DNA of 64,000 nucleotides from Escherichia phage Ec_Makalu_002. The notes under the pieces were generated by a model. That model was not told the origin of the DNA. It saw only the letters and a program-made list of their open reading frames with translations, and ran no database searches. The translations under genes were made by a program, and so were the position numbers. This document shows positions 1 to 64,000 of this stretch, piece by piece; within the stretch, counting starts at the first letter, position 1, and every line of letters begins with the position of its first letter. Where the stretch lies: the sequence record MN709127.1. One strand, written 5' to 3'.

Positions 1-1
1 T

Positions 2-1405
2 ATCGCAGAAGCCGAAGTTGCTGGCGACCACGGTTATGACGCATCTCAGATCGCGGCTGGTCAGACTACTGGTGCAATCACTAACGTAGGTCCGGCTGTT
101 ATCGGTATGGTTCGCCGTGCTATTCCTAACCTGATCGCATTTGATATTTGTGGCGTTCAGCCGATGAGCACCCCGACTAGCCAGATCTTTGCAATCCGTT
201 CTGTATACGGTCCTAACCCGCTGGCGGCTCAGGCTAAAGAAGCATTCCATCCGATGTATGCGCCTGATGCGTTCCATAGCTCTCTTGCTGCTAAAGGTGC
301 AATTGTCGGTTCTCCGACCGGGACTCCGTTTGCTAAACTGGCAATCGGTACTCAGATTGAAGCAGGTGATATTGTACACCACACCTTCGCAGAAACTGGC
401 ATTGCATATCTGCAAAACGTTACCGCAGAACAAGTAACCCCGACCAAAGCTGGCAGCGAGTCCGAAGATGAAGTTGTCATGAAGCTGATGGAAGAAGGTA
501 AACTGGCTGAAATCGCTTTCGGTATGGCGACTTCCATTGCCGAAATTCAGGAAGGCTTTAACGGTTCCAGCAATAACCCGTGGGCTGAAATGTCAATGCG
601 TATTGACAAACAGGTTGTTGAAGCGAAATCTCGCCAACTGAAAGCCCGTTACTCTATCGAAGTTGCGCAGGATCTGCGTGCTGTACACGGTATGGATGCT
701 GACGCTGAACTGAATGCTATCCTGGCTAACGAAGTTCTGCTGGAAATCAACCGTGAAATCGTTGACGTCATCAACTTTACCGCTCAGGTTGGTAAGACTG
801 GTATGACTCAGACCGTTGGTTCTAAAGCTGGTGTATTTGACCTGCAAGACCCGATCGATACTCGCGGTGCTCGTTGGGCTGGTGAATCCTTCAAATCTCT
901 GATCTACCAGATCGACAAAGAAGCTGCTGAAATCGCTCGTCAGACTGGTCGCGGTGCGGGTAACTTTGTTATCGCTTCCCGTAACGTTGTAAACATTCTG
1001 GCTTCTGCTGATCAGGGTATCAGTCTTGCTATGCAGGGTGCTGCAAAAGGTCTGAATACCGACACCACTAAAGCTGTTTTCGCTGGTGTTCTGGCTGGTA
1101 AGTACAAAGTGTTCATCGACCAGTATGCTCGTCAAGACTACTTCACCGTAGGTTACAAAGGCGACAACGAAATGGATGCTGGTATCTACTATGCTCCGTA
1201 TGTTGCTCTGACTCCGCTGCGTGCAACTGACCCGCAGTCTTTCCACCCGGTTCTGGGCTTCAAGACTCGCTATGGCATCGGTATTAACCCGTTTGCAGAC
1301 AGCAAATCCCAGGCACCGTCCGCTCGCATCACCTCCGGTATGTTGAGCAAAGACAGCGTAGGTAAAAACGCATACTTCCGCCGTGTATGGGTTAAAGGTT
1401 GCTAA
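2..1405 (+). CDS. 23: major capsid protein gp23, 3' part (5' end upstream of window)
   Basis: Frame is open from base 2 into track ORF 107..1405; translation resembles T4 gp23; strong terminator follows. Confidence 0.93.
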   Translation: MAEAEVAGDHGYDASQIAAGQTTGAITNVGPAVIGMVRRAIPNLIAFDICGVQPMSTPTSQIFAIRSVYGPNPLAAQAKEAFHPMYAPDAFHSSLAAKGAIVGSPTGTPFAKLAIGTQIEAGDIVHHTFAETGIAYLQNVTAEQVTPTKAGSESEDEVVMKLMEEGKLAEIAFGMATSIAEIQEGFNGSSNNPWAEMSMRIDKQVVEAKSRQLKARYSIEVAQDLRAVHGMDADAELNAILANEVLLEINREIVDVINFTAQVGKTGMTQTVGSKAGVFDLQDPIDTRGARWAGESFKSLIYQIDKEAAEIARQTGRGAGNFVIASRNVVNILASADQGISLAMQGAAKGLNTDTTKAVFAGVLAGKYKVFIDQYARQDYFTVGYKGDNEMDAGIYYAPYVALTPLRATDPQSFHPVLGFKTRYGIGINPFADSKSQAPSARITSGMLSKDSVGKNAYFRRVWVKGC

Positions 1406-1488
1406 TATAAGCCATTCCTGAAAAACTCCGGTCGGGTGCAATACCCGACTTATCATAAACCTTATGACAGTGTAAAGTGTTAATTCCA

Positions 1489-1520
1489 AAGGGAAGACTC
1501 GAAAGGGTCTTCCCTTTTTG
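1489..1520 (+). terminator. rho-independent terminator after gene 23
   Basis: Hairpin gggaagac-N8-gtcttccc followed by TTTTT. Confidence 0.7.
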
Positions 1521-1535
1521 CGTATTATATCCCAT

Positions 1536-1543
1536 TATAAATA
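1536..1543 (+). promoter_or_regulatory. T4-type late promoter motif TATAAATA
   Basis: Exact TATAAATA in the 23-24 intergenic region. Confidence 0.45.
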
Positions 1544-1891
1544 AGGTTGCAAGCCTATATTCTATTTGGAGCGAAAATAGATACACACAACAAAGACAGG
1601 AAGATGCAGAACATCGGCGGGTTGCGATCCTAAATCCGGTGGCTATGATATGTGATTTCTTTTGATGCTGGATTTATTAAATTCCACCAATTTTCGTAGT
1701 AACTGCATGGCAAAGGGACCAATGAATGAAATGAGCGTTCATGTTGATATTGTGTTGGATAGATTTGGTAGATATACAGTTCTGGTGTATGCCGACCTTG
1801 TTATGACATTCCAGCGTGACGCTAGCGGTAATTTTTGGTTTTGGTACGCTGTTCCCTGAATTAACCCAAAATTCTCCATAAGGAGGAATGC

Positions 1892-2044
1892 ATGAGTAAG
1901 AAAGAAAACAGCTATGTTATGACTCGTAAGGAATACAACGAATTGATGTTAGCATTAGCTTATGCAATTATTCGTTCTGATCATGCAATTAATCTGGTAA
2001 ACAAAGTTAACCGTAGCGTTGATAATGTTTCTAGGAAGAAGTAA
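1892..2044 (+). CDS. hypothetical 50-aa protein
   Basis: ATG preceded by AAGGAGG at 1878-1884; MSKKENSYVMTRKEYNELMLALAYAIIRSDHAINLVNKVNRSVDNVSRKK; below the track size cut-off. Confidence 0.45.
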   Translation: MSKKENSYVMTRKEYNELMLALAYAIIRSDHAINLVNKVNRSVDNVSRKK

Positions 2045-2082
2045 GTTTATTTTGGAATCCTTCGGATTCCTTTTTCTTTTTG

Positions 2083-2090
2083 TATAAATA
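2083..2090 (+). promoter_or_regulatory. late promoter TATAAATA for gene 24
   Basis: TATAAATA about 40 nt upstream of the ATG at 2128. Confidence 0.6.
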
Positions 2091-2127
2091 TGATATATCC
2101 ATTAAGGCAAATACAGGATTCATAAAC

Positions 2128-3369
2128 ATGACTCATATTTTTACTGAACTGTTGCGGGAATCTACTTCCTCAGTAGCTAACCAGACAGCGCGACCGCAAC
2201 TATTATCATTAACTCGCGCGGTAAACAACCTGATTTTCTCTGATCTGGTAGCAATCCAGCCAACGGATCAACCAGTATCTGCATTGTACGGCCTACGTTA
2301 TCTTAATCGTGATGGTCAGATGACTTTCCGAACTGCTGCAACCTACGGTGGTGCGGTTGGTGATCGCACAGAGATTGAAGAGTTTTCAAAAGAAAAATCT
2401 TATGACGAAGGCGCACTATTCAAATCAGGCGATGTTGTATACGAAGTTGTGACCGCTGGTACAGTCGGTGAAGATGCCGCAACTCCAGAAGCTGCGATCT
2501 TTAAAGGCGTAATGACAAACAAAATTCGTTTCTATAGCGATTGTGCATCGGTAGAATACTTTGAAGATAAAAACACCGAAATTGCGTCTACCTCTATGCA
2601 GTTTGACAAGTGGCAAGTTAATGTAGGTTCTCGTAAACTGAAAACCTCGTTCACCACTGAATTAATGCAGGATCTTGAGGCAAGCCAAATCAACTCTGAA
2701 AACTCTGTAATTGATCTTCTGGCTACTGTTGCTTCCGAAGAGATCAACAAAGATATTATTCAGAAGTTGATCACTGTATCATCTCGCTATAAAATTAAAG
2801 GGATCACCCCTGATGGCGTACTTTCTCTCGTTAGCGTTCAGGATGCACCAACACAAGCGCGTGAACTTTACCGCTATGCTTGCGAGATGAGCAATCAAAT
2901 GTTGCGGACTTCCTCCTTTGCTGGTACATACGTTTTGGCGTCTTCTCGCGTGGTTGGCCTCCTGCAATCTTCCGGTTGGATGGAAGAAACCGACAATGCT
3001 CTAAGCGAAGGTCGTCTACGTTGCGGTCTGGAAGTTTACGCAGACACGACAACACCTTTCGATTATATGCTCGTTGGTTGCAAGCACATGATCGGTGATA
3101 TGGAGAGTGTCGGTTCTCTGTTCTACTCCCCATATACAGAAGCTGACGGCGCTGGCGCGTATAAGAGCGTAATTGACCCTAATAGCTTCCAGCATCATGT
3201 AGCTATTATGAATCGTTATTCACTCTCTGTCAACCCATACACATCAAAAGTTGATCAGGAAGAACACCAGGTCATCAAGGGTGACGATTGGGGTAAAATG
3301 GCTGGACGTTCAGAAATGTCCTACATTTTAGGAATCGAACTGCCACCACTTGAGATTGACAACGCTTAA
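2128..3369 (+). CDS. 24: capsid vertex protein gp24
   Basis: Track ORF 2080..3369 starts at a TTG inside the late promoter; ATG at 2128 gives MTHIFTELLRES..., which aligns with the T4 gp24 N-terminus and capsid fold motifs. Confidence 0.9.
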   Translation: MTHIFTELLRESTSSVANQTARPQLLSLTRAVNNLIFSDLVAIQPTDQPVSALYGLRYLNRDGQMTFRTAATYGGAVGDRTEIEEFSKEKSYDEGALFKSGDVVYEVVTAGTVGEDAATPEAAIFKGVMTNKIRFYSDCASVEYFEDKNTEIASTSMQFDKWQVNVGSRKLKTSFTTELMQDLEASQINSENSVIDLLATVASEEINKDIIQKLITVSSRYKIKGITPDGVLSLVSVQDAPTQARELYRYACEMSNQMLRTSSFAGTYVLASSRVVGLLQSSGWMEETDNALSEGRLRCGLEVYADTTTPFDYMLVGCKHMIGDMESVGSLFYSPYTEADGAGAYKSVIDPNSFQHHVAIMNRYSLSVNPYTSKVDQEEHQVIKGDDWGKMAGRSEMSYILGIELPPLEIDNA

Positions 3370-3957
3370 CTAAATATCTAACCAAGACAAGTCAGATCCG
3401 CCCAAGATTTTTTCGACGGCGGATCTATTTTCTTGATGATATAAGTTAAAACATGGTATCCCATGTCTACGGGCAACATAAACAGCAATTCGAGTTCCTC
3501 CCGAAACGATTCCATTAACTTCTTTCGCCCAGAATATCACACAATCTACAGGATCATCAAGTGTCTCACCTAAGACTTGAGCAACATTTCTAGAAAACAG
3601 ATTTTGCATGTATAACGGTATAGAACGAGGATTATCATAAACGTGTTCTAATTCATCCATCGCCAGATTTTTTTGTTCTAAGGTTTGCCATGCAATCACA
3701 TCATGACCGTTATGCTTGTGATCATAAAACTTCCAATTTGGAATGAAAATTTTTCTATAATCTGGATCGTAATACTTCATGAAAGCATTGTCCATACCGT
3801 AAGCCCCTCCAGAATGCGCTACAACGCGATTTTCTGACAATACCCTCCCAATGGTACTAGCCATTATCAAAATGTCGCTAGGCGCTTTTCTAGAGCCTAT
3901 TAAAGCACATCTACGAAGTGGTTTTACTCCAAATAGATCTTGTAACTGGTCAAACAT
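3370..3957 (-). CDS. DprA/Smf-like (SLOG-type Rossmann) protein
   Basis: GGAGGA RBS; motifs ALIGSRKAP...VAHSGGAYGMDNAF...GGTRIAVYVARRHGIPCF resemble the DprA Rossmann domain (GSR / SG-A-G-D / GT...A...G-P). Confidence 0.5.
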   Translation of the reverse strand: MFDQLQDLFGVKPLRRCALIGSRKAPSDILIMASTIGRVLSENRVVAHSGGAYGMDNAFMKYYDPDYRKIFIPNWKFYDHKHNGHDVIAWQTLEQKNLAMDELEHVYDNPRSIPLYMQNLFSRNVAQVLGETLDDPVDCVIFWAKEVNGIVSGGTRIAVYVARRHGIPCFNLYHQENRSAVEKILGGSDLSWLDI

Positions 3958-4108
3958 AATATTTCCTCCATAGAAAGCAATATCATACTACAAGTTAATA
4001 ACAAATACAAGTATCCGCGTAGCGGAAGCGAGCACAGCGAGCAATAAAACACTTCCAGTAATTGATTAATAAATGTTCGAAACAAATTTTTATTATTCTA
4101 TAAGATAA

Positions 4109-4282
4109 GTCTTCGTTTTGATCATAATTTAATCATACATGTAAAAACGACACAAAAGGATATCGCTTCGCGAACTCCTACGGAGTATAACATTTGTGTT
4201 ACATTATGTGGTGATTAATAATTAATCAAAGATACATTTTCTATGTTCTAAAGATCTTTCTTCGTTTTGATCATAATTTAAT
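4109..4282. repeat. direct repeat of about 25 bp, two copies about 150 bp apart, in a 400-bp non-coding region
   Basis: cttcgttttgatcataatttaatca at 4109-4133 and again at 4258-4282. Confidence 0.6.
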
Positions 4283-4335
4283 CAAACAGTATTAATATTG
4301 TCCATATGTAAACTAAAATTATGTCAGTAATAGAT

Positions 4336-4362
4336 ACAAAAAAGCCGCCCCGAAGGACGGCT
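4336..4362 (-). terminator. rho-independent terminator after ORF 4371..4808
   Basis: Minus-strand hairpin AGCCGUCC-UUCG-GGGCGGCU followed by U-run. Confidence 0.65.
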
Positions 4363-4370
4363 AATGTTAA

Positions 4371-4808
4371 TTATTTGTTGATAACGATCTGATTTCGGCG
4401 AATGGTAACATTACTCTTAGAGATGATCAGATCATCCGGCACTACGTTAGTTTTGTATGGTTGGAAGCGAACAAGCATCTGATTGCGTTTAGACCCTTCC
4501 TTAATCTTGATTTCCATCTGGATATTGTTGCCTACGTGAGCAACCGCAATTTCACCTTTATTCTCATAGACCCACTTGCTGGTAACGTCTCCCGCAAAAG
4601 CCTTAATAACTTGCAATGCTTCGTCGTATGCGGTAGAGCTGTGAACTTTCAGAAGGCCAGCCGTAGCAAGACGGGAGCAGGTGATCGCCGGAGATTGCCA
4701 AACATCAACATTAATTTGCTCAATCAGAGTAACACCGCCCTGATCAACTGCTTTGAATGCTTCGAACATTGCCTTTTTCATTGCTACGTGGTTTTTACGG
4801 AATTTCAT
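4371..4808 (-). CDS. hypothetical protein (145 aa)
   Basis: Track ORF with GAGGTG RBS. Confidence 0.7.
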   Translation of the reverse strand: MKFRKNHVAMKKAMFEAFKAVDQGGVTLIEQINVDVWQSPAITCSRLATAGLLKVHSSTAYDEALQVIKAFAGDVTSKWVYENKGEIAVAHVGNNIQMEIKIKEGSKRNQMLVRFQPYKTNVVPDDLIISKSNVTIRRNQIVINK

Positions 4809-4854
4809 AATTAGTCACCTCTATTGATTAGTTATTCAGAATATTAATTACAAA

Positions 4855-5130
4855 TCAGGACATTGCCCGTTTGAATGCGTCCATTATAACAGTGTTATTT
4901 GGCTTGTCAACACGTTTTTGAACTTTATTTTTAAATTTTTTGTTTATGTGGTGTTTACGATAAACAACCTTTTCACGGCTGGCGTAAGCCTCGCGTGCAT
5001 CTTTTACCATCAACCATGCCTTAGCCGCATCTTGTCCGCTGATCCCGCCAATCTTCTTAGCAATATCAACAAAATTAAGACCGTGATCTTCGCGTAGCAT
5101 GTAAACCATTAACGCTGTTTTCTTGTCCAT
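4855..5130 (-). CDS. hypothetical protein (91 aa), possibly DNA-binding
   Basis: Track ORF with RBS; basic C-terminus. Confidence 0.6.
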   Translation of the reverse strand: MDKKTALMVYMLREDHGLNFVDIAKKIGGISGQDAAKAWLMVKDAREAYASREKVVYRKHHINKKFKNKVQKRVDKPNNTVIMDAFKRAMS

Positions 5131-5327
5131 TACTTCGCCTCATTGACGATTAACAGGATAGTGATCAGTACCGGAAACTGGATCATGACAGTACCAATAA
5201 ACCGGATAAACGCATTTTCTGACTTCCACACATGACATGCGACTAGCTGATAGACCATTGTTGCAACCAAAGCCAGAAAATACATCTCGATTGGCGTTTC
5301 TTTGATCAATCGTACAATCTCATTCAT
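5130..5327 (-). CDS. small membrane protein (65 aa)
   Basis: Track ORF with RBS; one long hydrophobic segment. Confidence 0.6.
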   Translation of the reverse strand: MNEIVRLIKETPIEMYFLALVATMVYQLVACHVWKSENAFIRFIGTVMIQFPVLITILLIVNEAK

Positions 5328-5453
5328 ACTTCACCTCATACATTCATAAACACAACAACGAATAGGACAGTAACAGTTATTAAAGCCATTTTCAACCCCA
5401 TATTCATAATATTTTCTTCGCCTCACGATGACAGTAGCATGTCGATGCGTGCC

Positions 5454-5481
5454 ATTATAGGCATCTAAATCGCTCTGTCAA
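5454..5481 (-). promoter_or_regulatory. sigma70-like early promoter
   Basis: Minus strand TTGACA-16 bp-TATAAT upstream of the 5327 start. Confidence 0.6.
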
Positions 5482-5489
5482 GCACAAAA

Positions 5490-5518
5490 ACAAAAAAGCC
5501 ACCCCGAAGGATGGCTGA
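5490..5518 (-). terminator. rho-independent terminator after hoc
   Basis: Minus-strand hairpin GCCAUCC-UUCG-GGGUGGC followed by U-run. Confidence 0.65.
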
Positions 5519-5527
5519 TAGATTTCA

Positions 5528-6730
5528 TTAATCACGAATGCGTAGAACTCGCTCTAACGTCTCTCGGTCCAGTTTATGTAACTCTTTGGAATGATACATG
5601 AAACCATTGCGAGATTCCATGCAAGTGCAATCACTATATTTTTCTTCCGCTGCCGCGATTGTCTCCAGATCTTTGGCGTACTTGCTGGTTGAATAAACTT
5701 CTCGGTTACGCCACTCTAACCCAGCCTCATTGAATTTAACAATCTCGTCAAATACCCACCATCCAATGTAGATAAATGAAGTTTTGCGCCACGGGATCGG
5801 GTGTACGTAACGAAACATTTTAACAACTTCCATTGAACATTTTCTACTTGTACTTGTTGCAACTTCTACTGTTTCATCTTCGATCTGTTGATATAGTTTA
5901 GCAACACACCAGAATTTGGCTGTGTCATCGTAAGTAGCACTCTCTTTGAACAGATGACCGTCTGGCATGATAGAAAATCCTTCCAGTGCTTCGCCGACCT
6001 CACTACCGATTAGAGTCGGTGACAGTTGTCCTTCGCGCTGCAAATACCAGTTATGTTTGATCGTCAATGTAGGCATACCGCTAGAATCGCCTACAATGTC
6101 CTCTGACACAACATAATTAAGTGAGATCTCATTACCTAGTGCCACGGTCTTTGATTCCACCACATCCTGTTCTACGTTCATTGTTGCCAGCATGATTTTA
6201 GTCGATGCGCTATCGGCTGAATCTTCCGACTCACCCCACACTTTTACAGTATACACGCCGTTTTTATCTGCTGTAAATTTTTGGATCGTAATATCCTGTG
6301 TTGTGTCTATAACTTCTTCGCCCTTACTCCAACTATAATGTAGTTCATAGTTGTCTGCTGGAGTCTTCCCACCCGAAAATTTTACTGTTGCATGTAATTC
6401 TACGTTTGTTTGTGATGATACGTAGAATTGCTGCGGTTCGGTGATATTTACGATTAATTCAGCTTCTTCCATGAGGAAAACTTCAGATTCTACTGATTCC
6501 ATCGTATCGGTATCTTGTACCGTTACTTTATAGCTACCCGCATTTTCACTTGTTGCGTCTGCTACAGTTAGCGTAGCTGTGCTATTTTCATGCGGTTGGT
6601 CGTCTTTTGTCCATGTATATGTCAAATTGCTGGGTAATGGTTCGTCACCCGCTACAGTCGCCGTTAAGGTGAAACCATCTCCAGCAAGAAAACATCTTTT
6701 GTTGGATTGTATTGATACTGTGAAAGCCAT
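5528..6730 (-). CDS. hoc: Hoc, outer capsid protein with Ig-like domains
   Basis: 400 aa; repeated Ig-like segments and a conserved C-terminal capsid-binding region; T4-like position. Confidence 0.85.
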   Translation of the reverse strand: MAFTVSIQSNKRCFLAGDGFTLTATVAGDEPLPSNLTYTWTKDDQPHENSTATLTVADATSENAGSYKVTVQDTDTMESVESEVFLMEEAELIVNITEPQQFYVSSQTNVELHATVKFSGGKTPADNYELHYSWSKGEEVIDTTQDITIQKFTADKNGVYTVKVWGESEDSADSASTKIMLATMNVEQDVVESKTVALGNEISLNYVVSEDIVGDSSGMPTLTIKHNWYLQREGQLSPTLIGSEVGEALEGFSIMPDGHLFKESATYDDTAKFWCVAKLYQQIEDETVEVATSTSRKCSMEVVKMFRYVHPIPWRKTSFIYIGWWVFDEIVKFNEAGLEWRNREVYSTSKYAKDLETIAAAEEKYSDCTCMESRNGFMYHSKELHKLDRETLERVLRIRD

Positions 6731-6825
6731 ATAAAGCCACTCCCATAGAAAATCCGAATTTAATTAATTGAAATAGTTGATTGCCATCAACCAGATAACC
6801 ATTGCGAGATTCCAATACATGAGTA

Positions 6826-6990
6826 TTAGAATAGTGATGTAACGAGGCCGAAATAGTATCGATCTCGTCTTGGTATTTGTTCTGTTATAAAGTCTGCTGT
6901 ACTAACAACAATCTTTAACAGAAGTGGATGACCAACGGAGCCATAAACCGGACCTTCTGTTTGATGTAATACATTGATTTTGTTAGACAT
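6826..6990 (-). CDS. hypothetical 54-aa protein
   Basis: ATG with GAGGA-like RBS; MSNKINVLHQTEGPVYGSVGHPLLLKIVVSTADFITEQIPRRDRYYFGLVTSLF. Confidence 0.35.
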   Translation of the reverse strand: MSNKINVLHQTEGPVYGSVGHPLLLKIVVSTADFITEQIPRRDRYYFGLVTSLF

Positions 6991-7068
6991 GTAGTATCCT
7001 CTTTTAATTGCATAACGGAACTACAATTAAAATTATAACAAATATTTCACAACTTTTATCACCCAAAA

Positions 7069-7794
7069 TTACTTGAGTGTGTGGAATTGGCTATGTTTAG
7101 TCTCTCGCACCTTGACAGACCCATCGCGTTTGATATAATAGATCAGTGACTTGAGGGTGTCGTGTACATACGCGTGCGGGAAACGCTCTGGATACTTCTT
7201 CCAATCTGGAGTATTAACGATCCAGTCGAAAATCCACCACGGGCAGGAGTAGTAACCACGACCGCCACCGATCAAGCAAATGGTCGGACGGAAACCAGTA
7301 AGATCACAAAATGAATCAGTGTCATGTGCAGGAGAACGATGCTCTGCTTCGTCAGAGAAAATGTTTGCTACCGGAGATTCCACTTTAACTTCCGGTGCTT
7401 CTTCAACATCTGACTTAACTTCTTCGACCACTGGTTCAACTGCTGGAGATTCTTCTTTTGTTTCTTCAATGACGATCTCAGGTTCTTTCATTGCTTCAAC
7501 CAGAGACGGATCAACTTCGTCGAATACCACTTTATCATCTGCGGTATCTGCTGCCAGAATAAGGTCGTTAATACTGGTTCCTTCTGCCGGAGTTTCTTCT
7601 TCCATTTCGGAAGCCAGTTTAGTTAATTCGGTTTCTACGAACTCGATCATGTTCTCTAGTGATAAAGTCTTTTTGACCTTGATATCAAATTGTTTTGCAT
7701 AGTCTGCTAATTCTGTTTTAGCTGTTTTCTGTGCTTCTTTGTCGTCGGACGCCGCAATAGCGCGGAGTTCTTCGAAATATTCTTTATCAAACAT
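7069..7794 (-). CDS. inh: acidic protein in the position of T4 inh (prohead protease inhibitor); assignment by synteny only
   Basis: 241 aa, Glu-rich central region and Cys/Trp-rich C-terminal domain; lies between hoc and uvsW. Confidence 0.4.
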   Translation of the reverse strand: MFDKEYFEELRAIAASDDKEAQKTAKTELADYAKQFDIKVKKTLSLENMIEFVETELTKLASEMEEETPAEGTSINDLILAADTADDKVVFDEVDPSLVEAMKEPEIVIEETKEESPAVEPVVEEVKSDVEEAPEVKVESPVANIFSDEAEHRSPAHDTDSFCDLTGFRPTICLIGGGRGYYSCPWWIFDWIVNTPDWKKYPERFPHAYVHDTLKSLIYYIKRDGSVKVRETKHSQFHTLK

Positions 7795-7820
7795 GCTATT
7801 CTCCTGATTGGGGGTGTTTG

Positions 7821-7828
7821 TATAAATA
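7821..7828 (+). promoter_or_regulatory. late promoter TATAAATA for uvsW
   Basis: Exact TATAAATA about 37 nt upstream of the ATG at 7865. Confidence 0.55.
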
Positions 7829-7864
7829 TTTGTATACTGTATTTATTGAGTGAGGCTATTCGCT

Positions 7865-9367
7865 ATGCAAGATATTAAAATTCACTTTCTGAACTACTCC
7901 CACGTTCAAATTGAATGTAGCGATTCAATTTTATTAGAAATGCGAGATTATTTTAGTTTTGAAGTCGAGGGAGCGCGGTTTCAAAAAAGATTTAAGTATG
8001 GCGGATGGGATGGGCGTATTCGTCTTTTAGATTACAATGGAAAGTTGCCAATCGGACTAACTAAAACCGTTGGTATCTTCGCTAAAAATATGGGTTATTC
8101 TGTTTGGGTAGACCCTCGCTTATTCGAGAAAGAACAGGTTACAGAAGAAGAGATCACAAAATGGTGTAACGACTTAGAATTATATTCCGGTGCTAACAGG
8201 ATCACCCCGCATTGGTATCAATCAAAGGCTGTCTTTGAAGGTATTCATCATAAACGCCGTATGTTAGTTTTGCCTACGTCCGCTGGTAAATCTGCGATTG
8301 CTTGTATGTTGTCTCGCTGGTACTTAGAGAACTACGAAGGGAAAGTGCTGATCATCGTTCCTACCACGTCTCTAGTGCTGCAAATGCGAGATGACTTTGT
8401 TGATTATCGCCAGTTTCCTTATGAAGCAATTCATACTATCATGAGCGGTACTAGTAAACACGTAGGTGATCGCCTGATCGTTGTTAGTACGTGGCAATCT
8501 GCATGTAAACAACCTCGTGAGTGGTTCCAACAATTCGGGATGGTTATTGTTGACGAATGTCACAAGGCCACGGCTAAAAACCTGCTAAACATCGTTACTG
8601 ATATGGATCATTGCCAATTTAAGATCGGTATGACTGGTTCCCCTCGTGACGGGAAAGCTAACATGATGCAGTATGTCGGGCTTTTCGGTGATATTTCTAA
8701 GATCGTGAGTATTGACCGCCTGATGGAAGAAGGTCAAGTGACAAAACTGAAAATTAACTGTCTTTTTCTTCGTTATACCGATGAGGAATGTAGCGCGGTT
8801 AAGGGGAGAGAATATGCGGAAGAGATCAAGTATATTACATCTAACCCACGACGTAATAAGTTTGCTTGCAATTTGGCGCTAAAACTCGCTAAGAAGGGCG
8901 AAAACGTATTCCTGATGTTCCGCAACACTAAGCACGGAAAACTTATGTATGATGCGTTACAGAAGGTACATGACAAGGTTTATTATATTGACGGTGGAGT
9001 TAAGACAGAAGAACGTGATGAATTTAAGAAAATGGCGGAAGGTGACACCGGGATCATTTGTGTTGCGTCTTATGGTGTGTTCTCTACTGGTGTTTCCATC
9101 AAGAACTTGCATCATGTTATTTTCGGTCATCCAGTGAAGGAATCAACCATCGTTCGTCAGAGTATCGGTCGTGCATTGCGTAAACATGGTTCTAAGGATA
9201 TTGCTACCGTTTGGGATCTTATCGATCATTTGGCGGTGAAGACAAAGAGCAAGAATGCTAAGAAACAGTTTAGTCACCTTAATTATGCTCTTAAACACGC
9301 GCTTTTGAGGATACAGCTTTACAATACCGATAAATTTGAGTATGCCACGAAAACCATCGAGATTTAA
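7865..9367 (+). CDS. uvsW: UvsW RNA-DNA/DNA helicase (SF2)
   Basis: Track ORF starts at GTG 7850; ATG 7865 with GAGG RBS gives MQDIKIHF..., like T4 UvsW; helicase motifs PTSAGKS, DECH, SAT-like. Confidence 0.92.
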   Translation: MQDIKIHFLNYSHVQIECSDSILLEMRDYFSFEVEGARFQKRFKYGGWDGRIRLLDYNGKLPIGLTKTVGIFAKNMGYSVWVDPRLFEKEQVTEEEITKWCNDLELYSGANRITPHWYQSKAVFEGIHHKRRMLVLPTSAGKSAIACMLSRWYLENYEGKVLIIVPTTSLVLQMRDDFVDYRQFPYEAIHTIMSGTSKHVGDRLIVVSTWQSACKQPREWFQQFGMVIVDECHKATAKNLLNIVTDMDHCQFKIGMTGSPRDGKANMMQYVGLFGDISKIVSIDRLMEEGQVTKLKINCLFLRYTDEECSAVKGREYAEEIKYITSNPRRNKFACNLALKLAKKGENVFLMFRNTKHGKLMYDALQKVHDKVYYIDGGVKTEERDEFKKMAEGDTGIICVASYGVFSTGVSIKNLHHVIFGHPVKESTIVRQSIGRALRKHGSKDIATVWDLIDHLAVKTKSKNAKKQFSHLNYALKHALLRIQLYNTDKFEYATKTIEI

Positions 9368-9410
9368 TAAATAGGGGCTTTAATGCCCCTTTATTCTACG
9401 GAGATTAAAA

Positions 9411-9647
9411 ATGATTAGCTTTAAACGTTTTTTGGTTGAGGCCGCTATTGACGGTTTCATGAGTAAGATTTATTCTTGTAATACTATCGAGGGATTGAAT
9501 GAACTTGAGGCATATTATGAGAAGCGCAAGAAAGAAACAGAATTGAAACCTGCTGATGATATTTCGATCCGTGATGCCATCGCCGGACGCCGTAAGCAAC
9601 TGGAGGCCGACAACGAGCCAGAAGAGGAGCCGGAAGAGGATTTTTAA
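9411..9647 (+). CDS. uvsW.1: UvsW.1-like small protein
   Basis: 78 aa directly downstream of uvsW, as in T4. Confidence 0.7.
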   Translation: MISFKRFLVEAAIDGFMSKIYSCNTIEGLNELEAYYEKRKKETELKPADDISIRDAIAGRRKQLEADNEPEEEPEEDF

Positions 9648-9651
9648 GATA

Positions 9652-9677
9652 TAAAAAAGCCCCATCAATGATGGGGC
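9652..9677 (-). terminator. rho-independent terminator (minus strand)
   Basis: Hairpin gccccatcaatgatggggc followed by U-run on the minus strand. Confidence 0.6.
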
Positions 9678-9710
9678 AAAATAAACCAATTAAAATCGGT
9701 TATCAACAAA

Positions 9711-9887
9711 TTACATTAACAGCATTGTTTGCTCTACGAGTTGTTCTTGTTCTTCGCCGTTCGCATCTTCACTAATCGAACGTTCTGTTACTAGCTGTAA
9801 GCAGTAGCCAGTGTGAACAACGCCGTTTTCTGTCTGGACGGCTAACGCATCCTCGACAGGTTGTTTACAACAAATACAGATTTTCAT
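9711..9887 (-). CDS. UvsY.-2-like small Cys-containing protein (58 aa)
   Basis: ATG with AGGAGG RBS; MKICICCKQP...; position upstream of uvsY; below track cut-off. Confidence 0.5.
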   Translation of the reverse strand: MKICICCKQPVEDALAVQTENGVVHTGYCLQLVTERSISEDANGEEQEQLVEQTMLLM

Positions 9888-9907
9888 AAAATTCCTCCTG
9901 CATGTAT

Positions 9908-10315
9908 TTAGCGACCAGATTCCAGCATACGCAATTCTATTGCATTCTTGATCGCAAAGCCACGAGATTTAACGATATCAAGTGCGCGACCAGCGAAATC
10001 CATTACCATCTGGTAATATGCAATTTTCGTATCAAGTGGTAAGATCTCGTCATCTGCTGCCATGACAACTTTCAATTCTGATTTCTCATACTCAGCGCGA
10101 CACCAGTCATCACTACGGTTAGTGTAAAAGTCAAGACGATTTTTCATAGCCTTTTTCTTTTTAGCCTCAAGAGCAATCGTCTCTCGCTTCGCCTCGCTGT
10201 AAATCCTTAACCACTTTGAGTATACTACCGGATTATTCAGCGCCTCCCATTGCAACTTAGTCGCATCGATCTTCATGTCAGCTTCTAATTGTTCTTTCAA
10301 ATCGTTTAGGTCCAT
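9908..10315 (-). CDS. uvsY: UvsY recombination mediator
   Basis: 135 aa; aligns with T4 UvsY (LQWEA.NN...YSKWL, KSRGFAIK). Confidence 0.9.
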   Translation of the reverse strand: MDLNDLKEQLEADMKIDATKLQWEALNNPVVYSKWLRIYSEAKRETIALEAKKKKAMKNRLDFYTNRSDDWCRAEYEKSELKVVMAADDEILPLDTKIAYYQMVMDFAGRALDIVKSRGFAIKNAIELRMLESGR

Positions 10316-10362
10316 AATATCCCCTTATTCACACTAAGACCTATATCATATCACACGCAAAA

Positions 10363-10761
10363 TCATTTTGCAAGTCTTATGCGTAGTTGTTCAAGATCAT
10401 CTGGGTTATCTATTACTGAAAAGTAGATTGATACTATGATTGAATTATCGTCGTACTGCGGAGTTACTTCTACTGTCAGGTTTCGGACCCGTGGTTCATA
10501 GTTTCGGATTGCCTCATTAATGTTTTTTGATAAGGTATCCACTGTCAGTGGGTTCATGTTCTCAAACAGTGATTTATTGAGGTCACATCCAAACAGTGGA
10601 TCAAATGGACGAGATCCCTTGCGAGTAGTCACGATCAGTAGAATAGAATCCTTAACCGCTTTAATTCCTATGTTCTTTTTAACGTCGTTATTCCACGATC
10701 TGGATATATTGAGATCCAAATCAGTATACATCTGATTAATTGTTGCCATGTTATACCTCAA
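10363..10761 (-). CDS. 25: baseplate wedge protein gp25
   Basis: 132 aa; TTRKGSRPFDP.FGCDL and IYFSVIDNPDD closely match T4 gp25. Confidence 0.93.
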   Translation of the reverse strand: MRYNMATINQMYTDLDLNISRSWNNDVKKNIGIKAVKDSILLIVTTRKGSRPFDPLFGCDLNKSLFENMNPLTVDTLSKNINEAIRNYEPRVRNLTVEVTPQYDDNSIIVSIYFSVIDNPDDLEQLRIRLAK

Positions 10762-11387
10762 AGAATTTTAAGGAAACTGGATAGACCTGATAATGAATAT
10801 ACACCAGATTCCCCGCATTCGCATTTGATCGGTACTGCCAGCGTGATTTGATTTCTTGTTAGCTCGTCGATCACTTCTTCCACTTTATCCGTGGTAAGCA
10901 TATCCAACACGCGGTCAAAGTCCTGCGCGTTCAGGTCGTCTATATTGAATTGCTGATCGCCGATCACGATATATTCGATACATGCAATTACCATCTGCAT
11001 AATATCAACATCTTCTGTAAACTTAGGTTGACGAAACTTGATTTTTACTTGTCCTAAGTCTAGAATATACGGTTCGACTTCTGGTATCTGTGTGCGTGAA
11101 ACATCAAGAGAATATACTTTCTCTTTATTGCATACACCACACACCCAAGTAGCATCAATTTTCATCTTATTGAGGCTGTGACACCATAAGAGAAGAAAAA
11201 TATATTCTGCTTCGCATTTCTCTAGCTCTAATGCATTGATCCCCGTACATTCGTATATAATCTCTATAACAACATCTGACAGCTTGCCAGTCTCTTTTGC
11301 TGCTACCAGTTTTTGAAATTCGCCGAAGGTGAAAGCACGGGCGTGTATCAACTTTTCGCCTATTTGGATCTTGAAAAAGTATTGCAT
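10758..11387 (-). CDS. 26: baseplate hub protein gp26
   Basis: 209 aa; synteny between 25 and 51. Confidence 0.75.
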   Translation of the reverse strand: MQYFFKIQIGEKLIHARAFTFGEFQKLVAAKETGKLSDVVIEIIYECTGINALELEKCEAEYIFLLLWCHSLNKMKIDATWVCGVCNKEKVYSLDVSRTQIPEVEPYILDLGQVKIKFRQPKFTEDVDIMQMVIACIEYIVIGDQQFNIDDLNAQDFDRVLDMLTTDKVEEVIDELTRNQITLAVPIKCECGESGVYSLSGLSSFLKIL

Positions 11388-11429
11388 AATAAAACACCCT
11401 TTATAAACACATAGAATTATTTAGTATTT

Positions 11430-11437
11430 TATAAATA
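11430..11437 (+). promoter_or_regulatory. late promoter TATAAATA for gene 51
   Basis: TATAAATA about 20 nt upstream of the ATG at 11458, in a divergent intergenic region. Confidence 0.6.
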
Positions 11438-11457
11438 CCCGAAAGGGGGATTATACC

Positions 11458-12228
11458 ATGAATATTATCCGAATAAAACTACCGGAAGGTGTACAGCGAT
11501 TTAAACCATTCACGGTAAAAGATTATAGAGATTTCCTTCTGGTGTCAACTGAAATTAAGATGAATCCAGAAGAAGAACAAACTATACTGGATGAGCTACT
11601 AGAAGAAATATATCCAGACGTAGACCCTGCATTTCGTGAATATATTTTCCTGAACGTTTTTACTAGCTCAATAGGTAAAACAAAGATACCGCTTTGCTTT
11701 ACTTGCCCGACTTGCAACAAAGAAAGAAAAATGTTGCTCAACTTACAGGTCGAAGCACTAAAACCAATCGTTCTGGAGGCCGCAGGGCTTAAAATAACTT
11801 TCCGGTATGTGAAACCATCAACCGACTATGCAAAAACGTTTCTAGATGCGATAGAGCGTGTCTCTGATGGTGTTAATGATTATCTATGGACTGAATTACC
11901 GGAAGAAGTTAGAGATCAGGTTATCGATTCAATCTCATTTGCTGAATTTGAAGAAGTTGTTAAGCAGATGCACACGATCAAGATCGAACAAAAGATATCT
12001 TGCTGTGAAAGTCATGACCTGAAATACATAGGTCTTCTTCCATTATTCAAATTGTTGTTGAATCCAGATGAGTTATTCATCTTTTATCGAATAAACCATC
12101 TATTGGCAAAATCAAATTATTCTATCAGTGATCTTATGGACATGTTACCCGTCGAGAGAAACATTGCACTGACACTGGTCGAGAAAGACGTAAAAGAGGC
12201 AAACAATGCAAAGAACGGGGTTTCCTAA
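11458..12228 (+). CDS. 51: baseplate hub assembly protein gp51
   Basis: 256 aa; synteny. Confidence 0.75.
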   Translation: MNIIRIKLPEGVQRFKPFTVKDYRDFLLVSTEIKMNPEEEQTILDELLEEIYPDVDPAFREYIFLNVFTSSIGKTKIPLCFTCPTCNKERKMLLNLQVEALKPIVLEAAGLKITFRYVKPSTDYAKTFLDAIERVSDGVNDYLWTELPEEVRDQVIDSISFAEFEEVVKQMHTIKIEQKISCCESHDLKYIGLLPLFKLLLNPDELFIFYRINHLLAKSNYSISDLMDMLPVERNIALTLVEKDVKEANNAKNGVS

Positions 12229-13315
12229 TGTCTCAATAAAACTTTATCAGGATTATGAGGCATTTCTAAATCATCGCTTTATAGAATTGGGTGCTACCTT
12301 TGTTACAATGACTCTGCGTGATTCGATTCGTGGGGTGAACGAAGGATTGTTGCAATTCTATGATAATAAAGCGATGCATACAAAATTAAACGGGCGGGAG
12401 ATCATTCAGATTTCGTTATCTACTGCCAACACAGATGAAGTGTTCAACCGAATCTATGGGATCTCTCATAGTAATGTAACGATTGACCAAAAATCCGACA
12501 ACATTTTAACATTCCAGTTAAAGAGCTATCACGAAACACTAAACCTTAAATTTTCTCGCGCATTGACAAATAACGCTGTTAATAACGTAACCAGTATGAT
12601 TGATGCCATCTATAAGGAAGTCCCTTTATGGAAACCAGCTATAAAAGGTGATAACGTTGTTATTCCTCGTTGTCCGTGGGTTAGTACCATAAATGACTAT
12701 ATGGATTTTGTGAGGGCATACGGGCAAAGCGTAGAAACCGAGTCTTTCGTGTATTGTTGGGAAGATTTTGATGGTATAACTATAGCCGGACACGATACAA
12801 TATTAAAAAATGAGCCAATACCAGCTATAATCTGTGAGCCTAGACTCATGGGGCAATTTATTGATATGTCACCTAATCTGATGGTTTTTAATTTCGAGTG
12901 GCAGACTAAGAGCAATGCTAAAGTTAAAAATTCATTTAACAATGTGACATACACGACTATTGATTTTGTTACTAAGCAGTATAATAAAATTGTTGTTGGT
13001 AACGGGGATAACATTGCTCATTTTGCACATGGTGGCGCTTATGGGGAGTTGACTTATAAGAATGCATTTTTGGAAGGTTCTAAACTTGCCACAATAGAAC
13101 AGTATGATTCATATGCTACCGCCGTGTGTCATGGTAATTTTTCATTGCGTCCTGGTATGGTAATTCGATTCTTTGACGAGAAGCAACAAGCACGCAATGA
13201 TTTTATTGTTGACGAAGTGGTGCATGAAATTAGCCGAGAACAATCATTAACTCACCTGTATATGATCGGTAACAGCGAAGAATTACAGGAAGTCAAATTT
13301 GAAGGTAAGATATAA
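12206..13315 (+). CDS. 27: baseplate hub protein gp27
   Basis: 369 aa; aligns with T4 gp27 (MTLRDS..G.NEGLLQFYD). Confidence 0.9.
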   Translation: MQRTGFPNVSIKLYQDYEAFLNHRFIELGATFVTMTLRDSIRGVNEGLLQFYDNKAMHTKLNGREIIQISLSTANTDEVFNRIYGISHSNVTIDQKSDNILTFQLKSYHETLNLKFSRALTNNAVNNVTSMIDAIYKEVPLWKPAIKGDNVVIPRCPWVSTINDYMDFVRAYGQSVETESFVYCWEDFDGITIAGHDTILKNEPIPAIICEPRLMGQFIDMSPNLMVFNFEWQTKSNAKVKNSFNNVTYTTIDFVTKQYNKIVVGNGDNIAHFAHGGAYGELTYKNAFLEGSKLATIEQYDSYATAVCHGNFSLRPGMVIRFFDEKQQARNDFIVDEVVHEISREQSLTHLYMIGNSEELQEVKFEGKI

Positions 13316-13833
13316 TGACAGAAACTAAACCTATGTTAAAATTTGTTGTTCCTGTAAAAACTTTAGAGATAAACGGGAAACATATCAAGATCCCAAAAAT
13401 GGGTATTAAGCAACATCGATTATTAAAAGATGTTCGTAGCTGCGATGAAACATTAAAGATTCTTCTTGATTCAATCTGCCCTGGGTTAAACGCTGCTGAG
13501 TCTGAATTGGTTATGCTTAATCTTTGTGCGTTTAATGGTAAATGTCTGGAAGAAAAAGACGGTCTTAAACTATCTGATGTGTATATTTGTACAGAAACTG
13601 AATTTGATTTAAATGGCAAAACATTTAAATTTAAAAATCCGATGTATACTTCTGACCCCATTATCGATGACGCTGATTTCTTGAGTCATCATTATCACGA
13701 TCCTAGTGTAGACTTCCATGACTTCCCAGCTTTTATTATGGATTGGGCTACAGGATTAAGAAAAACTATTGCACTGGATACGCCGGAAGGTACTATCTAT
13801 GGTGGAATTAACATATTGGATCGCCTATCATGA
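13315..13833 (+). CDS. 28: baseplate hub distal subunit gp28
   Basis: 172 aa; synteny and overlapping start/stop. Confidence 0.75.
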   Translation: MTETKPMLKFVVPVKTLEINGKHIKIPKMGIKQHRLLKDVRSCDETLKILLDSICPGLNAAESELVMLNLCAFNGKCLEEKDGLKLSDVYICTETEFDLNGKTFKFKNPMYTSDPIIDDADFLSHHYHDPSVDFHDFPAFIMDWATGLRKTIALDTPEGTIYGGINILDRLS

Positions 13834-15563
13834 ATGACGCATTAACATCATTTCGCGGGATGCGCAAGGAAGCGGAAGAAAATCCGATTGATAAACTTAA
13901 CAAATTAGATAAACTTGATTCTATTGATAATTTGCAAGCCGCTACCGAATTGGTGGCGGAGACAGTAGAACAAAAATCTAATGAAGTTGTTGGTGCGGTA
14001 GAGGATAACACCGCAGCCAATGAATTAACGGCAGAGAATACACAATCTACCGCTGGCAATACCCAAAAAACTTATGAAGAATTGCAAAAACTCAATAATT
14101 TCTCTTCTCAGATGAATGAGAAATTACGTGGTTTTGGCGTTATGATGGAACGTAGATTTGGTGTTGTCAGTAAAATGGCGAGCGGTATTGGTGCGATTGA
14201 AGAAGCACTGAAAAAACCGGAACAACCGCAAACAATGCCATCACCTCAGCCAGTTTTGCCTACTGTACCGGAACAGCCTAATAATGACAACTATCAAGGT
14301 CTTCCAAAGAAAAAACCAGATGTTGATGACCGAAAGAAAAAGAACGCCACAGATAAGCGTAATGCGGATTCTATGGAGAATCTTATTAAAGTTGTTCGTG
14401 GTGGATTTAAAGAAACCATAGGAATCTCTAATAAGGTCTTAGGGATGTTATTTAAGATCACCTTAACCGCAATGGCAGAAGCCGCAAAATGGGGTGCTAT
14501 TTTGATGGGTATTGTTTTCGTCATTGATACCCTGATGGTTCATTTCAGATATTGGAGCGATTTATTCGAAACAAAATTCGATGATTTTATGGATAAGGCC
14601 GGAGAATGGGCTGGACCAATTAGTGATATTCTAACAACTATTCGTCAAGTTCGAGATTATTGGTCTAAAGGCGAATATGGAGAATTAATTAAATCTCTTG
14701 TTATGGGTATTGGTGATGCATTCTATAAAACCTTTATCCAACTTGATCGAATTATCACTACTGGTATTGCTAAAATTCTTCGCATGATTCCTGGTATGGG
14801 TGATTATGCCGATAAGTTAGAATATGGTGCTTTAAAATCTGCTGTCGCTCAAGGATATACGCCAAATGAAAGAGAACTCGAATTAATGGATAAGGTCGAG
14901 TCTGAACACGAAAAAGACAAGTATGGAGAGCGCACAGGGTGGACCGGAAAAGCCCGTGATATTGGCGAAGCTATCGGGGATTCTATTAAGGATAAAGTTA
15001 ACGAAGGTCTTGTTAGTCTGGGTTGGCGAGATCAAAAGGATGTTGACGCAGAGAAGCGACAAGAAGAATTAAAGCGCGGAGAATATGAGTCTGTTTCTGC
15101 TGAACAACGATCTGCTAGTCGTAAACTTAGAATTAAAAGTGAGGGCGCGATCAACAATATTAATGAAGTTATGGAGAATTTGAGCGGTGACTATGACAAA
15201 GAAAGAATGGGAGAGTTGAAAAAGGATATTGATGTTTACCGTGAGAAAGTTCAAGATCCTACATTAGTTGAAAGTGATCGTTCTCAGTTAGAGCGTCTTA
15301 TTGAAAAATTTGATGAGATGTATGCTGATAAAACTAAGGGTGTTGTGCAAACACAGCCAGTTCCTGCAACTGAAACGGAAACAGCAAAACAAGCGGAACG
15401 TACTGAACAAATGCAGAAACAAGCTGCAATCCAGCAACAAACGACAAATCAGACCTCAAACGTAAATAATACACAAATTGTAACAAACAATAGAACTATT
15501 AAACAGGGTGCACCAACAACTAGAATTGATGCCCCAGGTACAATTAATATGGGGAACTTTTAA
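13830..15563 (+). CDS. 29: baseplate hub / tail-length determinant gp29
   Basis: 577 aa; coiled-coil rich; synteny. Confidence 0.8.
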   Translation: MNDALTSFRGMRKEAEENPIDKLNKLDKLDSIDNLQAATELVAETVEQKSNEVVGAVEDNTAANELTAENTQSTAGNTQKTYEELQKLNNFSSQMNEKLRGFGVMMERRFGVVSKMASGIGAIEEALKKPEQPQTMPSPQPVLPTVPEQPNNDNYQGLPKKKPDVDDRKKKNATDKRNADSMENLIKVVRGGFKETIGISNKVLGMLFKITLTAMAEAAKWGAILMGIVFVIDTLMVHFRYWSDLFETKFDDFMDKAGEWAGPISDILTTIRQVRDYWSKGEYGELIKSLVMGIGDAFYKTFIQLDRIITTGIAKILRMIPGMGDYADKLEYGALKSAVAQGYTPNERELELMDKVESEHEKDKYGERTGWTGKARDIGEAIGDSIKDKVNEGLVSLGWRDQKDVDAEKRQEELKRGEYESVSAEQRSASRKLRIKSEGAINNINEVMENLSGDYDKERMGELKKDIDVYREKVQDPTLVESDRSQLERLIEKFDEMYADKTKGVVQTQPVPATETETAKQAERTEQMQKQAAIQQQTTNQTSNVNNTQIVTNNRTIKQGAPTTRIDAPGTINMGNF

Positions 15564-16621
15564 TGAAAATTAGTGTTATCAATGATGCCGTTGATAGCTT
15601 TAAAGCGGGGGTTAAAACCTCCGCTGGTTTTACCTCAAAAAATAAAGGGAAAACATTAACCGCTCAATTCCCCGCTGAACGTGCTAGCGGTAATGATGCT
15701 AGCGGTTATTATATCAACGACTTATATAATAATGGTCTGTTATTCACTGCATACGATTATACATCTCGTACTACCGGATCGTTGCGTGATTTCAGGAAAA
15801 AGAAAAATGTTGCTAGTGGTTTTGGTGGTAGCGTTAATATCGCTGGTTTTGATTTAAATTTGGGTGGGAGAAATGCTGCATTTGACCGAGAGGCAATTGC
15901 TAATATTCTTCTTCCTCGTAGTCAATCTGACGTTGACGCTGCTAGCCATAAGTTTAATGATGTTGGTGAATCTGTTATTTCTCGCGGTGGTGGTACTTTA
16001 GGAGGTGCTCTTTCTAATATGGCATCTACTGCCGTTTTTGGTGGTATCGAAAGTATTACTGGTGGATATCTTGCCGATCACGGTGAACAGATTTATAATA
16101 CTGCTCGAAGCATGTATGCTGGTGCTGACGCACGAACTAAAAACTACGTATGGCATCTAACCCCACGTAGTATTGAAGACCTTCGCAATATTCTAATCAT
16201 ATACGAAACGTTTTTAGAATTGTCTTATGGTTCTAGTGGTATTTCCAGCACCGCAAAAGAATTAAAAGCGGAAGTTGATGCGTGGTATAAAAATACACTA
16301 TTGAGAAAATCCACCCCAGAGGAAGCGAAGAGAAACGATACTCTGTTTGAAGGGATCACCGATTTTCTATCAAACGTAATTACTGTATCTAACCCGACAA
16401 TATGGATGATCTCTAACTTCGGCAAGCGTACATCGTTTGAAGGGCGTAGCGATGCATTTGGTCCCGCTCAGATCTCAAGTGTACGTCTGGACAAGTCGCC
16501 TGATGGTAAGTTTAATGGCCTTGCTATTTCTCCTAACTTGCCGAGTACCTTTGTTCTGGAAGTATCATTTAGAGAGATCTTGACACTTTCCCGTGGTACT
16601 ATATTTGGGAGTGCGGCATAA
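15563..16621 (+). CDS. 48: baseplate tail-tube junction protein gp48
   Basis: 352 aa; synteny. Confidence 0.8.
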   Translation: MKISVINDAVDSFKAGVKTSAGFTSKNKGKTLTAQFPAERASGNDASGYYINDLYNNGLLFTAYDYTSRTTGSLRDFRKKKNVASGFGGSVNIAGFDLNLGGRNAAFDREAIANILLPRSQSDVDAASHKFNDVGESVISRGGGTLGGALSNMASTAVFGGIESITGGYLADHGEQIYNTARSMYAGADARTKNYVWHLTPRSIEDLRNILIIYETFLELSYGSSGISSTAKELKAEVDAWYKNTLLRKSTPEEAKRNDTLFEGITDFLSNVITVSNPTIWMISNFGKRTSFEGRSDAFGPAQISSVRLDKSPDGKFNGLAISPNLPSTFVLEVSFREILTLSRGTIFGSAA

Positions 16622-17553
16622 TGTTTGATTTAAATGACTTTAACGAACAAGCCGCTAACCTTGACTTTCAGCGATCTAACTTATTCAGCGTGGCATTTGC
16701 CACCACTCCAAGTAATAAGACACAAGCGATCCTAGAAAGTATGGGCGGTGCGGTATATGATATTATACCAAATGCATTAAATGACTATTTCGGGATTACT
16801 CGTGGTGATTATACTGACGCATTAACAAATCTTGCTGTACAGGGTGTTAGGCGTGCTGTTGATTCATCCGGTGTCAAAAAGTATCTTTTAGGTGCAATGT
16901 CATCCCGCGTAGTTCAATCTCTTCTGGGGCAATTTGATGTTGGTACATATGCGCTTGACTGGTTCAATATGGCATATAAGACAAGCGGTCTTCTGGTGTA
17001 TGCTGTTAAGGTTCCAGAAAACAGATTGAATTATGAAATAGACCGCAACCACAATGCGCCAAACATTCGAATTACGGGACGTGATTTTGATCCGCTTGTA
17101 TTGAGCTTTAGAATGGACTCTAGCGCATCAAACTATAGAGCAATGCAGGATTGGGTTAACTCAGTAGAAGACCCCGTTACAGGGCTTCGTGCGCTTCCTG
17201 TTGACGTTGAAGCAGATATTCAGGTTAACTTACATAACCGAATGGGAGTTCCTCACACGATCATGATGTTTAATGGTTGTGTTCCTGTTGGTGTGAGTGC
17301 ACCGGAATTAACCTATGAAAATAACAACGAAATTACAACATTCGATGTTACTTTTGCGTATAGGACTATGCAAACTGGTGCTGTAGGAGAGCAAGCCGCG
17401 CGAGAATGGATTGAGGATAAGGCAATAAACGCAATAACAAACACTTTCGGCAACAATTTACTTGATAGTGGGTTATCTGCTGCTGGTAATGCTTTATCGC
17501 GTCTAAATGGCGTCGGTGGGCGTGTGGTGAATACTGTCACTAACTGGTTCTGA
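16621..17553 (+). CDS. 54: baseplate tail-tube initiator gp54
   Basis: 310 aa; synteny. Confidence 0.8.
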   Translation: MFDLNDFNEQAANLDFQRSNLFSVAFATTPSNKTQAILESMGGAVYDIIPNALNDYFGITRGDYTDALTNLAVQGVRRAVDSSGVKKYLLGAMSSRVVQSLLGQFDVGTYALDWFNMAYKTSGLLVYAVKVPENRLNYEIDRNHNAPNIRITGRDFDPLVLSFRMDSSASNYRAMQDWVNSVEDPVTGLRALPVDVEADIQVNLHNRMGVPHTIMMFNGCVPVGVSAPELTYENNNEITTFDVTFAYRTMQTGAVGEQAAREWIEDKAINAITNTFGNNLLDSGLSAAGNALSRLNGVGGRVVNTVTNWF

Positions 17554-17559
17554 TAAGCG

Positions 17560-17592
17560 AAAGGCGGGGGACAATCCCCCGCCTTTTTATTT
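17560..17592. terminator. rho-independent terminator between convergent units
   Basis: Hairpin ggcgggggacaatcccccgcc followed by TTTTTATTTT. Confidence 0.7.
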
Positions 17593-18072
17593 TGCTAAAT
17601 CATTGCAATATTTTAGTGCCTTAGTTTGAAACTCTGCGCTGTTAAGTTCTTCATAACGGTCATAATCACCGTTTAATGCTGCCTTTCTTGCTTCTTGTTC
17701 TATCTGCATGTCAGACATGATAATACAACGATCCCGCGCTTTCATCTTCTCAAGTTGTATAGACTCTTCTTGTTGCTTGCGCAATTCTTCTTGATGCTTC
17801 TTTTCTTCTCGTGCTTTCTCTTCCCGCGCTTCTTTGATTGCATCTTTGAACATCTGCGTTTGTGGTGCTAAACCAACTTTAACGCGATCCACGTCTCGAC
17901 GTTCCATTTTAGAAATAAAACATGATTCGATCTGGTCATCGCTTGCATATGCTGCTTTACATTCACGAAGCAAGAAAACCGGATCTGATTTAGCATTCAT
18001 CATAGCTTCCATGTTAGTACAACCAGTAAGCATGAATGCAGCCGCAAGACCAATCAGTTTAATCATTTTCAT
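17587..18072 (-). CDS. predicted lipoprotein (161 aa)
   Basis: N-terminal signal peptide with lipobox LTGC; charged coiled-coil-like remainder. Confidence 0.6.
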   Translation of the reverse strand: MKMIKLIGLAAAFMLTGCTNMEAMMNAKSDPVFLLRECKAAYASDDQIESCFISKMERRDVDRVKVGLAPQTQMFKDAIKEAREEKAREEKKHQEELRKQQEESIQLEKMKARDRCIIMSDMQIEQEARKAALNGDYDRYEELNSAEFQTKALKYCNDLAK

Positions 18073-18893
18073 TTAGTCACCTCACCGAAAATTGTAAATT
18101 GTCTACGATTCTCATCGCCGAAAGATTCTACTACGTCGTTTACCTTGATGCAAGTCCCGCGCGGTAAAATTACTTCACATTCGCAAGGATTCCATGCAAT
18201 AGACCCAACAACAAAACCTTTATGATCTTTTACGTCAATTACCCATGATACATTACAAGAATGTTGCATCTTTCCGGTCATTGATTCATATCGATTCTCA
18301 CAATAAAGGCTAGTGCTGTTTGAAAGCCATCCTCCAAAGATGATCGGTGTCATGCTGGTCGATACAAAGTTTTTAAAGGTAAATTCCTTATCTTCAATAA
18401 TACGCTCTATTGTCTGAATGTCAAGATGTTGACCGCGATAAAGAGTACCGTTTAACTTTTCGGTTTTATCCATGACACAATCCATCAAATCGACAATCTC
18501 TGATATCTCATCGGTCATGTCTTCTTCCCCTAAGAGAGCACCATTTACCCATTCGTATTGTTCAGACACATAATCGCAGATTGCATTATATTCTGCTGGG
18601 GTTATGTTGTTATGTTTGTAATGTTTGAATACATTATCTCCAAAATCTTCGGAATGTACTTCATACATCACATTAATGATTTTCTTGACAAATCCATAAT
18701 CTTGCGTTTCTTGCTCAAGGAAACGGATAACTTTCACGTAATCATCAAAGTTAATATGATCGCTGATCATTTCAGTGATCATGTAACCATTAATCCCCTC
18801 AATGCCATATGTTTCGATGTAATTATCCATACGTTCCATCATTGATTCGCGTGATTCTTCGGAAAGGCGAAAATCCTGTAATTTCTTGAACAT
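18069..18893 (-). CDS. Alt-like ADP-ribosyltransferase (second, shorter paralog)
   Basis: R-S-E signature: LYRGQ, FVSTS, CECEVILPRG; 274 aa. Confidence 0.65.
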   Translation of the reverse strand: MFKKLQDFRLSEESRESMMERMDNYIETYGIEGINGYMITEMISDHINFDDYVKVIRFLEQETQDYGFVKKIINVMYEVHSEDFGDNVFKHYKHNNITPAEYNAICDYVSEQYEWVNGALLGEEDMTDEISEIVDLMDCVMDKTEKLNGTLYRGQHLDIQTIERIIEDKEFTFKNFVSTSMTPIIFGGWLSNSTSLYCENRYESMTGKMQHSCNVSWVIDVKDHKGFVVGSIAWNPCECEVILPRGTCIKVNDVVESFGDENRRQFTIFGEVTK

Positions 18894-18972
18894 TTTAAAC
18901 CTCCCATATAACAGAAAACGGGGCTAGTATAAAACTAGTCCCCGTTTGAGTCAACCATTATTTCTTAAAAAA

Positions 18973-21024
18973 TTACATTTTAAATTTATCCGGCATAGCG
19001 TCTACAGACACAAGATCAGCGATAAGCTGACGTAGAGTTGCCTTATCTGCTTTCTTACGTTCGGTTTTAGCTTCGGTAATGAAGCTGGAGAAAGACAGGT
19101 CAGAAGCAGGTTTAACAACACCTTCACGGATGAATGCATCACCGTCCGCGATCATCTCACCAGATTCTTGTAATGCTGCCAGTTCATTTTTGTTCATAAT
19201 ATGTGCCTCGATGTAATAAGTTTCTTGTGAATCCGTCGATGCCGTAGCACGAGTTACCGTATCAAAGGATAACACAACACCGCGAGGAAGTAAAATCTCG
19301 CATTCTTTGTAAGCAAATGCTTTGTTACCTACTGGCAATACAGGGATGTTTTCCGCGCCAGCAATGGAGAAAGCAACATTAGCGCCACCTTCACCGCGAG
19401 ATCCCGCCATAGAATCAACACCAGCAACGGCACTAGCCACGTTTGCATTCCAGCCACCAAAAATATTAGGTGCAAGGGAAGTGCTCACATAGTTTTTAAA
19501 GTAAAACGCTTTTTGCTTACGTGCAGTTTCCCACATTTGCGACCGGAAGTCCATACCACGATACAAGATAGTACCTGGATCAAGTTTAACACCATAGTTA
19601 GCAAATGCGTTATCCAGTGCATCACACATCTTGACCAATTCTTCTGGGTCTGCGATGCCTTCAAACTCTTCCAGCTTACGGTCGGTTAGGAAGTTGTTCA
19701 TATTGATGTATGCTGCATCCGCATATTCGCTCAACACAAAACCTTCCGCGCCAGGCAGATCAAGATCAATATCTGCCATCATTTCACCCATGTTGCTAGC
19801 AATTGCTTCAAACATACCGGAAGCAACATTACGCAGGGCATCGGTTTTAATCTGCGTGATGTGACTACGCAGCATTTCAGCTTTTACATCTGCTGGCATA
19901 GACTGGTCGACGCGATCCATTGCCAGGGCGGTGATCTTGTTTTCGAATACTTCCTCGCTCATGATTTCTTTTAAGCGTTTGATTGATGCTGCGATGACTT
20001 CCGCAGACAACGGATCATATTGATCCTGAACTTTTACCAGTTCGCTTACTGCATATTTTGCATCGGCTTCGCTTTCAAAAATAGTACGCATGAAACCATA
20101 GCGAGTGATAATATCACTTGTCCAGTCATTCAGAGAACGGGCGGTTGAACGTTCTAAGGCTTGACGGTCAATCAGAGTATTAAACTGTTTCTTAGGTTCT
20201 GCTTCGGTGATATCTTCTTCCGGTTTAAGATTAATTTTTTCTGGATGATTCACATAGTCGCTGTTATAGGTCGCTTGAGTTTTCAGCATTTCTTCTTTAG
20301 TCAAACGAGATTTAGCCGCTACGCGTTGTTCTGCTTCCGCGTTTCGTTCTTCTTCCGACACAAGACTAGCCGCATACGCCTCATCTTTAGTCAGAGATTC
20401 ACCAGTAGCCTTAGATACCCAGCGATCACCTAAATCACTTTCTACTTTAGTGAACAGGGATTCATCGAGTTTAATCCCTTTAATCTTATCAATCGCCATC
20501 CCGCGACGTTTGACAACAACTAAAGCGATCTTTTTGCTGGTCATTACTTCCTGCTGGAATACTTCAAACTTCGGTGTACGACGCACCAAACGCTCTATAA
20601 CGCGCTTAACCAGTTCGGTCTTACCTTTCATGCGGGATACGTTAAAACGGAACATAACAGCGTCTAATTGCGCTTTACGGGCTGTTTCCATGACCACATC
20701 AAAAGCACTTGACATAACTGCAATCGGGTTATCTCCTAGACCATTTTTAAGCTGTACAATACGACCGCTTTTGTTCATTTCGCACAGTACAACATGTGCG
20801 GTCTTGTCACCCATACGAATGATTTTAGGTGTTTTGTTGGTGAAGTTACAAAGACGGACAATCACATCTTTATCGCGTGTCTGTACTGCAAAAAGCTGTT
20901 TAGGATTCTGCTTAGGCTTTAAGCACTGTACCGGAGCAATACTGCCAAAGTTTTCTTCCTCTTCCGTCAACAGCCATTTCTCGAAAGATTCAATCATTAG
21001 ATCGTCGATTTCTAAGTTAAACAT
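18973..21024 (-). CDS. alt: Alt ADP-ribosyltransferase
   Basis: 683 aa; LYRGMD, YVSTSLAPNIFGGW, YKECEILLPRG; T4-like position next to gene 54. Confidence 0.85.
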   Translation of the reverse strand: MFNLEIDDLMIESFEKWLLTEEEENFGSIAPVQCLKPKQNPKQLFAVQTRDKDVIVRLCNFTNKTPKIIRMGDKTAHVVLCEMNKSGRIVQLKNGLGDNPIAVMSSAFDVVMETARKAQLDAVMFRFNVSRMKGKTELVKRVIERLVRRTPKFEVFQQEVMTSKKIALVVVKRRGMAIDKIKGIKLDESLFTKVESDLGDRWVSKATGESLTKDEAYAASLVSEEERNAEAEQRVAAKSRLTKEEMLKTQATYNSDYVNHPEKINLKPEEDITEAEPKKQFNTLIDRQALERSTARSLNDWTSDIITRYGFMRTIFESEADAKYAVSELVKVQDQYDPLSAEVIAASIKRLKEIMSEEVFENKITALAMDRVDQSMPADVKAEMLRSHITQIKTDALRNVASGMFEAIASNMGEMMADIDLDLPGAEGFVLSEYADAAYINMNNFLTDRKLEEFEGIADPEELVKMCDALDNAFANYGVKLDPGTILYRGMDFRSQMWETARKQKAFYFKNYVSTSLAPNIFGGWNANVASAVAGVDSMAGSRGEGGANVAFSIAGAENIPVLPVGNKAFAYKECEILLPRGVVLSFDTVTRATASTDSQETYYIEAHIMNKNELAALQESGEMIADGDAFIREGVVKPASDLSFSSFITEAKTERKKADKATLRQLIADLVSVDAMPDKFKM

Positions 21025-21063
21025 TTTATATCCTCTAGTTGATAACCTATAAACCTATATTTA

Positions 21064-21086
21064 TGAAAAAGGGGCTTAACACCCCC
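21064..21086 (-). terminator. rho-independent terminator ending the early small-gene unit
   Basis: Minus-strand hairpin GGGGUGUUAAGCCCC followed by U-run. Confidence 0.55.
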
Positions 21087-21091
21087 ATTTA

Positions 21092-21304
21092 TTATAATGC
21101 ACCATCGAGCAATTGCTCTAAGGTGTATCCTGAATAGTCTTTTTCAATCAGGATATATTTTCCTACTCGTTTAATACAACCGCGCATTTCAACGTATTCT
21201 GCGTAGTTGATGGTGCGAGTTGTTCCATCTTCTAGTAAAGCAGTACCGATTTCGTTAATGCGGTCATAAGTTACGTCGGTAATGATGATTTCGATGTTAG
21301 CCAT
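21092..21304 (-). CDS. hypothetical protein (70 aa)
   Basis: Track ORF with RBS, preceded by promoter cassette. Confidence 0.55.
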   Translation of the reverse strand: MANIEIIITDVTYDRINEIGTALLEDGTTRTINYAEYVEMRGCIKRVGKYILIEKDYSGYTLEQLLDGAL

Positions 21305-21340
21305 TTGATACTCCTTAGTAGTTCGTTTCGGTATGGGTGT

Positions 21341-21369
21341 ATTATGATATACACCCTCTGTTATGTCAA
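21341..21369 (-). promoter_or_regulatory. PeSL-like early promoter cassette
   Basis: Minus TTGACA-17-CATAAT; stem-loop gggtgtat-N6-atacaccc (21334-21355) covers the -10. Confidence 0.55.
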
Positions 21370-21375
21370 CAACTT

Positions 21376-21556
21376 TTAGAACATTTTTGAAATTAATTCT
21401 GCTTTGATTTCGCAGAGAACATCTAAAGATTTCTCGTCACCCGCTTTTGCTGCTTCTGCTTGCATTTTTGAAATGGCTTCAATGTCAGTGCAATTATAAG
21501 CCGCTTGAACTTTAGCGATTGCGATGATTGCCGATTCGATGGTTAAGTGTTTCATG
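21376..21556 (-). CDS. hypothetical 59-aa protein
   Basis: ATG with GGAGAA RBS; MKHLTIESAIIAIAK... Confidence 0.45.
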
Positions 21557-21587
21557 TTTGATTCTCCTTTCGTTTCGGTATGTGTGC

Positions 21588-21616
21588 AGTATAGGGGATC
21601 GCCGATCCCCTGTCAA
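21588..21616 (-). promoter_or_regulatory. PeSL-like early promoter cassette
   Basis: Minus TTGACA-17-TATACT; spacer is the palindrome aggggatcgccgatcccct (two GATC). Confidence 0.55.
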
Positions 21617-21623
21617 CAACTTT

Positions 21624-22142
21624 TTAGTTATTTTTTAATTGCTCATCTTGCAATAATGCAATCACATGCTGGCGATGTTCTTCCGATTGAGGAACACCGA
21701 AAAAGTTTGTTTTGTAGAAATACTCTAATCGGTCTTCTCGTGTGCTCTCTTCCATCATGATCGCGGGTAGTCCAAGATTTCGGAAACGTCGCTTTTCTGC
21801 TGGCGTAAAATCACTGTAATACAACATAGAATCATCATTACCAGCAATGCTAAACTCATCCTTCATAAAGGAGAATATTGCGTTTAAACGCTGTTTACCG
21901 TCCACGATTTCGATCTCATAGCGAGAGCCATCATCAATCTTAGCCATTGCGATAGCACCAACCGGAAAATCATTAATCAGGTTTTCGATAAACATACGTT
22001 TGTTTTCGGTGTCCCATACCAAAGGACGCTGATAATCTGGGTTCATGTTGATATAGCCATCTTCTAACCACGCCTCATAAACAGAGATGACAAAGTTTTT
22101 AGTATTGGTATAGTAACGGCGTTTAGGCGTTAAACGGTTCAT
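21624..22142 (-). CDS. DUF262 / ParB-like (GmrS N-terminal type) domain protein
   Basis: ATG 22142 with AGGAG RBS; DYQRPLVWD...FPVGAI...IVDGKQRLNAI matches the DUF262 signature; no C-terminal nuclease domain. Confidence 0.6.
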   Translation of the reverse strand: MNRLTPKRRYYTNTKNFVISVYEAWLEDGYINMNPDYQRPLVWDTENKRMFIENLINDFPVGAIAMAKIDDGSRYEIEIVDGKQRLNAIFSFMKDEFSIAGNDDSMLYYSDFTPAEKRRFRNLGLPAIMMEESTREDRLEYFYKTNFFGVPQSEEHRQHVIALLQDEQLKNN

Positions 22143-22143
22143 G

Positions 22144-22476
22144 TTATAGTCTCCTGAATGGATCATCACGTAAATCAATATCTTTTAAGAACTCATCCCA
22201 TGAATGGCGGATAATGTTCTTAATTCTCCAGATAAGCGCAGGGATTGAACGCTCTCCCATCTGGAAGTAAGGATCATATGATCCATATGCCCAATATGCT
22301 ACTACAATTCCACAATCGGCGCAATAATATTCTATTTCACTTGCTGGCGACCAAAGTCCATCAATATGATCACGGATCTTGCTTTCGATGTTATGGCTAT
22401 GGCAATCAGGGCAACGGATGCAATGACCTTGTTTATCGTAATTTGACGTTAGCGAATACTTAAACAATCTCATCAT
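22144..22476 (-). CDS. Zn-ribbon protein (110 aa)
   Basis: CIRCPDC ... CADCG (two CxxC pairs); stop is 1 nt before the next start. Confidence 0.55.
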   Translation of the reverse strand: MMRLFKYSLTSNYDKQGHCIRCPDCHSHNIESKIRDHIDGLWSPASEIEYYCADCGIVVAYWAYGSYDPYFQMGERSIPALIWRIKNIIRHSWDEFLKDIDLRDDPFRRL

Positions 22477-23189
22477 AGATCCTTATTGGCTTCAAATACT
22501 GCCTTTGCGAATCCTCGCGGGGTAAGTGACCTGATAGTCTTTGTTCTGGTTCCTTTCCCGCCTAGCTTAGAATGCTGTTTACTGTACCCTTTATTAATCT
22601 GCAACGGTTTCTTTTCTGGCATTATAAAGCCTTGTCCGGTCCATAAGCAAGTCTTTTTCGGGTACATATCACGGGCGGCAATATACTCAGGAAACGTAGG
22701 ATGCTTATCATCTTCCGGCAAATAACCGCCATATTCCCACGGATGGAACATGTAATCAGGCTTACGCCACATGCTAGAGATAACGCTTACAGGATTCTCT
22801 ATCATGTAGGGAACTCCTAGCCATTCACCCAAATAAGCGGTTATTTTAGCTGCCCTTACATCATGAACTTGAATTAATGGTCCTTGTTCTCGTTTCTTTC
22901 GTTCAAAGTGCGCAGCGCCACTAACAGCTAAATTGGTGCATGGTGGGAATGCAAAGATAATATCCGGTTTCCCCCATTCAAGGTCCATTGCTCTTTCCAG
23001 CCAATTTAAATCAATCCATGTGTTTACATATGTAATGTTTGGATGTTCAAATCGGGTATTATATTTTTTGTATGTACCGTGGTCGCCATCGTCAGCATTA
23101 AAGCAGATCACCTTATGACCTGCTTTAGCCCATTCTAACCCCATTATCCCCGATCCGTCAAAGTTGCAGAATATTAATTTTTGTTTCAT
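22473..23189 (-). CDS. compact C5-cytosine methyltransferase-like protein
   Basis: Motif I-like NFDGSGIMG, motif IV-like FAFPPCTNLAVSGA (PC with catalytic Cys), motif VI-like MIENPV, C-terminal RSLTPRGFAKA; only 238 aa. Confidence 0.5.
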   Translation of the reverse strand: MKQKLIFCNFDGSGIMGLEWAKAGHKVICFNADDGDHGTYKKYNTRFEHPNITYVNTWIDLNWLERAMDLEWGKPDIIFAFPPCTNLAVSGAAHFERKKREQGPLIQVHDVRAAKITAYLGEWLGVPYMIENPVSVISSMWRKPDYMFHPWEYGGYLPEDDKHPTFPEYIAARDMYPKKTCLWTGQGFIMPEKKPLQINKGYSKQHSKLGGKGTRTKTIRSLTPRGFAKAVFEANKDL

Positions 23190-23431
23190 ATACGCCCCTT
23201 TAACCCAACACAGATTTTAGAAGGTTCTTTGCCGTGCCACATTAAGTAAATTCCGTTAATGCGTCCTTGTTTTGTATATGATTCTTTTCTGATCTTCTTA
23301 TAGTGTCGTGCTTCCTCAGCCGATTGTTTAGAATGTCGATCATAAAGGAAGAGGAACAAAGGCCAACCATTAGCGGCCTTAATGCAGTTATTCAAAAATT
23401 CCTTATTTCGTTTAATTAATTTTCTTTTCAC
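23186..23431 (-). CDS. hypothetical basic protein (81 aa)
   Basis: Track ORF with overlapping stop/start in the operon. Confidence 0.5.
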   Translation of the reverse strand: MKRKLIKRNKEFLNNCIKAANGWPLFLFLYDRHSKQSAEEARHYKKIRKESYTKQGRINGIYLMWHGKEPSKICVGLKGRI

Positions 23432-23679
23432 GCTGCCCCCATTGGTTTGATAGTAACAGAATCTAAAAGACCTTTGTTAGCCAGTTCGCGGCAAGTTTTC
23501 AGATCCGCAACTTCCCAGCCAGCCGCAATAAGGTTATCAATGAGGCTGTTAGCAACTTCTTCGCTCATGAAAGAGCACTGTTTGCCGATGGTGTAGCGTA
23601 CACGCTGTAATTTCAGTTTACGGAAGCCTTTAACGTTCAGGTCTTTAGCGATTTTCTTTGCGGTTTCGATGTTAGCCAT
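23428..23679 (-). CDS. hypothetical protein (83 aa), first gene of the operon
   Basis: Track ORF; promoter cassette immediately upstream. Confidence 0.55.
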   Translation of the reverse strand: MANIETAKKIAKDLNVKGFRKLKLQRVRYTIGKQCSFMSEEVANSLIDNLIAAGWEVADLKTCRELANKGLLDSVTIKPMGAA

Positions 23680-23719
23680 TGTTTGATTCTCCTAAGTGGT
23701 ATCTCGTCTTGATGGTTGT

Positions 23720-23748
23720 ATTGTAGGGGAGTTATCCTCCCCTGTCAA
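23720..23748 (-). promoter_or_regulatory. PeSL-like early promoter for operon 23679..21624
   Basis: Minus TTGACA-17-TACAAT; palindrome aggggagttatcctcccct in the spacer. Confidence 0.5.
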
Positions 23749-23762
23749 CACTTTTTATAAAA

Positions 23763-23930
23763 TTATTTGTTAATTTCTGGTGCGTTGCTAGGATAGTAAC
23801 CTTCTTTAACTCCGAGGTATTTCGCAACCATCCCTACAATCTTCTGTGCTACTACAATGTCAAATTTCAGATAATCTTCGCCGTGGGTTTCAATGATATA
23901 TGCTTCACATGCTGCTTTAGTCTCGAACAT
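23763..23930 (-). CDS. small protein (55 aa), copy 1 of a duplicated gene
   Basis: MFETKAACEAYIIETHGEDYLKFDIVVAQKIVGMVAKYLGVKEGYYPSNAPEINK; near-identical to 27046..27213. Confidence 0.55.
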   Translation of the reverse strand: MFETKAACEAYIIETHGEDYLKFDIVVAQKIVGMVAKYLGVKEGYYPSNAPEINK

Positions 23931-23963
23931 TTTGATTCTCCTATTTCGTTTCGGTATGTGTGT

Positions 23964-23992
23964 ATTATAGGGGATCTCCCGATCCCCGTCAA
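23964..23992 (-). promoter_or_regulatory. PeSL-like early promoter cassette
   Basis: Minus TTGACG-17-TATAAT; palindrome ggggatctcccgatcccc. Confidence 0.55.
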
Positions 23993-24006
23993 CAACTTTT
24001 TTAAAA

Positions 24007-24288
24007 TTATTCGTGATTAGTTTCGATATTGTGCATTTTGCACCAGTTCAGCCAATCGCCAAGATCTTGATAGTTGATGCTTTTATCTGCTGCCATCGTT
24101 TTTGTCTTGATACCCATATGTGCGTTATGAGTAAGCATTTTTACAGTGAACTCAATTTTATCGCCTTTAGCTTTAACATCAACCAGTTTGGTCCACTGGC
24201 TACCAGCACCGCGAATGTTCATACCAACGATGTTTCCGATGTATGCTTCTTTGTTGTTCAGGATTTCGGTTGCTTTGATGAATTTCAT
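24007..24288 (-). CDS. hypothetical protein (93 aa)
   Basis: Track ORF with RBS and promoter cassette. Confidence 0.55.
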   Translation of the reverse strand: MKFIKATEILNNKEAYIGNIVGMNIRGAGSQWTKLVDVKAKGDKIEFTVKMLTHNAHMGIKTKTMAADKSINYQDLGDWLNWCKMHNIETNHE

Positions 24289-24321
24289 TTTTGATTCTCC
24301 AGTTCGTTTCGGTATGGGTGT

Positions 24322-24350
24322 ATTATGCTATGTTCTTACTTTGGTGTCAA
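24322..24350 (-). promoter_or_regulatory. PeSL-like early promoter cassette
   Basis: Minus TTGACA-17-CATAAT. Confidence 0.5.
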
Positions 24351-24358
24351 CAACTTTT

Positions 24359-24628
24359 TTAGATATTTTCAGAAATAAATTTTAAAACTTGACGTAAATG
24401 TTTCTCATCTTTGATAGTCGCCGGAAGTTCTTCTTTTACTTCCTGTGCAAGATAGATATTTCCGTTCCAAGTGAAAGACCCGTCTTCGTTTACGCGATAG
24501 CTGAACATCCATTCGCAATCATTTTCGATTTCATATACACACAGAAGGGTGTAATCTTCAAAGCTATTGATTTCAAGGTCGAAGCCGTGGCGTTTTGCAA
24601 AGTTGGTAGTGGTTTTAGTCAGTGCCAT
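24359..24628 (-). CDS. hypothetical protein (89 aa)
   Basis: Track ORF with RBS. Confidence 0.55.
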   Translation of the reverse strand: MALTKTTTNFAKRHGFDLEINSFEDYTLLCVYEIENDCEWMFSYRVNEDGSFTWNGNIYLAQEVKEELPATIKDEKHLRQVLKFISENI

Positions 24629-24668
24629 TGTTTGATTCTCCTAAGTGGTATCTCGTTTCGATGGGTGT

Positions 24669-24697
24669 ATTATGCTATAGGCGTGATCAGGTGTCAA
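24669..24697 (-). promoter_or_regulatory. PeSL-like early promoter cassette
   Basis: Minus TTGACA-17-CATAAT. Confidence 0.5.
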
Positions 24698-24721
24698 TGC
24701 CTTTTTTAAAATTTTATGCAA

Positions 24722-24747
24722 TAAAAAAGCCGACACTAAGGTCGGCT
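24722..24747 (-). terminator. rho-independent terminator
   Basis: Minus-strand hairpin gccgac-N6-gtcggc followed by U-run. Confidence 0.55.
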
Positions 24748-24754
24748 AATAAAA

Positions 24755-25063
24755 TCATTTAGACAAATAATCATTCAGTGCAATCCGGTCGGCATGTTCC
24801 GGCGTTACATCAATCGCAATCACTTTAACGCGTGCTTTCTTGCGACCTGGGTTTTCTCGTAACCAGTGCTCATGACCGTGAACATTTTTATACTGCGATG
24901 CTTCTTCGAAGGTACGGATCGGACCAGGGTAATCAGCGTAAAGGATCTCTAGGTCATCGGTGATGTAAAAATATACGTTGTAATTACTGTTCTCTAGCTT
25001 AAGCAGAGACTTTCGGAACATTGGGAGATTTTCGCGGGTAAATTCAAAAGTAATATCTTTCAT
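24755..25063 (-). CDS. HxHW family paralog A (about 102 aa)
   Basis: Internal ATG 25063 with GAGGA RBS; motifs YFYITDDL ... HGHEHWL ... VIAIDV. Confidence 0.6.
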   Translation of the reverse strand: MKDITFEFTRENLPMFRKSLLKLENSNYNVYFYITDDLEILYADYPGPIRTFEEASQYKNVHGHEHWLRENPGRKKARVKVIAIDVTPEHADRIALNDYLSK

Positions 25064-25085
25064 AGTATTATCCTCAATAGTTGGA

Positions 25086-25108
25086 TGAAAAGGGGGCTTA
25101 ACGCCCCA
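25086..25108 (-). terminator. short hairpin terminator
   Basis: Hairpin GGGGC-UUAAC-GCCCC followed by U-run on the minus strand; same type as 21064..21086. Confidence 0.45.
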
Positions 25109-25112
25109 TATA

Positions 25113-25400
25113 TTAAAACAGTCCTTCCTGTACACCGTAGTAGAGTTCGTCGCTGATAATTTCATTAATGCGACGGTGTGCATATTCCTGATTTGCGAAG
25201 TTGTCAGCAAGTTCTACTTTAGTTTCACCGTCATGAGTCCATTTAGTGATAACTTTACCATCTGCAAATTTGAAGTTGAACTCTTTAGCTACTGCATCGC
25301 GTACCAGACGTGCGAACTTGTTGTTACGGATTGCATTATCGGTTTCGTGTGCAGCGTGAGCAAATTTGTTAACTTTCAGAGTGATAGTGATGTATGCCAT
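25113..25400 (-). CDS. hypothetical protein (95 aa)
   Basis: Track ORF with RBS. Confidence 0.55.
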   Translation of the reverse strand: MAYITITLKVNKFAHAAHETDNAIRNNKFARLVRDAVAKEFNFKFADGKVITKWTHDGETKVELADNFANQEYAHRRINEIISDELYYGVQEGLF

Positions 25401-25446
25401 AATTTGATTCTCCTAGTTAGAAAGTGTATCTCGTTTCGATGGGTGT

Positions 25447-25475
25447 ATTATGCTATACACCCGATCTTATGTCAA
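25447..25475 (-). promoter_or_regulatory. PeSL-like early promoter cassette
   Basis: Minus TTGACA-17-CATAAT; stem-loop gggtgtat-N6-atacaccc (25441-25462). Confidence 0.55.
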
Positions 25476-25483
25476 CACTTTTT

Positions 25484-25762
25484 TTATAAAATAATTTTTT
25501 GATATTTTTCTATGATGTTTGTGTAATCCACATCAACCGCTATCACCGTTGCTTCGAATCCACCGTTTAGCCAATGGCTATGGTCATGATCGTGAAAGAA
25601 ACCAAGACCAGTACGAAGACCTTCTTTATATTCGGCGCGTACATTTAGATCATCATCGATAAACAGATAAAACCATGAATTTTTACTAGGATTGATGATA
25701 CAACCTTTCAGATTAGGGAGAATATCACGACTAAGAATAAACTTATCACCTACTTTGAACAT
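25484..25762 (-). CDS. HxHW family paralog B (about 92 aa)
   Basis: ATG 25762 with GAGGA RBS; FYLFIDDDL ... HDHDHSHWL ... VIAVDV. Confidence 0.6.
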   Translation of the reverse strand: MFKVGDKFILSRDILPNLKGCIINPSKNSWFYLFIDDDLNVRAEYKEGLRTGLGFFHDHDHSHWLNGGFEATVIAVDVDYTNIIEKYQKIIL

Positions 25763-25766
25763 AATA

Positions 25767-26087
25767 TTAGTCCTCACTTATAAGGTCAAACCAATTGTTT
25801 TTCGCATAATGCTTAATGCGTGCTTGATCTGCTTCCGCTGGTGATAGATTCCATGCAACCACTACAACTTCTGACGCGTCGTCATCCGTTTCTGATACCC
25901 AATGATTGTGATTCATACAGTTATTTGCGATCGAGTGAGCAAATGATTTCATCACTGGAGACGTATAATCATAGTAACGGATTTTCAGATTTTCATCAAC
26001 ATACAAGTAGATCGTATAAGGTTTATATTCAGTAACCAGTAACAGACAGTTACGCAATTCTGGGAAAATCTTTTTAGTTAATTTCAT
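25767..26087 (-). CDS. HxHW family paralog C (about 106 aa)
   Basis: ATG 26087 with GAGGA RBS; YLYVDENL ... HNHW ... VVVVAW. Confidence 0.55.
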   Translation of the reverse strand: MKLTKKIFPELRNCLLLVTEYKPYTIYLYVDENLKIRYYDYTSPVMKSFAHSIANNCMNHNHWVSETDDDASEVVVVAWNLSPAEADQARIKHYAKNNWFDLISED

Positions 26088-26088
26088 T

Positions 26089-26307
26089 TTATAATCCTCG
26101 GTCGCGGCTATAGTACACGGTACGCCATACAATTTCATGTTTCGTGTCGCTCCAGCACACGATCTCATTTACTCTTAAATCTTTGTTATCAACAAAAGAT
26201 GAACATTGTGACGCTTCTTTCATCATTTTATCTGCTGTTTTCTCATCAAATACAGCACAGATTTCTTTATACACTCGATAATCTTTGAATTGACTCTGGA
26301 TACCCAT
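26089..26307 (-). CDS. small protein, member 1 of a tandem paralog pair
   Basis: QFKDYRVYKEICAVFDEKTADKMMKEASQCSSF, homologous to the next ORF; start codon uncertain. Confidence 0.45.
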   Translation of the reverse strand: MGIQSQFKDYRVYKEICAVFDEKTADKMMKEASQCSSFVDNKDLRVNEIVCWSDTKHEIVWRTVYYSRDRGL

Positions 26308-26524
26308 AATTAACACCATTCCAACCAATTGTTTTTGAGAAAACGTTTATCCACTGTTGAGTGTAGCATGTTTCTTTCCATGATACAATACGAGTAGAAT
26401 AATGGTTTTTGTTTCCAGAAAAGGACGGGCATTTTGATGCATCTTCCATCATCTTTTCGGCGAACTCCGCGTCATATACCCGCAGGATCTGTTGATATGC
26501 TTTATAATCTTTAAATTTGCTCAT
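26267..26524 (-). CDS. small protein, member 2 of a tandem paralog pair
   Basis: MSKFKDYKAYQQILRVYDAEFAEKMMEDASKCPSF; 3' end overlaps the previous ORF. Confidence 0.5.
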   Translation of the reverse strand: MSKFKDYKAYQQILRVYDAEFAEKMMEDASKCPSFSGNKNHYSTRIVSWKETCYTQQWINVFSKTIGWNGVNYGYPESIQRLSSV

Positions 26525-26789
26525 AATTGTTAACTACCTTATCAGCTTCTTTTATTGTTTTTACATCAACTGCGATAATCCGTAAAGGTTCGTCGAAGGT
26601 CCACCAGTGGTCATGAATATCAGCTTGTGATTTATCACCAAAGGAATCACGAATATCATTTTTACATTTATAGCTAATATGGCCTTCATAGTCAACATAA
26701 AGGTAATTATCGAAAATCGGCGTTTTTAAGATCATACCGAAAAATCTTTCTTTGTGTGTCTTATCAAGTGTTGCAGTAATTCGCATCAT
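26511..26789 (-). CDS. HxHW family paralog D (92 aa)
   Basis: AGAGGAA RBS; YLYVDYEG ... HDHWW ... IIAVDV. Confidence 0.6.
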   Translation of the reverse strand: MMRITATLDKTHKERFFGMILKTPIFDNYLYVDYEGHISYKCKNDIRDSFGDKSQADIHDHWWTFDEPLRIIAVDVKTIKEADKVVNNYEQI

Positions 26790-26801
26790 AATATATTCCT
26801 C

Positions 26802-26981
26802 TTAGAAAGGGATGGTCATTTCTTGAGCTTGTACATTCTCGTTAGGATTAAACTTCATCCAACCGATATTGTCTACCAGCATATGTACATTTTTATCATA
26901 TCCTACGTGAGTAGTCAACACTAAATGTGCTTTACCTTCAACGATGATTTCCATGTACTTCTGAACTTCGATAGCTTTCAT
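26802..26981 (-). CDS. hypothetical 59-aa protein
   Basis: ATG behind a promoter cassette; below track cut-off. Confidence 0.4.
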   Translation of the reverse strand: MKAIEVQKYMEIIVEGKAHLVLTTHVGYDKNVHMLVDNIGWMKFNPNENVQAQEMTIPF

Positions 26982-27013
26982 TTTGATTCTCCGTTTGTTG
27001 TCTTGATGGGAGT

Positions 27014-27042
27014 ATCTTACTACTCCCTTTAATCATTGTCAA
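27014..27042 (-). promoter_or_regulatory. PeSL-like early promoter cassette
   Basis: Minus TTGACA-17-TAAGAT; stem-loop gggagtatcttactactccc. Confidence 0.5.
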
Positions 27043-27045
27043 CTA

Positions 27046-27213
27046 TTATTTGTTAATTTCCGGTGCGTTGCTCGGATAGTAACCTTCTTTAACACCCAGA
27101 TATTTTGCAACCATTCCGGTGATCTTCTGTGCTACTACGATATCGAATTTCAGGTAGTCTTCACCGTGGTTTGCTACAATGTATGCTTCGCATTCTGCTT
27201 TAGTCTGGAACAT
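27046..27213 (-). CDS. small protein (55 aa), copy 2 of the duplicated gene
   Basis: MFQTKAECEAYIVANHGEDYLKFDIVVAQKITGMVAKYLGVKEGYYPSNAPEINK; ATG 27213. Confidence 0.55.
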   Translation of the reverse strand: MFQTKAECEAYIVANHGEDYLKFDIVVAQKITGMVAKYLGVKEGYYPSNAPEINK

Positions 27214-27247
27214 TTTTGATTCTCCTATATCTCGTTGGTATGTGTGC

Positions 27248-27276
27248 ATTATAGGGGATCGGTGATCCCCTGTCAA
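27248..27276 (-). promoter_or_regulatory. PeSL-like early promoter cassette
   Basis: Minus TTGACA-17-TATAAT; palindrome ggggatcggtgatcccc. Confidence 0.55.
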
Positions 27277-27283
27277 CAACTTT

Positions 27284-27580
27284 TTATGATTTTTCTTTAT
27301 ATGCGTATTGAATAAATTGGTCCGCCACTTCGTCGGCTTTTTCGGGTTTGACTTCTGACGCCAGGACAATAGCTAGATCGGTTTCGTCGTTCCCGTCATA
27401 CCAATGATTATGAGTGTCTTTTTCTTTGATATAGAATGAGTCATTTGGAGTTGGACGACAATATACGTCTAAATTCTCGTCGATGTAAAAGATCCAATCT
27501 TCATAAAGAATAACCGTATTAGCAAGGTTCTTATTACCTTCAACGAAAGGTTCGGTTACAAACAAATCAGTACGTTCCAT
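27284..27580 (-). CDS. HxHW family paralog E (98 aa)
   Basis: GAGGA RBS; IFYIDENL ... HNHWY ... AIVLA. Confidence 0.55.
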   Translation of the reverse strand: MERTDLFVTEPFVEGNKNLANTVILYEDWIFYIDENLDVYCRPTPNDSFYIKEKDTHNHWYDGNDETDLAIVLASEVKPEKADEVADQFIQYAYKEKS

Positions 27581-27595
27581 AGTATTTTCCTCAAA

Positions 27596-27757
27596 TTAAG
27601 AAAAAGCGTTGAAAACAACCGCCAACACAACTACGTTAGCGATAAGGCTTAAAAAGCATTTCTTGAAACTTTCAGTGCAGATACCAATACTGGCAGGAAT
27701 TACACCGATCACGATAGCATAAAGAATAACTGCGATTTCTTGAAATACACCGTTCAT
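27596..27757 (-). CDS. small two-helix membrane protein (53 aa)
   Basis: ATG with GAGGA RBS; MNGVFQEIAVILYAIVIGVIPASIGICTESFKKCFLSLIANVVVLAVVFNAFS. Confidence 0.45.
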   Translation of the reverse strand: MNGVFQEIAVILYAIVIGVIPASIGICTESFKKCFLSLIANVVVLAVVFNAFS

Positions 27758-27814
27758 AATATTATCCTCAAAGTATGGGAGAGTGTTACCCCTCCCGATG
27801 ATTGTTATATTGCA

Positions 27815-28147
27815 TCACACAAAATGGCGTGTCAATGCTTCTTTTGCGGTTCCGCTAAGATTCTCGATCTCTCCTGGCATAACATCAACCGCCAGAACTT
27901 CTACAACATCCTCTGTTCCTAACCAGTGAGTATGACCTTTGTAGAACTTGATGCCCATATTGCCTTCTTCGTCCCATTTAACGCCCCATTTAACGTTATC
28001 ACTAGCCCACCACACATCACCGTCGATAAAGTTGATGTAAAGCACACTACGCCACATTGAATTAGTTACTTTCAATACCGCGCCTTTCATCTCTTCCACG
28101 GTGTGGTCTTCCATTTTGAAGACCTCGCCTACCTGAACTTTTGCCAT
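27815..28147 (-). CDS. HxHW family paralog F (110 aa)
   Basis: RBS GAGAGGTG; VLYINFIDGDV ... KGHTHWL ... VLAVDV. Confidence 0.6.
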   Translation of the reverse strand: MAKVQVGEVFKMEDHTVEEMKGAVLKVTNSMWRSVLYINFIDGDVWWASDNVKWGVKWDEEGNMGIKFYKGHTHWLGTEDVVEVLAVDVMPGEIENLSGTAKEALTRHFV

Positions 28148-28164
28148 TTAGTCACCTCTCTTTA

Positions 28165-28380
28165 TTACATAACAATCACGCCAGCCGTTGAAAGTTGATG
28201 TTTCAACTGAGCATTTTCTGCTACTGTCAAATCAATGATTTCTTGTGACGCTGCAATCATATAGCCATTGGTGATATTGTTTTGCATCAGTTCAATGGTT
28301 TCTTCGTTGTAGCGGATTTTAGCGATGATTTCGTTGAAGTTCATGTTTGATTCTCCTAGTTCGTTTCGGTATGTGTGCAT
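28165..28380 (-). CDS. hypothetical protein (71 aa)
   Basis: Track ORF with AGGAGAA RBS. Confidence 0.55.
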   Translation of the reverse strand: MHTYRNELGESNMNFNEIIAKIRYNEETIELMQNNITNGYMIAASQEIIDLTVAENAQLKHQLSTAGVIVM

Positions 28381-28408
28381 TATAGGGGATCTCCCGACCC
28401 CCTGTCAA
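28379..28408 (-). promoter_or_regulatory. PeSL-like early promoter cassette
   Basis: Minus TTGACA-18-TATAAT; near-palindrome ggggatctcccgaccccc. Confidence 0.55.
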
Positions 28409-28421
28409 CAACTTTTTTGAA

Positions 28422-28898
28422 TTATTTTTCTTGATGCTCGCGCTCGTACTTTTCGAAATAAAATTCTACTGGCTGATCGTGGATTGAAAGCAAGCCAAAG
28501 CGTTTAGCCGCACGTAATCCCATGTTACGTTGAATGTACTTCTGGAAGTTCTCGCGTATACACTTACGCCAGTATTCTAAGCCCATACAGCTTTTGTAAA
28601 GATTGCATTGCACACAAGCCGGATTCATGTTGTCAAGTATATCGTGCTCCGGTTTATGCATTCCTACAACCTTATACTTCCACGACCCATCATCATTACG
28701 GGCAATTCGTCCATTTTCATCATAGACTACTTTTGAGCGTCGCAATACTGGTTTGATGTGGTCTGCGTGCCAGCGATCCCCTAGTTCCTCGCCACAATAG
28801 GCACAACGTCCACCGTATTTCATTTTCAGGATCTGGCGTTGCTCTTTCTTTGACAATTTTTTAGGTTTAGGGGCTTTCGCCCCTTCATTATCACACAT
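28422..28898 (-). CDS. HNH endonuclease
   Basis: CAYCGEEL...WHADHIKP...CVQCN (His-Me finger with flanking Cys pairs). Confidence 0.7.
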   Translation of the reverse strand: MCDNEGAKAPKPKKLSKKEQRQILKMKYGGRCAYCGEELGDRWHADHIKPVLRRSKVVYDENGRIARNDDGSWKYKVVGMHKPEHDILDNMNPACVQCNLYKSCMGLEYWRKCIRENFQKYIQRNMGLRAAKRFGLLSIHDQPVEFYFEKYEREHQEK

Positions 28899-30393
28899 CG
28901 AATACCTCTTTTACTGTATTTGCAGTGGTCTTGTCGTAGCGAATACGTTTGATGATTGGGAGAAATAAAGAGAACTCCGGTTCATCTTCTTTACGTGATT
29001 TGCTGCGGATATATCCGTTGCATGTCATCTCAATGACTTTTCCAATCAGGTTATGACGGTCAGCCCATAACATTTCTCGGTCAAGTTCATTTCGACGATC
29101 GAACGGAATTACACGTTCAATACCATCATCACCTTTTTCGGTTGTGGTGTCTGTCAATCCCGATCCGGTGTTAGTCATCATTCGTCCGCACGCACTACGG
29201 ACAGTAAAACCGCCTACCTTGTTAGGTTCTTTACTGTGCGGATATACATCAACAATTTCCGCGTCGAAGTCAATCACTTCTTTAAATTTAACCTGGTCTT
29301 TACTGCGACGATCTTCAAATACACCATGTAAATTTTTAAGGATAATACCTTCTAATCCCATGTTGACATAACGATGATATACTTCGCGAGCTTCATCGAT
29401 ATTGTTAACTACAGTATTTTCGATTATCTGAACACGAGGATCGTTAAGTTCTTCAACAATCTGTTTTAGTTCTTCGAATCGATCTTTATATTGCTTCGTT
29501 GCTTTCTCGTTTCCGTAATACACATCACGGTCGATAACATCCCAGACAGTGTAAACAATACATTGGGCTTCTTCTTTTGGAATAGTTCCTTTCAGTGATT
29601 TGTTGAGGATACCATTTCCGGTCTGACGGTCTGCAACAACGGATTCTTTCACTGCTTCCGCTACTGGCGTTAATGGCATTTCCTCTTCTTCAAATATCCA
29701 TGATAGAGTACCATCATAAACGCTCTCAACGAAGTTCTGCGCTGGTGTTTGAGAAAGGGTAGGCATATATACCAACTCACCATCTAAAACAATTCCACGG
29801 CCTCGTAGACGCTCTAAAACAGCAAACAAATCATCCAGCCCCTGATAGGTATTACCTGAACGGGTATAGATTGCTAATGTTTCTCCGTCAATATCAGCCA
29901 TACCACGAGCGCCATCGCTTTTAAGTTGTGCATACGCCGGATATTTGATATTGGCAATAGTCTTATCAGAACATGACGATGCAAGGTGGCACGGCTGCTG
30001 AGGAATCAGCTTCTTCCATACCTTGTTTGCGGTGGTAGCGGAACAACCGCATTCCAGATCACGATTCAGGACCATCATTGCAACTTTAGCATCATCTTCT
30101 GACAAGCAAGTCAGAGTATCGGTAACTAGCTGTAATGCAGCATTACCAGTTACTTGACGCGTGGCAAGTTTATTTTTAAAGACCTGTAATGCACCGGATA
30201 AAGACAATACAGACGAATAGCGAGACGGTTTATCGTATTTCTTTACGCCAAACGTAACCTGCTTGCAATATGCCAGATAAAAGCATTCTTTCAGCGTTTC
30301 ATTGCTTGCAGATTCTTTCAGGATCTTTTCTTTCAGCGATGTTTTGTCAGTAGCTGCAAGCTGATTAATGATATTAAGAATTGACATTTTCAC
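28891..30393 (-). CDS. 30: ATP-dependent DNA ligase gp30
   Basis: 500 aa; adenylation motif AQLKSDGARG; overall resemblance to T4 DNA ligase. Confidence 0.9.
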   Translation of the reverse strand: MKMSILNIINQLAATDKTSLKEKILKESASNETLKECFYLAYCKQVTFGVKKYDKPSRYSSVLSLSGALQVFKNKLATRQVTGNAALQLVTDTLTCLSEDDAKVAMMVLNRDLECGCSATTANKVWKKLIPQQPCHLASSCSDKTIANIKYPAYAQLKSDGARGMADIDGETLAIYTRSGNTYQGLDDLFAVLERLRGRGIVLDGELVYMPTLSQTPAQNFVESVYDGTLSWIFEEEEMPLTPVAEAVKESVVADRQTGNGILNKSLKGTIPKEEAQCIVYTVWDVIDRDVYYGNEKATKQYKDRFEELKQIVEELNDPRVQIIENTVVNNIDEAREVYHRYVNMGLEGIILKNLHGVFEDRRSKDQVKFKEVIDFDAEIVDVYPHSKEPNKVGGFTVRSACGRMMTNTGSGLTDTTTEKGDDGIERVIPFDRRNELDREMLWADRHNLIGKVIEMTCNGYIRSKSRKEDEPEFSLFLPIIKRIRYDKTTANTVKEVFDV

Positions 30394-30853
30394 CTCGTTT
30401 TGTTAAACGTTCACGAATATCGTTTAGGATACTACAAAATTCCGATTCGGTCAATATGGTCTTTAACGGATCAGTTCCACCTATGCTATGACGCAATTTC
30501 TTATTTCCGGTAGCGAGCAATGCTTTACAAAAATCTGGGTTATTTCGTGCCATCGTAACAAATGCCAGATGTACCAGTCTGTAATAATGCTCACTCATTC
30601 GATGAATCGGGCGACCCTGAAAATATAGCATGTGATTCTCTATCTTTTCAGTCCTTCCGGTTCTTTTTGCTTTGCAGCCGTGCATCAAAAAGATTTCTCT
30701 TTGTCTCTGAGGGTTCTTAAATCTTAGCCCCTGTAAAAATCCTTCTGTGCTGTTAATATCGCAACCAAATAGACGGAATGGCCTTTTATTGAAATTACTC
30801 AACTCGCCAGATGGATAAGGTCCACCCGCATAGATATCAATTTCAGAAGTCAT
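30374..30853 (-). CDS. NADAR (YbiA-like) domain protein
   Basis: GELSNFN, STEGFLQGLRF and LLATGNKKL correspond to the YbiA motifs G.FSNF, T.EH.FQA.KF and LLAT...KL. Confidence 0.55.
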   Translation of the reverse strand: MTSEIDIYAGGPYPSGELSNFNKRPFRLFGCDINSTEGFLQGLRFKNPQRQREIFLMHGCKAKRTGRTEKIENHMLYFQGRPIHRMSEHYYRLVHLAFVTMARNNPDFCKALLATGNKKLRHSIGGTDPLKTILTESEFCSILNDIRERLTKRGENVNS

Positions 30854-31008
30854 TGAAACTAATCTCGCTAATCAGAGAGAACGGATCATAATCGTCATGA
30901 GGAATATCGATAGTAATCGAGTGAGGATTTACCCATACACCAAACTGGTCTTCTTCGGTGAATACTTCGGTATGGATTTCGTGGATGTTTACATTCATAG
31001 TTTTCATA
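30853..31008 (-). CDS. hypothetical 51-aa protein
   Basis: ATG 31008, ATGA overlap with the next gene; below track cut-off. Confidence 0.3.
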
Positions 31009-31047
31009 ATAAAAATTCCTTAATAATCAATAACTTACAAAATCATA

Positions 31048-31078
31048 TAGCCAAAATATAGGCGGGATTATTTCCCGC
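31048..31078 (-). terminator. hairpin terminator after gene 31
   Basis: Hairpin ggcgggattatttcccgcc. Confidence 0.45.
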
Positions 31079-31090
31079 CGTTTAAACTCA

Positions 31091-31414
31091 TTAACCGTAA
31101 ACTACCACAATATTCTGTTTGTGTGTTACAGTCCATTTCAGGTCGATCTCTTCTTCCTTCTTAACGCCGTTAATAACGTCTGGATGAGGAACTTTATTCA
31201 TCTTGCCGTGTGGCAGTAGAACAGTTTTACCCAGCAATTCTTTATCTACAGTTTCACCAATATCAATAATCTTACCTACCAGCGGAATCTCGCCCATAGT
31301 GCGCTTTTGCTCAATAATGATCCCCATAGAGCTTTTTACTTCGGTTCCTGCGCTTTCTGCTTTAGCTTCGATAATTACATAATCACCAAGTGCTTTAGGA
31401 GTTTTAACGGTCAT
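31091..31414 (-). CDS. 31: GroES-like co-chaperonin gp31
   Basis: 107 aa; GroES-like fold pattern (GDYVII ... mobile-loop segment ... VLLP); T4 position. Confidence 0.8.
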   Translation of the reverse strand: MTVKTPKALGDYVIIEAKAESAGTEVKSSMGIIIEQKRTMGEIPLVGKIIDIGETVDKELLGKTVLLPHGKMNKVPHPDVINGVKKEEEIDLKWTVTHKQNIVVVYG

Positions 31415-31454
31415 AATTTCTTACCTCTTCAAATCAATACAGTTTAATGATGAA

Positions 31455-31775
31455 TTATTTATAAATTTCGACGATCTGCGCTGGAGTCAGCCCGTCTACA
31501 TTAATCAGACTATCAAGCCCAAAACTACGGAAACCTTCAACTGCAATTTCATATACTGGCAAAGATGTTTCTGATTCTTTACGCGGTTTTTCTACATTAG
31601 GAACTAACCACTTTTCGTATGTTTCAAAAGGCATCAGTGCCGGATCTCGCGTGGCGATCATCTCGCGGACAGTACCATCTTTCTTAGTAAACTGCAAAGA
31701 GTGAGTACCGACCGAAAACATTTTCTTTAGTGCTTCACGAAGTGCGATAATATCAATTTGTTCAGTCATTATCAA
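31455..31775 (-). CDS. hypothetical protein (106 aa)
   Basis: Track ORF; position between cd and 31. Confidence 0.55.
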   Translation of the reverse strand: MIMTEQIDIIALREALKKMFSVGTHSLQFTKKDGTVREMIATRDPALMPFETYEKWLVPNVEKPRKESETSLPVYEIAVEGFRSFGLDSLINVDGLTPAQIVEIYK

Positions 31776-32289
31776 TACCCTTCAAATCAGTCAGTAATGC
31801 TTTTGGAATACGCGTAACCGTAATGTCGGCTTTATCCAAAATATCAGCCCAATCACGCCCACCATTTCGATCATATGTGTCGCAATAGTATAGATGTTTA
31901 ATTCCACTGTTTGCAATTGCTTTAGCGCAATCTGGACACGGTGAAGCCGTACACCACATACTAGCTCCTTCAATCGATACACCGCTACGGGCAGCAAACA
32001 AAATAGCATTTAATTCAGCATGGATCTCGTTTTTCTGTGACCATGCACTATGCTCTGGTCGTTTTTCTGGGATCATTTTACCTTCATCATCCAGCCAACC
32101 GCTTTTATGTGCATGACAGCTACAGTTTTCTTGTCCTGCTGGAGTACCATTAAATCCAGTAGAAATGATTCGCCCGTCTTTTTCAATTAGTGCGCCTACC
32201 TTCCACGAAACACATTTAGAGTTCTTTGCGATCAGGTAGGCGATCTGCATGTAAGTTTGTGATAACATAATATAATCCTCACATATCAA
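31762..32289 (-). CDS. cd: dCMP deaminase
   Basis: Zn-binding CDA motifs HAELNAI and PCPDC. Confidence 0.9.
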   Translation of the reverse strand: MICEDYIMLSQTYMQIAYLIAKNSKCVSWKVGALIEKDGRIISTGFNGTPAGQENCSCHAHKSGWLDDEGKMIPEKRPEHSAWSQKNEIHAELNAILFAARSGVSIEGASMWCTASPCPDCAKAIANSGIKHLYYCDTYDRNGGRDWADILDKADITVTRIPKALLTDLKGIDND

Positions 32290-32493
32290 TTAACCGTATA
32301 CGCGAAAGTATTCTACTGACCCGTCGCTATACTGTTTTACATTGAATGTATTCACACCATGATTATTTCTCATGATGACATATAAACTACGACGTTCATC
32401 GCTAAACGGCATAACTGGTGCTGGTTCAATGTCAACATTAAAACCACGTTTAGCAAGTGCGTCGCCTAATTTCTTGATTTTATCGGTAAACAT
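32290..32493 (-). CDS. hypothetical protein (67 aa)
   Basis: Track ORF tightly packed between cd and pseT. Confidence 0.5.
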   Translation of the reverse strand: MFTDKIKKLGDALAKRGFNVDIEPAPVMPFSDERRSLYVIMRNNHGVNTFNVKQYSDGSVEYFRVYG

Positions 32494-33371
32494 TAAAAGT
32501 CTCCGTAGTTAACCTGAAAACATTCTACACCGATTGTGCGGTACATGTCAACCACTTGGTCACGGTCATCCACTGCCAAAACAACATGATAACGTGGTGC
32601 AATTTCCGAGAAAAAGATCTCTTTCTTCACTTCATGATCTGGACGTCGATCATTAGTTTCACGTTGAAAGTGATCGCTAGGTTCAATACCCTGTTCACGC
32701 AACCATTGCAGAGTATCTTCTTCGCAAACATCCTCACGCCCTGAGCATGTAATGATACGATAACCATTATCACGATACAGTTTAAGCATTTCGATCACTT
32801 GCGGACGCGGTTTATCTTCTTTGACCTTTGTCCAGTCAAACGGATGACGACCGCCCTTATCCGCTAATGTTCCATCAATATCAAAGATCACTGCCTTTGG
32901 CAGCATGGTATTCGGTTTGTATACTTCTTGACCCATATATTCCTGCATCAGATAAAATTGGTTACGTAAATGAGATAGCGGAATTGCTTTCTCGCCGCGA
33001 TAGAAATTACGTTTCTTTAGTGTCTCAAACGGTTCATTGAACACTTGTTCAGTATACACCGCGTTAAATTCTTTTGCAAGTTCTTTGTAGAATACACGAT
33101 GTTTTTCTTTCAGGTTGGTATCAGAGATAATTATACTCAATCCGCGCGATAGAGTCTCGCGAGCAATCATTCTCTGAACAGACTCTACCAGCTTTTCCTT
33201 TTCCTTAGTATATTTGTATTTCAAAGGTGAGTCAACACCAAACAACATAAGACGAAGATCATCACGATTCACATTACGATAATTACTAAACCGTTTACAC
33301 GTTTCCATAGCCCATGTAGTTTTACCGGACCCAGAACAACCAACGGTTAAAATCACTTCACATTTCGGCAT
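32493..33371 (-). CDS. pseT: polynucleotide 5'-kinase / 3'-phosphatase
   Basis: P-loop GCSGSGKTT, HAD motif VIFDIDGTL, C-terminal GVECFQV; close match to T4 Pnk. Confidence 0.93.
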   Translation of the reverse strand: MPKCEVILTVGCSGSGKTTWAMETCKRFSNYRNVNRDDLRLMLFGVDSPLKYKYTKEKEKLVESVQRMIARETLSRGLSIIISDTNLKEKHRVFYKELAKEFNAVYTEQVFNEPFETLKKRNFYRGEKAIPLSHLRNQFYLMQEYMGQEVYKPNTMLPKAVIFDIDGTLADKGGRHPFDWTKVKEDKPRPQVIEMLKLYRDNGYRIITCSGREDVCEEDTLQWLREQGIEPSDHFQRETNDRRPDHEVKKEIFFSEIAPRYHVVLAVDDRDQVVDMYRTIGVECFQVNYGDF

Positions 33372-33823
33372 TATTTCTCCTTCGGTTTACACCGTTCCTC
33401 ATTGAGTTCTTTGCGATAATAACACATGATCAACTTACTTTCAAGTGTATATCTCTTAATATCAGCCAACCAGACTCTAAATTTTTGGGAGTCCTCCCAT
33501 GACATAGAAACTCTAGGCTTACCGTCTATTGTATCCACATTCAGGTCAATGTCAACTTTTTCTATTGGTGCTGGTAGTGGTGGATGTAATTTCGGTTCCT
33601 GTGAATAATGGTCCAGTGTACACGAAGAAAGCGCAAATACAATAGGCACAGCGAAGACATGGATTATGGCGGTCTGAAAATTCTTATGTGCTTTCTTAAA
33701 TATCCAGTGTATCACGAAAATTGAAAACACCATCAGGATAATAATGCTTGCACCTATCCACAGATAATCAACCAGATTAAAATTGCTTATCTGCTCTTGC
33801 GTAGGCAATATTTCTATGCTCAT
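33371..33823 (-). CDS. probable o-spanin (lipoprotein); true start likely internal
   Basis: Lipobox ALSSC followed by a Pro-rich region; position equals T4 pseT.2. Confidence 0.45.
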   Translation of the reverse strand: MSIEILPTQEQISNFNLVDYLWIGASIIILMVFSIFVIHWIFKKAHKNFQTAIIHVFAVPIVFALSSCTLDHYSQEPKLHPPLPAPIEKVDIDLNVDTIDGKPRVSMSWEDSQKFRVWLADIKRYTLESKLIMCYYRKELNEERCKPKEK

Positions 33824-34194
33824 TTAGTAGCCTCCTTTAATTCTTCGGTAAACTCCTTAAATGAGTCATTAAGCTGTTTCTCTACCAACTTGGGTTTTTG
33901 TGCTACTACATAGCCTCGTGTAGCGTCTTTCATTGCTTTGTTTTGTTCTTCTGCAAACTTAGTTCTTATTCCGTACATATCCTTTTGTAGTGAGTCTACG
34001 ACCTTCATCTTTTCATCTGTCTTTTTCTTATACTCTGTAAATTCCTGATTCAGTCGATCTACCTCCTTTTTATTTTCCCACCACATATTGCCACCTACCC
34101 CCAGCAACACAGATATGATAACAATGTATATCAGCTTTGACATATTACCCCCAACGACAAAAGGCGGGGAACTAGCCCCGCTTATTATTACCAA
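33820..34194 (-). CDS. probable i-spanin (N-terminal TM plus coiled coil)
   Basis: TM segment LIYIVIISVLLGV then charged helical region; position equals T4 pseT.3. Confidence 0.45.
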   Translation of the reverse strand: MVIISGASSPPFVVGGNMSKLIYIVIISVLLGVGGNMWWENKKEVDRLNQEFTEYKKKTDEKMKVVDSLQKDMYGIRTKFAEEQNKAMKDATRGYVVAQKPKLVEKQLNDSFKEFTEELKEATK

Positions 34195-35357
34195 TCAATC
34201 TTATCAGCCGGAATAAGTTTCTTATAATTCCGTAGATAGTAAGTTTTCATTGAATCCAGAATACGGTCATAATCAAGACCATCAAATGCAATCATCAGAC
34301 ACATGAAAATATATGCTTGTGCATCACCATGTTTACGTGATTCGATAGTCGCATTGGATGCATATGTCTTTCTGTCTTCTCCCGCGTGTGCGTTATAAAA
34401 TTCTGTTGCTGTCGTGAATGCATTGCGAAGAATAGACCTGAATGCTTCCTCGAATAGCTCGATTCGTTCCAGTGCTTCCGGTTCACCTTCATATGCAGCA
34501 CGCAAATCATCGGTTTCGCTTTCTACGACATAGTAGATCAGGTTATTAGGAAACATCGATGTGTTTTTAATGTTATGCACACCAATATACCATTCACTTT
34601 TCACCTTGAACATCTGACCGTCTTTGGTTCGTGCAACAATTCCCTCGATACCTTCCGCTACCCGAACTTCATCAAGAATATTGCTAAAACGCGCTGAATC
34701 AACCTGTAACGCATTTACCAGATGAGGACGCAGGATTGCATCAGCGAATAGTATTTGATGCGGTACATACTCTCCTGTGACGTTATGGCGTACATTCAGA
34801 AGTGTTAGCGACGGTTCAGAATATTCTACAACAATTCGGTTGCTGGGTGCTGTATATTCAAAGTTGAAAGTATAATCAGATCCAATATCGGCGATCTTAG
34901 CACGTAGTTCCGCATACTTCTCTGAATACAGAAGACCGTTTGCTCTCTCTGCCTGGCTTGAGTACAAGGCCGCTTTAGACTTCAACTGAACATAGCCGTT
35001 ATCAATGTATGTGCTTACTAGACTACCGTCCATTTTGTCCATGACCATTTCCACATCTTCCGGCTTAAAGCGAGCGCGATCATTCTCGCCTAAATTAAAA
35101 AACTTCTCCATAGGACGAGATGCAATGCGGACCGGACGACCTTTATCGTCAATTTCAAACATGATCCCGCGACACTCTAACGCATCTGGTTTATTCCACA
35201 TTTCCGGTTTGCTCAAGTACAGATAGCTAAAAATGCGCATATGGGTTTGCATCGCCGTAATTTCATCTTTGTAATAGAACGTATCAGATCCGTCACATAG
35301 TGCCATCAGATTTTTGAACAATGCTAAAACTTTTTTGTTGTTTTCTTTTGTTGACAT
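34188..35357 (-). CDS. rnlA: RNA ligase 1
   Basis: 389 aa; aligns with T4 Rnl1 (DALECRGIMFE, DGSLVSTY, NFEFTAP). Confidence 0.9.
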   Translation of the reverse strand: MSTKENNKKVLALFKNLMALCDGSDTFYYKDEITAMQTHMRIFSYLYLSKPEMWNKPDALECRGIMFEIDDKGRPVRIASRPMEKFFNLGENDRARFKPEDVEMVMDKMDGSLVSTYIDNGYVQLKSKAALYSSQAERANGLLYSEKYAELRAKIADIGSDYTFNFEYTAPSNRIVVEYSEPSLTLLNVRHNVTGEYVPHQILFADAILRPHLVNALQVDSARFSNILDEVRVAEGIEGIVARTKDGQMFKVKSEWYIGVHNIKNTSMFPNNLIYYVVESETDDLRAAYEGEPEALERIELFEEAFRSILRNAFTTATEFYNAHAGEDRKTYASNATIESRKHGDAQAYIFMCLMIAFDGLDYDRILDSMKTYYLRNYKKLIPADKIDW

Positions 35358-35754
35358 AATTTGTGTTCCATTCTGGTTTAAATTTGGTGATCAAAACAGG
35401 TTCTTCGATATCGGCAGTGCTTATAATATCCTTACCCGTTGGATTCTCAATATATAACTCAAAGCACTGGCGGTAATAGAATGTTACTGTCTTACCTTCC
35501 TCTAGCGCCTTATGAATATTCTTACTCTTGCGAGTATCCGCTGTTGGTGTTTGTCTGTTAATGCTAGTCCGATAATAATTGATCCTCTTTCTGAGATTGA
35601 CAGTCTGACCAATGTATACCAGTTCATCATCAACCGCAATAGCGTAAAGAACGTTTAAACGGTTCTTCTGAGGAGGCAGAATCACATCACCATCTTTACA
35701 CTCTAAACATGAATATTTAACGAATCCATAGTTTTCTATTAGCTCATTAACCAT
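35293..35754 (-). CDS. denA: endonuclease II (GIY-YIG)
   Basis: NVLYAIAVDDELVYIGQTVNLRKRINYYRT is nearly identical to the T4 DenA core. Confidence 0.9.
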   Translation of the reverse strand: MVNELIENYGFVKYSCLECKDGDVILPPQKNRLNVLYAIAVDDELVYIGQTVNLRKRINYYRTSINRQTPTADTRKSKNIHKALEEGKTVTFYYRQCFELYIENPTGKDIISTADIEEPVLITKFKPEWNTNYVNKRKQQKSFSIVQKSDGTM

Positions 35755-35804
35755 TATCCTTTCCTCACGTCACAACAAAGGCGGGATTTCTCCCGCCCAC
35801 CTTA

Positions 35805-36203
35805 TTAACTTTCCAGAATATCGCGAGCTTCGTTACGCTCCTTGATGATTTTCAGGACAAATTCCAGTTTTTCTTTGTTTAGTGTTCCGTTTTCCATTGC
35901 TTCTTTGACGGTAAACACTCCGCCACCTTGCCCGTATACAGTGACAGTGATTTCACCTAACATCGTGGTATGAAAACCTCCAATTTTCGGTGATTCGAAA
36001 GAAACAATTACCTCGCGGACAGTATTACCGTCGTTGATTTCTGAGAGGGTAATGTCGTTTTTGTAGGCGGTTGCTTTAACCATACGGATCAACATAGTCT
36101 GATCTGGGGAGATGGTCATTTTGTCCATTGCATGTTGCAATGCAGCGTAACCGAAAACTTTAACGAAGTCCAGAACGTCTTTGCGAGTTTGAAATTTAAT
36201 CAT
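35805..36203 (-). CDS. hypothetical protein (132 aa)
   Basis: Track ORF with RBS. Confidence 0.55.
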   Translation of the reverse strand: MIKFQTRKDVLDFVKVFGYAALQHAMDKMTISPDQTMLIRMVKATAYKNDITLSEINDGNTVREVIVSFESPKIGGFHTTMLGEITVTVYGQGGGVFTVKEAMENGTLNKEKLEFVLKIIKERNEARDILES

Positions 36204-36236
36204 CTTGATACTCCTTAGTTGTTTTGGGATGGGAGT

Positions 36237-36265
36237 ATCTTACTACTCCCGTGATATGCTGTCAA
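36237..36265 (-). promoter_or_regulatory. PeSL-like early promoter cassette
   Basis: Minus TTGACA-17-TAAGAT; stem-loop gggagtatcttactactccc. Confidence 0.5.
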
Positions 36266-36273
36266 CTGCTTTT

Positions 36274-36423
36274 TTATGCAACCGCAAACATCAACATTTG
36301 AACATTCTTGGCTGTCTGGCTTTCAAAGTTCTGACATTCTTTGATAATGTCCTCTACTTTCTCGCCGGAGATCTCCGCGTAAGTTTCGATTGCCATTTTC
36401 AGTACCGCGTCAAAGTTGTTCAT
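36274..36423 (-). CDS. hypothetical 49-aa protein
   Basis: ATG with RBS; MNNFDAVLKMAIETYAEISGEKVEDIIKECQNFESQTAKNVQMLMFAVA. Confidence 0.4.
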   Translation of the reverse strand: MNNFDAVLKMAIETYAEISGEKVEDIIKECQNFESQTAKNVQMLMFAVA

Positions 36424-36461
36424 TTGATTCTCCTTAAAGTGTATTTCGTTTCGATGGGGGT

Positions 36462-36490
36462 ATATTAATACCCCCGTTTCATGCTGTCAA
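36462..36490 (-). promoter_or_regulatory. PeSL-like early promoter cassette
   Basis: Minus TTGACA-17-TAATAT; stem-loop gggggtatattaataccccc. Confidence 0.5.
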
Positions 36491-36709
36491 CTACTTTTTA
36501 ATGACAAGTTCGAATTTTGCTACCTTGCGTCCTCGTTTATTGAAAGCAACCCACGGACGGTTTTCAATGTAGAACAATTCTTCGCCAATAATGAATACTG
36601 GCTGATTGTAAAGGCGACCCATCAGGTCACGCTGGCGAATGGTATTAGATTCGTATACTTCGCCTACTACAAAGTGCTTGCTGATAGAGTCGGTGCAAGT
36701 AAATTTCAT
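36491..36709 (-). CDS. hypothetical protein (72 aa)
   Basis: Track ORF with RBS. Confidence 0.5.
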   Translation of the reverse strand: MKFTCTDSISKHFVVGEVYESNTIRQRDLMGRLYNQPVFIIGEELFYIENRPWVAFNKRGRKVAKFELVIKK

Positions 36710-36742
36710 TTTGATTCTCCTTTGTTTCGTTTCGATGGGAGT

Positions 36743-36771
36743 ATCTTACAACTCCCAATATTCAGTGTCAA
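36743..36771 (-). promoter_or_regulatory. PeSL-like early promoter cassette
   Basis: Minus TTGACA-17-TAAGAT; stem-loop gggagtatcttacaactccc. Confidence 0.5.
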
Positions 36772-36778
36772 CTGCTTT

Positions 36779-36997
36779 TTACTTGTTGTATTCATTCCAC
36801 CAACGAGTAAGTTTATCGATTATTTTTGTGTTTCTATCCAATTTCTCCCACCGTTTACGCGGGTTTATAAGCCGGAATAGGTAGGGTGTACTTGTTAAGT
36901 GAACTCGGTCAAAATAATGGTTGATAAGCTGGCATTCAATTCTCAATTTCATCTTTTTACGATGAAAATATGCAATTACTTGTTCTTCTGTTTCCAT
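36779..36997 (-). CDS. hypothetical protein (72 aa)
   Basis: Track ORF with RBS. Confidence 0.5.
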   Translation of the reverse strand: METEEQVIAYFHRKKMKLRIECQLINHYFDRVHLTSTPYLFRLINPRKRWEKLDRNTKIIDKLTRWWNEYNK

Positions 36998-37021
36998 ATG
37001 TTCCTCCGTTTCGATGCGTGC

Positions 37022-37050
37022 ATTATGCTATGGCAAGATCCGATTGTCAA
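37022..37050 (-). promoter_or_regulatory. early promoter
   Basis: Minus TTGACA-17-CATAAT. Confidence 0.45.
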
Positions 37051-37097
37051 CACCCAATAACAAAAAAGTCGCCACTATGGGCGACTTAGGTTAAACA

Positions 37098-37574
37098 TTA
37101 ATCATGACCGTGGTTGGCAAGATCCGCTCGTGTCTTATCTTTGTGATTTCCTACGTCAAAGACACGATAGCCGTTTTCTCGGAGAACTTTAATCACTTCT
37201 GGGTTATCCTCAAAGACTCCCACCACTTCATCTTTATCAAATGATTTAATTACCTCTAATTTGATGTGATAGTCTTTACGGGAATCGGTACGGCCTCTCA
37301 TAAAGATTTTATCAAAACACACCCCGTTAGAAATTAACCAATCAATTGTTTCCATGTAAGCATGTGAACTTCGTCCGGTGAGGATGTAAATCAAATGACC
37401 GTTGTCCGAAAGAGCATTGATAACACGAATTACATCGTAAATGGGGGAATCTCCCCCACATGCCTTGTTATATTCGATCCATGACTCGACTTTATCAAGA
37501 TTTTCGGTTGGCATCTTTGCTAGTCGATGCGTTGGATCTGTGATCGTAAAATCTAAATCGACAAAATATATCAT
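37098..37574 (-). CDS. HAD-superfamily phosphatase-like protein
   Basis: N-terminal motif FVDLDFTIT (DxDxT), TGR and a downstream acidic motif. Confidence 0.5.
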   Translation of the reverse strand: MIYFVDLDFTITDPTHRLAKMPTENLDKVESWIEYNKACGGDSPIYDVIRVINALSDNGHLIYILTGRSSHAYMETIDWLISNGVCFDKIFMRGRTDSRKDYHIKLEVIKSFDKDEVVGVFEDNPEVIKVLRENGYRVFDVGNHKDKTRADLANHGHD

Positions 37575-38731
37575 AGATATTTCCCGAATCGGTTGTAGTC
37601 GTCGTCTGTTAAATCGGTATTAACCTGAGATACCAGATACATAATCTCTACTTCTTGCGCCGCGTTTTGAACTTCGTCAGAGTTTAACCACTTACGCATC
37701 CACGGTAAAGGATGACGACGAACACTAAACGGGCTTTTCAGTCCGGCAGCACGCATACGGGAATCTGCCAGGTATTCTACATAGGTTTTCAGAATTTCCG
37801 GTGACAGGTTAGGAATTGCCCCCATTGCGAATAAGTGATCTACCCATTCTTTTTCTTGCTCGACAACATCCAGAAAGATTTTCGTTGCTTCGTCTTCAAG
37901 TTCTTCCGCAATCTGTTTCCACTCATCACCATCAGCCCCCGTTTGCCATTGACGAATAATGTATTGTGTTCCTTTTAAGTGAAGTTGTTCATCACGCGCA
38001 ATAAATTTCATGATCTTCGCGTTACCTTCCAGTAAACCACGTTCGGCAAAGCTGAAAGTACATGCAAAGGACACATAAAAACGGATTGCTTCCAAAGCAT
38101 TAACGCAGTGTGCACACAGATAAATCGACGCCATCAGATCTCGTTTTGTATCTTCAAAAACTCTTCTTGCATCATCTAATGCTGTCTGGTCGTCTCGTTC
38201 TTCCCAATAGCGGAGATCTTCTTTTGCGTTCTCATACTTACGAATCCAATAAAGAACATCATCATAATATTGCCCGATAGATTCCGCTCGCTTCATGATC
38301 GCAGGGTTATCGATGATCTGGTCAAACTCACTAGCCGGATCAATGAAACAGTTACGCATGATGTGAGTATAACTGCGGCTATGAATTGTCTCGCTGAATG
38401 TCCAGGTTTGTAACCATGTATCGAGAGTTGGATCAGATACAATTGGACCAAAGGCTGCGGACGGTGCGCGACCTTGAATAGAATCAAGTAATGTCTGATA
38501 CTTCAAGTTTTCTGTAAAGAAACGTTTTTCAACATCGCCCATATTCAGATATTGAATGCGGTCGGTTGCAAGTGAAATCTCTTCTGGACGCCAGAAAAAT
38601 GACAGAGATTTTTCAATTAATTCTTCAAATACTTGATGACGCTGAATGTCATAGCGAGCAATCCCTAAATCACTACCCAGAAACATTGGTTCGTTCATAA
38701 TATCAACATGTTCGCGGTTAAATACGCTCAT
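37571..38731 (-). CDS. nrdB: ribonucleotide reductase small subunit
   Basis: 386 aa; diiron/tyrosyl motifs typical of class Ia R2; T4 synteny. Confidence 0.92.
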   Translation of the reverse strand: MSVFNREHVDIMNEPMFLGSDLGIARYDIQRHQVFEELIEKSLSFFWRPEEISLATDRIQYLNMGDVEKRFFTENLKYQTLLDSIQGRAPSAAFGPIVSDPTLDTWLQTWTFSETIHSRSYTHIMRNCFIDPASEFDQIIDNPAIMKRAESIGQYYDDVLYWIRKYENAKEDLRYWEERDDQTALDDARRVFEDTKRDLMASIYLCAHCVNALEAIRFYVSFACTFSFAERGLLEGNAKIMKFIARDEQLHLKGTQYIIRQWQTGADGDEWKQIAEELEDEATKIFLDVVEQEKEWVDHLFAMGAIPNLSPEILKTYVEYLADSRMRAAGLKSPFSVRRHPLPWMRKWLNSDEVQNAAQEVEIMYLVSQVNTDLTDDDYNRFGKYL

Positions 38732-38746
38732 TAATTCACCTCACTA

Positions 38747-38914
38747 TCACTTTTTAATACAAAAGAACTTAGTATTTCTGTTTATGTCTCTATCCTGTTG
38801 CAATTCCTGCATGGCTTCAAAACAACTTTGATGTGATGAAAACTCTACGCTGGTAACAGTTCCTTTATTATATACCCCGACACTAACGGACAGCAATAAC
38901 CATAATGTAGCCAT
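38747..38914 (-). CDS. small hydrophobic-N-terminus protein (55 aa), tandem paralog 2
   Basis: MATLWLLLSVSVGVYNKGTVTSVEFSSHQSCFEAMQELQQDRDINRNTKFFCIKK. Confidence 0.45.
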   Translation of the reverse strand: MATLWLLLSVSVGVYNKGTVTSVEFSSHQSCFEAMQELQQDRDINRNTKFFCIKK

Positions 38915-39087
38915 TAGTTCACCTTCTGCTTTTCAATGCAATACAGATTCATAAAGCGTTTATTGTCTTCGCGGATAATCTCGCGAGCTTTAACGCAATC
39001 CTGCTTTGTTGCAAACTCAATGCTTGACATATTTCCGTAATTATACATTGAATTGCTTATTGCAATCAATAACCATACAGTAGCCAT
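38914..39087 (-). CDS. small hydrophobic-N-terminus protein (57 aa), tandem paralog 1
   Basis: MATVWLLIAISNSMYNYGNMSSIEFATKQDCVKAREIIREDNKRFMNLYCIEKQKVN; TAATG overlap with the next ORF. Confidence 0.45.
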   Translation of the reverse strand: MATVWLLIAISNSMYNYGNMSSIEFATKQDCVKAREIIREDNKRFMNLYCIEKQKVN

Positions 39088-39254
39088 TATCCGACAACCT
39101 CAAAACATTTATCATCAGGAAGAATAGCCCATTCTACGCCGTATTCATCCTTAACGTAGTAGCAAGTCCCATCATGTCGAGCATCATATTCATCACCGAC
39201 AACAAAGCTATCAGCTAGCTCAAAATCTACAGCAACACATTTTAATTTTGCCAT
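39087..39254 (-). CDS. hypothetical 55-aa protein
   Basis: ATG 39254 with GAGGA RBS; longer track ORF would run into the promoter. Confidence 0.45.
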   Translation of the reverse strand: MAKLKCVAVDFELADSFVVGDEYDARHDGTCYYVKDEYGVEWAILPDDKCFEVVG

Positions 39255-39285
39255 AATAAAATCCTCATTTGTTTTTGATGGTTGC

Positions 39286-39314
39286 ATTATAGCGGGGATT
39301 TCTCCCCGCGTCAA
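39286..39314 (-). promoter_or_regulatory. PeSL-like early promoter cassette
   Basis: Minus TTGACG-17-TATAAT; palindrome gcggggatttctccccgc. Confidence 0.5.
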
Positions 39315-39322
39315 CACTTATT

Positions 39323-41566
39323 TTACAGTTTGCAAGATGAACATTCGCTAGCGTCTTCCGTACCATCAGCACCATCACGCACGTTAGCGTAATACAGTGT
39401 CTTGAGGCCGTAATATTGAGCAAACAGCATATCATCTAACACATCAGCAATATCGACTTTACCAGTCTTATAAGTGCTTGGATCGTAGGATGTATTGGAA
39501 CTAATCGCCTGATCTACAAACTTCTGCATGATCGCTGCCAGTGTCAGATAAGGTTTGTTACCTTTCTTGATCAGTGTCCAAAGCAGGTCAATAACATCAG
39601 CATTATTCTCTACGTTCGGAATAACCTGATTAAATTGTCCTTCCTTTGATCCTTTAACCGATACAATCCCGCGAGGCGGTTCTATTCCATTGGTGCTATT
39701 AGATACCTGAGAAGACGACTCACAAGGCATCAGCGCCGATAGTGTACTGTTACGAATGCCATATTTTTTCAGGTCTTCGCGCAGTTCTTCCCAATCCATC
39801 TCATACACCGGGTCAACCAGTTCATCTACTGTCTTTTTGTACCAGTCAATAGGAAGTTCACCGCGACCATAACGTGTTTCGTGCATCAGTTCGCAAGCGC
39901 CCTTCTCTTTTGCTAGCTGCACACTAGCTTTAATCAGAGCATATTGCAAGCGTTCAAACGTTTTATGCGTAAACTCGTTAGCGTCTTCATATGTGAAGAA
40001 ATTATCCGCCAGATATGATGCAAAGTTAGTCACACCAACACCCAGAGAGCGACGTTTCTTAGCTGTCAGTGCTTGTTTTACAGGATAATCCTGATAATCT
40101 AACAGGTTATCAAGTGCACGCACCATAACCATAGCGATCCGCTCTACTTCTTCCATGTTTTCGATATCGAAATTACCTAAAACATATGCTGCCAAAGTGC
40201 ATAGGCTGATCTCTGAATCATCACGACCCATCGGTTTTGTCGGCAGAGCGATTTCACAACACAGGTTAGATTGTTTAATCGGTGCTACATTACGAATAAA
40301 CGCCCCGTGATTGTTCATGTTGTCTGTGAACGCTGGATAGATTCGACCAGTGTTAAAACGTTCAATTGCCACCGCTAAAAACAGGTCTTCGGCTTTAACA
40401 CGAGTTTTACGCACACTCGGATCTTTTTCCAGTTTTTCGTAAAGCTGGCGGAAACCTTCCTCATCTCGGAAGTACAGATCCCACAACAAGCCACCCGCAA
40501 CATCTGGACTAAACAGAGTAATGTAATCGCGTTTAAGGAATCGCTCTACCATCAGGTTATTAATCTGTACGCCGTAGTCAAGATGACGAATGCGGTTATC
40601 TTCTACCCCTTTGTTGTTCTTCAACACAATAAGACTTTCAAACTCTAAATGCCACATTGGGTAATAGAGAGTCGCCGCCCCGCCACGAATACCGCCTTGT
40701 GAGCATGACTTAACAGCAGTCTGAAAATGTTTCCAGAATGGGATAACGCCAGTATGACGAACTTCACCATACCCGATCTTAGATCCTTCCGCTCGAATCA
40801 TACCAGCATTGATACCGATACCAGCACGCTTACTAATATACTTGATGATTGCATTTGCTGTTTCGTTGATGCCCTGCAATGAGTCATCACTTTCAATCAC
40901 CACACACGAACTAAATTGTCGTGTTGGAGTACGCACACCAGCCATGATCGGAGTAGGCAGAGAAATTTGCTTATTCGCAACAGCATTATAAAAATCAATC
41001 ACATGTTCAAGTCGATTTTCTGTCTCTTCTTGATGTAAGCACATACCGATCAGCATATAAGCAAATTGCGGTGTTTCAATGATTTTCTTAGTGCTGCGAT
41101 CCTGAACAAGATATTTCTCTTTTAACTGCATTGCACCAGCATAGGTCATTTTAAAATCAAGTTTATGATCGATGAATTTCTCCAGATATTCCACTTCTTC
41201 ACGGGAATACTTTTGCAGAATTTCGCGATCATATTTTCCGGTTGCAATATTACGCTCAATATGGCTATAAAAATCAATCGGTTGGAATTGACCGTATACT
41301 GATTTACGAAGCGCGAACATTGCAAGGTTACTTGCTACATATTGATAATCAGGTGTTTCTACAGTAATGTTATCTGCGGCGACCTTAATCAATACTTTCT
41401 GGATATCGTTAGTAGACATACCTTCTGTCAGAAGTGGTTCAACCATATCAAACAATTCATATGGATCAACGTTATGACCTTCGGCTGCCGCTTCCAGAAT
41501 TTTCATTACTTTTTCTTTTTCAAACGGAACAGTCAGACCGGAAGACTTAACAACATTTTTAATCAT
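39323..41566 (-). CDS. nrdA: ribonucleotide reductase large subunit
   Basis: 747 aa; ATP-cone N-terminus, catalytic NLCCEI-type segment, C-terminal Cys pair. Confidence 0.93.
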   Translation of the reverse strand: MIKNVVKSSGLTVPFEKEKVMKILEAAAEGHNVDPYELFDMVEPLLTEGMSTNDIQKVLIKVAADNITVETPDYQYVASNLAMFALRKSVYGQFQPIDFYSHIERNIATGKYDREILQKYSREEVEYLEKFIDHKLDFKMTYAGAMQLKEKYLVQDRSTKKIIETPQFAYMLIGMCLHQEETENRLEHVIDFYNAVANKQISLPTPIMAGVRTPTRQFSSCVVIESDDSLQGINETANAIIKYISKRAGIGINAGMIRAEGSKIGYGEVRHTGVIPFWKHFQTAVKSCSQGGIRGGAATLYYPMWHLEFESLIVLKNNKGVEDNRIRHLDYGVQINNLMVERFLKRDYITLFSPDVAGGLLWDLYFRDEEGFRQLYEKLEKDPSVRKTRVKAEDLFLAVAIERFNTGRIYPAFTDNMNNHGAFIRNVAPIKQSNLCCEIALPTKPMGRDDSEISLCTLAAYVLGNFDIENMEEVERIAMVMVRALDNLLDYQDYPVKQALTAKKRRSLGVGVTNFASYLADNFFTYEDANEFTHKTFERLQYALIKASVQLAKEKGACELMHETRYGRGELPIDWYKKTVDELVDPVYEMDWEELREDLKKYGIRNSTLSALMPCESSSQVSNSTNGIEPPRGIVSVKGSKEGQFNQVIPNVENNADVIDLLWTLIKKGNKPYLTLAAIMQKFVDQAISSNTSYDPSTYKTGKVDIADVLDDMLFAQYYGLKTLYYANVRDGADGTEDASECSSCKL

Positions 41567-41577
41567 ATTACCTCACT

Positions 41578-41880
41578 TCATATATCAAGCGTATTTTCTG
41601 GAGTATCGCCGAAAACTCTATTAACGAGATCCGCCAATACTTCACCGTGGCATTTCTTAGGGTAGCAAGTACAACCTAAGCGCATATGTCTTAATACTTC
41701 TAAATGCGCCCGTGTTATCTCACCATTTCGAATCTTATTATACAACCACTCTTTGTATAATGCAATAGCTTTCTCTCGTCCGTATTCTTTGGCGGTGTAT
41801 GGATTTCCCCACATAGTACCACGCTGAATATTAACATCAAAATCGCTATTGTATTTGTTTACAACGCGGCATATTTTCAT
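41578..41880 (-). CDS. DUF4326-like protein
   Basis: WGNPY ... LGCTCYPKKCHGEVL pattern; C-terminus ...ENTLDI. Confidence 0.45.
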   Translation of the reverse strand: MKICRVVNKYNSDFDVNIQRGTMWGNPYTAKEYGREKAIALYKEWLYNKIRNGEITRAHLEVLRHMRLGCTCYPKKCHGEVLADLVNRVFGDTPENTLDI

Positions 41881-41916
41881 TTGATACTCCTTGCGGGGAT
41901 TCCTCCCCGCATTTGT

Positions 41917-43149
41917 TTATACTGCCATTTGAGCGGTGATTGCCGGATGGCTTTGATAGTTGTGAATTTTAAAGTCTTTCGGAGTTTTTGTCAATACCTC
42001 ATCTAAAGATTTAAATTCCGGCAACTCAATTGTTGGTTTATCAAACGGAACACGGCTTAACTGTTCCATCACTTGGTCAAAGTGATTTTTGTAAATGTGA
42101 GTATCTCCGCCGGAGAAAATCAGTTCTCCTACTTCGAGATCACACATTTTCGCTATGATGTGAGTTAACAGCGCATAGCTGGCGACGTTAAAGGGCAAGC
42201 CCAAAAAGCTGTCTACGCTTCGCTGAAACCACATACAAGACAGTTTACCCTCATTGACATAGAATTGCACGAACGGATGACATACACCTAATACAGCATT
42301 ATGTGTTCCTTGTACGTTCCATGAGTCAATAATGATCCGGCGATCCGTTGGATTGTTTTTAATTTGTTCAATCACGTTTTGTAACTGGTCTTCCCAAATC
42401 TTCGGGCGATAGACATATTCTTCATCGTCTTTAGTGCTCGATGTGTCTATGTCCATACTAGCAAAGATCGTGGTATCTGGCGCTAAAATATCCCCGCCTA
42501 GATAATCACTATCAAGCAGATAACCGAAATAACCATCATCTACCCATTCCTGGAATCCCCACAAGCAATATGCATCATTAACAAAATTAGATTGAGTCTT
42601 CCAGTGGTCTGCTACTAAGAATTGATTATATTCAGAATCAAACTCTTCATAACGCATACCACGCCAGATAGCACATAAACGGTCTTCTGTGTCGTTGGTT
42701 GGCGTAAAGTCTTCTACCCACGGGTGTTTAAATGTATGTGTATATTTGCTCTTAACGCGCTTAATTTTGATTTCACCGTGTGGATGAATCGGTTTGCGTC
42801 GCCACGCCATACCATACATATTGCCGACATTATAACCATTGAATCGCAAGGGATTCTTTTCTTTCATATCAAGACAGTTGCCGCGCCAAATATCAAATGC
42901 TTCCTCGTCAAACTTTCCGCGTGTAATTTCCTGTAAGCGACGGCGGTCAAGTGATCCCTCCATAAACCATAGCAATTCGCCAATTACAGAGGCTGTAGCC
43001 ATCTTTTTAGTGGTCAGTAATGGGAAACCCTTGCTTAAATCAATTCGCATCTCTGTGCCGAATTTAGAGAGCGTACCTACCCCCGTTCGGTCTTCACGAG
43101 GCCAGCCATTATCAAGAACATCACGCAATAGTTTCAAATATTCTTTCAT
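41917..43149 (-). CDS. td: thymidylate synthase with a large internal insertion
   Basis: ThyA motifs (ELLWF, DRRIIIDSWN, GVCHPFVQFY, SVDSFLGLPFNVASYALL) plus about 110 extra residues after the WRR segment. Confidence 0.8.
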   Translation of the reverse strand: MKEYLKLLRDVLDNGWPREDRTGVGTLSKFGTEMRIDLSKGFPLLTTKKMATASVIGELLWFMEGSLDRRRLQEITRGKFDEEAFDIWRGNCLDMKEKNPLRFNGYNVGNMYGMAWRRKPIHPHGEIKIKRVKSKYTHTFKHPWVEDFTPTNDTEDRLCAIWRGMRYEEFDSEYNQFLVADHWKTQSNFVNDAYCLWGFQEWVDDGYFGYLLDSDYLGGDILAPDTTIFASMDIDTSSTKDDEEYVYRPKIWEDQLQNVIEQIKNNPTDRRIIIDSWNVQGTHNAVLGVCHPFVQFYVNEGKLSCMWFQRSVDSFLGLPFNVASYALLTHIIAKMCDLEVGELIFSGGDTHIYKNHFDQVMEQLSRVPFDKPTIELPEFKSLDEVLTKTPKDFKIHNYQSHPAITAQMAV

Positions 43150-43417
43150 CCCACATCACCTTTTTCTTATTGATTGCTTTCTTACGCAGTTTTGCTACTG
43201 TCTCGTCAATATCGATAAAGACAACGCCACGGTTGAATATAGTAGCAGGTCTTGAGATATCGCTATTTTCTTGCACAGGAAGCCATGATGCGCTCGCTTC
43301 ATCATAGAGATATTGTAAACCGTAATAATCTACGGCTACTGCGTAGTTTTCACTGGTAGCCGTCCATAATTGAATAATACCGACTTTCATTATTGTTCCC
43401 GTCCGCAATGTAAGCAC
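43121..43417 (-). CDS. hypothetical protein (98 aa or shorter)
   Basis: Track ORF between frd and td. Confidence 0.5.
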   Translation of the reverse strand: MLTLRTGTIMKVGIIQLWTATSENYAVAVDYYGLQYLYDEASASWLPVQENSDISRPATIFNRGVVFIDIDETVAKLRKKAINKKKVMWDERIFETIA

Positions 43418-43483
43418 CGACTACCAGCAAACATCAAAGATTCACCACAATGTTTGCACTCATAATCTGTAAGAATTTTCATG

Positions 43484-44053
43484 TTACGCCTTCTTACGTT
43501 CTAAAATTTGTTCGCTGATCAGGTAATTATCAAGGAAGTAATTATGTTCTTCTTTGGTTACAAAGTCAAAATACAATTCCTGAATCATTTCCTTAGAGAT
43601 ACCAACATCATATTCAAATGGATCGTTGATCCCTGAACGCTGAACATACGTTAACACAATACGGTCCGCAAAGTCAACCGCTTTTTCAATCAGGGAAGGT
43701 CCGCCGATAACACTTACCAAACCTTGCGTTTTCTCCAGGACTTTTAACAGATCCTTTAATTCAATTCCAGTATACACATTAGGCTGGTCGCCGTTTTTGG
43801 CTTTCGGTGTCGGCTTGCTGGCATCGGTACTAATAACCACATTAAGACGACCTTCCAGTGCTTTAGGGAGACTTTCAAAGGTATTACGTCCCATTACAAC
43901 CGCCGCAAGATCAACATCTCCCATAGTGCGCATTTTAAAGTTTTCCATGTCCTTTTTGATTGGACGACCCCACGGTAAACCACCTTTAAAACCAAAAGCC
44001 CAATTTTCATCTGACATTTTAGTGTCACCAATCGCAAATACACATTGAATCAT
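43484..44053 (-). CDS. frd: dihydrofolate reductase
   Basis: 189 aa; GGLPW and other DHFR motifs; GGGAGA RBS. Confidence 0.88.
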   Translation of the reverse strand: MIQCVFAIGDTKMSDENWAFGFKGGLPWGRPIKKDMENFKMRTMGDVDLAAVVMGRNTFESLPKALEGRLNVVISTDASKPTPKAKNGDQPNVYTGIELKDLLKVLEKTQGLVSVIGGPSLIEKAVDFADRIVLTYVQRSGINDPFEYDVGISKEMIQELYFDFVTKEEHNYFLDNYLISEQILERKKA

Positions 44054-44068
44054 AATATAAATCTCCCA

Positions 44069-44398
44069 TCAAATCAGTTTGAAATAGTTTTCGTTTACAT
44101 TTTCTTCTGTGATTGCTGTCTTAAATTCAGCTTCATCATCAGGCGAAACATAATAGCGTTCGGAATAATCACGCCACATTTTCAGTAAGCTAACACCAAC
44201 ATTAACACCGTTTTCCCAGAAACGGAATACAATTTTATGTGCGGTGTAACGGTAATCACTTTGAATCAAGCTACCATCCCCGCGACGGGCTTCATAAACC
44301 GTAATACATTCACGATTAGCGGCTTTAAGGCATTCTTCAATAGTTCCGCATGAGACAATTTCGGTTGATTCGTCTACGATTTTTTCTACTGTCCACAT
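44069..44398 (-). CDS. hypothetical protein (109 aa)
   Basis: Track ORF with RBS and promoter. Confidence 0.55.
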   Translation of the reverse strand: MWTVEKIVDESTEIVSCGTIEECLKAANRECITVYEARRGDGSLIQSDYRYTAHKIVFRFWENGVNVGVSLLKMWRDYSERYYVSPDDEAEFKTAITEENVNENYFKLI

Positions 44399-44429
44399 AA
44401 TATAATCCTCTCTTTGTTTCGATGTTTGT

Positions 44430-44457
44430 ATTATACATCATCTGTATTCGGTGTCAA
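44430..44457 (-). promoter_or_regulatory. early promoter
   Basis: Minus TTGACA-16-TATAAT. Confidence 0.5.
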
Positions 44458-44783
44458 CCTTTTTGTTCCATGAAAAGCGGTGCTGTTTCTTCTTTCAGTT
44501 TAATAACTAGCGCGGAAACTTCATCAAGAAAATCTTTTTCCATATGAGCAAGCATTGATTTAGAATCTTTGATGACTTTCAAAGAATATTCACTTAGATT
44601 TCCTTTTCCTAACAATAATGCAGGATACACACTATGTGGGATCTCGATTTCATGATATTCGCTCATAGTATAATATTTGTGAATTTTTAAATCTATATTT
44701 CTTCGTTGTACGTCCACATCAGCAATGACATACAGAAGTTCGATTTTATCACTTTTCTGGGAAAGGGTAGCATTCAAAAACAT
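44454..44783 (-). CDS. hypothetical protein (about 109 aa)
   Basis: ATG 44783 with GGAGGA RBS preferred over the track start, which lies in the promoter. Confidence 0.5.
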   Translation of the reverse strand: MFLNATLSQKSDKIELLYVIADVDVQRRNIDLKIHKYYTMSEYHEIEIPHSVYPALLLGKGNLSEYSLKVIKDSKSMLAHMEKDFLDEVSALVIKLKEETAPLFMEQKG

Positions 44784-44813
44784 TGTTAATCCTCCGTTGT
44801 TTCGATGTGTGGT

Positions 44814-44841
44814 ATTATACATTACCGCGCCAGAATGTCAA
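44814..44841 (-). promoter_or_regulatory. early promoter
   Basis: Minus TTGACA-16-TATAAT. Confidence 0.5.
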
Positions 44842-44865
44842 TACATTTTCATAAAATTTTAGGCA

Positions 44866-44892
44866 ATAAAAAAGCCTCCCCGAAGGGAGGCC
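44866..44892 (-). terminator. rho-independent terminator after gene 32
   Basis: Hairpin gcctccc-cgaa-gggaggc followed by U-run on the minus strand. Confidence 0.65.
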
Positions 44893-44902
44893 ATAAAATT
44901 CA

Positions 44903-45877
44903 TTACATCGCTAACAGAGAATCCAGGTCATCCAGATCAGAAGCGGAGGAAGTACCGCCACCCAGGTCCAGAGATGCCATCAGGTCATCAGCGGAAGAAT
45001 CTAACGCCGTGCTAGCTGCGTTAATACCAACTACAGTGCTAGCTGCGGTAGTACCAGCGTCGAATGCATTCATCTGTGCGTCAAAATCATCAAGCTGGCT
45101 GTTAATCGCTGCCGCAGCACTGGAAGCCGCAGCACCAGCTACCATAGAAACGCCCATAGTTTTCTTAAATTTGGTTTCCAGTTCATCGAACGGTTTAAAC
45201 TGGCTAGGCGCTACAATCTCACTCAGATCAACCATGTTTTCCATCAGATATTTCTGATATGCTTCGTCTTCAATTTTCGGAAGCTGTGATTGCTGCATGA
45301 AACGAGAATCATCATAGTTCTGGTGTTTATCAACCTTCTTAGCTTTCAGGAGGAAGTTAGCACCGGAGAACACACAAGTTACATCTACCGGAACTTCGCC
45401 CATGTCGGTATTCACGTTAACCATCGCAACGATCTTATCATAAATTTTCTGACCGAAGCGGAATTTAAATACCTTACCTTCGTTTTCTGGTGCTTGAGGA
45501 TCTTTCAGTACCAGAATGTTTGCGTAGTAAGACGCTTTACGCTTAATCAGTTGCCATTCGGTTTTATCGGTATTGTACAAATCTTTTTCGTTAATATATT
45601 TGCACACAGGGCAAGAATCAAAATCACCGTGGGTGCTGGAGCAGTTTTCCCAATACCATTTTCCATTAACTTTGAAGGAATGGTTTACCAGTTTCACAAT
45701 CGGCAGACCGTCTTCTGTCTTAGACGGCAGGAAGCGAATCAGGGCTTCACCGTTACCTGCTGCATCAGTCTTAATCTTCCACTCTTTCGGGTCTTCTTTG
45801 GAGAAACCGTTGCCACCTTTCAGTGCGGCCAGTTGAGCTTGCAGTTTGGAAGAATCTTGACGACGGAACATGTTCAT
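44903..45877 (-). CDS. 32: single-stranded DNA-binding protein gp32
   Basis: Strong match to T4 gp32 ([34 protein letters not shown]) with an acidic Ser/Ala-rich tail. Confidence 0.95.
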
Positions 45878-45937
45878 AATTATACCTCTTTATATATTAA
45901 CTATTGATTAATTTACGTTTTATACTATATCAGATAC

Positions 45938-46534
45938 TTAATTGCTTGTCAATATTTTATCAATTATATCTAACAGTTTTGGTTTTCTATTTTCAAATTC
46001 TAACATCTCTTCGGGAGAAATGTCAACTACTTCTGTTTTGTTGAAAAAGTTTGGGTCTATAGCATCAGCAACAAAGTTTCTCGCAAGTGCTGCCGCTTTC
46101 TCATGAACATATATTCCCAAATATATCAACTTCTTTCTTTCGACCTGAATATTGGCAACATATTTACCATCTCGTTTATAAAGACTAACGCCGATATATT
46201 CAGATGATCGACCTTTCTGTTTACCCATATTTCTTGAGTTTTGTTGCTCGTTCGCATCTCTCAAGTTTTCAATCCGATTATCTGTTATAATTCGGTTAAT
46301 ATGGTCAACGTATTTTGGCATGTATCCATGATGCATAAAGAAAATTATTCTATGCTCCTTATGATGTTTACCATCGATACACACCAATCTGTATCCATGA
46401 CTAGGATTAACTCCACCCGCTCTAGATCCGACTTTATGCTTTCTGTTTGTCGATATCTTGCGAATCAGCTTACCGTTATCATATTTAAAGAGTTCATGAC
46501 AACGGGCATACAATTCAGGATCATATGTTTTCAC
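45938..46534 (-). CDS. HNH homing-endonuclease-like protein with AP2-type DNA-binding domain
   Basis: His-Me finger motif YVDHINRIITDNRIENL, then EYIGVS...KLIYLGIY...AAALARNF. Confidence 0.65.
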   Translation of the reverse strand: MKTYDPELYARCHELFKYDNGKLIRKISTNRKHKVGSRAGGVNPSHGYRLVCIDGKHHKEHRIIFFMHHGYMPKYVDHINRIITDNRIENLRDANEQQNSRNMGKQKGRSSEYIGVSLYKRDGKYVANIQVERKKLIYLGIYVHEKAAALARNFVADAIDPNFFNKTEVVDISPEEMLEFENRKPKLLDIIDKILTSN

Positions 46535-47198
46535 CTTTTAACCTCGATATTTCTTTACACTCTTTAACTACTTTAACAAATAATGCTCTTGCTTTTGTGG
46601 CGTCAATAACAAGTAGTTTCTTGTACGCCTTCATTTTAACACTATAAGTTTGCCAAATCAAGTCTTTGGCTACCTTGTCGTGTTCGTCGATTATATTTAG
46701 AAAGCTATCTAACAACATAAACGACTCAAACGATATAATCCGATTTTGCAGTAGTTTAAAGATACCGCTAGTTTCGGTTGCGGGATTGTATGTAATTAGC
46801 TCTTTAAGAGTAACCCCGCGTTTCTCTGAGAAATATACAAGACTTTTAATGTCATCGTCAAATCGTGTTGCCGCATCGGTTATCTTTCCTATGTATTCCA
46901 TATAAAAGCCGTATGCGTCAACATCAGTGATTTCACCTACCCATGCATCGGTATTAGCTACCAGATTGCTTAGGAATAGGAAGTATAATTCTCTTAGATT
47001 GTACTTTTCCGCTAATTTCGCGAAATAATACTTATCTCTGCGTTTATTGAATGCGGCATCAGATAACCGCATCCTCCAATTGTATTTTACGCAATCATAA
47101 CGCCCGTTCATATGAGCTTTCATCATGCAATATAACATATACACAGATTTAGCATTAATTCGCATATCTGGATCTGGAGGAAGACGGTTTCTGATCAT
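46521..47198 (-). CDS. 59: helicase loader gp59
   Basis: 225 aa; aligns with T4 gp59 (GKSVY.LY.M...HMNG.YD..KYNW.MR.SDAA). Confidence 0.92.
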   Translation of the reverse strand: MIRNRLPPDPDMRINAKSVYMLYCMMKAHMNGRYDCVKYNWRMRLSDAAFNKRRDKYYFAKLAEKYNLRELYFLFLSNLVANTDAWVGEITDVDAYGFYMEYIGKITDAATRFDDDIKSLVYFSEKRGVTLKELITYNPATETSGIFKLLQNRIISFESFMLLDSFLNIIDEHDKVAKDLIWQTYSVKMKAYKKLLVIDATKARALFVKVVKECKEISRLKGENI

Positions 47199-47207
47199 AC
47201 ATACCCC

Positions 47208-47477
47208 TTAAATATCGAGAGTGTTGGTCGGTTCGTCGATCACTCCCTTCCTGAGCGTTCTATTTACTATACATTCTTGTGTGATCTTGTCAATAATGGA
47301 CACCGGAATATACTTCTGATAGTGACCATATTCGATAGAGTTTTCCTCTACAAACTGAGTGGTCGCTTCAAGATAAGTCAATCCCTCTTCAACAACCAGT
47401 TTTTCGATTGCAAGACCGTTTGCTGTTTTGTTCGCGGCTTTTACCGCATGTTCATTAAGCATTGAACACCCGATCAT
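47208..47477 (-). CDS. 33: late-transcription accessory protein gp33 (by synteny)
   Basis: 89 aa between 59 and dsbA; C-terminal ...TNTLDI fits a clamp-binding tail. Confidence 0.55.
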   Translation of the reverse strand: MIGCSMLNEHAVKAANKTANGLAIEKLVVEEGLTYLEATTQFVEENSIEYGHYQKYIPVSIIDKITQECIVNRTLRKGVIDEPTNTLDI

Positions 47478-47730
47478 AGAGTTCTACCGCTTCGTCGCGT
47501 TCTGCTTCGAAGGTTTCGCGCTGTTGCTGGTGATATAGTTTAAACAGAATACCCCACATTTTACCATCTACGCCTAATTCTTCTTTAGCACGCTGTTTGA
47601 TCTCTTTGATCTTATCGCCATATGCTTCTTGAATGGTTTTCTGATCGCTGGCTTCTTTAATCAGTTGTGCCAGTGTATTTCCGTGTACTGCTTCATCAAA
47701 TACTACTTTTTCTTTTTTCTGTTCAGTCAT
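47455..47730 (-). CDS. dsbA: DsbA dsDNA-binding protein (by synteny)
   Basis: 91 aa, charged helical; T4 position between 33 and rnh. Confidence 0.55.
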   Translation of the reverse strand: MTEQKKEKVVFDEAVHGNTLAQLIKEASDQKTIQEAYGDKIKEIKQRAKEELGVDGKMWGILFKLYHQQQRETFEAERDEAVELYDRVFNA

Positions 47731-47734
47731 AATA

Positions 47735-48331
47735 TTAACCCTCTTTAGTCATTAATTGAAAACCACGTTCAGCTTTTGAGATTTCGCTAGGACTTAAATC
47801 GTCACCCACATATTCTAGCATCATTTCTCGGATAATGTCAAGTGCTTTTTCATCACCTGATTTTAACTCGAACTCAAGTTCATAGTGAGCCTCTCCCATT
47901 CTTTCGCCGACTTTGCAATAATAGAAAGTGTCTTTGCACATTTCCACTATAGCACCCTCAAGGTCAAGTGTCAATGACTTGCGGTATGTCATTACTTGCA
48001 ATAAAGGAACGATAAGGTCGGAGTTTACGCCTAGACTATCAACATAATGATAGAAATCATCCATTGTTGAAAAAGTGATTTCTTCTCGGTTGAATAGTCC
48101 AGATTCACTATCACCTATTTTGACCATGATCAATGATCTATTAACGTCAAGTCGAGCATAAATTCCTTTTCGACGCAGTGCATGATCTTCGGTATCATAA
48201 TAAAATTCGTGTTTTAGTGTGTTAGCATGATCTACGATATTGTACCCGTCATACATTGCTACCAACAAATCACAGATTGTTTCGACGCCAATTTGTGAGT
48301 GTGCATAGTATTTTAATTCAAGTTCTTTCAT
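47735..48331 (-). CDS. CYTH-like (triphosphate tunnel metalloenzyme) protein
   Basis: N-terminal ELELKY, central R-x-R (ALRRKGIYARLDVNR), C-terminal YELEFELK; 198 aa. Confidence 0.5.
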   Translation of the reverse strand: MKELELKYYAHSQIGVETICDLLVAMYDGYNIVDHANTLKHEFYYDTEDHALRRKGIYARLDVNRSLIMVKIGDSESGLFNREEITFSTMDDFYHYVDSLGVNSDLIVPLLQVMTYRKSLTLDLEGAIVEMCKDTFYYCKVGERMGEAHYELEFELKSGDEKALDIIREMMLEYVGDDLSPSEISKAERGFQLMTKEG

Positions 48332-48341
48332 ATGTCAACCC

Positions 48342-49289
48342 TTAGAACTCACCAATTTTCTGCAACATTTTAACTAACGCATTTGTTACAAAATAGTTAT
48401 AAATTTTACCGCGTGGTGCTGGTTTAGATTTCTCCCATGCTAACAAAATTTCATATTCGATGTTATCAGGAATAAATTCAAAATCAATAAGTTCGCGGTT
48501 TTCGTCAAAGCGTCGTGCTTCTTCCTCTGTCATCAAAGACTTTGGATCTTCGGCATCGAAAATTTGCTCTAACCATTTGGTTGCAATTGGTTTAGCTCGT
48601 TCCCCTTCCAGTCGTGAGATAATGAAATCACTACGGCACTTGATAGAAGCTACACCGTCTTTTGCGTCACCCTTAACACATTTTACCATAAGGTCTTTGT
48701 AAGGACTACCATATTTGCATTTCTTCCATGCTTTCTGTACTGGTGCCCACTGTTTCACATTTTTGTATTTGTGCAACTGTGTGTAGTCACCATCGCCGGA
48801 GTTGATTAGCACTTGGCGACCTTCTACAGAAAACTTTTTAGTTAACACAGCGATTATATCATCCGCTTCAACTTTGTCAACCTTAATAACGTGATAAGGC
48901 ATGTTCTCTTTAAACTCTTCGGTGATCTTATTGATCGCAGCAAAGATCATATCCCAATCACGCGGATCTGCGTCTCGTTTTTCCTTACGGTTGCGTTTAT
49001 AGTAAGGTGCGATATCACGTCGCCAGTAACCTTTGCTTGAATCAAAGGCAAGTACCGTAATTGGGTATTGCTCTTTGAATTTTGTCATATTATAACGCAT
49101 GGTGTCAAGAATAAGATGACGGATCATACCTTCACTAATAGGATCTTCCGGTTTAAAGGTATGCGAGATAGTAGCAATCATAAGCTGCGACATATCAATC
49201 AAATGCACACCTTCCGGTAGTTTATCTTCTGGATCATCGAAGAAATCATTAAGTGTAGCGGTCGTTTTTGTAAACGGGTTATACGTCAT
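48342..49289 (-). CDS. rnh: RNase H / 5'-3' flap exonuclease
   Basis: 315 aa; aligns with T4 RNase H (GYWRRD, KVDKVEADDIIAVL, FTQLHKY.NVKQW). Confidence 0.92.
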   Translation of the reverse strand: MTYNPFTKTTATLNDFFDDPEDKLPEGVHLIDMSQLMIATISHTFKPEDPISEGMIRHLILDTMRYNMTKFKEQYPITVLAFDSSKGYWRRDIAPYYKRNRKEKRDADPRDWDMIFAAINKITEEFKENMPYHVIKVDKVEADDIIAVLTKKFSVEGRQVLINSGDGDYTQLHKYKNVKQWAPVQKAWKKCKYGSPYKDLMVKCVKGDAKDGVASIKCRSDFIISRLEGERAKPIATKWLEQIFDAEDPKSLMTEEEARRFDENRELIDFEFIPDNIEYEILLAWEKSKPAPRGKIYNYFVTNALVKMLQKIGEF

Positions 49290-49291
49290 AA

Positions 49292-49477
49292 TTAAGTTCT
49301 CTCCACTCTCACAACAACAGACTCATCAAACGAGTTAGATACTTCACGGTCATACCCGTATTTCTCCATAACTCGCAGAATTGCATTGTTTAATTCGGCA
49401 CGGAAATAATTATAATCCTTATCAGGGATTCTGTCAACTACCCATTTTGCACCTTCTGACAAATCAACTTTAACCAT
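49292..49477 (-). CDS. hypothetical protein (61 aa)
   Basis: Track ORF directly upstream of rnh. Confidence 0.45.
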   Translation of the reverse strand: MVKVDLSEGAKWVVDRIPDKDYNYFRAELNNAILRVMEKYGYDREVSNSFDESVVVRVERT

Positions 49478-49515
49478 AATATATCATCCTCTTTTGTTTC
49501 TATCAAGCCTCATTT

Positions 49516-49523
49516 TATAAATA
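49516..49523 (+). promoter_or_regulatory. late promoter TATAAATA for gene 34
   Basis: TATAAATA about 28 nt upstream of the ATG at 49552. Confidence 0.6.
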
Positions 49524-49551
49524 TGAACATACTATAAAAGGAGACCCAATA

Positions 49552-52500
49552 ATGGCAGATTTTTCTCAACATTTCAAGGCCACATTTGGCTTTGACGCTG
49601 GTAATGAAAAGGTCGTCAATGTAGCATTGGCTGATAAAAACACATCAACGGATGCGGTCAACGTTGAGTTTTTCAATTACCATAATGGTATTACTCAGTA
49701 TGACACAACTCGCGGTTATGATCAATACGGAACTACAATCTATCAAAACCGTCCGTATTATGCAAAAGAAGATATCACAAAGCCAGCAGGTGATTTTGAC
49801 CCGACTAAATGGCAAGCACTGCGCACGGACCCACGTTGGGATTATATTGCAGCAACTTCCGGTGATACTCCTTTAAAGTCTGGTGATTATATCGCAGCAG
49901 ATGGTCAATTTGCAAACTTGACTTTCTCTATGCCAACTAAACCAGCAGAGGGAGACACTATAACAGTAAAAGATATCGGTGGCAAGTGTGGTGTTAACGA
50001 ATTATCGTTCTTGAGTTCAGGACATGAGTTTTACCATAACGGTAATGTGTATAACCGAAAATGGTATTGCACTACCCCGTATGCAATGAACTATTTCATC
50101 TTTGTTCGTAATCGTTGGCATGTTTATCAGACAGGAACAGAGCCACGCGGTGTGTACGCACAGCCAGCGATTGATGCTATTCAAATGCAGAATGGTGATC
50201 AGGTATTTCGTCGTAGTTCTTTGGGTAATATTACCTTAGTGCTTCCTAAGTTTGCCAACAATGGCGACATGATCCAGACTACAGACCTTGACGGATTAAC
50301 CGTAACCAACCACGTTACGGTTAAAGTTCATGAGCACGCAGAAGAACAATCAATTGGCACGTCCGGTCTAAAAGAGATTATCGGTAAGCGTAGCGGTCAT
50401 GGTGTATTCATCTTTGACAAGACGGAAAACTTATGGCGTTTGTGGGATGGTGATCAGTCTGTTCGTCTTAAACCGATCATCGATGACACTCGCTTGCAAC
50501 CTAATAGCTATGTTGCCGTATTTGGTGATCGTGATGTTACTCTGACGCTGCCGACCAATGTCGAGCCGGGTGATCGTATTCAAGTTTCTATGCAGTATAT
50601 GCACGGAAACCAGAATTGCCGTATTATCACCGCCACAGAGGATACAAAAATCCTCATGTCGAAAAACATGGTTCAGTTTCCGAAGCGTAGCGAGTACCCA
50701 TTCAACGGGACCGACACATGGAAGGAAGTGTCTGAATTGTCGTTCAATGCGGCTAGTGATTATGTACCTTATCTGGAGTTCTCTTATTCAGAAGGTGATG
50801 ATGGTAAGAAACATTGGCTGGTAGCACACTCTCATCCGATCGTCGAACGAGTAGACCCTACTCGTAAAGATCGTGTTGGTGTCATTGCACTGGCTACCCA
50901 GACTGAAACGAATAAAAACCATGAAGAGAATCCTAGCGACGAAGTTGCCGTAACACCAAAAATGCTGGCTAATAAAACAGCCAACGAAACTCGACGCGGT
51001 ATTGCTCGTATTGCTACTCAGGCGGAAACGCATCAAGATACTGGTTCCAGCTTCCTGGATGATGTTATCGTTACACCTAAAAAGTTAAATGACTGTGTTG
51101 CTACCGAAGCCCGTCGTGGTGTGATGGAAATTGCAACCCAGCACGAAACCAATGAAGGTTTAGACGATACACGCGCTATTACTCCTAAGAAATTAGAAGA
51201 ACGTCGCGCTTCCGAAGACCTCGCTGGTATTGCTGAAATTGTTCAGGTAGGCGGTCGTGCTGCCGCTCGACGTGGTGAAGCTGGTACAGGGATCTATAAC
51301 ATCAATGACCATGCTAAAATTGTTACACCACAAAACATCAACGAGGTCAAGGCGACCGAAACTTCCCGTGGTGTTGGCTATCTGGCAACTGACGCGGAAG
51401 TGCAAGGGGCTACAGAATCAACACCGCAAGATGCTTTACTAATCACGACTCGCACGCTAACGAAACGTACTGCTACCGAATCGCGCACTGGTATCGCTGA
51501 AATTGCAACTCAGGAAGAAACAAACTTAGGTCAAAGTGATAACCATATCATCACGCCTAAAAAGCTGCATACTCGCCGTGCGACGGAAACTCTACACGGT
51601 TTAGCAGAAATTGCAACTCAGCCGGAATTTGACGCAGGTCTTGACGATGCTCGCATTTCTACCCCATTGAAGATTAAAACCTTCTTTGAGAATGCACAGC
51701 GTTTGAAAGTAGATCCGACTCAGGGGCTTAACCTTACTGGTGATTTGTGGCAAGGTATCATGATCAGCGGTCTGGACGCAACCGAAGACACAAAAGGTGT
51801 CGCTAAAGTTGCTACTACTCAGCTTACTGACGCTGGTCAAGATGATACTACAATCATCACGCCTAAAAAGCTGCAAGGCAAAAAGGCCACCGAAGGTAAA
51901 GAAGGTATTATCCGAGTTGGTACTCAAGCCGAAACCGTGGCTGGTACACTGGCTAATGTAGCAATTTCTCCGAAGAACTTCAAATATGTTGTTCAGACAG
52001 AGGATACATGGAAAGCAACCGAAGCTCGTCGTGGTTTCTTGAAAGTTGCTACTCAGGAAAACTGTTTTGTTGGTGACAATCTGCAAGGTTCTACTCAAGA
52101 ACTAGGAAACTACCAGCATGACGGAATTGCTGTTACTCCGAAAGGATTAAACTACGCACTTGCTAATTTCTTGCCTAAGATGGCAACCGCTCAGAATAGT
52201 TTGAAATTGGGTAACGTAGAGGCCGCTAAATGGGCGCGTAGAGACATTGACCAGACCATAGAGAGCAATTACACGTTTAATAAAAACGTTAACGTGAAGG
52301 GCGATTTAGAGTGCTTAAAATCAGGTTCCTTTGAAACTCTGTATGTGACTAAGAACTCTACTGATGATCCGAGTAATGGTCATCTGGTGTTGGGTGAGCG
52401 TGGAGTTGACGGTCACACCGGAATTACTCTGCATGGCACAACCGCATCGGAAGGCATGAAAAACTCCTGGTCTATTATCGTTGGTGGTACTGGAACGGCG

Positions 52501-53292
52501 CAAGCAGTTAATAGTGGCGCTATCGCTTTCGGTCAAATCAATGATGGTGGAGTCGTCGAGCATTACGCCTTTGCTATGGAACACAATGGCGACGCGACAG
52601 CATATAGAGACTTTATTGCAGGTCGTAACCTGTATGCGAAACAAGGCGGTTTATACATTGTTGACCAGTCTAATCCGGCAATGACTCGTTCCCCAGATGG
52701 TATGCTGAATATCGGTCACGGTGGAAGTGTTAACATCAAGGCAGGTTCTCAAACGTTAACTACAGAGATCGCCGGACAGAAATATCAGATCGTACACGCA
52801 GGAAACGCCGACGAAGTTCTTAACCGTCGGTTTGTTAAGAATGCTGGCGATACAATGGTCGGTAAGCTGACTATGGATAATGCGCCTATTGTTTCTGTTA
52901 AACATGAAGCTAGCGCGGCAACCGCTCCGGCAATTGGTAACATCGGTTTCTGGAATATGCGAGTTACTACCCAGAACATCAAAGAAACTTATCCAGAGAA
53001 GAAAAACGGTACTCTGATGCAATGGGGTACTGACGCGGACGGGCTTACCCAGCTTTGGTCCCCTGATGGTACTCATAAACATTATATCCGTTCCGGTACT
53101 GGTGGTCAATGGACCGCATGGGGTGAAATTTACACCAAACAGAATAAGCCTACCGCTCAGGAAATCGGGGCGGTAGTTGCAGAAGGTGGTTTAATGAACT
53201 CTATGACGGTTCGTGATTGGATTAAAGTTGGTAATGTTAAAATCATCGCCAATAATCTGACTCGTACCGTAGACTTTATCTGGGAAGACTAA
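49552..53292 (+). CDS. 34: long tail fiber proximal subunit gp34
   Basis: 1246 aa; T4 gp34-like N-terminus and repeated TPKKL..ATE..G.AEIATQ segments. Confidence 0.92.
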   Translation: MADFSQHFKATFGFDAGNEKVVNVALADKNTSTDAVNVEFFNYHNGITQYDTTRGYDQYGTTIYQNRPYYAKEDITKPAGDFDPTKWQALRTDPRWDYIAATSGDTPLKSGDYIAADGQFANLTFSMPTKPAEGDTITVKDIGGKCGVNELSFLSSGHEFYHNGNVYNRKWYCTTPYAMNYFIFVRNRWHVYQTGTEPRGVYAQPAIDAIQMQNGDQVFRRSSLGNITLVLPKFANNGDMIQTTDLDGLTVTNHVTVKVHEHAEEQSIGTSGLKEIIGKRSGHGVFIFDKTENLWRLWDGDQSVRLKPIIDDTRLQPNSYVAVFGDRDVTLTLPTNVEPGDRIQVSMQYMHGNQNCRIITATEDTKILMSKNMVQFPKRSEYPFNGTDTWKEVSELSFNAASDYVPYLEFSYSEGDDGKKHWLVAHSHPIVERVDPTRKDRVGVIALATQTETNKNHEENPSDEVAVTPKMLANKTANETRRGIARIATQAETHQDTGSSFLDDVIVTPKKLNDCVATEARRGVMEIATQHETNEGLDDTRAITPKKLEERRASEDLAGIAEIVQVGGRAAARRGEAGTGIYNINDHAKIVTPQNINEVKATETSRGVGYLATDAEVQGATESTPQDALLITTRTLTKRTATESRTGIAEIATQEETNLGQSDNHIITPKKLHTRRATETLHGLAEIATQPEFDAGLDDARISTPLKIKTFFENAQRLKVDPTQGLNLTGDLWQGIMISGLDATEDTKGVAKVATTQLTDAGQDDTTIITPKKLQGKKATEGKEGIIRVGTQAETVAGTLANVAISPKNFKYVVQTEDTWKATEARRGFLKVATQENCFVGDNLQGSTQELGNYQHDGIAVTPKGLNYALANFLPKMATAQNSLKLGNVEAAKWARRDIDQTIESNYTFNKNVNVKGDLECLKSGSFETLYVTKNSTDDPSNGHLVLGERGVDGHTGITLHGTTASEGMKNSWSIIVGGTGTAQAVNSGAIAFGQINDGGVVEHYAFAMEHNGDATAYRDFIAGRNLYAKQGGLYIVDQSNPAMTRSPDGMLNIGHGGSVNIKAGSQTLTTEIAGQKYQIVHAGNADEVLNRRFVKNAGDTMVGKLTMDNAPIVSVKHEASAATAPAIGNIGFWNMRVTTQNIKETYPEKKNGTLMQWGTDADGLTQLWSPDGTHKHYIRSGTGGQWTAWGEIYTKQNKPTAQEIGAVVAEGGLMNSMTVRDWIKVGNVKIIANNLTRTVDFIWED

Positions 53293-53325
53293 TTAAAGGG
53301 GGCGAAAGCCCCCTATGGGGTTATT

Positions 53326-54465
53326 ATGACACAAGATATAGAATTACGCAACACTGGAATTAGGTTTGCGCATTTCGATGAGGACTCCGCGACATTTACC
53401 AGCATTTCAGAAAACAACTCTGTGATGTATAAGCTGGAAGTGCGCGGATCTAATGCGGATTCTACCAAACCAGCAAGGATTAGATTTAATGGAGTGGAGA
53501 TCGTTGGCACTGGCTATGAAAATGGCCTAAATTTTAAAGTTCTTACTCCAACTGGACAACTACACGAAGAAAAGGTATTCTATGGTCGCGGTGCTGTTTT
53601 GGCAATGCGTGATTATCTTTCTTTGCTGAAAGGCGACTATATCATTGCGATGGCAACGCATGGAGAATTGTTCGCAGATCCGATAAGTGATGTTGTATTT
53701 TCTAAGATGGGATCTGTATCATTCCCGAATCACATTTTGTTACAGCAAATGCCTCGTGTATCATATGCAGCAATTTATTCTACTAAAATGGGTAAAATTG
53801 TTTGTGAGGGTATGCAAGCGACCCACGGGGAAGGACAAGATTCGTCTATACAAATTGAGAAGGTTTATGATACTATAGATGATCTTGCGATCACAGGAAC
53901 ACCGCAGAGATTTTTAGATTATCCGGTTGAGTATGTTAGCGAAGATGCCGAACATTTCGAGCTAATACAATGGCCTCACGATGAGATCAGCGCCCCACTT
54001 GAGGATTTTAACATAAAGGCAGGTGACAAACTATCAATATCCTTTGAATTGTTCCGTGATAGTGCCGCAGCCGCAGCCAACGTAACAGCGCGTTTCTATC
54101 ACAACTACTTCACCGATGGACAATATAAAACTGGTGTTCGATACAATGCCAGCAAAAAAGATCAATGGGAAAAGTTTGAAGCCGTCTATACCGTACCGGA
54201 AGGAGTTGATAGTGTAGTAACTGGTTGTATCAGATATCCAACCAACTCAAATGAAGGTATTGTTAAAATTAGAAACATACTAATAACGCCGATCAGTGGA
54301 GTCGTCAAAACTACTGGTCCTACTTCATTTGGTGTTAATGGTGTTAGAACAACTCATATTCAGGATAACGGTGATTTTACTAACCCTGTAATGAGTCTTC
54401 TTAAGCTGCCTAGAGACAATAAACATATCACATCCAACAACTTTAAAGAGTTCGATGTTGATTAA
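53326..54465 (+). CDS. 35: long tail fiber hinge protein gp35
   Basis: 379 aa; synteny. Confidence 0.8.
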   Translation: MTQDIELRNTGIRFAHFDEDSATFTSISENNSVMYKLEVRGSNADSTKPARIRFNGVEIVGTGYENGLNFKVLTPTGQLHEEKVFYGRGAVLAMRDYLSLLKGDYIIAMATHGELFADPISDVVFSKMGSVSFPNHILLQQMPRVSYAAIYSTKMGKIVCEGMQATHGEGQDSSIQIEKVYDTIDDLAITGTPQRFLDYPVEYVSEDAEHFELIQWPHDEISAPLEDFNIKAGDKLSISFELFRDSAAAAANVTARFYHNYFTDGQYKTGVRYNASKKDQWEKFEAVYTVPEGVDSVVTGCIRYPTNSNEGIVKIRNILITPISGVVKTTGPTSFGVNGVRTTHIQDNGDFTNPVMSLLKLPRDNKHITSNNFKEFDVD

Positions 54466-54476
54466 CATTTTTTACA

Positions 54477-54506
54477 AGCCGATCCATGTGGTCGGCTTTA
54501 TTTTTA
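54477..54506 (+). terminator. rho-independent terminator after gene 35
   Basis: Hairpin agccgatccatgtggtcggct followed by TTATTTTTAT. Confidence 0.6.
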
Positions 54507-54626
54507 TACAGTTGGTTAAAATGTAACCAAAACGAAGAAAGATCTTTAGAATAATAGAAAATTTGTTTCGGTTAAAAATTAGTCAGTGCCTACGGCACGT
54601 CGCGAAGCGATATTTTGTTAACATTC

Positions 54627-54634
54627 TATAAATA
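54627..54634 (+). promoter_or_regulatory. late promoter TATAAATA for gene 36
   Basis: TATAAATA about 33 nt upstream of the ATG at 54668. Confidence 0.6.
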
Positions 54635-54667
54635 CTCGGAACTATAACTAATTTTTGAGGTTACTTT

Positions 54668-56158
54668 ATGGCAGATTTGAAATATGGATCTACTGTAGGT
54701 GGATCTCCCATTTGGACGCAAGGAAACTTGACGATCCAGCCAGCGGGGGACCAGCTTTTCTACAAAGGTCATAAAATATATACCGCTTTTGATAGACCTT
54801 CGGCTACCGATTTTGATGCTGTTAGTGCATCCGAAGGTGGCACATTTCAAAAGCAAGTTCATTTCGAGGAAGGTTTAAGCGTAGGTAGCGCATCGGCTGG
54901 AGAAACCAAAAAGAATGGTATCTTTAAAGGTCAGAGTGACGCTGCTAATTTTGACGGTGTAAGCTGGGGTTTTCATTCATGGAAGTCAATCGGCTTTGTT
55001 AATGCCCGTGATGGCGTTATCATGGCTTATATTGACACCACAACGGGCGAATTTAAGTCTAAAGGGACTATCGAAGGGACAACCATTAAAGACACAGGTC
55101 AACGCGTCTATAGCCCTGTTAATAAACCAACGAATAATGATTTAGATTTGGTGTCTCGTCGCGGTGATACCCTCACAGGAACATATAATTTAAACACTGT
55201 CACTGTTAAACTATCGGTTGATTCGAAATTAATTGCAAGGGAACGTGATTTAATTAATTTTGATGCGACTAAGATCTATTATGGTAACGTTCTTGATACG
55301 TTGGTATTCCGAAGTAAAGATGAGCCTACCATTTTTGTTAATGGCAAAGAAGGTCGTTTTTATCACACCAACAATAAACCAACTAAAGCCGATGTGGGAC
55401 TAGGCAATGTCACCAATGATGCACAGGTTAAACGTGCTGGTGATATTATGGAAGGTAACTTGCAAGCGCCTAGAATGTTGGCGACAAACGATCCTGGTGG
55501 TCCGAATGAATTGGTTCGTTTGAGCTACTTTGAGAGAAAATCAATGGTAGCAAATCCAACCATCATAGGAAACGTTGATTGGAACACTCTTATTAATCGC
55601 GGTATCTATCGTGTGGAAAATGCGGGATCAGGTACTAATAAACCGTCTGATAGCTATTATAACGGCGTTTTGATGGTATACCGCCCAGAAGATGCGGTCG
55701 GTACTCGTCGAATTGTTCAGGTGTATTATCCTGAATCTATTGACCATCCGATGTGCTGGCGTTCTTGTTCTAATGAATCATGGACTGCATGGAACTATGT
55801 AGATCACCGTAAATTAGCCGATATTCGCTATGTTAACGTAACTGGCGATACCATGACAGGACCGTTAACTGTTCCGGCTGCAAACGGTGTTAGAACGGCT
55901 AGAGGTGCATATAATGGTGATAACTATTATGCCGGGTTAAATAGTGCTGATGGTACTGCTATGATTCACCGCATTAGTGATATTAAAGGGACCGAAAAGC
56001 TGGGGATCACCCACGACTCAAAGGTCGTGTTTTTCCGTTCTAGAAACAATACTCAAACCGTGGATCGCTATCAGCTTTATCATGAAGGTAATAAACCTAC
56101 TCCGGCTGATGTTGGTGCGGTTCCACTTAATGCGGTGATTGATTTTGGTACTTTCTAA
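54668..56158 (+). CDS. 36: long tail fiber distal connector gp36
   Basis: N-terminus MADLKYGSTVGGSPIWTQGN matches T4 gp36; longer than I recall for T4. Confidence 0.8.
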   Translation: MADLKYGSTVGGSPIWTQGNLTIQPAGDQLFYKGHKIYTAFDRPSATDFDAVSASEGGTFQKQVHFEEGLSVGSASAGETKKNGIFKGQSDAANFDGVSWGFHSWKSIGFVNARDGVIMAYIDTTTGEFKSKGTIEGTTIKDTGQRVYSPVNKPTNNDLDLVSRRGDTLTGTYNLNTVTVKLSVDSKLIARERDLINFDATKIYYGNVLDTLVFRSKDEPTIFVNGKEGRFYHTNNKPTKADVGLGNVTNDAQVKRAGDIMEGNLQAPRMLATNDPGGPNELVRLSYFERKSMVANPTIIGNVDWNTLINRGIYRVENAGSGTNKPSDSYYNGVLMVYRPEDAVGTRRIVQVYYPESIDHPMCWRSCSNESWTAWNYVDHRKLADIRYVNVTGDTMTGPLTVPAANGVRTARGAYNGDNYYAGLNSADGTAMIHRISDIKGTEKLGITHDSKVVFFRSRNNTQTVDRYQLYHEGNKPTPADVGAVPLNAVIDFGTF

Positions 56159-56162
56159 TTTT

Positions 56163-56188
56163 AGCGGGGATTATCTCCCCGCTTTTCT
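56163..56188 (+). terminator. hairpin / attenuator between 36 and 37
   Basis: Hairpin agcggggattatctccccgct followed by TTTCT. Confidence 0.45.
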
Positions 56189-56228
56189 AAATAATGTTAT
56201 TCTAATAACCGTTTAAGGATTTTATAAA

Positions 56229-58997
56229 ATGGCAGATTTAAGCAGAATCCAATTTAAACGTACTAGCACTAAAGGCCGTCGACCTGATGCTGGTACGATG
56301 AATCCGGGGGAATTGGCAATCAACCTTGCGGATCAATATCTTCTTACTAAAAATGATTCCGGCGCTATTATCAATTTAAGTTGTCCTCCGGTTTATGACC
56401 GTGATGTTACAATGGCGGGTAAGGTTAAAGGAAATAATTATATTTTAAGTAAAACCGCCAATTATCTGGAAGACCAGACAGCGAGAGATCTTAACTACTT
56501 TGGTGCTTTCCGTACCAATAGTCTAGATGGACTCATGGATCTAACCCTTAACGTTCCTCACTCTTCCGGTAAAGCGCATGGTCGAGGATTTACTTTCCGT
56601 TATGGGACTGGCGGATCTCGTGTTGAAACCTATGGTTTTGATGTTCAGGGACAAAAAGCATTTAGTTATAAAATGTATCATGAAGGGGATAAACCGACTC
56701 CCTCAGAATTGAACGTTTATAGCAAACAAGAAGTTGACCGTATGTTTGTTAAAACCGTTAAACTTGCTACAGTTCCTGTTGATATCGTTGACGGTTATTT
56801 TAAATTAGCAACTGCATTGATTCCGCAAAACGGTCGTAGTGTATTTTTCCGTATTCATGGTGGTAACGGATATAACGTTACTGCATACGATCAAGTTGAT
56901 ATTGTAGAAATTGTTATTCGCAGTGGAAATAATCGTCCTAAAGGTGTTAACGTTATTGCATACCGCCGAAATACAAACAAAGCATTTGATGTTTTGGCTG
57001 TTAATACTTCTGGTGATAACTATGATATCTACGTGAAATATCAGCGTTACACTGATAACGTTATTGTTGAATTTGGTAAAAGTGTTGATGTTGATCTGGT
57101 AGTCCATGACGTTCCAGACTTTGTTGTTGATCGTCCTGTTGGCGATAATGTTATTGGCGGTCGCGCGGTAACTCTTTTTAACACCGAAAACAAACGAGGT
57201 GTGTTGAGTTTTGACGATAACACACAAAATAGTTATGATATTGTTCACTTGAGTAATGATAAAGGTACTGGACGGAAATATATTCGTAAATTCCGTAGTA
57301 ACTATAATGAAATGATCTGGCATGAGACTGTTCAAGGTTCTACTTATCGACTCGCCACGGGTAGTACAGATGCTCAGGAAATTATAACTATTGAATCTAG
57401 TAGCTCAATTGCTGGAACTCATAAAGGTAATATTATTTCTGGTCGTATGCTGTTAAATGGCGGATCTAATGCCATTACACTACGCCGACCTGCTGGTCAA
57501 TCTAATCATATTGCGTTTCAAGATAATCGTACTGGAGATATTACCCGTCAAGGTTGGCTGGGCTACGCAAACGCCGATACTGACGTTTTTGAATGGTATA
57601 GTGATGTAGGTGGCAGTTCTATTCGTCAACATATCGACGGACAGATCGAATTTCAGACAGGTAACATGAAGCGAGTCTATACCAACGGTCAATTCATTTC
57701 TTTATATGCTGATGGCTTCCGTACTGTATATGGTAACTATGGTTCATGGTGGCGAAATGACGGCAGCAACGTTTATCTGATGAGCACAAAATCAGGCGAC
57801 ACTATGGGTCCGTGGAATACCTTTAGGCCGTTCATCTATAGCCTAGCCAATGGAAACGTTACACTAGGTGGTAGCGACGCTGGCAACCATTTAATGCGTC
57901 TCAACAATGAAAATCGTCAAGTAGAAATAAATGCAACAACACATTTAGGGTCTCGATTATATTGGGAAGGTAGCGAAGGTTCTGCATCTAGATTTTTTAT
58001 TAAGAATTGGGGTGATGGAACTTCTCGCGCTCAGGTGTGGGAACTTGCAGACGAAACAAGCTATCATCTATATTCTCAGCGTGATTCTAACGGTTCGATT
58101 CAATTCCGAGTTGCTGGTAGTTTAGAAACGGGTGGTCGTGCTCAGATAAATGGTGATTTGGTGGTTACTAATGTTTTGCGTACCAATAACCAAATTCAGA
58201 TTTATCGCGATAACAACAAAGAAATCTGGTTTAAGGATGCTGATGGTACTAACCGTGGTGTTATCTGGGGTGGCGCTGACGGTAAAATGAGACTGCGCAA
58301 TTATTCTAGCGGAGAGTATGACCATGTGTTTGAAGCTGGTATGATTCGCCTTGAGCGTGGTTATGCTAATGGACAAGGTGCTGGCTTGATTCGTGGTGAG
58401 GTTCAAGGTGGAGCGTGGTCCGACTGGAGAACTCGTGCTGCTGGTTTATTAGTTGACTGCCCTAATGCTCAAACTTCCGCATATAACGTATGGAAAGCGA
58501 CCAAATGGGGATTAGACCACATCGCGGCAATGGGCGTTCATATTCCTAGCGGTGTTGTTGGTAACTCTATTGCGCGTTTGCATGTTGGTGGCACTAACTT
58601 TGATTTTAGCGCTACTGGTGACTTTACCGCAGGTCGTAACGGTTCGTTTAACGATGTGTACATTCGTTCTGATGCTCGCCTGAAAATCAATAAGGAAGAG
58701 TATAAAGAGAATGCCACCGATAAAGTTAATCGCTTGACTGTGTACACCTACGATAAGGTTAAGTCTTTGACGGACCGCACTGTTATCGCTCATGAAGTTG
58801 GTATTATTGCTCAGGATCTTGAGAAAGAATTGCCGGAAGCAGTAACAACTTCTAAGGTCGGCGATCCTGATAAGCCAGAAGAGATCTTAACAATTTCTAA
58901 CTCTGCTGTCAACGCTCTTTTAATTAAGGCGTTTCAGGAAATGAGCGAAGAATTGAAAGCCGTTAAAGCTGAACTAGCGGAACTTAAAAAGAATTAA
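56229..58997 (+). CDS. 37: long tail fiber distal subunit gp37 with C-terminal intramolecular chaperone domain
   Basis: N-terminus IQFKRTSTKGRRPDAG..GELAINL matches T4 gp37; C-terminus SDARLKINKEEYKENATDKV... resembles the self-cleaving chaperone of endosialidase-type fibers. Confidence 0.85.
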   Translation: MADLSRIQFKRTSTKGRRPDAGTMNPGELAINLADQYLLTKNDSGAIINLSCPPVYDRDVTMAGKVKGNNYILSKTANYLEDQTARDLNYFGAFRTNSLDGLMDLTLNVPHSSGKAHGRGFTFRYGTGGSRVETYGFDVQGQKAFSYKMYHEGDKPTPSELNVYSKQEVDRMFVKTVKLATVPVDIVDGYFKLATALIPQNGRSVFFRIHGGNGYNVTAYDQVDIVEIVIRSGNNRPKGVNVIAYRRNTNKAFDVLAVNTSGDNYDIYVKYQRYTDNVIVEFGKSVDVDLVVHDVPDFVVDRPVGDNVIGGRAVTLFNTENKRGVLSFDDNTQNSYDIVHLSNDKGTGRKYIRKFRSNYNEMIWHETVQGSTYRLATGSTDAQEIITIESSSSIAGTHKGNIISGRMLLNGGSNAITLRRPAGQSNHIAFQDNRTGDITRQGWLGYANADTDVFEWYSDVGGSSIRQHIDGQIEFQTGNMKRVYTNGQFISLYADGFRTVYGNYGSWWRNDGSNVYLMSTKSGDTMGPWNTFRPFIYSLANGNVTLGGSDAGNHLMRLNNENRQVEINATTHLGSRLYWEGSEGSASRFFIKNWGDGTSRAQVWELADETSYHLYSQRDSNGSIQFRVAGSLETGGRAQINGDLVVTNVLRTNNQIQIYRDNNKEIWFKDADGTNRGVIWGGADGKMRLRNYSSGEYDHVFEAGMIRLERGYANGQGAGLIRGEVQGGAWSDWRTRAAGLLVDCPNAQTSAYNVWKATKWGLDHIAAMGVHIPSGVVGNSIARLHVGGTNFDFSATGDFTAGRNGSFNDVYIRSDARLKINKEEYKENATDKVNRLTVYTYDKVKSLTDRTVIAHEVGIIAQDLEKELPEAVTTSKVGDPDKPEEILTISNSAVNALLIKAFQEMSEELKAVKAELAELKKN

Positions 58998-59037
58998 GGA
59001 AACTCCCAGGGAAGGGAACTACTAAGGAGAAACGGCT

Positions 59038-59277
59038 ATGGTCTATAATATCGTCATTGGTGCTTTGTCTAATTTCGGAATGAAATTATTGTCAAAGTTA
59101 ATTAGTGAAAAGATGCTCACTAAAATTTTCTTCTATTGCGCTCGTCGTCTTGCGGCTTATACCAATACGCCAATTGATGATCGTTTTGTGGAAGAACTTT
59201 ATAAGGAGTTTAATAAAGATCAGTCAGAAGATAGTAACGAGCAAGATAAACCTAGTGATAGTCAACTACCTAAATAA
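59038..59277 (+). CDS. hypothetical protein (79 aa) in the gp38 position
   Basis: Hydrophobic N-terminus, acidic C-terminus; no resemblance to T4 gp38 noticed. Confidence 0.45.
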   Translation: MVYNIVIGALSNFGMKLLSKLISEKMLTKIFFYCARRLAAYTNTPIDDRFVEELYKEFNKDQSEDSNEQDKPSDSQLPK

Positions 59278-59310
59278 GAGTACACTGTCATAGTTATCTT
59301 AGGGCATTAT

Positions 59311-59967
59311 ATGCAAGTTTCTGAAAAAGGGAAAGACTTTGCTATCTCAAATGTCCTGCGCGCTATTTTCACAACTAAAAGCACGGAGTTGCTCGTACTT
59401 CGTGTTTTTGCTGCCGTCGTGTTGTCCATATTAGCATTTGTCGTTTATAGTAAAAACGAGTTATTCGCGCTTTATAAAGAGACTCGTTATGAGACTTATG
59501 CTCACATTCTCCAGGTAGAGAAAGACCGCAATTTTGATAATGCAGCACAGGAGCAGTTACAGATAGTTCATGTATCGGCTGATGCCGATTTTTCTGCTGT
59601 TTTTAGTTTTCGTCCGAAAAACCTAAACTATTTTGTTGATTTGGTGGCATATGAAGGAAAGCTACCGCATACAATCGATGAAAAAAATTTAGGCGGATTC
59701 CCTATCAATAAAACGAGTGAAGAATATCGTAGGCATCTTTTAGGTAAATCATATTTTACCGATAAAGATTTCCAGTATATTCCATCAAGAGAAAAGAAAT
59801 TAGAGAATATCGATATAGGTTTCATGTATTCTTGTCCTATATTCAATCTCGATAATGTCTATTCTGGTAGTATCGCCATTTCATGGAAGAATAAACCGGA
59901 TATTGACATTGAGAATTTAGATACTCTTTGCAATCAATCTGCCAGAATCCTCGGAAGGATTAGATAA
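59311..59967 (+). CDS. t: holin
   Basis: 218 aa; strong match to T4 holin T (QLQIVHVSADADFSAVFSFRPKNLNYFVDLVAYEGKLP, NQSARILGR). Confidence 0.93.
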   Translation: MQVSEKGKDFAISNVLRAIFTTKSTELLVLRVFAAVVLSILAFVVYSKNELFALYKETRYETYAHILQVEKDRNFDNAAQEQLQIVHVSADADFSAVFSFRPKNLNYFVDLVAYEGKLPHTIDEKNLGGFPINKTSEEYRRHLLGKSYFTDKDFQYIPSREKKLENIDIGFMYSCPIFNLDNVYSGSIAISWKNKPDIDIENLDTLCNQSARILGRIR

Positions 59968-59971
59968 ATTA

Positions 59972-60006
59972 AAGGGGAAGCCTTTCGGCCTCCCCTTCTT
60001 TTTTAT
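59972..60006. terminator. rho-independent terminator between convergent units
   Basis: Hairpin ggggaagcc-tttc-ggcctcccc followed by T-run. Confidence 0.65.
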
Positions 60007-60251
60007 TGGCGCATAGAAGCCCCTGAATCGCATTTTGACGCTGTATGATGAAAACAGGTAGCGTACCAGTCATCGGCTTGTTTGTCTTCGTCAGAAAACG
60101 CGTAATTTCGTTGTATGTCGTTTTCTACTTTGACCAGTGCAATAGCTGTTTCTGGAAGATCAATTAATCTGACAAAATCACCATCTTCCCACTCTACACG
60201 AGCAATATCATAGCCCATCTCAAAGTATACAATCGCTTGTTCTAGTTTCAT
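60003..60251 (-). CDS. hypothetical protein (82 aa)
   Basis: Track ORF. Confidence 0.5.
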   Translation of the reverse strand: MKLEQAIVYFEMGYDIARVEWEDGDFVRLIDLPETAIALVKVENDIQRNYAFSDEDKQADDWYATCFHHTASKCDSGASMRQ

Positions 60252-60580
60252 TTTGGAAACTTCCCGTAAATGTTTTCTGCCAGCTTACGTGCATCGATGA
60301 TAATGTCATTCATGCTATGCCCGTAGTGTTCAGCCATTGACATAATACAATCAACAAAGAAATTATATCGGCAACGATTCAAGATTTGCTCTTTGCTGTA
60401 AACTTCATACTTGACGGTCGCGTGTACTTTCTCGATTGCCTTAATCGCTGTATTGACTTCACTGATAATGGTTTTCGCATTGTATGCACCACGACGGATC
60501 AGGATTTGAGTCAATTCTCTTGCAATATCTTGCATTTCTTCATATTCATGTTCAAGCATAATTAACCTCTCAAAATACAA
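60248..60580 (-). CDS. hypothetical protein (110 aa)
   Basis: Track ORF, overlapping start/stop. Confidence 0.55.
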   Translation of the reverse strand: MYFERLIMLEHEYEEMQDIARELTQILIRRGAYNAKTIISEVNTAIKAIEKVHATVKYEVYSKEQILNRCRYNFFVDCIMSMAEHYGHSMNDIIIDARKLAENIYGKFPK

Positions 60581-60583
60581 TAA

Positions 60584-60916
60584 TTACAGATGAAACCCTG
60601 TTACGATCACCGCGTCGATCATACCGCTAGGGATAAACGGTTCACCCTCTTTTATCTCAACTTTGAATTGATGCCATTTCGCTAATACTTCTTCCGGTAC
60701 ACCCAGCGATTCGGCATCTGCTTTAGTTTCATCCATAATCCAGCTAGGATGCATGAGAGCATAGTTTACATAGTCCATTTCTGGGGTCATGTCATCAATG
60801 TTAATATATTTGCAGTTGACGCGTTTCAGAATTTCAAATTCTTTTTCATCAACCTGTACCATGTATAATTCAGTAGTTTCTGGAATCAGTTCCCACACAA
60901 TCAGTACATTTTTCAT
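60584..60916 (-). CDS. hypothetical protein (110 aa)
   Basis: Track ORF. Confidence 0.55.
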   Translation of the reverse strand: MKNVLIVWELIPETTELYMVQVDEKEFEILKRVNCKYINIDDMTPEMDYVNYALMHPSWIMDETKADAESLGVPEEVLAKWHQFKVEIKEGEPFIPSGMIDAVIVTGFHL

Positions 60917-60924
60917 AGTTCACC

Positions 60925-61293
60925 TCACTTAACAAAGATTTTCTTTAATGCTTTCAGGATCGTTGCTTCCGGCGCTTCTTCCGGTGGAGGAAGCAATTCT
61001 ACCACTTCCTCTTCCAACTCGATATAGTCTACCAGATATTCTACATAGAATGCAAGTGCTTCCATGAAATTAGATGCTACATCCGATTCACCACAAGCGC
61101 CTACATGCATTGTATAAACATCACTGCGATCAAGTTTGTGGATGCTTCCCAGATAGTTCCGGTTATACCAGACTTCCCACACTTTCAGTTTTCCGGTTTT
61201 GGTTGCTGTCTTATAATCTGTTTCGTAGTGGTGCAGTTGACGTTGCAGATCATTGATAATAACACATTTTTCGTAATTGTTTTGAATTTCCAT
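60925..61293 (-). CDS. hypothetical protein (122 aa)
   Basis: Track ORF. Confidence 0.55.
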   Translation of the reverse strand: MEIQNNYEKCVIINDLQRQLHHYETDYKTATKTGKLKVWEVWYNRNYLGSIHKLDRSDVYTMHVGACGESDVASNFMEALAFYVEYLVDYIELEEEVVELLPPPEEAPEATILKALKKIFVK

Positions 61294-61303
61294 GATGTAA
61301 TCC

Positions 61304-61495
61304 TCACTTATCGTTAAGAAGTTCTAAAACTTTCTGTCGTACTTTGTCAATATTAGTTGACTCAAATACTGTACGGTATCCCCAACTTTGACCGTATGAT
61401 CGAGAGCAATCCCCGTATCCCCATTGTTCAACCTGATAGTATTCAAGGAATGGGTGTTGCCGAACTATGATACCATCGCGATTAAAAATTACCAT
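61304..61495 (-). CDS. hypothetical protein (63 aa)
   Basis: Track ORF. Confidence 0.45.
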   Translation of the reverse strand: MVIFNRDGIIVRQHPFLEYYQVEQWGYGDCSRSYGQSWGYRTVFESTNIDKVRQKVLELLNDK

Positions 61496-61518
61496 AATAT
61501 AATCCTCACGTCAACAAA

Positions 61519-61797
61519 CTATTTTCGGTTATACTTCTGCCACTTTCGGTAATACTGCTTGTAATGTTGTTTAATGTTTGGCGGTTCGTCACTATACATG
61601 TTATCAACCATCATGTCAATAAGACCCTCCGGTGTTTGATAGCTCCCCGCTCGAATAAGTTCCTTAATTAAAAGATCTTGTGTCGCTTTATACTCTACAA
61701 TAACAACTGTCTTTTCTGCCTTTCCAATTCCGATCCGGTCGTTAGCTCTCATAGCATCCCACCAGTCTTTTTTAAACTTCATGTTATTGAATTGCAT
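61519..61797 (-). CDS. hypothetical protein (92 aa)
   Basis: Track ORF. Confidence 0.5.
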   Translation of the reverse strand: MQFNNMKFKKDWWDAMRANDRIGIGKAEKTVVIVEYKATQDLLIKELIRAGSYQTPEGLIDMMVDNMYSDEPPNIKQHYKQYYRKWQKYNRK

Positions 61798-61808
61798 AAT
61801 TTAACCTC

Positions 61809-62567
61809 TTACTTGCAAACGTATTGATCTACATCAATTGCGCCACCGAATGTAGGATGACGTTTTTCAAATCGAATAGTTCCGTCGTTTGGTTCGAAAA
61901 CGGAGTATTCATATAGATCTTTCTTGCCAACATTCTTATAAAACCCGCCTTTAGTCATAACGGTTTCTTGTACGTTTGCTTTGTGTACATTGTATTCATC
62001 AATGTACACAAAATCAACCATCTTCCCATTTTTAATAGTTACTTTAAGATCCCCTGGCTGGTTTCCATATTTTGCATACAGTGGAGATTCTTTAATTTTG
62101 GTGGAAATTCCATCTTTCATACTCCACTCATAACGAACGGTGCATTGATAGGTAAAAGTTTCGACCTTCGGTTCTTCCACCACTTTTGCTTCCTGTTTCG
62201 GTTGTTCTTCTTCAACCTTCGCAGAAGTCTCTGAATCGCTTTCTGACGCGGTTTCTTCTTTAGGTAATACATTCATCAAGTTTTGGATTTGAGCGTTATA
62301 TACAGCCTCCAGTGGCTGAATCTGCCCGATATTGATCATTGTATCACGAACAGTTTTATTCCAGTTGCGTTGCTCTTGTTTCAGAGACGGATCAATCTTA
62401 ACAGCCTTAACATATACTTCATGAAGTTTAGAATCAAGTGCGGAGATTGACTCGTTAGCACAAATAAACTTCTCTGATTTGGTAGTAGCCTTAGTGCAAT
62501 CAAAGGACGCAGCATTAGCACCGATGGCAGTAGCAGAAAGAAAGATAGCAGCGATAATGTTTTTCAT
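61809..62567 (-). CDS. secreted protein with DUF1311 / LprI-like N-terminal domain
   Basis: Signal peptide MKNIIAAIFLSATAIGANA; FDCTKATTKSEKFICANESISALDSKLHEVY...EQRNWNKTVRD fits the LprI-like pattern. Confidence 0.5.
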   Translation of the reverse strand: MKNIIAAIFLSATAIGANAASFDCTKATTKSEKFICANESISALDSKLHEVYVKAVKIDPSLKQEQRNWNKTVRDTMINIGQIQPLEAVYNAQIQNLMNVLPKEETASESDSETSAKVEEEQPKQEAKVVEEPKVETFTYQCTVRYEWSMKDGISTKIKESPLYAKYGNQPGDLKVTIKNGKMVDFVYIDEYNVHKANVQETVMTKGGFYKNVGKKDLYEYSVFEPNDGTIRFEKRHPTFGGAIDVDQYVCK

Positions 62568-62601
62568 AATATATTCCTCAATGTCTTGTCTTGATGGGAG
62601 T

Positions 62602-62630
62602 ATCTTACTACTCCCTTAATCCGGTGTCAA
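62602..62630 (-). promoter_or_regulatory. PeSL-like early promoter cassette
   Basis: Minus TTGACA-17-TAAGAT; stem-loop gggagtatcttactactccc. Confidence 0.5.
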
Positions 62631-62824
62631 CTACTTTTTAAATTTCTTCTACAGTAAAGTCTTCAATGTTGTTGTGCTCGGAGAACGTTGCCAGACCAGC
62701 ATTCCATGCATCATCCTCAGAGAAGAATACACCGTAACGTTCATATCCTTTAGCGCCTTCAAATTTAATCATTAATTTGTGAGTATGTTTCATTTTGATT
62801 CTCCATCGTTGTCTTGATGAGTTT

Positions 62825-62853
62825 AGTATAGGGGATCACCGATCCCCTGTCAA
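62825..62853 (-). promoter_or_regulatory. PeSL-like early promoter cassette
   Basis: Minus TTGACA-17-TATACT; palindrome ggggatcaccgatcccc. Confidence 0.55.
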
Positions 62854-62862
62854 CAACTATTT

Positions 62863-63075
62863 TTAATTTTTACCCACGCGTAAATTAATGCGCATTTTCT
62901 GCATAGCCATGATCTGGTTTACTGCTTCTTCTTTACGCTCTTTCGTGATAATGTGACCAGATTCCGCAAACGCTCCCGCAACTTCTTCTACGATCTCGCG
63001 AACTTGAGAACGTCCAAAGATGCGATTTCCTTCGTAGCTCATAAACTCGGTTACTACTTGCTCAATAGATTTCAT
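62863..63075 (-). CDS. hypothetical protein (70 aa)
   Basis: Track ORF with RBS. Confidence 0.5.
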   Translation of the reverse strand: MKSIEQVVTEFMSYEGNRIFGRSQVREIVEEVAGAFAESGHIITKERKEEAVNQIMAMQKMRINLRVGKN

Positions 63076-63107
63076 GTGATTCTCCTTCTTTCGTTTCGGT
63101 GTGGGAG

Positions 63108-63138
63108 TATGTTAATACTCCCGTTTCTTTACATCAAC
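63108..63138 (-). promoter_or_regulatory. PeSL-like cassette, weaker hexamers
   Basis: Minus TTGATG; stem-loop gggagtatgttaatactccc. Confidence 0.35.
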
Positions 63139-63144
63139 CAGTTT

Positions 63145-63387
63145 TTAGAAATTTTTCGCTTCTTCTTCGGTCATCATAACCGCGCATTCGTGCATAACTT
63201 TGAAAACCGGATCAATCATGTCGAATGCTTCGCGAGACAGTTTACGAGAAGCGATTTTGATTGCTTCAACGTCTTCTACTACAGGAACAAAAACAGTTTT
63301 CAGTTCATCGAGCACAGCAGCTTCTTTTTCATTCAGGAAGATTCCAGCGTCGTACAGTGCAACTTCGATAACATTAACTTTAACCAT
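63145..63387 (-). CDS. hypothetical protein (about 80 aa)
   Basis: Internal start MVKVNVIE... preferred by position behind the cassette. Confidence 0.45.
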   Translation of the reverse strand: MVKVNVIEVALYDAGIFLNEKEAAVLDELKTVFVPVVEDVEAIKIASRKLSREAFDMIDPVFKVMHECAVMMTEEEAKNF

Positions 63388-63450
63388 TTTTATTTCCTCC
63401 AGTTCGTTTCGGTATGTGAGTATAATACTACCGATGACCTTTGGCGTCAA

Positions 63451-63651
63451 CTAGTTTTTGTTATTTTCGTGAAAATTTTTCGTCGCCTCATGTGCTTTTC
63501 GCTGGGCTTCTTGTTGTGCTTGCTGGCGTGCTGCCTCTTGTGAAGCCATAACGGAAGCATTTGCAGCAGTTACAGCCGCTACCATCGCTGCGGTATTAGC
63601 ATTTACAGTACATGCACTAGCCAGCAAAGCAATTGCAATCATTTTCTTCAT
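63451..63651 (-). CDS. small secreted protein (66 aa)
   Basis: Signal peptide MKKMIAIALLASACTVNA; Ala/Gln-rich remainder. Confidence 0.5.
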   Translation of the reverse strand: MKKMIAIALLASACTVNANTAAMVAAVTAANASVMASQEAARQQAQQEAQRKAHEATKNFHENNKN

Positions 63652-63833
63652 AGTTTCCCCTTTAGGTTATCTTCGACCTTCATCCATTCCGCGTATTCTT
63701 GCGCAGCTACTTTCGGATTTAGTCCGTCTTCGTACATTGCATCGAGTAATTCTTCGTCGGTGGGCTTATACCCTAGATAAGCCTCCACCTGATTTTTCCA
63801 AATTTTATACCAGTTCATATTATCACCAATCAA
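63648..63833 (-). CDS. hypothetical protein (61 aa)
   Basis: Track ORF. Confidence 0.45.
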   Translation of the reverse strand: MIGDNMNWYKIWKNQVEAYLGYKPTDEELLDAMYEDGLNPKVAAQEYAEWMKVEDNLKGKL

Positions 63834-64000
63834 GAGCGCGTGTCTCTGCGTCTTCCCATGCTTGATCCATTACAGCCTTAAAAACATACTCTAAGGTATC
63901 ATCTTTAGAGAATCCGAAGACTTTAGACGGAATATCTTCGATTGCCACTCCCGAAACTTCTGCATTACGCGCTTGGCAATAATGCAACTCTAAGTTATCG

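What the first reader, a model, noticed from the sequence alone, without database searches (positions are those of the whole stretch)
41578..41880. DUF4326-like protein ending in the same ...NTLDI tail as the gp33-position protein
41578..41880 ends ...GDTPENTLDI and 47208..47477 ends ...DEPTNTLDI. In T4, gp33, gp55 and the DNA polymerase end in a short hydrophobic clamp-binding tail; that fact is from memory. A shared tail suggests the DUF4326-like protein is recruited to the gp45 sliding clamp at replication forks or late transcription complexes. It lies between nrdA and td.
Basis: inference. Interest (0 to 1): 0.55.

Follow-up and report, generated by a model that had tools for sequence, protein, structure and literature searches.

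The report
Clamp-binding tail on a DUF4326 protein
A small, uncharacterised phage protein encoded between the thymidylate synthase and ribonucleotide reductase genes ends in the same five residues that the phage's late-transcription factor gp33 uses to bind the DNA sliding clamp, so it is probably a new, untested passenger on that clamp.

Summary
The window is a Krischvirus (an RB49-like, T4-type phage). On the minus strand, 41578..41880 encodes a 100-aa DUF4326 protein, the ortholog of T4 NrdA.1. 47208..47477 encodes gp33. Both end in NTLDI, and 7 of their last 10 residues match. The DNA differs at 4 of 5 synonymous sites, so this is not a duplication. Chance expectation is about 3e-4.

In the near-identical phage E26, only four proteins end in [LF]DI: DNA polymerase gp43 (SLTDLFDI), gp33, the DUF4326 protein and a DprA/SLOG-like protein (LSWLDI, window 3370..3957). 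gp55 ends SLDQFYVIEN.

The same four proteins share a -DI end in Morganella phage Mm5. In Muldoon, gp43 ends LFDI and DUF4326 ends TLEDI. The DprA-like protein's tail follows each lineage's clamp motif (TLDFLW in Slopekvirus).

The tail lies outside the folded domain and is predicted to be flexible. Stand-alone DUF4326 proteins outside T4-like phages lack it.

Best reading, at about 0.6 confidence: the tail is a gp45 clamp-binding motif. Binding has not been shown. In T4-type lineages the orthologous tail (ΦEDL) is not especially gp33-like. The enzyme's activity is unknown.

The parts
41578..41880 (-). CDS of the 100-aa DUF4326 protein (ortholog of T4 NrdA.1), stop codon included. It lies in a td - DUF4326 - nrdA operon. 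The nrdA start codon is 11 nt after its stop, preceded by a GAGG ribosome-binding site.
   Evidence: ORF list. Pfam PF14216, 6.5e-23. PHROG 464, 'unknown function'. Orthologs at 60-67% identity occupy the same td/nrdA slot in 34 T4-like contigs. The T4 gene is named nrdA.1. DNA of the junction.
41632..41871 (-). DUF4326 domain, residues 4-83. It carries the invariant CRVVNKY...D-N-I-R-T-GN...HLE...GCTC-P-x-x-CHG motifs.
   Evidence: Pfam envelope. Invariant columns in a 31-sequence alignment. AF2 model with pLDDT 89.6, folded over residues 1-90. Coordinates checked by translation.
41581..41610 (-). C-terminal linker plus tail, GDTPENTLDI (residues 91-100). The proposed sliding-clamp-binding motif is NTLDI (41581..41595).
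   Evidence: It lies outside the Pfam domain. AF2 pLDDT averages 65 over the last ten residues and is below 50 for residues 98-100. It is identical to the gp33 tail. Close homologs have a variable linker but keep N-x-L-D-I.
47208..47477 (-). gp33, the late-transcription coactivator. Its C-terminal clamp-binding epitope is NTLDI (47211..47225), positionally equivalent to NTLDFLL of T4 gp33.
   Evidence: Pfam PF16805, 1.8e-26, with the match reaching the last residues. T4-type gp33 tails ...EKTNTLDFLL were recovered in loci L031-L036. The gp33 C-terminus is the gp45-binding epitope (PMC2988020).
3370..3957 (-). DprA-like / SLOG-superfamily protein (RB49p164 family, 195 aa) ending ...GGSDLSWLDI (tail at 3373..3390). 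It is a second uncharacterised protein with the same kind of tail. Its domain family is fused to DUF4326 in other organisms.
   Evidence: Pfam DprA, sub-threshold at 8e-5. PHROG 768, DprA-like, 1e-60. The AF2 model matches DprA, ShosA, LOG and the ThsA SLOG domain. The tail varies by lineage: PTLDFLW in Slopekvirus, PNTLDI in Mm5, SLDWLF and TLDDFF elsewhere.
29692..29709 (-). TLSWIF, inside DNA ligase gp30 (CDS 28891..30393). It sits in the loop that aligns with the gp45-binding loop of T4 ligase (EPEGLDFLFD). It serves as an in-window reference for what a Krischvirus clamp motif looks like.
   Evidence: phmmer alignment to T4 ligase 6dt1, 3.8e-105. The T4 loop was shown to bind gp45 (PMC6212786). 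Coordinates checked.

Best explanation
The last residues of the DUF4326 protein (linker GDTPE, motif NTLDI-COOH) form a sliding-clamp-binding motif. This is the Krischvirus version of the T4 'LDFLF' tail.

Proposed mechanism:
- The folded 90-residue domain is a small, probably enzymatic module. Others have predicted it to be rhodanese/phosphatase-like and to act on ribose-linked phosphates of NAD/ADP-ribose-type substrates.
- It hangs on a short flexible linker.
- This tethers the domain to replicating or nicked phage DNA.
- The gene has no late promoter of its own and sits in the td-nrdA unit, so the protein would be made with the replication proteins and ride on loaded clamps. It would also compete with gp33 and gp43 for clamp sites.
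- A DprA/SLOG-like protein of the same phage carries the same kind of tail and probably works with it.

Shown: the sequence identity, its statistical significance, its position outside the fold, and its recurrence in other lineages.
Inferred: binding to gp45, the site of action, and the activity.
For: 1. The tail equals the phage's own gp33 clamp epitope. 7 of the last 10 residues match, at protein level only. Chance is about 3e-4.

2. Genome-wide in E26, only gp43 (SLTDLFDI), gp33, the DUF4326 protein and the DprA-like protein end in [LF]DI. That is 4 observed against 0.14 expected. The gp43 tail is invariant in 56 Krischvirus records.

3. Known biology: the gp45 ligands are short, hydrophobic-acidic, flexibly linked and interchangeable tails. 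The T4 ligase peptide binds with a Kd of about 10 uM (PMC2988020, PMC6212786, PMC7892883).

4. The tail lies outside the Pfam domain and has low pLDDT. In close homologs the linker varies but N-x-L-D-I is kept.

5. The pattern recurs in other lineages.
- Morganella phage Mm5: gp43 ...SLTDVFDI, gp33 ...ALDDI, DUF4326 ...NENMLDI, DprA-like ...PNTLDI. There the DUF4326 gene sits in a different place, after nrdB.
- Muldoon: gp43 ...SLTDLFDI, gp33 ...NTLEDLL, DUF4326 ...TTLEDI. The DUF4326 tail ranks 1 of 26 for likeness to gp33.

6. The DprA-like protein carries the canonical motif wherever the lineage's motif is canonical: PTLDFLW, SLDWLF, TLDDFF. It switches to -LDI exactly in Krischvirus and Mm5. 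This independently marks -LDI as those lineages' form of the clamp motif.

7. The tail is specific to T4-like phages. Most stand-alone DUF4326 proteins elsewhere stop 9-14 residues after the CHG motif; the rest have unrelated extensions.

8. DUF4326 is fused to SLOG domains in 68 of 119 relatives of one distant member. It has also been reported fused to replication and restriction-modification components (PMC7824862).
Against: - No binding data exist, and no complex could be modelled with the tools available.
- NTLDI offers only two hydrophobic side chains, against four in LDFLF. Affinity may therefore be low, although the same holds for this phage's gp33.
- gp55 of the same genus keeps a T4-type SLDQFY motif.
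- In T4, Slopekvirus and most other lineages, gp33 ends NTLDFLL but the DUF4326 tail is F-x-[LIV]-E-D-L(CN/CK). It ranks only mid-field for likeness to gp33, and there gp32's LDDLL tail is the more similar one.
- In one lineage the DUF4326 tail is just ...NDKIYL. The family's tail may therefore have a partner of its own, with the Krischvirus identity being a special case.
Confidence: 0.6

Rival explanations
1. The tail is a docking motif for another replisome or nucleotide-metabolism partner that reads acidic-hydrophobic C-termini. An example would be the sites on gp59, gp43 or Dda that bind the acidic C-tail of gp32. On this reading the identity with gp33 in Krischvirus is convergence within a narrow sequence space.
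For: Outside the Krischvirus, Mm5 and Muldoon lineages, the DUF4326 tail (F[ST]LEDL, VEDLCN) resembles gp32 tails (DLDDLLAGL, LDDLLNDL) about as much as gp33 tails. It is not top-ranked against gp33. The tail has kept its own conserved form, [LIV]-E-D-[LI], across many genera.
Against: In the window's phage, gp32 ends ...[11 protein letters not shown], which is unlike NTLDI, whereas gp33 matches at 7 of 10 positions. The -DI end appears in gp43, gp33, the DprA-like protein and DUF4326 of the same lineages, which points to one shared receptor. Bona fide gp33 epitopes of Muldoon (TLEDLL) and Mm5 (ALDDI) already have the L-[DE]-D-[LI] pattern of the 'own' DUF4326 tail.
Confidence: 0.17
2. The tail mimics the C-terminal peptide of the ribonucleotide reductase small subunit and docks the protein onto NrdA, whose gene follows immediately in the same operon.
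For: The gene abuts nrdA, 11 nt from stop to start. It keeps that position in 34 of 34 T4-like contigs. Class Ia R2 proteins bind R1 through a C-terminal peptide (established knowledge, recalled from memory). PHROG 24867, 'NrdA-like', gives a weak secondary match at 1.7e-6.
Against: NrdB tails in the same genomes are basic-aromatic...NRFGKYL here and ...FRKYL or ...FKKYF elsewhere. They share nothing with NTLDI or LEDL. In Mm5 the DUF4326 gene is not next to nrdA's start, yet it keeps the -LDI tail. The wider DUF4326 family associates with SLOG, Macro and NADAR domains, not with RNR.
Confidence: 0.05
3. The shared ending has no targeting function. It is chance, or a by-product of composition or of signals at gene ends.
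For: The motif is only five residues long. Short acidic-hydrophobic C-termini are common in T4-like proteomes; examples are ...KIDW...IYDY...ALDW and ...VFDV.
Against: Expected frequency is about 3e-4 for NTLDI, and 0.14 against 4 observed for [LF]DI. Four of five synonymous sites differ, and the downstream DNA differs too. The L and the terminal I are kept while the linker varies. The pattern recurs in Mm5 and Muldoon.
Confidence: 0.07

Closest known systems
[quoted passage not shown]
   Same: A short hydrophobic-acidic peptide at the extreme C-terminus, joined to the body by a variable, unstructured linker. Here it is identical to the phage's own gp33 epitope, and it shares the -[LF]DI end with gp43.
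   Different: The carrier is a 90-residue DUF4326 domain of unknown activity, not a polymerase or a transcription factor. The Krischvirus motif (TLDI) is shorter than T4's LDFL[FLY]. Binding is not shown.
[quoted passage not shown]
   Same: It is a precedent for adding an enzyme to the list of gp45 clients on the strength of motif similarity to gp43, later confirmed by size-exclusion chromatography, ITC and a crystal structure (PMC6212786). The window's own ligase has TLSWIF in the aligned loop.
   Different: The ligase motif is internal and helical. Here the motif is the free C-terminus.
T4 NrdA.1 / Pfam DUF4326 (PF14216), PHROG 464
   Same: It is an ortholog by sequence (about 61-63% identity) and by position between td and nrdA. 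It has the same invariant CTC-P-x-x-CHG core.
   Different: T4 NrdA.1 ends ...DDFQVEDLCN, not in a gp33-like tail. Most stand-alone DUF4326 proteins outside T4-like phages have no such tail, and many others are fused to a SLOG domain.
Clamp 'tool-belt' clients of cellular clamps (PIP-box proteins on PCNA; QL[SD]LF proteins on the beta clamp)
   Same: The logic is the same: diverse DNA-acting enzymes acquire a short linear motif that tethers them to the ring (PMC9690074 listed; general knowledge).
   Different: The motif chemistry and the clamp are different. The one distant DUF4326 protein that ends in a beta-clamp-like ...GSQLTLL does not share that ending with its relatives.
SLOG-DUF4326 fusion proteins of bacteria and giant viruses (predicted NAD/ADP-ribose-processing modules)
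   Same: The window encodes both domain families as separate proteins, each with the same kind of tail. The fusions argue that the two work together.
   Different: In the window they are unfused and about 38 kb apart, and each carries a clamp-type tail. None of the fusion proteins was seen with such a tail.

Membership tests
Pfam DUF4326 (PF14216) | Score above the curated gathering threshold, with full-length coverage of the profile. | tested here: met
   81.6 bits against a cut-off of 25. Profile positions 1-81 of 82 match residues 4-83.
T4 NrdA.1 orthologous group | Sequence similarity combined with a conserved position between td and nrdA in T4-like genomes. | tested here: met
   60-67% identity to the homologs at that position in 34 T4-like contigs, including T4-type ones (61-63%). 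The T4 record names the gene nrdA.1. In the window the order is td - DUF4326 - nrdA.
gp45 sliding-clamp-binding motif (SCBM) proteins | A hydrophobic-acidic peptide resembling the same phage's gp43 and gp33 motifs. | tested here: met
   NTLDI equals the gp33 tail, and gp43 ends SLTDLFDI. The tail ranks 1 of 101 in the window.
gp45 sliding-clamp-binding motif (SCBM) proteins | The motif sits at the free C-terminus or in a flexible loop, outside the folded domain, on a variable linker. | tested here: met
   The Pfam domain ends at residue 83. pLDDT drops over residues 91-100. The linker varies among close homologs (TPE, RAE, KVN, YQE, TPP).
gp45 sliding-clamp-binding motif (SCBM) proteins | The motif changes together with the lineage's clamp motif. 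| tested here: inconclusive
   It holds in Krischvirus, Mm5 and Muldoon, where gp43 ends -FDI and DUF4326 ends -L(E)DI. It does not hold in T4-type or Slopekvirus lineages, where gp33 ends NTLDFLL and DUF4326 ends ΦEDL. The DprA-like protein does co-vary cleanly.
gp45 sliding-clamp-binding motif (SCBM) proteins | Physical, motif-dependent binding to gp45. | not testable with these tools
   No complex prediction or experiment was available. gp45 is not in the window.
Rhodanese / Cys-phosphatase-like enzymes (the assignment proposed for DUF4326 in PMC9503650) | A strand - Cys-containing loop - helix active-site architecture, with structural similarity to phosphatases or rhodaneses. | tested here: inconclusive
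Class Ia RNR small-subunit-like C-terminal peptide (R1-docking tail) | Resemblance to the NrdB C-terminus of the same genome. | tested here: not met
   NrdB ends ...DDYNRFGKYL here, and FRKYL or FKKYF in relatives.

The most novel reading that the evidence does not exclude
The DUF4326 protein and the DprA/SLOG-like protein form a two-part module in which both parts are tethered to the gp45 clamp. It would process ribose-phosphate or ADP-ribose-type adducts, or nucleotide signals, directly on replicating phage DNA. One example would be counter-defence against DNA ADP-ribosylation or NAD-based immunity. That would make NAD/ADP-ribose-processing enzymes a new class of sliding-clamp clients. By competing with gp33 for clamp sites, the module could also tune the switch from replication to late transcription.
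Probability: 0.15. Interest if true: 0.85.

Novelty: new member of a known kind. Interest (0 to 1): 0.6.

Why it matters
NrdA.1/DUF4326 is conserved across T4-like phages, T4 itself included, and no function has been reported for it. A clamp-binding tail would place it at replication forks and give it a concrete, cheap assay: peptide binding to gp45.

It would extend the known list of gp45 clients (polymerase, ligase, gp33, gp55, clamp loader) to a small non-replicative enzyme and, with it, a DprA/SLOG-like protein.

Those two domain families are fused elsewhere and have been predicted to act in NAD/ADP-ribose conflicts. The finding therefore suggests a testable link between phage counter-defence chemistry and the replisome.

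It also shows that the clamp motif of the RB49, Mm5 and Muldoon lineages has shifted from LDFLF to a -(L/F)DI carboxy-end. That is useful for finding further clients.

Tried and rejected
1. Recent DNA duplication or gene conversion as the source of the shared tail. Rejected: 4 of 5 synonymous sites and the stop codon differ, and the flanks are unrelated.

2. An overlapping regulatory signal constraining the codons. Rejected: there is no late promoter TATAAATA nearby, and the downstream ribosome-binding sites differ.

3. Mimicry of the R2 tail for docking on NrdA. Rejected: NrdB tails are unrelated.

4. A general rule that DUF4326 proteins carry whatever clamp motif fits their host. One distant member (P0111) ends ...GSQLTLL, which looks like a beta-clamp motif. 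Its relatives do not keep that ending. I dropped the idea.

5. Sequence-level homology between the window's DprA-like protein and the SLOG domains fused to DUF4326. An HMM search was not significant, and only the GSR...GGA-G-D motif aligned. The link therefore rests on superfamily membership through Pfam DprA/YAcAr hits and fold matches.

7. The ligase C-terminus ...KEVFDV as another clamp tail. It aligns with the conserved end of the OB domain of T4 ligase, so it is not counted. The internal loop TLSWIF is the likely motif.

8. Literature searches for NrdA.1, for DUF4326, and for DprA-like proteins together with the clamp. None reported an interaction.

Full report
**What is there.** The window is a Krischvirus, i.e. 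an RB49-like T4-type phage. The 7.5 kb around the finding is 94-98% identical to Escherichia phages E26, Makalu_003, RB49 and others. All genes of this block lie on the minus strand, in the order rnh - CYTH protein - dsbA - gp33 - gp59 - HNH endonuclease - gp32 - two small ORFs - frd - small ORF - td - DUF4326 - nrdA - nrdB.

ORF 41578..41880(-) encodes 100 aa. Pfam places DUF4326 on residues 4-83 (E=6.5e-23), which leaves ...DLVNRVFGDTPENTLDI outside the domain. ORF 47208..47477(-) is gp33 (PF16805, E=1.8e-26) and ends ...VIDEPTNTLDI. The likeness is in fact wider than reported: D-x-P-x-N-T-L-D-I, or 7 of the last 10 residues.

**Is it more than chance?** The two tails use different codons at 4 of 5 positions and different stop codons, and their flanks are unrelated. 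The identity is therefore maintained at protein level.

I rebuilt the complete genome of E26 from four annotated stretches. In it, NTLDI occurs only in these two proteins, both times as the last five residues. The composition-based expectation for a second protein ending this way is about 2.7e-4. Exactly four proteins end in [LF]DI, against 0.14 expected (P about 1e-5):
- DNA polymerase gp43: ...KVASLTDLFDI
- gp33: ...EPTNTLDI
- the DUF4326 protein: ...TPENTLDI
- a 195-aa protein of the RB49p164 family: ...SDLSWLDI (window 3370..3957, minus strand)

gp55 ends ...EELPSLDQFYVIEN. The last 60 residues of gp43 are at least 99% identical over their full length in 56 Krischvirus records. SLTDLFDI can therefore be taken as the tail of this window's own polymerase.

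[quoted passage not shown] These tails sit on variable, probably unstructured linkers and can be freely interchanged (PMC2988020). The T4 motif is LDFLF: gp43 has EKASLDFLFG, and a loop of DNA ligase has EPEGLDFLFD. That loop was first spotted by exactly this kind of similarity and then confirmed by size-exclusion chromatography, ITC (Kd about 10 uM) and a crystal structure (PMC6212786; PMC7892883).

T4-type gp33 ends ...EKTNTLDFLL. The Krischvirus NTLDI is thus the positional equivalent of a proven clamp epitope. The window also holds DNA ligase (28891..30393, minus strand; 3.8e-105 to 6dt1). Its loop aligned to the T4 gp45-binding loop reads ...YDGTLSWIFEEEE, which resembles the ...DLSWLDI tail of the RB49p164 protein.

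**Anatomy of the protein.** An AF2 model built on a 31-sequence alignment is confident (pLDDT 89.6). It folds residues 1-90 into a small alpha/beta domain whose last helix is HGEVLADLVNRVF. Confidence falls over residues 91-100 and is below 50 for 98-100, as expected for a flexible linker plus short linear motif.

Stand-alone DUF4326 proteins from outside T4-like phages typically end 9-14 residues after the invariant CHG (...DVIAEYLNK...DVIVEWLEG). Others are fused to further domains. The tail is therefore an addition specific to the clade of phages that encode gp45. Among the closest homologs the linker varies (TPE, RAE, KVN, YQE, TPP) while N-x-L-D-I stays.

**Comparison across lineages.** I fetched 34 T4-like contigs that carry the ortholog together with gp33, three closer metagenomic contigs and parts of four reference genomes.

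| Lineage | gp43 | gp33 | gp55 | Ligase loop | DUF4326 | DprA-like |
|---|---|---|---|---|---|---|
| Krischvirus | SLTDLFDI | NTLDI | SLDQFYVIEN | TLSWIF | NTLDI | LSWLDI |
| Morganella phage Mm5 | SLTDVFDI | ALDDI | NTLDFLEV | not checked | NMLDI | NTLDI |
| Muldoon | SLTDLFDI | NTLEDLL | TLESFYEDET | not checked | TTLEDI | not checked |
| Slopekvirus (KP15, BL02) | SLNDLFGDW | NTLDFLL | not checked | not checked | F[ST]LEDL | PTLDFLW |
| T4-type | SLDFLFG | NTLDFLL | not checked | LDFLF | FQVEDLCN | no DprA-like hit seen |

In Mm5 the DUF4326 gene sits after nrdB, a different position from the one here.

Two conclusions follow. First, in all three lineages whose polymerase ends -FDI, the DUF4326 protein ends -L(E)DI. 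In two of them the DprA-like protein does too, which amounts to independent recurrences of the window's pattern. Second, the DprA-like protein carries a textbook clamp motif wherever the lineage's motif is canonical: PTLDFLW, PRTLDMFL, SLDWLF, TLDDFF. It changes to -LDI only in Krischvirus and Mm5. This is clean co-variation in an unrelated protein family, and it independently identifies -LDI-COOH as those lineages' clamp motif.

**Limits of the comparison.** I scored every gene's last eight residues against the gp33 tail of the same contig. The DUF4326 protein ranks first in the window (31 against 18 for the runner-up, n=101), first in a close relative (L040) and first or second in the Muldoon group. 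In T4-type, Slopekvirus and most other lineages it ranks only mid-field, and gp32's LDDLL tail is the top scorer there.

The family-wide tail, [LIV]-E-D-[LI] often followed by CK or CN, is conserved in its own right. It falls within the range of real gp33 epitopes: Muldoon has TLEDLL and Mm5 has ALDDI. But it is not the canonical LDFLF. Whether T4 NrdA.1 binds gp45 is therefore an open question. The case is strong only for the Krischvirus, Mm5 and Muldoon forms.

**Rivals.**
- A tail that mimics R2 and docks on NrdA is unlikely. It was suggested by the tight operon junction, 11 nt from stop to start. However, NrdB tails are basic-aromatic and unrelated, and Mm5 keeps the tail although its gene has moved.
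- A partner that reads gp32-like tails remains possible for the T4-type forms. It does not fit here, because gp32 ends ...[11 protein letters not shown].
- Chance or a DNA-level constraint is excluded by the statistics and the codon differences. No late promoter lies near the gene. A hairpin and a ribosome-binding site separate it from td.

[quoted passage not shown] SLOG homologs of an anti-Avs protein are fused to DUF4326 in amoeba viruses (bioRxiv 10.1101/2025.06.06.658234).

My own searches agree. Of the 119 listed relatives of one distant member, 68 are DUF4326 + 'minimal SLOG' fusions, and three representatives have DUF4326 + YspA-type SLOG. The window's RB49p164 protein is a DprA/SLOG-superfamily fold: foldseek matches DprA at 8e-6, and also ShosA, LOG and the ThsA SLOG domain, and it falls in PHROG 768, 'DprA-like'. 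So two domain families that are fused elsewhere are encoded separately here, and both carry the clamp-type tail. That is why I propose they act together on clamp-loaded DNA. This step is inference.

**Verdict.** The best explanation is that NTLDI is a gp45-binding motif that tethers a small, probably enzymatic DUF4326 domain to the sliding clamp (confidence about 0.6).

This would be a new client of a well-known docking system, not a new kind of system. I found no paper that links NrdA.1/DUF4326 or the phage DprA-like proteins with gp45.

The finding is readily testable by peptide binding. It gains interest from the parallel DprA-like case and from the predicted NAD/ADP-ribose chemistry of both domains.

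Noticed in passing
window 3370..3957 (-): A DprA/SLOG-like protein (195 aa, RB49p164 family) ends ...DLSWLDI. In other T4-like lineages its homologs end in canonical clamp motifs: PTLDFLW in KP15, Lw1 and RB16-type phages, and SLDWLF or TLDDFF elsewhere. In Morganella phage Mm5 the homolog ends PNTLDI. This looks like an unreported gp45 client whose tail co-varies with the lineage's motif. More distant homologs, some fused to helicase-sized proteins, lack the tail.
   Followed up: yes
window 29692..29709 (-), inside DNA ligase 28891..30393 (-): The ligase loop that aligns with the gp45-binding loop of T4 ligase reads DGTLSWIFEEEE instead of EGLDFLFD. The Krischvirus ligase probably keeps an internal clamp motif of altered sequence.
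   Followed up: partly
window 41917..43149 (-): Thymidylate synthase is 410 aa, against a Pfam profile of 266 positions matched end to end. It therefore carries an in-frame insertion of about 140 aa. Relatives have 401-412 aa, and one (L043) has a split td. The nature of the insert was not examined.
   Followed up: no
window 45938..46534 (-): An HNH_3 + AP2-domain homing-endonuclease-like gene is inserted between gp32 and gp59. It is absent at this position in several close relatives, where the alignment splits into pieces.
   Followed up: no
window 47735..48331 (-): A CYTH-domain protein (triphosphate tunnel family, 198 aa) lies between dsbA and rnh. A relative (L043) has an HD-domain protein just upstream of rnh instead.
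   Followed up: no
window ~41893..41910 (-): A perfect 7-bp stem hairpin, GCGGGGA-GGAA-TCCCCGC, lies in the 36-nt gap between td and the DUF4326 gene, directly before its AAGGAG ribosome-binding site. It has no T-run, so it is not a classic terminator. It may be an RNA stability or processing element.
   Followed up: no
window 44903..45877 (-) and gp32 genes of loci L006-L044: The extreme C-termini of gp32 ([11 protein letters not shown] here; LDDLLAGL or LDDLLNDL elsewhere) score as the tails most like gp33 in many T4-type contigs. Whether the gp32 tail can also occupy the clamp pocket is not addressed in what I read.
   Followed up: no
L040 4689..7876, L042, L044 10308..13355: In several relatives nrdA is split into two ORFs by an inserted NUMOD/HNH endonuclease gene. 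In the window nrdA is intact.
   Followed up: no
P0111 (distant DUF4326, 113 aa): It ends ...AAAEEESKGSQLTLL, which looks like a bacterial beta-clamp-binding motif. Its closest relatives (72-79% identity) do not share this ending.
   Followed up: yes
L048 (Klebsiella phage KP15 147426..150777): In KP15 the DprA-like gene follows the RNA ligase gene and lies 1.3 kb upstream of nadV (nicotinamide phosphoribosyltransferase). This is a hint of a link to NAD metabolism.
   Followed up: no
L026 16399..16659; L006 15387..15875; L039 17472..17969: Small uncharacterised proteins in other T4-like contigs end ...LLDLLFGN or ...LIDLLCGK, which resembles the gp43 tail SLDFLFG. They are possible further clamp clients.
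   Followed up: no

What the first reader, a model, noticed from the sequence alone, without database searches (positions are those of the whole stretch)
41917..43149. Thymidylate synthase with a ~110-residue in-frame insertion
The protein is 410 aa, with ThyA motifs flanking an extra block (...KIKRVKSKYTHTF ... EEYVYRPKIWEDQ...) inserted after the WRR segment. The T4 td gene is interrupted by an intron at the DNA level; here the extra sequence is in frame and translated. It does not look like an intein, since I see no Cys/Ser start with His-Asn end. It may be a novel inserted domain or a degenerate mobile element.
Basis: partly seen in the sequence, partly recalled or inferred. Interest (0 to 1): 0.5.

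Follow-up and report, generated by a model that had tools for sequence, protein, structure and literature searches.

The report
Endonuclease-derived relic domain inside phage thymidylate synthase
The thymidylate synthase of this RB49-like phage carries a translated, folded 136-residue extra domain in a surface loop, and it is the shrunken remnant of a homing-endonuclease-like element that sits, unspliced, at the same spot in the thymidylate synthases of many unrelated phages.

Summary
ORF 41917-43149 (minus strand) is a 410-aa ThyA (Pfam 1.5e-84) with all catalytic residues. It carries a 136-aa block (aa 118-253, nt 42391-42798) between the conserved YGxxWR and DQL motifs, where E. coli has 10 residues and T4 has 5.

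It is not an intron: no Rfam hit, whole-codon indels only, insert pN/pS 0.16-0.27. It is not an intein: it starts with Arg, ends with Trp-Glu and is followed by Asp, with no Hint domain. It is not an artefact: 58 Krischvirus genomes carry it.

AlphaFold (pLDDT 92.7) shows a β-ribbon stalk bearing a small helical/ββ domain. The block is a trimmed copy of a three-module element of 194-284 aa found at the same loop in at least three ThyA backbone types. One carrier is 92% identical in its core to an insert-less ThyA.

The same modules form a very large family of small freestanding phage genes (13,867 cluster representatives), built like homing endonucleases and often located between nucleotide-metabolism genes. 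The window's copy keeps only 11 of that family's 29 near-invariant residues.

Best reading: a fixed, decayed, non-spliced relic of a mobile endonuclease-like insertion. Nuclease activity of the module family is unproven. The closest published analogue is the ShiLan domain.

The parts
41917..43149 (-). td (thyA) CDS, 410 aa plus stop codon
   Evidence: ORF list; Pfam PF00303 E = 1.5e-84; annotated td in RB49 and relatives
42799..43149 (-). ThyA core, N-terminal part (aa 1-117), ending in the conserved MYGMAWR motif
   Evidence: Aligns to E. coli ThyA 1-82 and onward; R21, E58 and W116-R117 are invariant in the family alignment
42814..42879 (-). Upstream flank NCLDMKEKNPLRFNGYNVGNMY (aa 91-112), about 10 aa longer than in E. 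coli. This 'NPxRFNGxNxGNMY' signature was seen in about 30 insert-bearing ThyAs and in none of the 100 insert-less ThyAs sampled
   Evidence: the insert-less sample is biased towards one clade
42391..42798 (-). The in-frame insertion, aa 118-253 (136 aa)
   Evidence: Boundaries from the alignment with E. coli, T4 and 120 homologues; coordinates
42760..42798 (-). Stalk strand N (aa 118-130, RKPIHPHGEIKIK)
   Evidence: AF2 strand E118-130; motif PxxPHG…I/VxR is conserved across the insert family
42694..42759 (-). Linker (aa 131-152), occupying the position where module A sits in the long forms; module A is deleted here
   Evidence: Insert alignment; no regular secondary structure in the model
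42442..42693 (-). Trimmed module B (aa 153-236): helices 153-170, 181-193 and 199-204, strands 210-213 and 228-231. The family's D-K-D motif is D-S-D here (aa 213-215, nt 42505-42513)
   Evidence: AF2. Matches a profile built from freestanding proteins only at E = 7.5e-10 over aa 153-251. Retains 11 of 29 near-invariant family positions; K->S, Y->L, S->A, C->T, C->R and N->D are lost
42391..42417 (-). Stalk strand C (aa 245-253, YVYRPKIWE), leading into the ThyA DQLQ helix
   Evidence: AF2 strand E245-254; Y-x-[YW]-R-x-K-[IF]-[WY]-x-DQL is shared with P0024/P0025 inserts in a different ThyA backbone
41917..42390 (-). ThyA core, C-terminal part (aa 254-410) plus stop codon. It holds catalytic C290-H291 (nt 42277-42282), R270/R271, R310-S311, D313, N321, H351 and Y353
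   Evidence: Aligns to E. coli 110-264; these residues are invariant or nearly invariant (R271) in 27 family members

Best explanation
The td gene makes one 410-aa polypeptide in which a normal, catalytically complete thymidylate synthase is interrupted at a surface loop. The loop lies between the YGxxWR motif and the DQL helix. The interrupting 136 residues are neither removed from the RNA nor spliced from the protein. The two ends of the block pair into a β-ribbon stalk that holds a small helical/ββ domain away from the enzyme core, so the enzyme can still fold and work. This domain is the reduced remnant (module B only) of a three-module element that invaded the same loop of ThyA genes in many phage lineages. 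That element is homologous to a very large family of small freestanding phage genes built like homing endonucleases, with the layout [β module A]-[module B]-[AP2-like DNA-binding domain]. In the RB49 lineage the element is fixed. It has lost modules A and C and most of the conserved polar and Cys residues of module B, and no freestanding copy was found in this 64-kb window or, by tblastn, elsewhere in the RB49-type genomes listed. It is therefore most likely an immobile relic, kept because only a precise deletion would leave ThyA intact and because it must continue to fold. What is shown: the insertion itself, its translation, its fold prediction, its homology, its decay, and its distribution. 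What is inferred: that the ancestral element spread by endonuclease-driven homing, and that the relic has no activity of its own.
For: The ThyA is intact: Pfam E = 1.5e-84 and the catalytic residues are invariant. The insert is translated: one continuous ORF in 58 Krischvirus records and in about 25 divergent homologues; indels are whole codons; insert pN/pS is 0.16-0.27 with binomial p from 7e-5 to 8e-3, against a core value of 0.02-0.20. No intron RNA family was found in the window or in long-insert loci. The insert is folded: full-length AF2 gives pLDDT 92.7 and pTM 0.91, with strands 118-130 and 245-254 and three helices plus two strands between them. It belongs to a reduction series at one site: inserts of 245-284 aa (A+B+C), 194-198 aa (B+C) and 127-145 aa (B) all lie between WR and DQL, and short forms arose in two separate clades. 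It is homologous to freestanding genes: long inserts hit PHROG 2081, 953 and 374 at 1.8e-33, 1.1e-25 and 2e-20; 1,473 phage records carry the module; there are 13,867 cluster representatives; the window's insert hits a freestanding-only profile at 7.5e-10; BFVD gives 58 fold matches. The freestanding genes sit where homing endonuclease genes usually sit, for example between nrdA and nrdB, next to DNA polymerase, or near thyA, and they carry an AP2-like tail or a NUMOD-like domain. The distribution looks mobile: the insert occurs in at least three ThyA backbone types, and P0024 (281-aa insert) is 92.3% identical in its core to an insert-less ThyA but only 82.7% to the other insert-bearing P0025, all in syntenic genomes. 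The window's copy is decayed: 11 of 29 near-invariant positions are kept, against 21-26 in long inserts. No freestanding copy lies in the window, and the Krischvirus records listed show a single match place per genome.
Confidence: 0.65

Rival explanations
1. The inserted domain has been co-opted and is now a functional accessory domain of Td. It might be a nucleic-acid- or protein-binding module that tethers thymidylate synthase to DNA, to the replication machinery or to the dNTP-synthesising enzyme complex, or that regulates td expression. On this reading it is kept because it is useful, not merely because it is hard to remove.
For: Insert pN/pS is 0.16-0.27, significantly below 1. The insert is retained in every Krischvirus genome found and in distant T4-like relatives with 51-62% identity. 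Module B plus stalk was retained independently in two clades after A and C were lost. Motifs AYCLWGFQEWVD, APDTxIF and YVYRPKIWEDQ are strongly conserved among short forms. pTM of 0.91 implies a defined orientation relative to the core.
Against: The residues that are conserved are mostly aromatic or hydrophobic core positions, whereas the polar and Cys positions that are near-invariant in the parent family are lost. Constraint is roughly 5-10 times weaker than on the core in most pairs. Selection for foldability alone would give the same signature. No partner or ligand is indicated by any search.
Confidence: 0.25
2. The block is just a lineage-specific elaboration of a naturally variable ThyA surface loop, like the Lactobacillus casei 50-residue insert or the human 'eukaryotic inserts', and has no connection to mobile elements.
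For: ThyA tolerates insertions in this general region. L. casei and S. aureus enzymes of 316-321 aa align well with this protein. From memory, human TS has a 12-residue insert at this same WR…DQL loop.
Against: The block is significantly homologous to non-ThyA freestanding phage proteins (E = 7.5e-10; tblastn E down to 2e-12). Long versions match three PHROG families annotated as endonucleases at up to 1.8e-33. Presence or absence differs between ThyA cores that are 92% identical. From memory of the sequence, the L. casei insert lies before the DLGxVYG motif, which is a different site.
Confidence: 0.05
3. The block is removed before the mature enzyme forms, either as a group I or group II intron with a read-through ORF or as an unconventional intein.
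For: T4 td contains a group I intron, and inteins commonly sit in nucleotide-metabolism genes. No experimental data on the size of RB49 Td protein were found.
Against: No Rfam intron match at E <= 1 in 41500-43500 or at gathering threshold in three long-insert loci. The reading frame is open and in phase in all copies, with whole-codon indels and an excess of synonymous change. There is no Cys/Ser/Ala start, no His-Asn end and no Cys/Ser/Thr at +1. No Hint or intein Pfam hit even at E <= 10. The predicted fold is a β-ribbon plus helical domain, not a Hint fold. Insert ends vary in length and sequence between clades.
Confidence: 0.03

Closest known systems
ShiLan domain of actinophage DNA methylases (Arsenault, Gosselin & Gogarten 2025, PMC11855218; earlier PMC9957025)
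   Same: An insertion in a phage enzyme gene that reads through in frame with no stop codons. It has no intron or intein features, has a disjunct distribution among close relatives, is related to endonucleases, and is predicted to project away from the host enzyme.
   Different: In ShiLan the HNH endonuclease is encoded in a different frame, and the in-frame product is poorly structured. Here no alternative-frame ORF exists. The endonuclease-like sequence is the in-frame product itself and is confidently folded. The host gene is ThyA, not a methylase, and the window's copy is a fixed, decayed remnant.
Freestanding phage homing endonuclease genes of HNH_3-AP2 / I-HmuI type (for example T4 mobE between nrdA and nrdB, PMC2790892), and the uncharacterised family PHROG 2081/953/374
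   Same: Long ThyA inserts match those PHROGs at 1.8e-33 to 2e-20. Freestanding homologues sit between nrdA and nrdB, beside DNA polymerase or near thyA. They end in an AP2-like domain that aligns with the window's own HNH_3-AP2 protein (E = 2.3e-6).
   Different: Module B does not match HNH_3 or any other Pfam nuclease model. Its conserved motif is D-K-D…Y-S…T-C…N, not H-N-H. The ThyA copies are nested inside another protein and are not separate genes.
Inteins carrying nested homing endonucleases
   Same: An in-frame insertion at a conserved site of a nucleotide-metabolism enzyme, with patchy distribution and progressive degeneration of the endonuclease part.
   Different: No Hint splicing domain and no canonical terminal residues, so the insert stays in the mature protein.
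Group I intron of T4 td with I-TevI
   Same: The same host gene family in a related group of phages, and also a homing-endonuclease-associated interruption.
   Different: The T4 element is an RNA intron at a different position in td (from memory), with stop codons and a ribozyme core. Here there is no ribozyme and the sequence is translated.
Lineage-specific ThyA inserts (L. casei 50-aa small-domain insert; human TS inserts)
   Same: They show that ThyA tolerates extra surface residues near the small domain. From memory, the human 12-residue insert is in the same WR…DQL loop.
   Different: They are much shorter, are not independent domains, and have no homology to freestanding genes. From memory of the sequence, the L. 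casei insert is upstream of DLGxVYG.
In-frame LAGLIDADG endonuclease genes inside fungal mitochondrial rps3 (recalled from memory, not checked here)
   Same: A homing endonuclease ORF fused in frame within a host protein-coding gene, without an intron or intein.
   Different: A different endonuclease family, host gene and biological system.

Membership tests
Thymidylate synthase ThyA (PF00303) | Profile match above the curated threshold across the whole domain | tested here: met
   283.7 bits against a cutoff of 24.3, profile positions 1-266; E = 1e-68 to E. coli ThyA structures
Thymidylate synthase ThyA (PF00303) | Catalytic Cys-His, the phosphate-binding arginines, Glu58, Asn177-equivalent (dUMP specificity) and His/Tyr of the active site | tested here: met
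   C290-H291, R21, R270/R271, R310-S311, D313, E58, N321, H351 and Y353 are invariant or nearly invariant (R271) in 27 sequences
Thymidylate synthase ThyA (PF00303) | Enzymatic activity and homodimer formation with the insert present | not testable with these tools
   Only a monomer model was made
Intein | Cys/Ser/Ala at the first residue; His-Asn (or Asn) at the end; Cys/Ser/Thr at +1 | tested here: not met
   First residue Arg118, last residues Trp-Glu, +1 residue Asp254
Intein | Hint splicing domain | tested here: not met
   No Pfam hit in the insert at E <= 10; the predicted fold is a β-ribbon plus helices
Group I/II intron | Ribozyme core detectable by a covariance model | tested here: not met
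   No intron family hit in window 41500-43500 at E <= 1, nor in L019, L002 or L001 at gathering threshold
Group I/II intron | The sequence evolves as non-coding RNA rather than as in-frame coding sequence | tested here: not met
   pN/pS 0.16-0.27, p = 7e-5 to 8e-3; indels in multiples of three
HNH (ββα-Me) endonuclease | HNH-type sequence motif or profile match | tested here: not met
   No HNH model hit in the window's insert, the long inserts or 92 freestanding homologues. The only hit is E = 0.059 to HNH_3 in the Bastille homologue. hhalign against the window's HNH_3 domain finds only the AP2 region
HNH (ββα-Me) endonuclease | ββα fold similar to solved HNH enzymes | tested here: inconclusive
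HNH (ββα-Me) endonuclease | Metal-dependent DNA cleavage | not testable with these tools
   No biochemical data were found for any family member
Freestanding phage [A]-[B]-[AP2-like] family (PHROG 2081/953/374) | Significant profile match to module B | tested here: met
   Window insert aa 153-251 against the freestanding-only profile, E = 7.5e-10; long inserts at 1.8e-33
Freestanding phage [A]-[B]-[AP2-like] family (PHROG 2081/953/374) | The family's near-invariant residues (RCY, D-K-D, Y-S, T-C, N) and module A | tested here: not met
   The window keeps 11 of 29; module A is absent; K->S, Y->L, S->A, C->T, C->R and N->D. Long ThyA inserts keep 21-26 of 29
ShiLan-type non-spliced insertion elements | Reads through in frame with the host gene, with no splicing signatures | tested here: met
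ShiLan-type non-spliced insertion elements | Disjunct presence/absence among closely related host genes | tested here: inconclusive
   Met for the long form (P0024 versus P0056, 92.3% core identity). Not met in Krischvirus, where all 58 records carry the insert
ShiLan-type non-spliced insertion elements | Endonuclease hidden in an alternative reading frame | tested here: not met
   No conserved alternative-frame ORF in seven insert-bearing genes
L. casei-type ThyA small-domain insert | Insert located before the DLGxVYG motif | tested here: not met
   The insert lies after WR and before DQL. The position of the L. casei insert is recalled from memory

The most novel reading that the evidence does not exclude
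The long, well-preserved versions of this element (245-284 aa, for example in Klebsiella jumbo phage KP13-7 ThyA and in P0024/P0025) may be active homing endonucleases that need neither an intron nor an intein. On this reading they are expressed as a domain nested inside a working thymidylate synthase, they cut insert-less td alleles of co-infecting phages at the conserved YGxQWR/DQL site, and they are copied in by repair. The RB49-type block would then be the fossil of such an invasion, and module B would be a previously unrecognised nuclease fold variant with a D-K-D motif.
Probability: 0.3. Interest if true: 0.8.

Novelty: new variant of a known kind. Interest (0 to 1): 0.55.

Why it matters
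Homing endonuclease genes are thought to survive inside essential genes only if an intron or an intein removes them from the product. The ShiLan domain was a first hint that this rule can be broken. The ThyA insertions found here would be a second, much more widespread case, and a cleaner one. The endonuclease-like sequence is in frame and folds into a domain held on a stalk. It can be followed through a full decay series (A+B+C, then B+C, then B) in cultured phages, including RB49, a long-studied E. coli phage. That makes the question 'can a selfish endonuclease live permanently inside an essential enzyme?' directly testable. It also flags a family of about 14,000 protein clusters whose core module has no Pfam or NCBIfam model and no solved structure. 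In practical terms, 'HNH endonuclease' annotations on some phage ThyA genes (Vibrio phage D181) and 'hypothetical protein' labels on others (Whisky, Cognac, Brandy) are caused by this insert.

Tried and rejected
- **Fragment search:** Searching the large protein collection with the 154-aa insert fragment found nothing; the full-length query was needed.
- **RB49ORF239c:** This neighbour has a weak DUF723 hit in the 2006 paper and was tested as a possible source of the insert. It is a CapR/zinc-ribbon repeat protein, unrelated and absent from this window.
- **Family models:** NCBIfam gave no hits for the inserts or the freestanding homologues. A profile search against PDB sequences gave only a chance-level hit at E = 0.34.
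- **Fold libraries:** The afdb50 library was unavailable. Foldseek against the PDB gave nothing below E = 1.
- **Pfam census:** Scanning all 146 top representatives exceeded the residue limit, so only the 92 non-ThyA proteins were scanned.
- **Gain/loss count:** The NJ/Fitch count gives only a lower bound of at least 3 changes, because nearly all insert-less sequences sampled belong to one clade. P0024 was dropped by my regular-expression filter.
- **Target-site duplication:** A 6-bp TGGAGA repeat lies at both junctions of the P0024 and P0025 inserts. I considered it as a target-site duplication but did not pursue it, because it simply encodes the Trp-Arg found in both the ThyA motif and the conserved stalk.
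- **Hidden ORFs:** The search for ShiLan-style out-of-frame ORFs was negative.
- **Literature:** Searches found no description of the RB49 td insertion. The 2002 RB49 genome paper is not held in the library.
Full report
**1.
ORF 41917..43149 on the minus strand encodes 410 aa. Pfam's thymidylate synthase model matches residues 2-410 over its full length (E = 1.5e-84). Against solved E. coli ThyA the match is split: residues 1-82 align to 1-82 and residues 254-410 align to 110-264. In an alignment with E. coli, T4 and 120 homologues, the stretch between E. coli R99 and D110 is 136 aa here, compared with 10 in E. coli and 5 in T4. The insertion is aa 118-253, nt 42391-42798. There are also about 10 extra residues just upstream (aa 91-112).

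The window is an RB49-like phage of the genus Krischvirus; the best match is Ec_Makalu_001 at 99.8%. All 58 related records carry the same long td, in the usual frd-td-nrdA context. The feature is therefore not an artefact.

**2. It is translated and is neither an intron nor an intein.**
- No Rfam intron family matches the region at E <= 1, and none matches three loci with longer versions of the insert.
- Among eight Krischvirus td genes and two distant relatives, every length difference in the insert is a whole number of codons and no copy has a stop codon.
- Synonymous changes are in significant excess in the insert: pN/pS is 0.16-0.27, with p from 7e-5 to 8e-3.
- The constraint on the insert is weaker than on the core, where pN/pS is 0.02-0.04 in most pairs.
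- The insert begins with Arg, ends with Trp-Glu and is followed by Asp.
- No Hint or any other Pfam domain is found in it, even at E <= 10.
- The ThyA catalytic residues (C290-H291, R21, E58, R270/271, R310-S311, D313, N321, H351, Y353) are invariant or nearly invariant (R271) across 27 insert-bearing and insert-less relatives.

**3. Predicted structure.**
The full-length protein, modelled with a 27-sequence alignment, gives mean pLDDT 92.7 and pTM 0.91, with no low-confidence segment. Residues 118-130 and 245-254 are long strands that lead out of and back into the ThyA core. From their lengths and positions I infer that they pair into a β-ribbon stalk; I could not inspect coordinates. Between them lie an irregular linker (131-152), three helices (153-170, 181-193, 199-204) and two short strands (210-213, 228-231). 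From memory of ThyA structures, this is a surface loop, and it is the one where human TS has its first 12-residue insert. The 50-residue L. casei insert lies further upstream.

**4. The insert belongs to a modular series at the same site in many ThyAs.**
A search with the full protein found about 25 ThyAs of 401-613 aa ranking above the ordinary 276-300-aa enzymes. All carry 127-284 extra residues between the same WR and DQL motifs. Aligned, the inserts resolve into the following parts:
- an N-terminal stalk (PxxPHG…I/VxR);
- module A, which is β-rich;
- module B (LYxIWxDMxxR…VCxxWxxFxNF…GFQEWVD…LDKDYYG…YSPxTCxF…N);
- module C (LNGGG…FYS…);
- a C-terminal stalk (Y-x-[YW]-R-x-K-[IF]-[WY]-x-DQL).

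Forms with A+B+C are 234-284 aa, forms with B+C are 194-198 aa, and forms with B alone are 127-145 aa. The window has only a trimmed B plus the stalks. Short forms arose at least twice. P0009 and P0013 (144-145 aa) share 68-72% core identity with the long-form jumbo-phage clade but only about 53% with the window's enzyme.

A model of the complete A+B+C insert (pLDDT 91) shows a three-stranded sheet, then four helices followed by a β-β-α unit, then a hairpin plus helix.

**5. What the modules are.**
Long inserts match three PHROG families annotated 'HNH endonuclease' at 1.8e-33, 1.1e-25 and 2e-20, whereas the window's short copy alone reaches only E = 0.39. By tblastn the A+B modules occur in 1,473 phage records. 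Most are small freestanding genes labelled HNH endonuclease, DNA-binding protein or hypothetical. Examples:
- a 218-aa gene between nrdA and nrdB of phage ESCO9;
- ICP1 gp59, beside the DNA polymerase gene;
- a 226-aa gene near thyA in Vibrio phage 11895-B1.

These are the kinds of positions that freestanding homing endonuclease genes occupy. An exhaustive HMMER search with the insert profile found 13,867 cluster representatives at E <= 1e-3 and 4,666 at E <= 1e-10. Of the top 146, 54 are ThyAs with the module nested inside them and 92 are not ThyAs.

A profile built from those 92 proteins contains no Krischvirus sequence, though two of its members do carry a ThyA domain. In a search of all ORFs of the window it hits only two: the td insert (aa 153-251, E = 7.5e-10), and the AP2 region of the unrelated HNH_3-AP2 protein (E = 1e-5). 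Foldseek against viral models gives 58 matches at E <= 1e-3, a few of them named homing endonuclease or I-HmuI NUMOD-like.

**6. The 'HNH' label is not established.**
- No Pfam or NCBIfam nuclease model hits the inserts or the freestanding proteins.
- The only accompanying Pfam domains are I-HmuI NUMOD-like (6 of 92) and AP2 (1 of 92).
- A profile comparison shows that the region after module B in the freestanding proteins is AP2-like. It aligns with the AP2 domain of the window's own HNH_3-AP2 endonuclease (probability 89%, E = 2.3e-6).
- Module B therefore occupies the place that HNH_3 occupies in classical phage homing endonucleases, but the two do not align.
- The family's conserved motif is D-K-D…Y-S…T-C…N plus R-C-Y, not H-N-H.

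I therefore call it endonuclease-like by architecture and context, with its biochemistry unknown.

**7. Evidence for mobility.**
The insert occurs at the same loop in at least three ThyA backbone types, recognisable from the upstream flank:
- NPxRFNGxNxGNMY (about 30 proteins, including the window);
- T4-like GDLGRVYGV (P0024, P0025);
- classic bacterial GDLGPIYGxQWR (at least 7 proteins).

P0024, with a 281-aa insert, is 92.3% identical in its core to an insert-less ThyA but only 82.7% identical to the other insert-bearing P0025. P0024, P0025 and the insert-less P0029 come from syntenic genomes of a non-T4 phage group. This is the patchy pattern expected of an invasive element.

Two cautions apply. 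The P0024 and P0025 inserts are only 59% identical at the DNA level, against 68-78% for their cores. My parsimony estimate (at least 3 changes) rests on a biased sample. Repeated precise loss is therefore not excluded.

**8. The window's copy is a relic.**
Of the 29 positions that are at least 75% conserved in the freestanding family, long ThyA inserts keep 21-26, including D-K-D, Y-S, T-C and N. The window keeps 11, all of the structural kind (W, M, Y, Y, V, W, F, D, D, D, T). It has K->S, Y->L, S->A, C->T, C->R and N->D, and it lacks module A entirely. No freestanding copy exists in the window. The RB49-type genomes listed show a single match place each, whereas KP13-7 shows three. The element is fixed in the genus.

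The simplest account has three steps: an ancestral in-frame invasion of td; loss of whatever activity the element had; and reduction to the smallest unit that still folds and lets ThyA fold. Residual purifying selection then reflects foldability. A co-opted function is the main rival, which I put at about 0.25.

**9. Comparison with known systems.**
The closest published analogue is the ShiLan domain of actinophage methylases. It reads through in frame, is neither an intron nor an intein, has a disjunct distribution, and is predicted to loop away from the enzyme (PMC11855218). The difference is that ShiLan hides its HNH in another frame and its in-frame product is poorly structured. Here I found no alternative-frame ORF, and the endonuclease-like sequence is the in-frame, confidently folded product.

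I found no paper that mentions the RB49 td insertion, although the gene has been in GenBank since the RB49 genome record AY343333. I rate the finding a new variant of a known kind. For the window's relic on its own the interest is moderate. It is higher for the family it reveals.

Noticed in passing
window 41578-41880 (-): A 100-aa DUF4326 gene (Pfam E = 6.5e-23) lies between td and nrdA. It is present in SFHK24 and in the distant P0003 and P0005 contigs. It is absent from RB49, JSE, Phi1, JK32, PHB13 and kvi, where td and nrdA are about 68 bp apart. This is a presence/absence polymorphism right next to the td insert.
   Followed up: partly
window 45938-46534 (-): A 198-aa freestanding HNH_3 + AP2 homing-endonuclease gene sits between gene 32 (44903-45877) and the gp59-like gene (46521-47198). 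The distant T4-like contig L016 has gp59 and gp32 adjacent with no gene between them, so this looks like an inserted mobile gene.
   Followed up: partly
window 44069-44822 (-) versus L003:247-1704 (RB49): RB49 has a 485-aa CapR/DUF723/zinc-ribbon repeat protein (RB49ORF239c) between gene 32 and frd. This window has two small ORFs there instead (109 and 122 aa). The region upstream of frd is a variable cassette.
   Followed up: partly
L016:4689-7876: In the metagenomic T4-like contig that carries P0005, nrdA is split into two ORFs (476 and 324 aa) by a 237-aa gene with a faint I-HmuI NUMOD-like hit. This resembles the endonuclease-split nrdA known from Aeromonas phage Aeh1 (from memory).
   Followed up: no
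L001:3638-5071 (Vibrio phage D181); Whisky, Cognac and Brandy td (H3, H20, H26): Annotation errors caused by the insert. The D181 ThyA-like gene (477 aa) is annotated 'HNH endonuclease', and several Krischvirus td genes are annotated 'hypothetical protein'.
   Followed up: partly
P0027, P0028, P0056 and relatives (ThyA of 299-304 aa): Insert-less relatives of P0024 have loops of 28-34 aa at the insertion site, whereas others have 5. The loop begins HWNKYNEQQDF, which loosely resembles the stalk start TWESQYWQTEV of P0024. These could be stalk-only remnants marking the end of the reduction series, but this was not tested.
   Followed up: no
L008:1147-2370 (phage JSE td) versus window td: The td core of JSE shows dN of about 0.074 against the window, compared with 0.002-0.006 for other Krischvirus genomes, while its insert is no more diverged than theirs. 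This suggests a mosaic td produced by recombination within the gene.
   Followed up: no
window 43121-43417 (-): A 98-aa ORF (homologue of RB49ORF236c) overlaps the td start codon by 29 nt. It is conserved in RB49, JSE, Phi1, JK32, kvi and SFHK24, and its function is unknown.
   Followed up: no
L019 and L018 insert junctions: Both ends of the P0024 and P0025 inserts carry TGGAGA (Trp-Arg). This could be a target-site duplication, or it could simply be the codons of a conserved WR in both the ThyA motif and the stalk.
   Followed up: partly

Follow-up and report, generated by a model that had tools for sequence, protein, structure and literature searches.

A stand-alone CYTH-domain protein between rnh and dsbA of Krischvirus phages, with a predicted intact metal site and an altered tunnel lining

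The gene located between rnh and dsbA in Escherichia phage Ec_Makalu_002 (MN709127.1) encodes a protein of the CYTH domain, or triphosphate tunnel metalloenzyme (TTM), type. Analysis of the window, i.e., the whole stretch of 64,000 nucleotides, indicates that this protein is probably a stand-alone, YgiF-like TTM without a CHAD domain that the RB49/Krischvirus lineage has carried for a long time and that would act as a hydrolase, with an organic triphosphate as a likelier substrate than inorganic triphosphate (PPPi). The domain call is not new and was already published between 2003 and 2006: RB49p245 is annotated with ygiF similarity in the RB49 GenBank/RefSeq record, and Nolan et al. listed RB49ORF244c in 2006 as "CYTH domain, E 0.0026" (PMC1524935). 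The corresponding PHROGs entry carries no assigned function, NCBIfam has no match to the protein, and a few recent GenBank records name it "adenylate cyclase" and one "inorganic triphosphatase." Full-text searches for the function of phage CYTH proteins, a link to defense, or RB49 expression returned only the domain table of 2006 and a general mention of CYTH triphosphatases in jumbo phages; they revealed neither experimental work on the Krischvirus gene nor a report of a phage CYTH protein in counter-defense. The additions of the current study are the deep synteny, the mismatch with the cyclase signature, the YxRxD variant of the tunnel, and the mosaicism of an allele cassette.

The physiological roles of CYTH/TTM proteins are poorly understood even in Escherichia coli. 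A lytic phage lineage that keeps a TTM at a fixed site of its replication and late-transcription cluster, with preserved catalytic residues and a changed tunnel lining, represents a tractable system for identifying the in vivo substrate of such an enzyme.

Gene neighborhood and predicted expression

The CYTH protein begins with MKELELKYYAHSQ and ends with QLMTKEG, and no competing open reading frame (ORF) of at least 40 amino acids is present on either strand within its coding region (Table 1). The gene is part of a tightly packed minus-strand string that consists of a 61-aa ORF, rnh, the CYTH gene, dsbA, genes 33 and 59, an HNH endonuclease gene, and gene 32. Its start codon is located 10 nt past the rnh stop, and the dsbA ATG follows 4 nt past its own stop. 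The first-pass annotation had proposed an insertion between dsbA and rnh at a place where T4 has no gene, and both parts are borne out, the former by the ORF coordinates and the Pfam-identified neighbors, the latter by the T4 genome, in which rnh and dsbA are separated by a gap of 8 nt with nothing between them.

Table 1. Coordinates of the CYTH gene, its sequence features, and its neighbors in the window
Feature	Position	Strand	Remarks
CYTH/TTM gene, 198 aa	47735..48331	(-)	ATG-to-TAA ORF; orthologue of RB49p245 / RB49ORF244c; phrog_14893
Shine-Dalgarno-like AAGGG	48339..48343	(-)	7 nt 5' of the CYTH ATG, overlaps the rnh stop; reads GAGTTCTAAGGGTTGACATATG
ExExK (E3, E5, K7)	48311..48325	(-)	ELELK; predicted metal site 2 glutamates and phosphate-binding Lys
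YxRxD (Y58, R60, D62)	48146..48160	(-)	YARLD; replaces the canonical xxRxR basic dyad
ExExExK (E151, E153, E155, K157)	47861..47881	(-)	ELEFELK; predicted E153 metal 1, E155 metal 2
SKAERG (S185, K186, R189)	47762..47779	(-)	C-terminal helix; conserved basic residues closing the tunnel
Variable core, ~codons 10-148	47891..48307	(-)	Exchanged allele cassette; ~50% nt identity to Skers
Conserved 3' block, ~codons 149-198	47735..47890	(-)	95-100% nt identity to RB49, Phi1, Skers; dS 0.03-0.19
61-aa ORF	49292-49477	(-)	phrog_3594, no Pfam match; between gene 34 and rnh
rnh (T4-type RNase H / 5'-3' exonuclease)	48342..49289	(-)	Pfam RNaseH_C and 5_3_exonuc_N; upstream neighbor
dsbA (late-transcription dsDNA-binding protein)	47455..47730	(-)	Pfam Phage_DsbA; downstream neighbor
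Gene 33	47208-47477	(-)	Pfam/PHROG match
Gene 59	46521-47198	(-)	Pfam/PHROG match
Gene 32	44903-45877	(-)	Pfam/PHROG match

With respect to expression, no late promoter faces the CYTH gene; the single TATAAATA in the vicinity lies on the opposite strand and points toward gene 34. Between positions 47000 and 49700, 18 sigma70-like sites were found on both strands (14 on the minus, i.e., coding, strand) versus 9.0 +/- 3.0 in shuffled sequences, six of them with a perfect TTGACA. Perfect 12/12 matches are located at 49437-49409 in the 61-aa ORF and at 48880-48853 in rnh, both within coding sequence. Further sites lie upstream of dsbA within the conserved 3' block of the CYTH gene (47841-47812), across the CYTH start codon (48338-48310), and in the divergent region that precedes the 61-aa ORF (49506-49478). 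Because of the tight spacing of the genes and these sigma70-like sites, the CYTH gene probably belongs to an early transcript shared with rnh, dsbA, and gene 33. The RB49 record has no promoters annotated in this region, and full-text searches for RB49 transcript data found none.

Two further elements of the gene string deserve mention in their own right. The 61-aa ORF is conserved in RB49, Phi1, and Skers, and its place is taken by an 85-aa ORF on L005, a metagenomic contig of a sister lineage. A 198-aa ORF of the HNH/AP2 homing-endonuclease type (45938-46534, minus strand) separates gene 32 from gene 59, with the last 14 nt of which it overlaps; it occupies the same place in phage Skers and is absent from RB49 and Phi1. 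Since T4 harbors an unrelated GIY-YIG endonuclease gene, segG, in the equivalent slot, the gap between genes 32 and 59 is a spot where mobile endonucleases land repeatedly.

Fold, active site, and tunnel lining

The CYTH assignment of the first-pass annotation withstood both profile comparison and structure prediction. The Pfam CYTH profile (PF01928) matched residues 1-190 on profile positions 1-178 of 179 with 30.1 bits at a gathering cut-off of 23.2, and hhalign against a profile of 88 canonical TTMs and YgiF resulted in a probability of 99.9% (E 5.8e-35). An AlphaFold2 model based on an alignment of 17 family sequences reached a pLDDT of 91.7 and a pTM of 0.84 and contains the expected strands and helices of the eight-stranded beta-barrel tunnel fold. 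Of the solved structures, that of YgiF is by far the most similar, and among predicted viral structures no close one was found outside Krischvirus. Pfam detected no CHAD domain, and the protein ends at residue 198; it corresponds to the tunnel domain of YgiF alone.

Both glutamate-rich motifs that had been noticed on first inspection, the N-terminal ELELK (residues 3-7) and the C-terminal ELEFELK (residues 151-157), are present. In an alignment of the phage clade, which comprises 45 members down to 30% identity, E3, E5, and K7 are invariant (45/45) and align to E4, E6, and K8 of YgiF, as do the likewise invariant E151, E153, and E155 to E158, E160, and E162. The metal-binding glutamates E3, E5, E153, and E155, the lack of which would have spoken against the CYTH reading, are thus all in place. 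Invariant in all 45 sequences are furthermore Y8, Y9, K40, Y44, D46, R60, K71, G78, R82, E84, R117, C132, and Y138 as well as S185, K186, E188, R189, and G190, and the lysine and arginine of the SKAERG motif are found in 146/146 and 130/146 canonical relatives, respectively.

For YgiF and AtTTM3, the residues that bind the two metals and the triphosphate are known from crystallography and mutagenesis (PMC4641920). In YgiF, the attacking water is positioned by metal site 2, to which E4, E6, and E162 contribute, and E160 belongs to metal site 1, where the metal is bound together with the substrate (PMC4641920). Of the invariant phage residues, E3, E5, K7, R60, K71, R82, E84, R117, E151, E153, E155, K186, and R189 align with these metal- and triphosphate-binding positions, and the phage enzyme looks catalytically competent with a complete two-metal site. 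[quoted passage not shown] R60 would serve as the catalytic Arg, and the phosphates would be bound by K7, K71, R82, R117, K186, and R189. The expected products of this Mg2+/Mn2+-dependent reaction would be Pi and the diphosphate form of the substrate.

The situation is different for the canonical RxR dyad on strand beta-3. A central Arg cluster had been counted among the CYTH hallmarks in the first-pass annotation, and ALRRKGIYARLD indeed holds the functional R60, but only one of the two Arg of the canonical dyad is present. R60 is accepted here as the putative equivalent of the catalytic, i.e., first, Arg, with D62 in place of the second, and Y58 as the presumed occupant of the W/Y position of thiamine triphosphatases (ThTPases), two residues before the catalytic Arg. 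MAFFT with 16 relatives, hmmalign with an HMM of the 88 canonical TTMs and YgiF, and hhalign all returned this register, and the upstream block D-x-A-L-R-x-x-G-x-x-x-R aligns without gaps. Pairwise phmmer differs and places Y58 on the catalytic Arg56 of YgiF; one Arg of the dyad is missing in either register. A replacement of the catalytic Arg by Y58, which would imply a loss as in class IV adenylate cyclases (AC-IV), was rejected, since the three profile-based alignments put R60 at this position.

The lining of the tunnel was compared between the 45 members of the phage clade and the 146 nearest non-phage canonical CYTH relatives. The second Arg (position 62) is retained in 142/146 relatives, whereas the phage clade has Asp in 44/45 members and Asn in one. 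At position 58 (-2), the small residues A, S, G, or T of the relatives (131/146) are replaced by Tyr in 42/45 phage sequences, and the predominant Gly at position 136 (112/146), Thr at position 69 (131/146), and Ile at position 149 (82/146) by Phe, by Met or Leu, and by His, respectively. Residue 58 is Val or Ile in the two most distant clade members, and the aromatic side chain is therefore not a clade-wide requirement. As judged from these substitutions, the phage tunnel is predicted to have a weaker basic character and to be more densely packed with aromatic side chains, and YxRxD provides a simple marker for the clade.

One distant homologue, P0044 (positions 32-601 of the metagenomic contig L006), deviates from the remaining sequences: it has Tyr instead of the otherwise universal D134, which is Asp in 146/146 cellular relatives. 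Its residues 58, 136, and 157 are all Val, and the protein may represent an inactive or re-specialized variant.

Distribution, age, and allelic mosaicism

A tblastn search of 50,697 phage records detected the CYTH protein in 58 records, all of them Krischvirus, and in other cultured T4-like phages the gene was undetectable by sequence. The identity amounts to 81-98.5% for RB49, Phi1, JSE, GEC-3S, and others, and to 58% for Skers, which also belongs to Krischvirus. The RNase H of the window matches 1,715 phage records, exactly 58 of them with at least 90% identity. Because the number of CYTH records equals that of these RNase H records, the gene is universal in the genus (58/58). Searches with the distant homologues P0044 and P0045 led to these 58 records and to no others. 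Among 5.8 billion proteins, a word-indexed search returned only 43 relatives, and a family-profile HMMER scan of 1.84 billion cluster representatives 222 matches at E<=1e-3, six of them at E<=1e-10; judged by these searches, the phage CYTH clade is a small, isolated island.

Three of the close matches, P0043, P0044, and P0045, show 44%, 35%, and 30% identity and are located on short metagenomic contigs. All three contigs have the order CYTH-dsbA-gp33, and rnh lies directly upstream of the CYTH gene on the two that extend in this direction (L005 and L007), while the contig of P0044 (L006) begins at the CYTH gene. Altogether, rnh is found upstream in every lineage with upstream sequence (L001, L002, L004, L005, and L007) and dsbA downstream in every lineage found (L001-L007). 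The dsbA, gp33, and rnh products of the metagenomic contigs are 70-83% identical to those of the window, compared to 50-59% for T4. Since these sister lineages keep the gene order, the insertion predates the genus Krischvirus and has not moved since. The conserved synteny with rnh may reflect an inherited insertion site and not a functional link. A recent horizontal acquisition was discarded: the GC content of the gene equals that of its flanks, the closest cellular relatives are only ~25-30% identical, and the synteny is old. In the same sense, the identity of 23-24% with YgiF implies that the phage gene is no recent capture from the host.

The gene itself is a mosaic. In a sliding-window comparison with Skers, the flanking rnh, dsbA, and gene 33 share 97-100% DNA identity, as opposed to the divergent CYTH core (Table 1), and identity returns to 95-97% in the last 150 nt of the CYTH gene. 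Synonymous sites of the core are saturated (pS 0.80), compared to a dS of 0.10-0.17 in the flanking genes. This saturated core within near-identical flanks indicates that an old, diverged allele recombined into a near-identical genome, and the recombination breakpoints fall inside the conserved coding blocks of ExExK and ExExE. The natural CYTH alleles fall into three classes of 98%, 82%, and 58% identity, and the class assorts independently of the rnh allele, as exemplified by Makalu_001 (RNase H 99.7% and CYTH 82.9% identity) and FL15 (99.0% and 98.5%). The identity of the C terminus could be mistaken for a special constraint at the protein level; this explanation was dismissed, because the last 50 codons are near-identical at synonymous sites too and hence share the history of the dsbA flank.

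A comparable patch is present in rnh (~48428-48517, minus strand; ~codons 258-287), where DNA identity to RB49, Phi1, and Skers drops to 63-70%, compared to 92-100% for the rest of the gene. Since 36 other records have an RNase H at least 99% identical to that of the window, this patch represents a second, shared mosaic allele patch near the CYTH gene.

Among less diverged alleles, dN/dS is 0.42-0.43 in the CYTH core, compared to 0.09-0.12 in rnh and 0-0.1 in dsbA, and the CYTH gene evolves about four times faster than its neighbors. It is under purifying selection that is relaxed or diversified relative to the neighbors, with no evidence of positive selection, a rate pattern that fits an accessory, possibly host-facing gene. 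The relaxed constraint could also be expected for a non-catalytic binder, i.e., a sponge or regulator that sequesters a phosphorylated ligand, or for a decaying accessory gene. Phage sponges for nucleotide signals are common, the distant homologue P0044 lacks D134, and the record of phage G2494 (MK327935) divides the gene into two hypothetical proteins, with the match likewise broken in two, a pattern suggestive of a frameshift. However, the gene is intact in 57/58 Krischvirus records, and the four metal glutamates and the equivalent of the catalytic Arg are invariant in 45 sequences, which ligand binding alone would not require. We therefore regard a non-catalytic role as highly improbable and return to the protein as a putative hydrolase.

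An independent observation concerns the Krischvirus phages SAP (OZ034687) and TB34 (OX001802), which both carry the CYTH gene (82.9% identity). According to a paper of 2026, their genomes are 99.96% identical, yet the cytosines are modified in one and canonical in the other, although genes known to serve such a modification are absent (PMC13390438). Nothing links this difference to the CYTH gene, but it shows that the nucleotide metabolism of the genus is not fully understood.

Candidate substrates and comparison with known CYTH/TTM systems

The replacement of the second Arg by D62 together with Y58, M69, F136, and H149 makes an organic triphosphate, be it a nucleotide, the 5' end of an RNA, or a compound of the thiamine type, a likelier substrate of the proposed hydrolase than free PPPi. 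The same preference is suggested by the aromatic residue at position 58, which in ThTPases stacks the organic moiety (PMC8233210), and by the ample PPPase activity of the host (PMC3440374). If the protein is a hydrolase, a nucleotide or an RNA 5' end, including an immune or alarmone nucleotide, is quite possible as the substrate, though short of probable; PPPi is possible but doubtful, and a thiamine-type substrate very doubtful.

A plain PPPase, a phage copy of the YgiF activity that would clear PPPi, e.g., from dNTP triphosphohydrolases, during infection, accounts well for the intact metal sites and the equivalent of the catalytic Arg. YgiF, by far the closest solved structure, is specific for PPPi over NTPs, PPi, and polyP (PMC3440374), and one GenBank record already names the phage protein accordingly. 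Exchange of the second Arg in AtTTM3 (R54A) had little effect on PPPase activity (PMC4641920); since AtTTM3 tolerates this loss, the missing Arg is compatible with PPPi as a substrate of the phage protein. Nevertheless, the charge reversal from Arg to D62 and the bulkier lining are clade-wide, whereas 142/146 cellular relatives keep the Arg, and the CHAD domain is absent. Moreover, the PPPase activity of E. coli mostly comes from the abundant inorganic pyrophosphatase with a marginal contribution of YgiF, and deletion of ygiF left the PPPase activity of extracts unchanged (PMC3440374). A plain phage PPPase would be redundant, because the host activity is ample, and we consider this explanation somewhat unlikely.

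An RNA 5'-triphosphatase or a triphosphate-nucleotide hydrolase that favors infection or evades defense, the role put forward in the first-pass annotation, would act on host or phage RNA ends, on primer ends in connection with the adjacent RNase H, or on nucleotides such as dITP or pppGpp. The protein matches neither Cet1-type families nor any PADLOC model at E<=1, the searched literature contains no link between a phage CYTH protein and defense, and the closest relatives are bacterial PPPase-type enzymes and not RNA triphosphatases. With respect to immunity, most known signals (cyclic oligonucleotides and cADPR isomers) carry no triphosphate, and dN/dS below 1 provides no sign of positive selection. 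This role is unlikely on the present evidence, and nothing found here speaks for its anti-immunity variant. A more far-reaching proposal is a phage-specific TTM subclass whose tunnel, left with one Arg and supplied with an Asp and aromatic residues, was retuned from PPPi to a nucleotide-type triphosphate, for instance the 5'-ppp end of an RNA or primer or an alarmone or immune nucleotide that bears a triphosphate, with the fast evolution and the allele swaps as traces of host-phage conflict; it is speculative and distinctly unlikely, but if true, this subclass would represent the first phage counter-defense or RNA-end-remodeling enzyme of the triphosphate-tunnel class. The significance of the gene would be considerably higher if the substrate were an RNA 5' end or an immune nucleotide.

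Three signatures that separate the functions of CYTH proteins were described by Vogt et al. (PMC8233210). ThTPases are marked by W/YxRxR, in which the aromatic residue stacks on the thiazole or organic moiety (PMC8233210). The phage protein has the aromatic residue (Y58, 42/45) and the first Arg. A hydrolase of thiamine triphosphate or adenosine-thiamine-triphosphate would remove a starvation-associated metabolite of the host. Against such an activity stand the Asp in place of the second Arg, the Val or Ile at position 58 of distant members, and the fact that no benefit of it to a phage is known; it is very unlikely.

Class IV cyclases carry HFxxxxExExK, have a small residue at the position of the first Arg, and show ExA rather than ExE (PMC8233210). 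An adenylate cyclase of this class, whose cAMP would reprogram the host, is what the label in a few GenBank records implies. However, the HF motif is absent, as only M1 and K2 precede E3; R60 is retained, and even the minority register of phmmer places Tyr and not a small residue at this position; and E155 is retained and invariant. The label "adenylate cyclase" is unsupported, because all three signatures fail, and the closest relative, YgiF, has no cyclase activity (PMC3440374); a cyclase is barely credible. Since the label is spreading in records of Krischvirus, i.e., of phage-therapy candidates, it should be replaced by "CYTH domain" or "triphosphate tunnel metalloenzyme."

The preferred reading, a YgiF-like tunnel hydrolase retained as a single domain, is best placed by comparison with the named systems. 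Viral and fungal Cet1-type RNA triphosphatases (mimivirus, vaccinia D1, Cet1, and Pct1), which act on 5'-ppp RNA, likewise have a triphosphate tunnel with two-glutamate motifs and include enzymes of viral origin; the phage protein neither matches an mRNA triphosphatase family nor has a Cet1-type protein as its closest structure. CyaB (YpAC-IV, PDB 2fjt/3n10) lost the first Arg of the dyad, whereas the phage protein lost the second, and has the HF motif and ExA, both of which the phage protein lacks. Mammalian THTPA (PDB 3bhd, 5a64) has W/YxRxR where the phage protein has YxRxD; the identity is ~14-18%, and the THTPA-type aromatic residue is lost in the most distant phage homologues. Stand-alone bacterial TTMs of ~200 amino acids (HI1598-like; BH2851, PDB 2gfg) resemble the phage protein in size, but they keep RxR (142/146) and the small residue at position -2. 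The closest counterpart, E. coli YgiF (PDB 5a60/5a61), is a CYTH-CHAD inorganic triphosphatase of 433 amino acids, compared to the 198 of the phage protein without CHAD; its second tunnel Arg, R58, is Asp in the phage protein, which is bulkier at positions 58, 69, 136, and 149.
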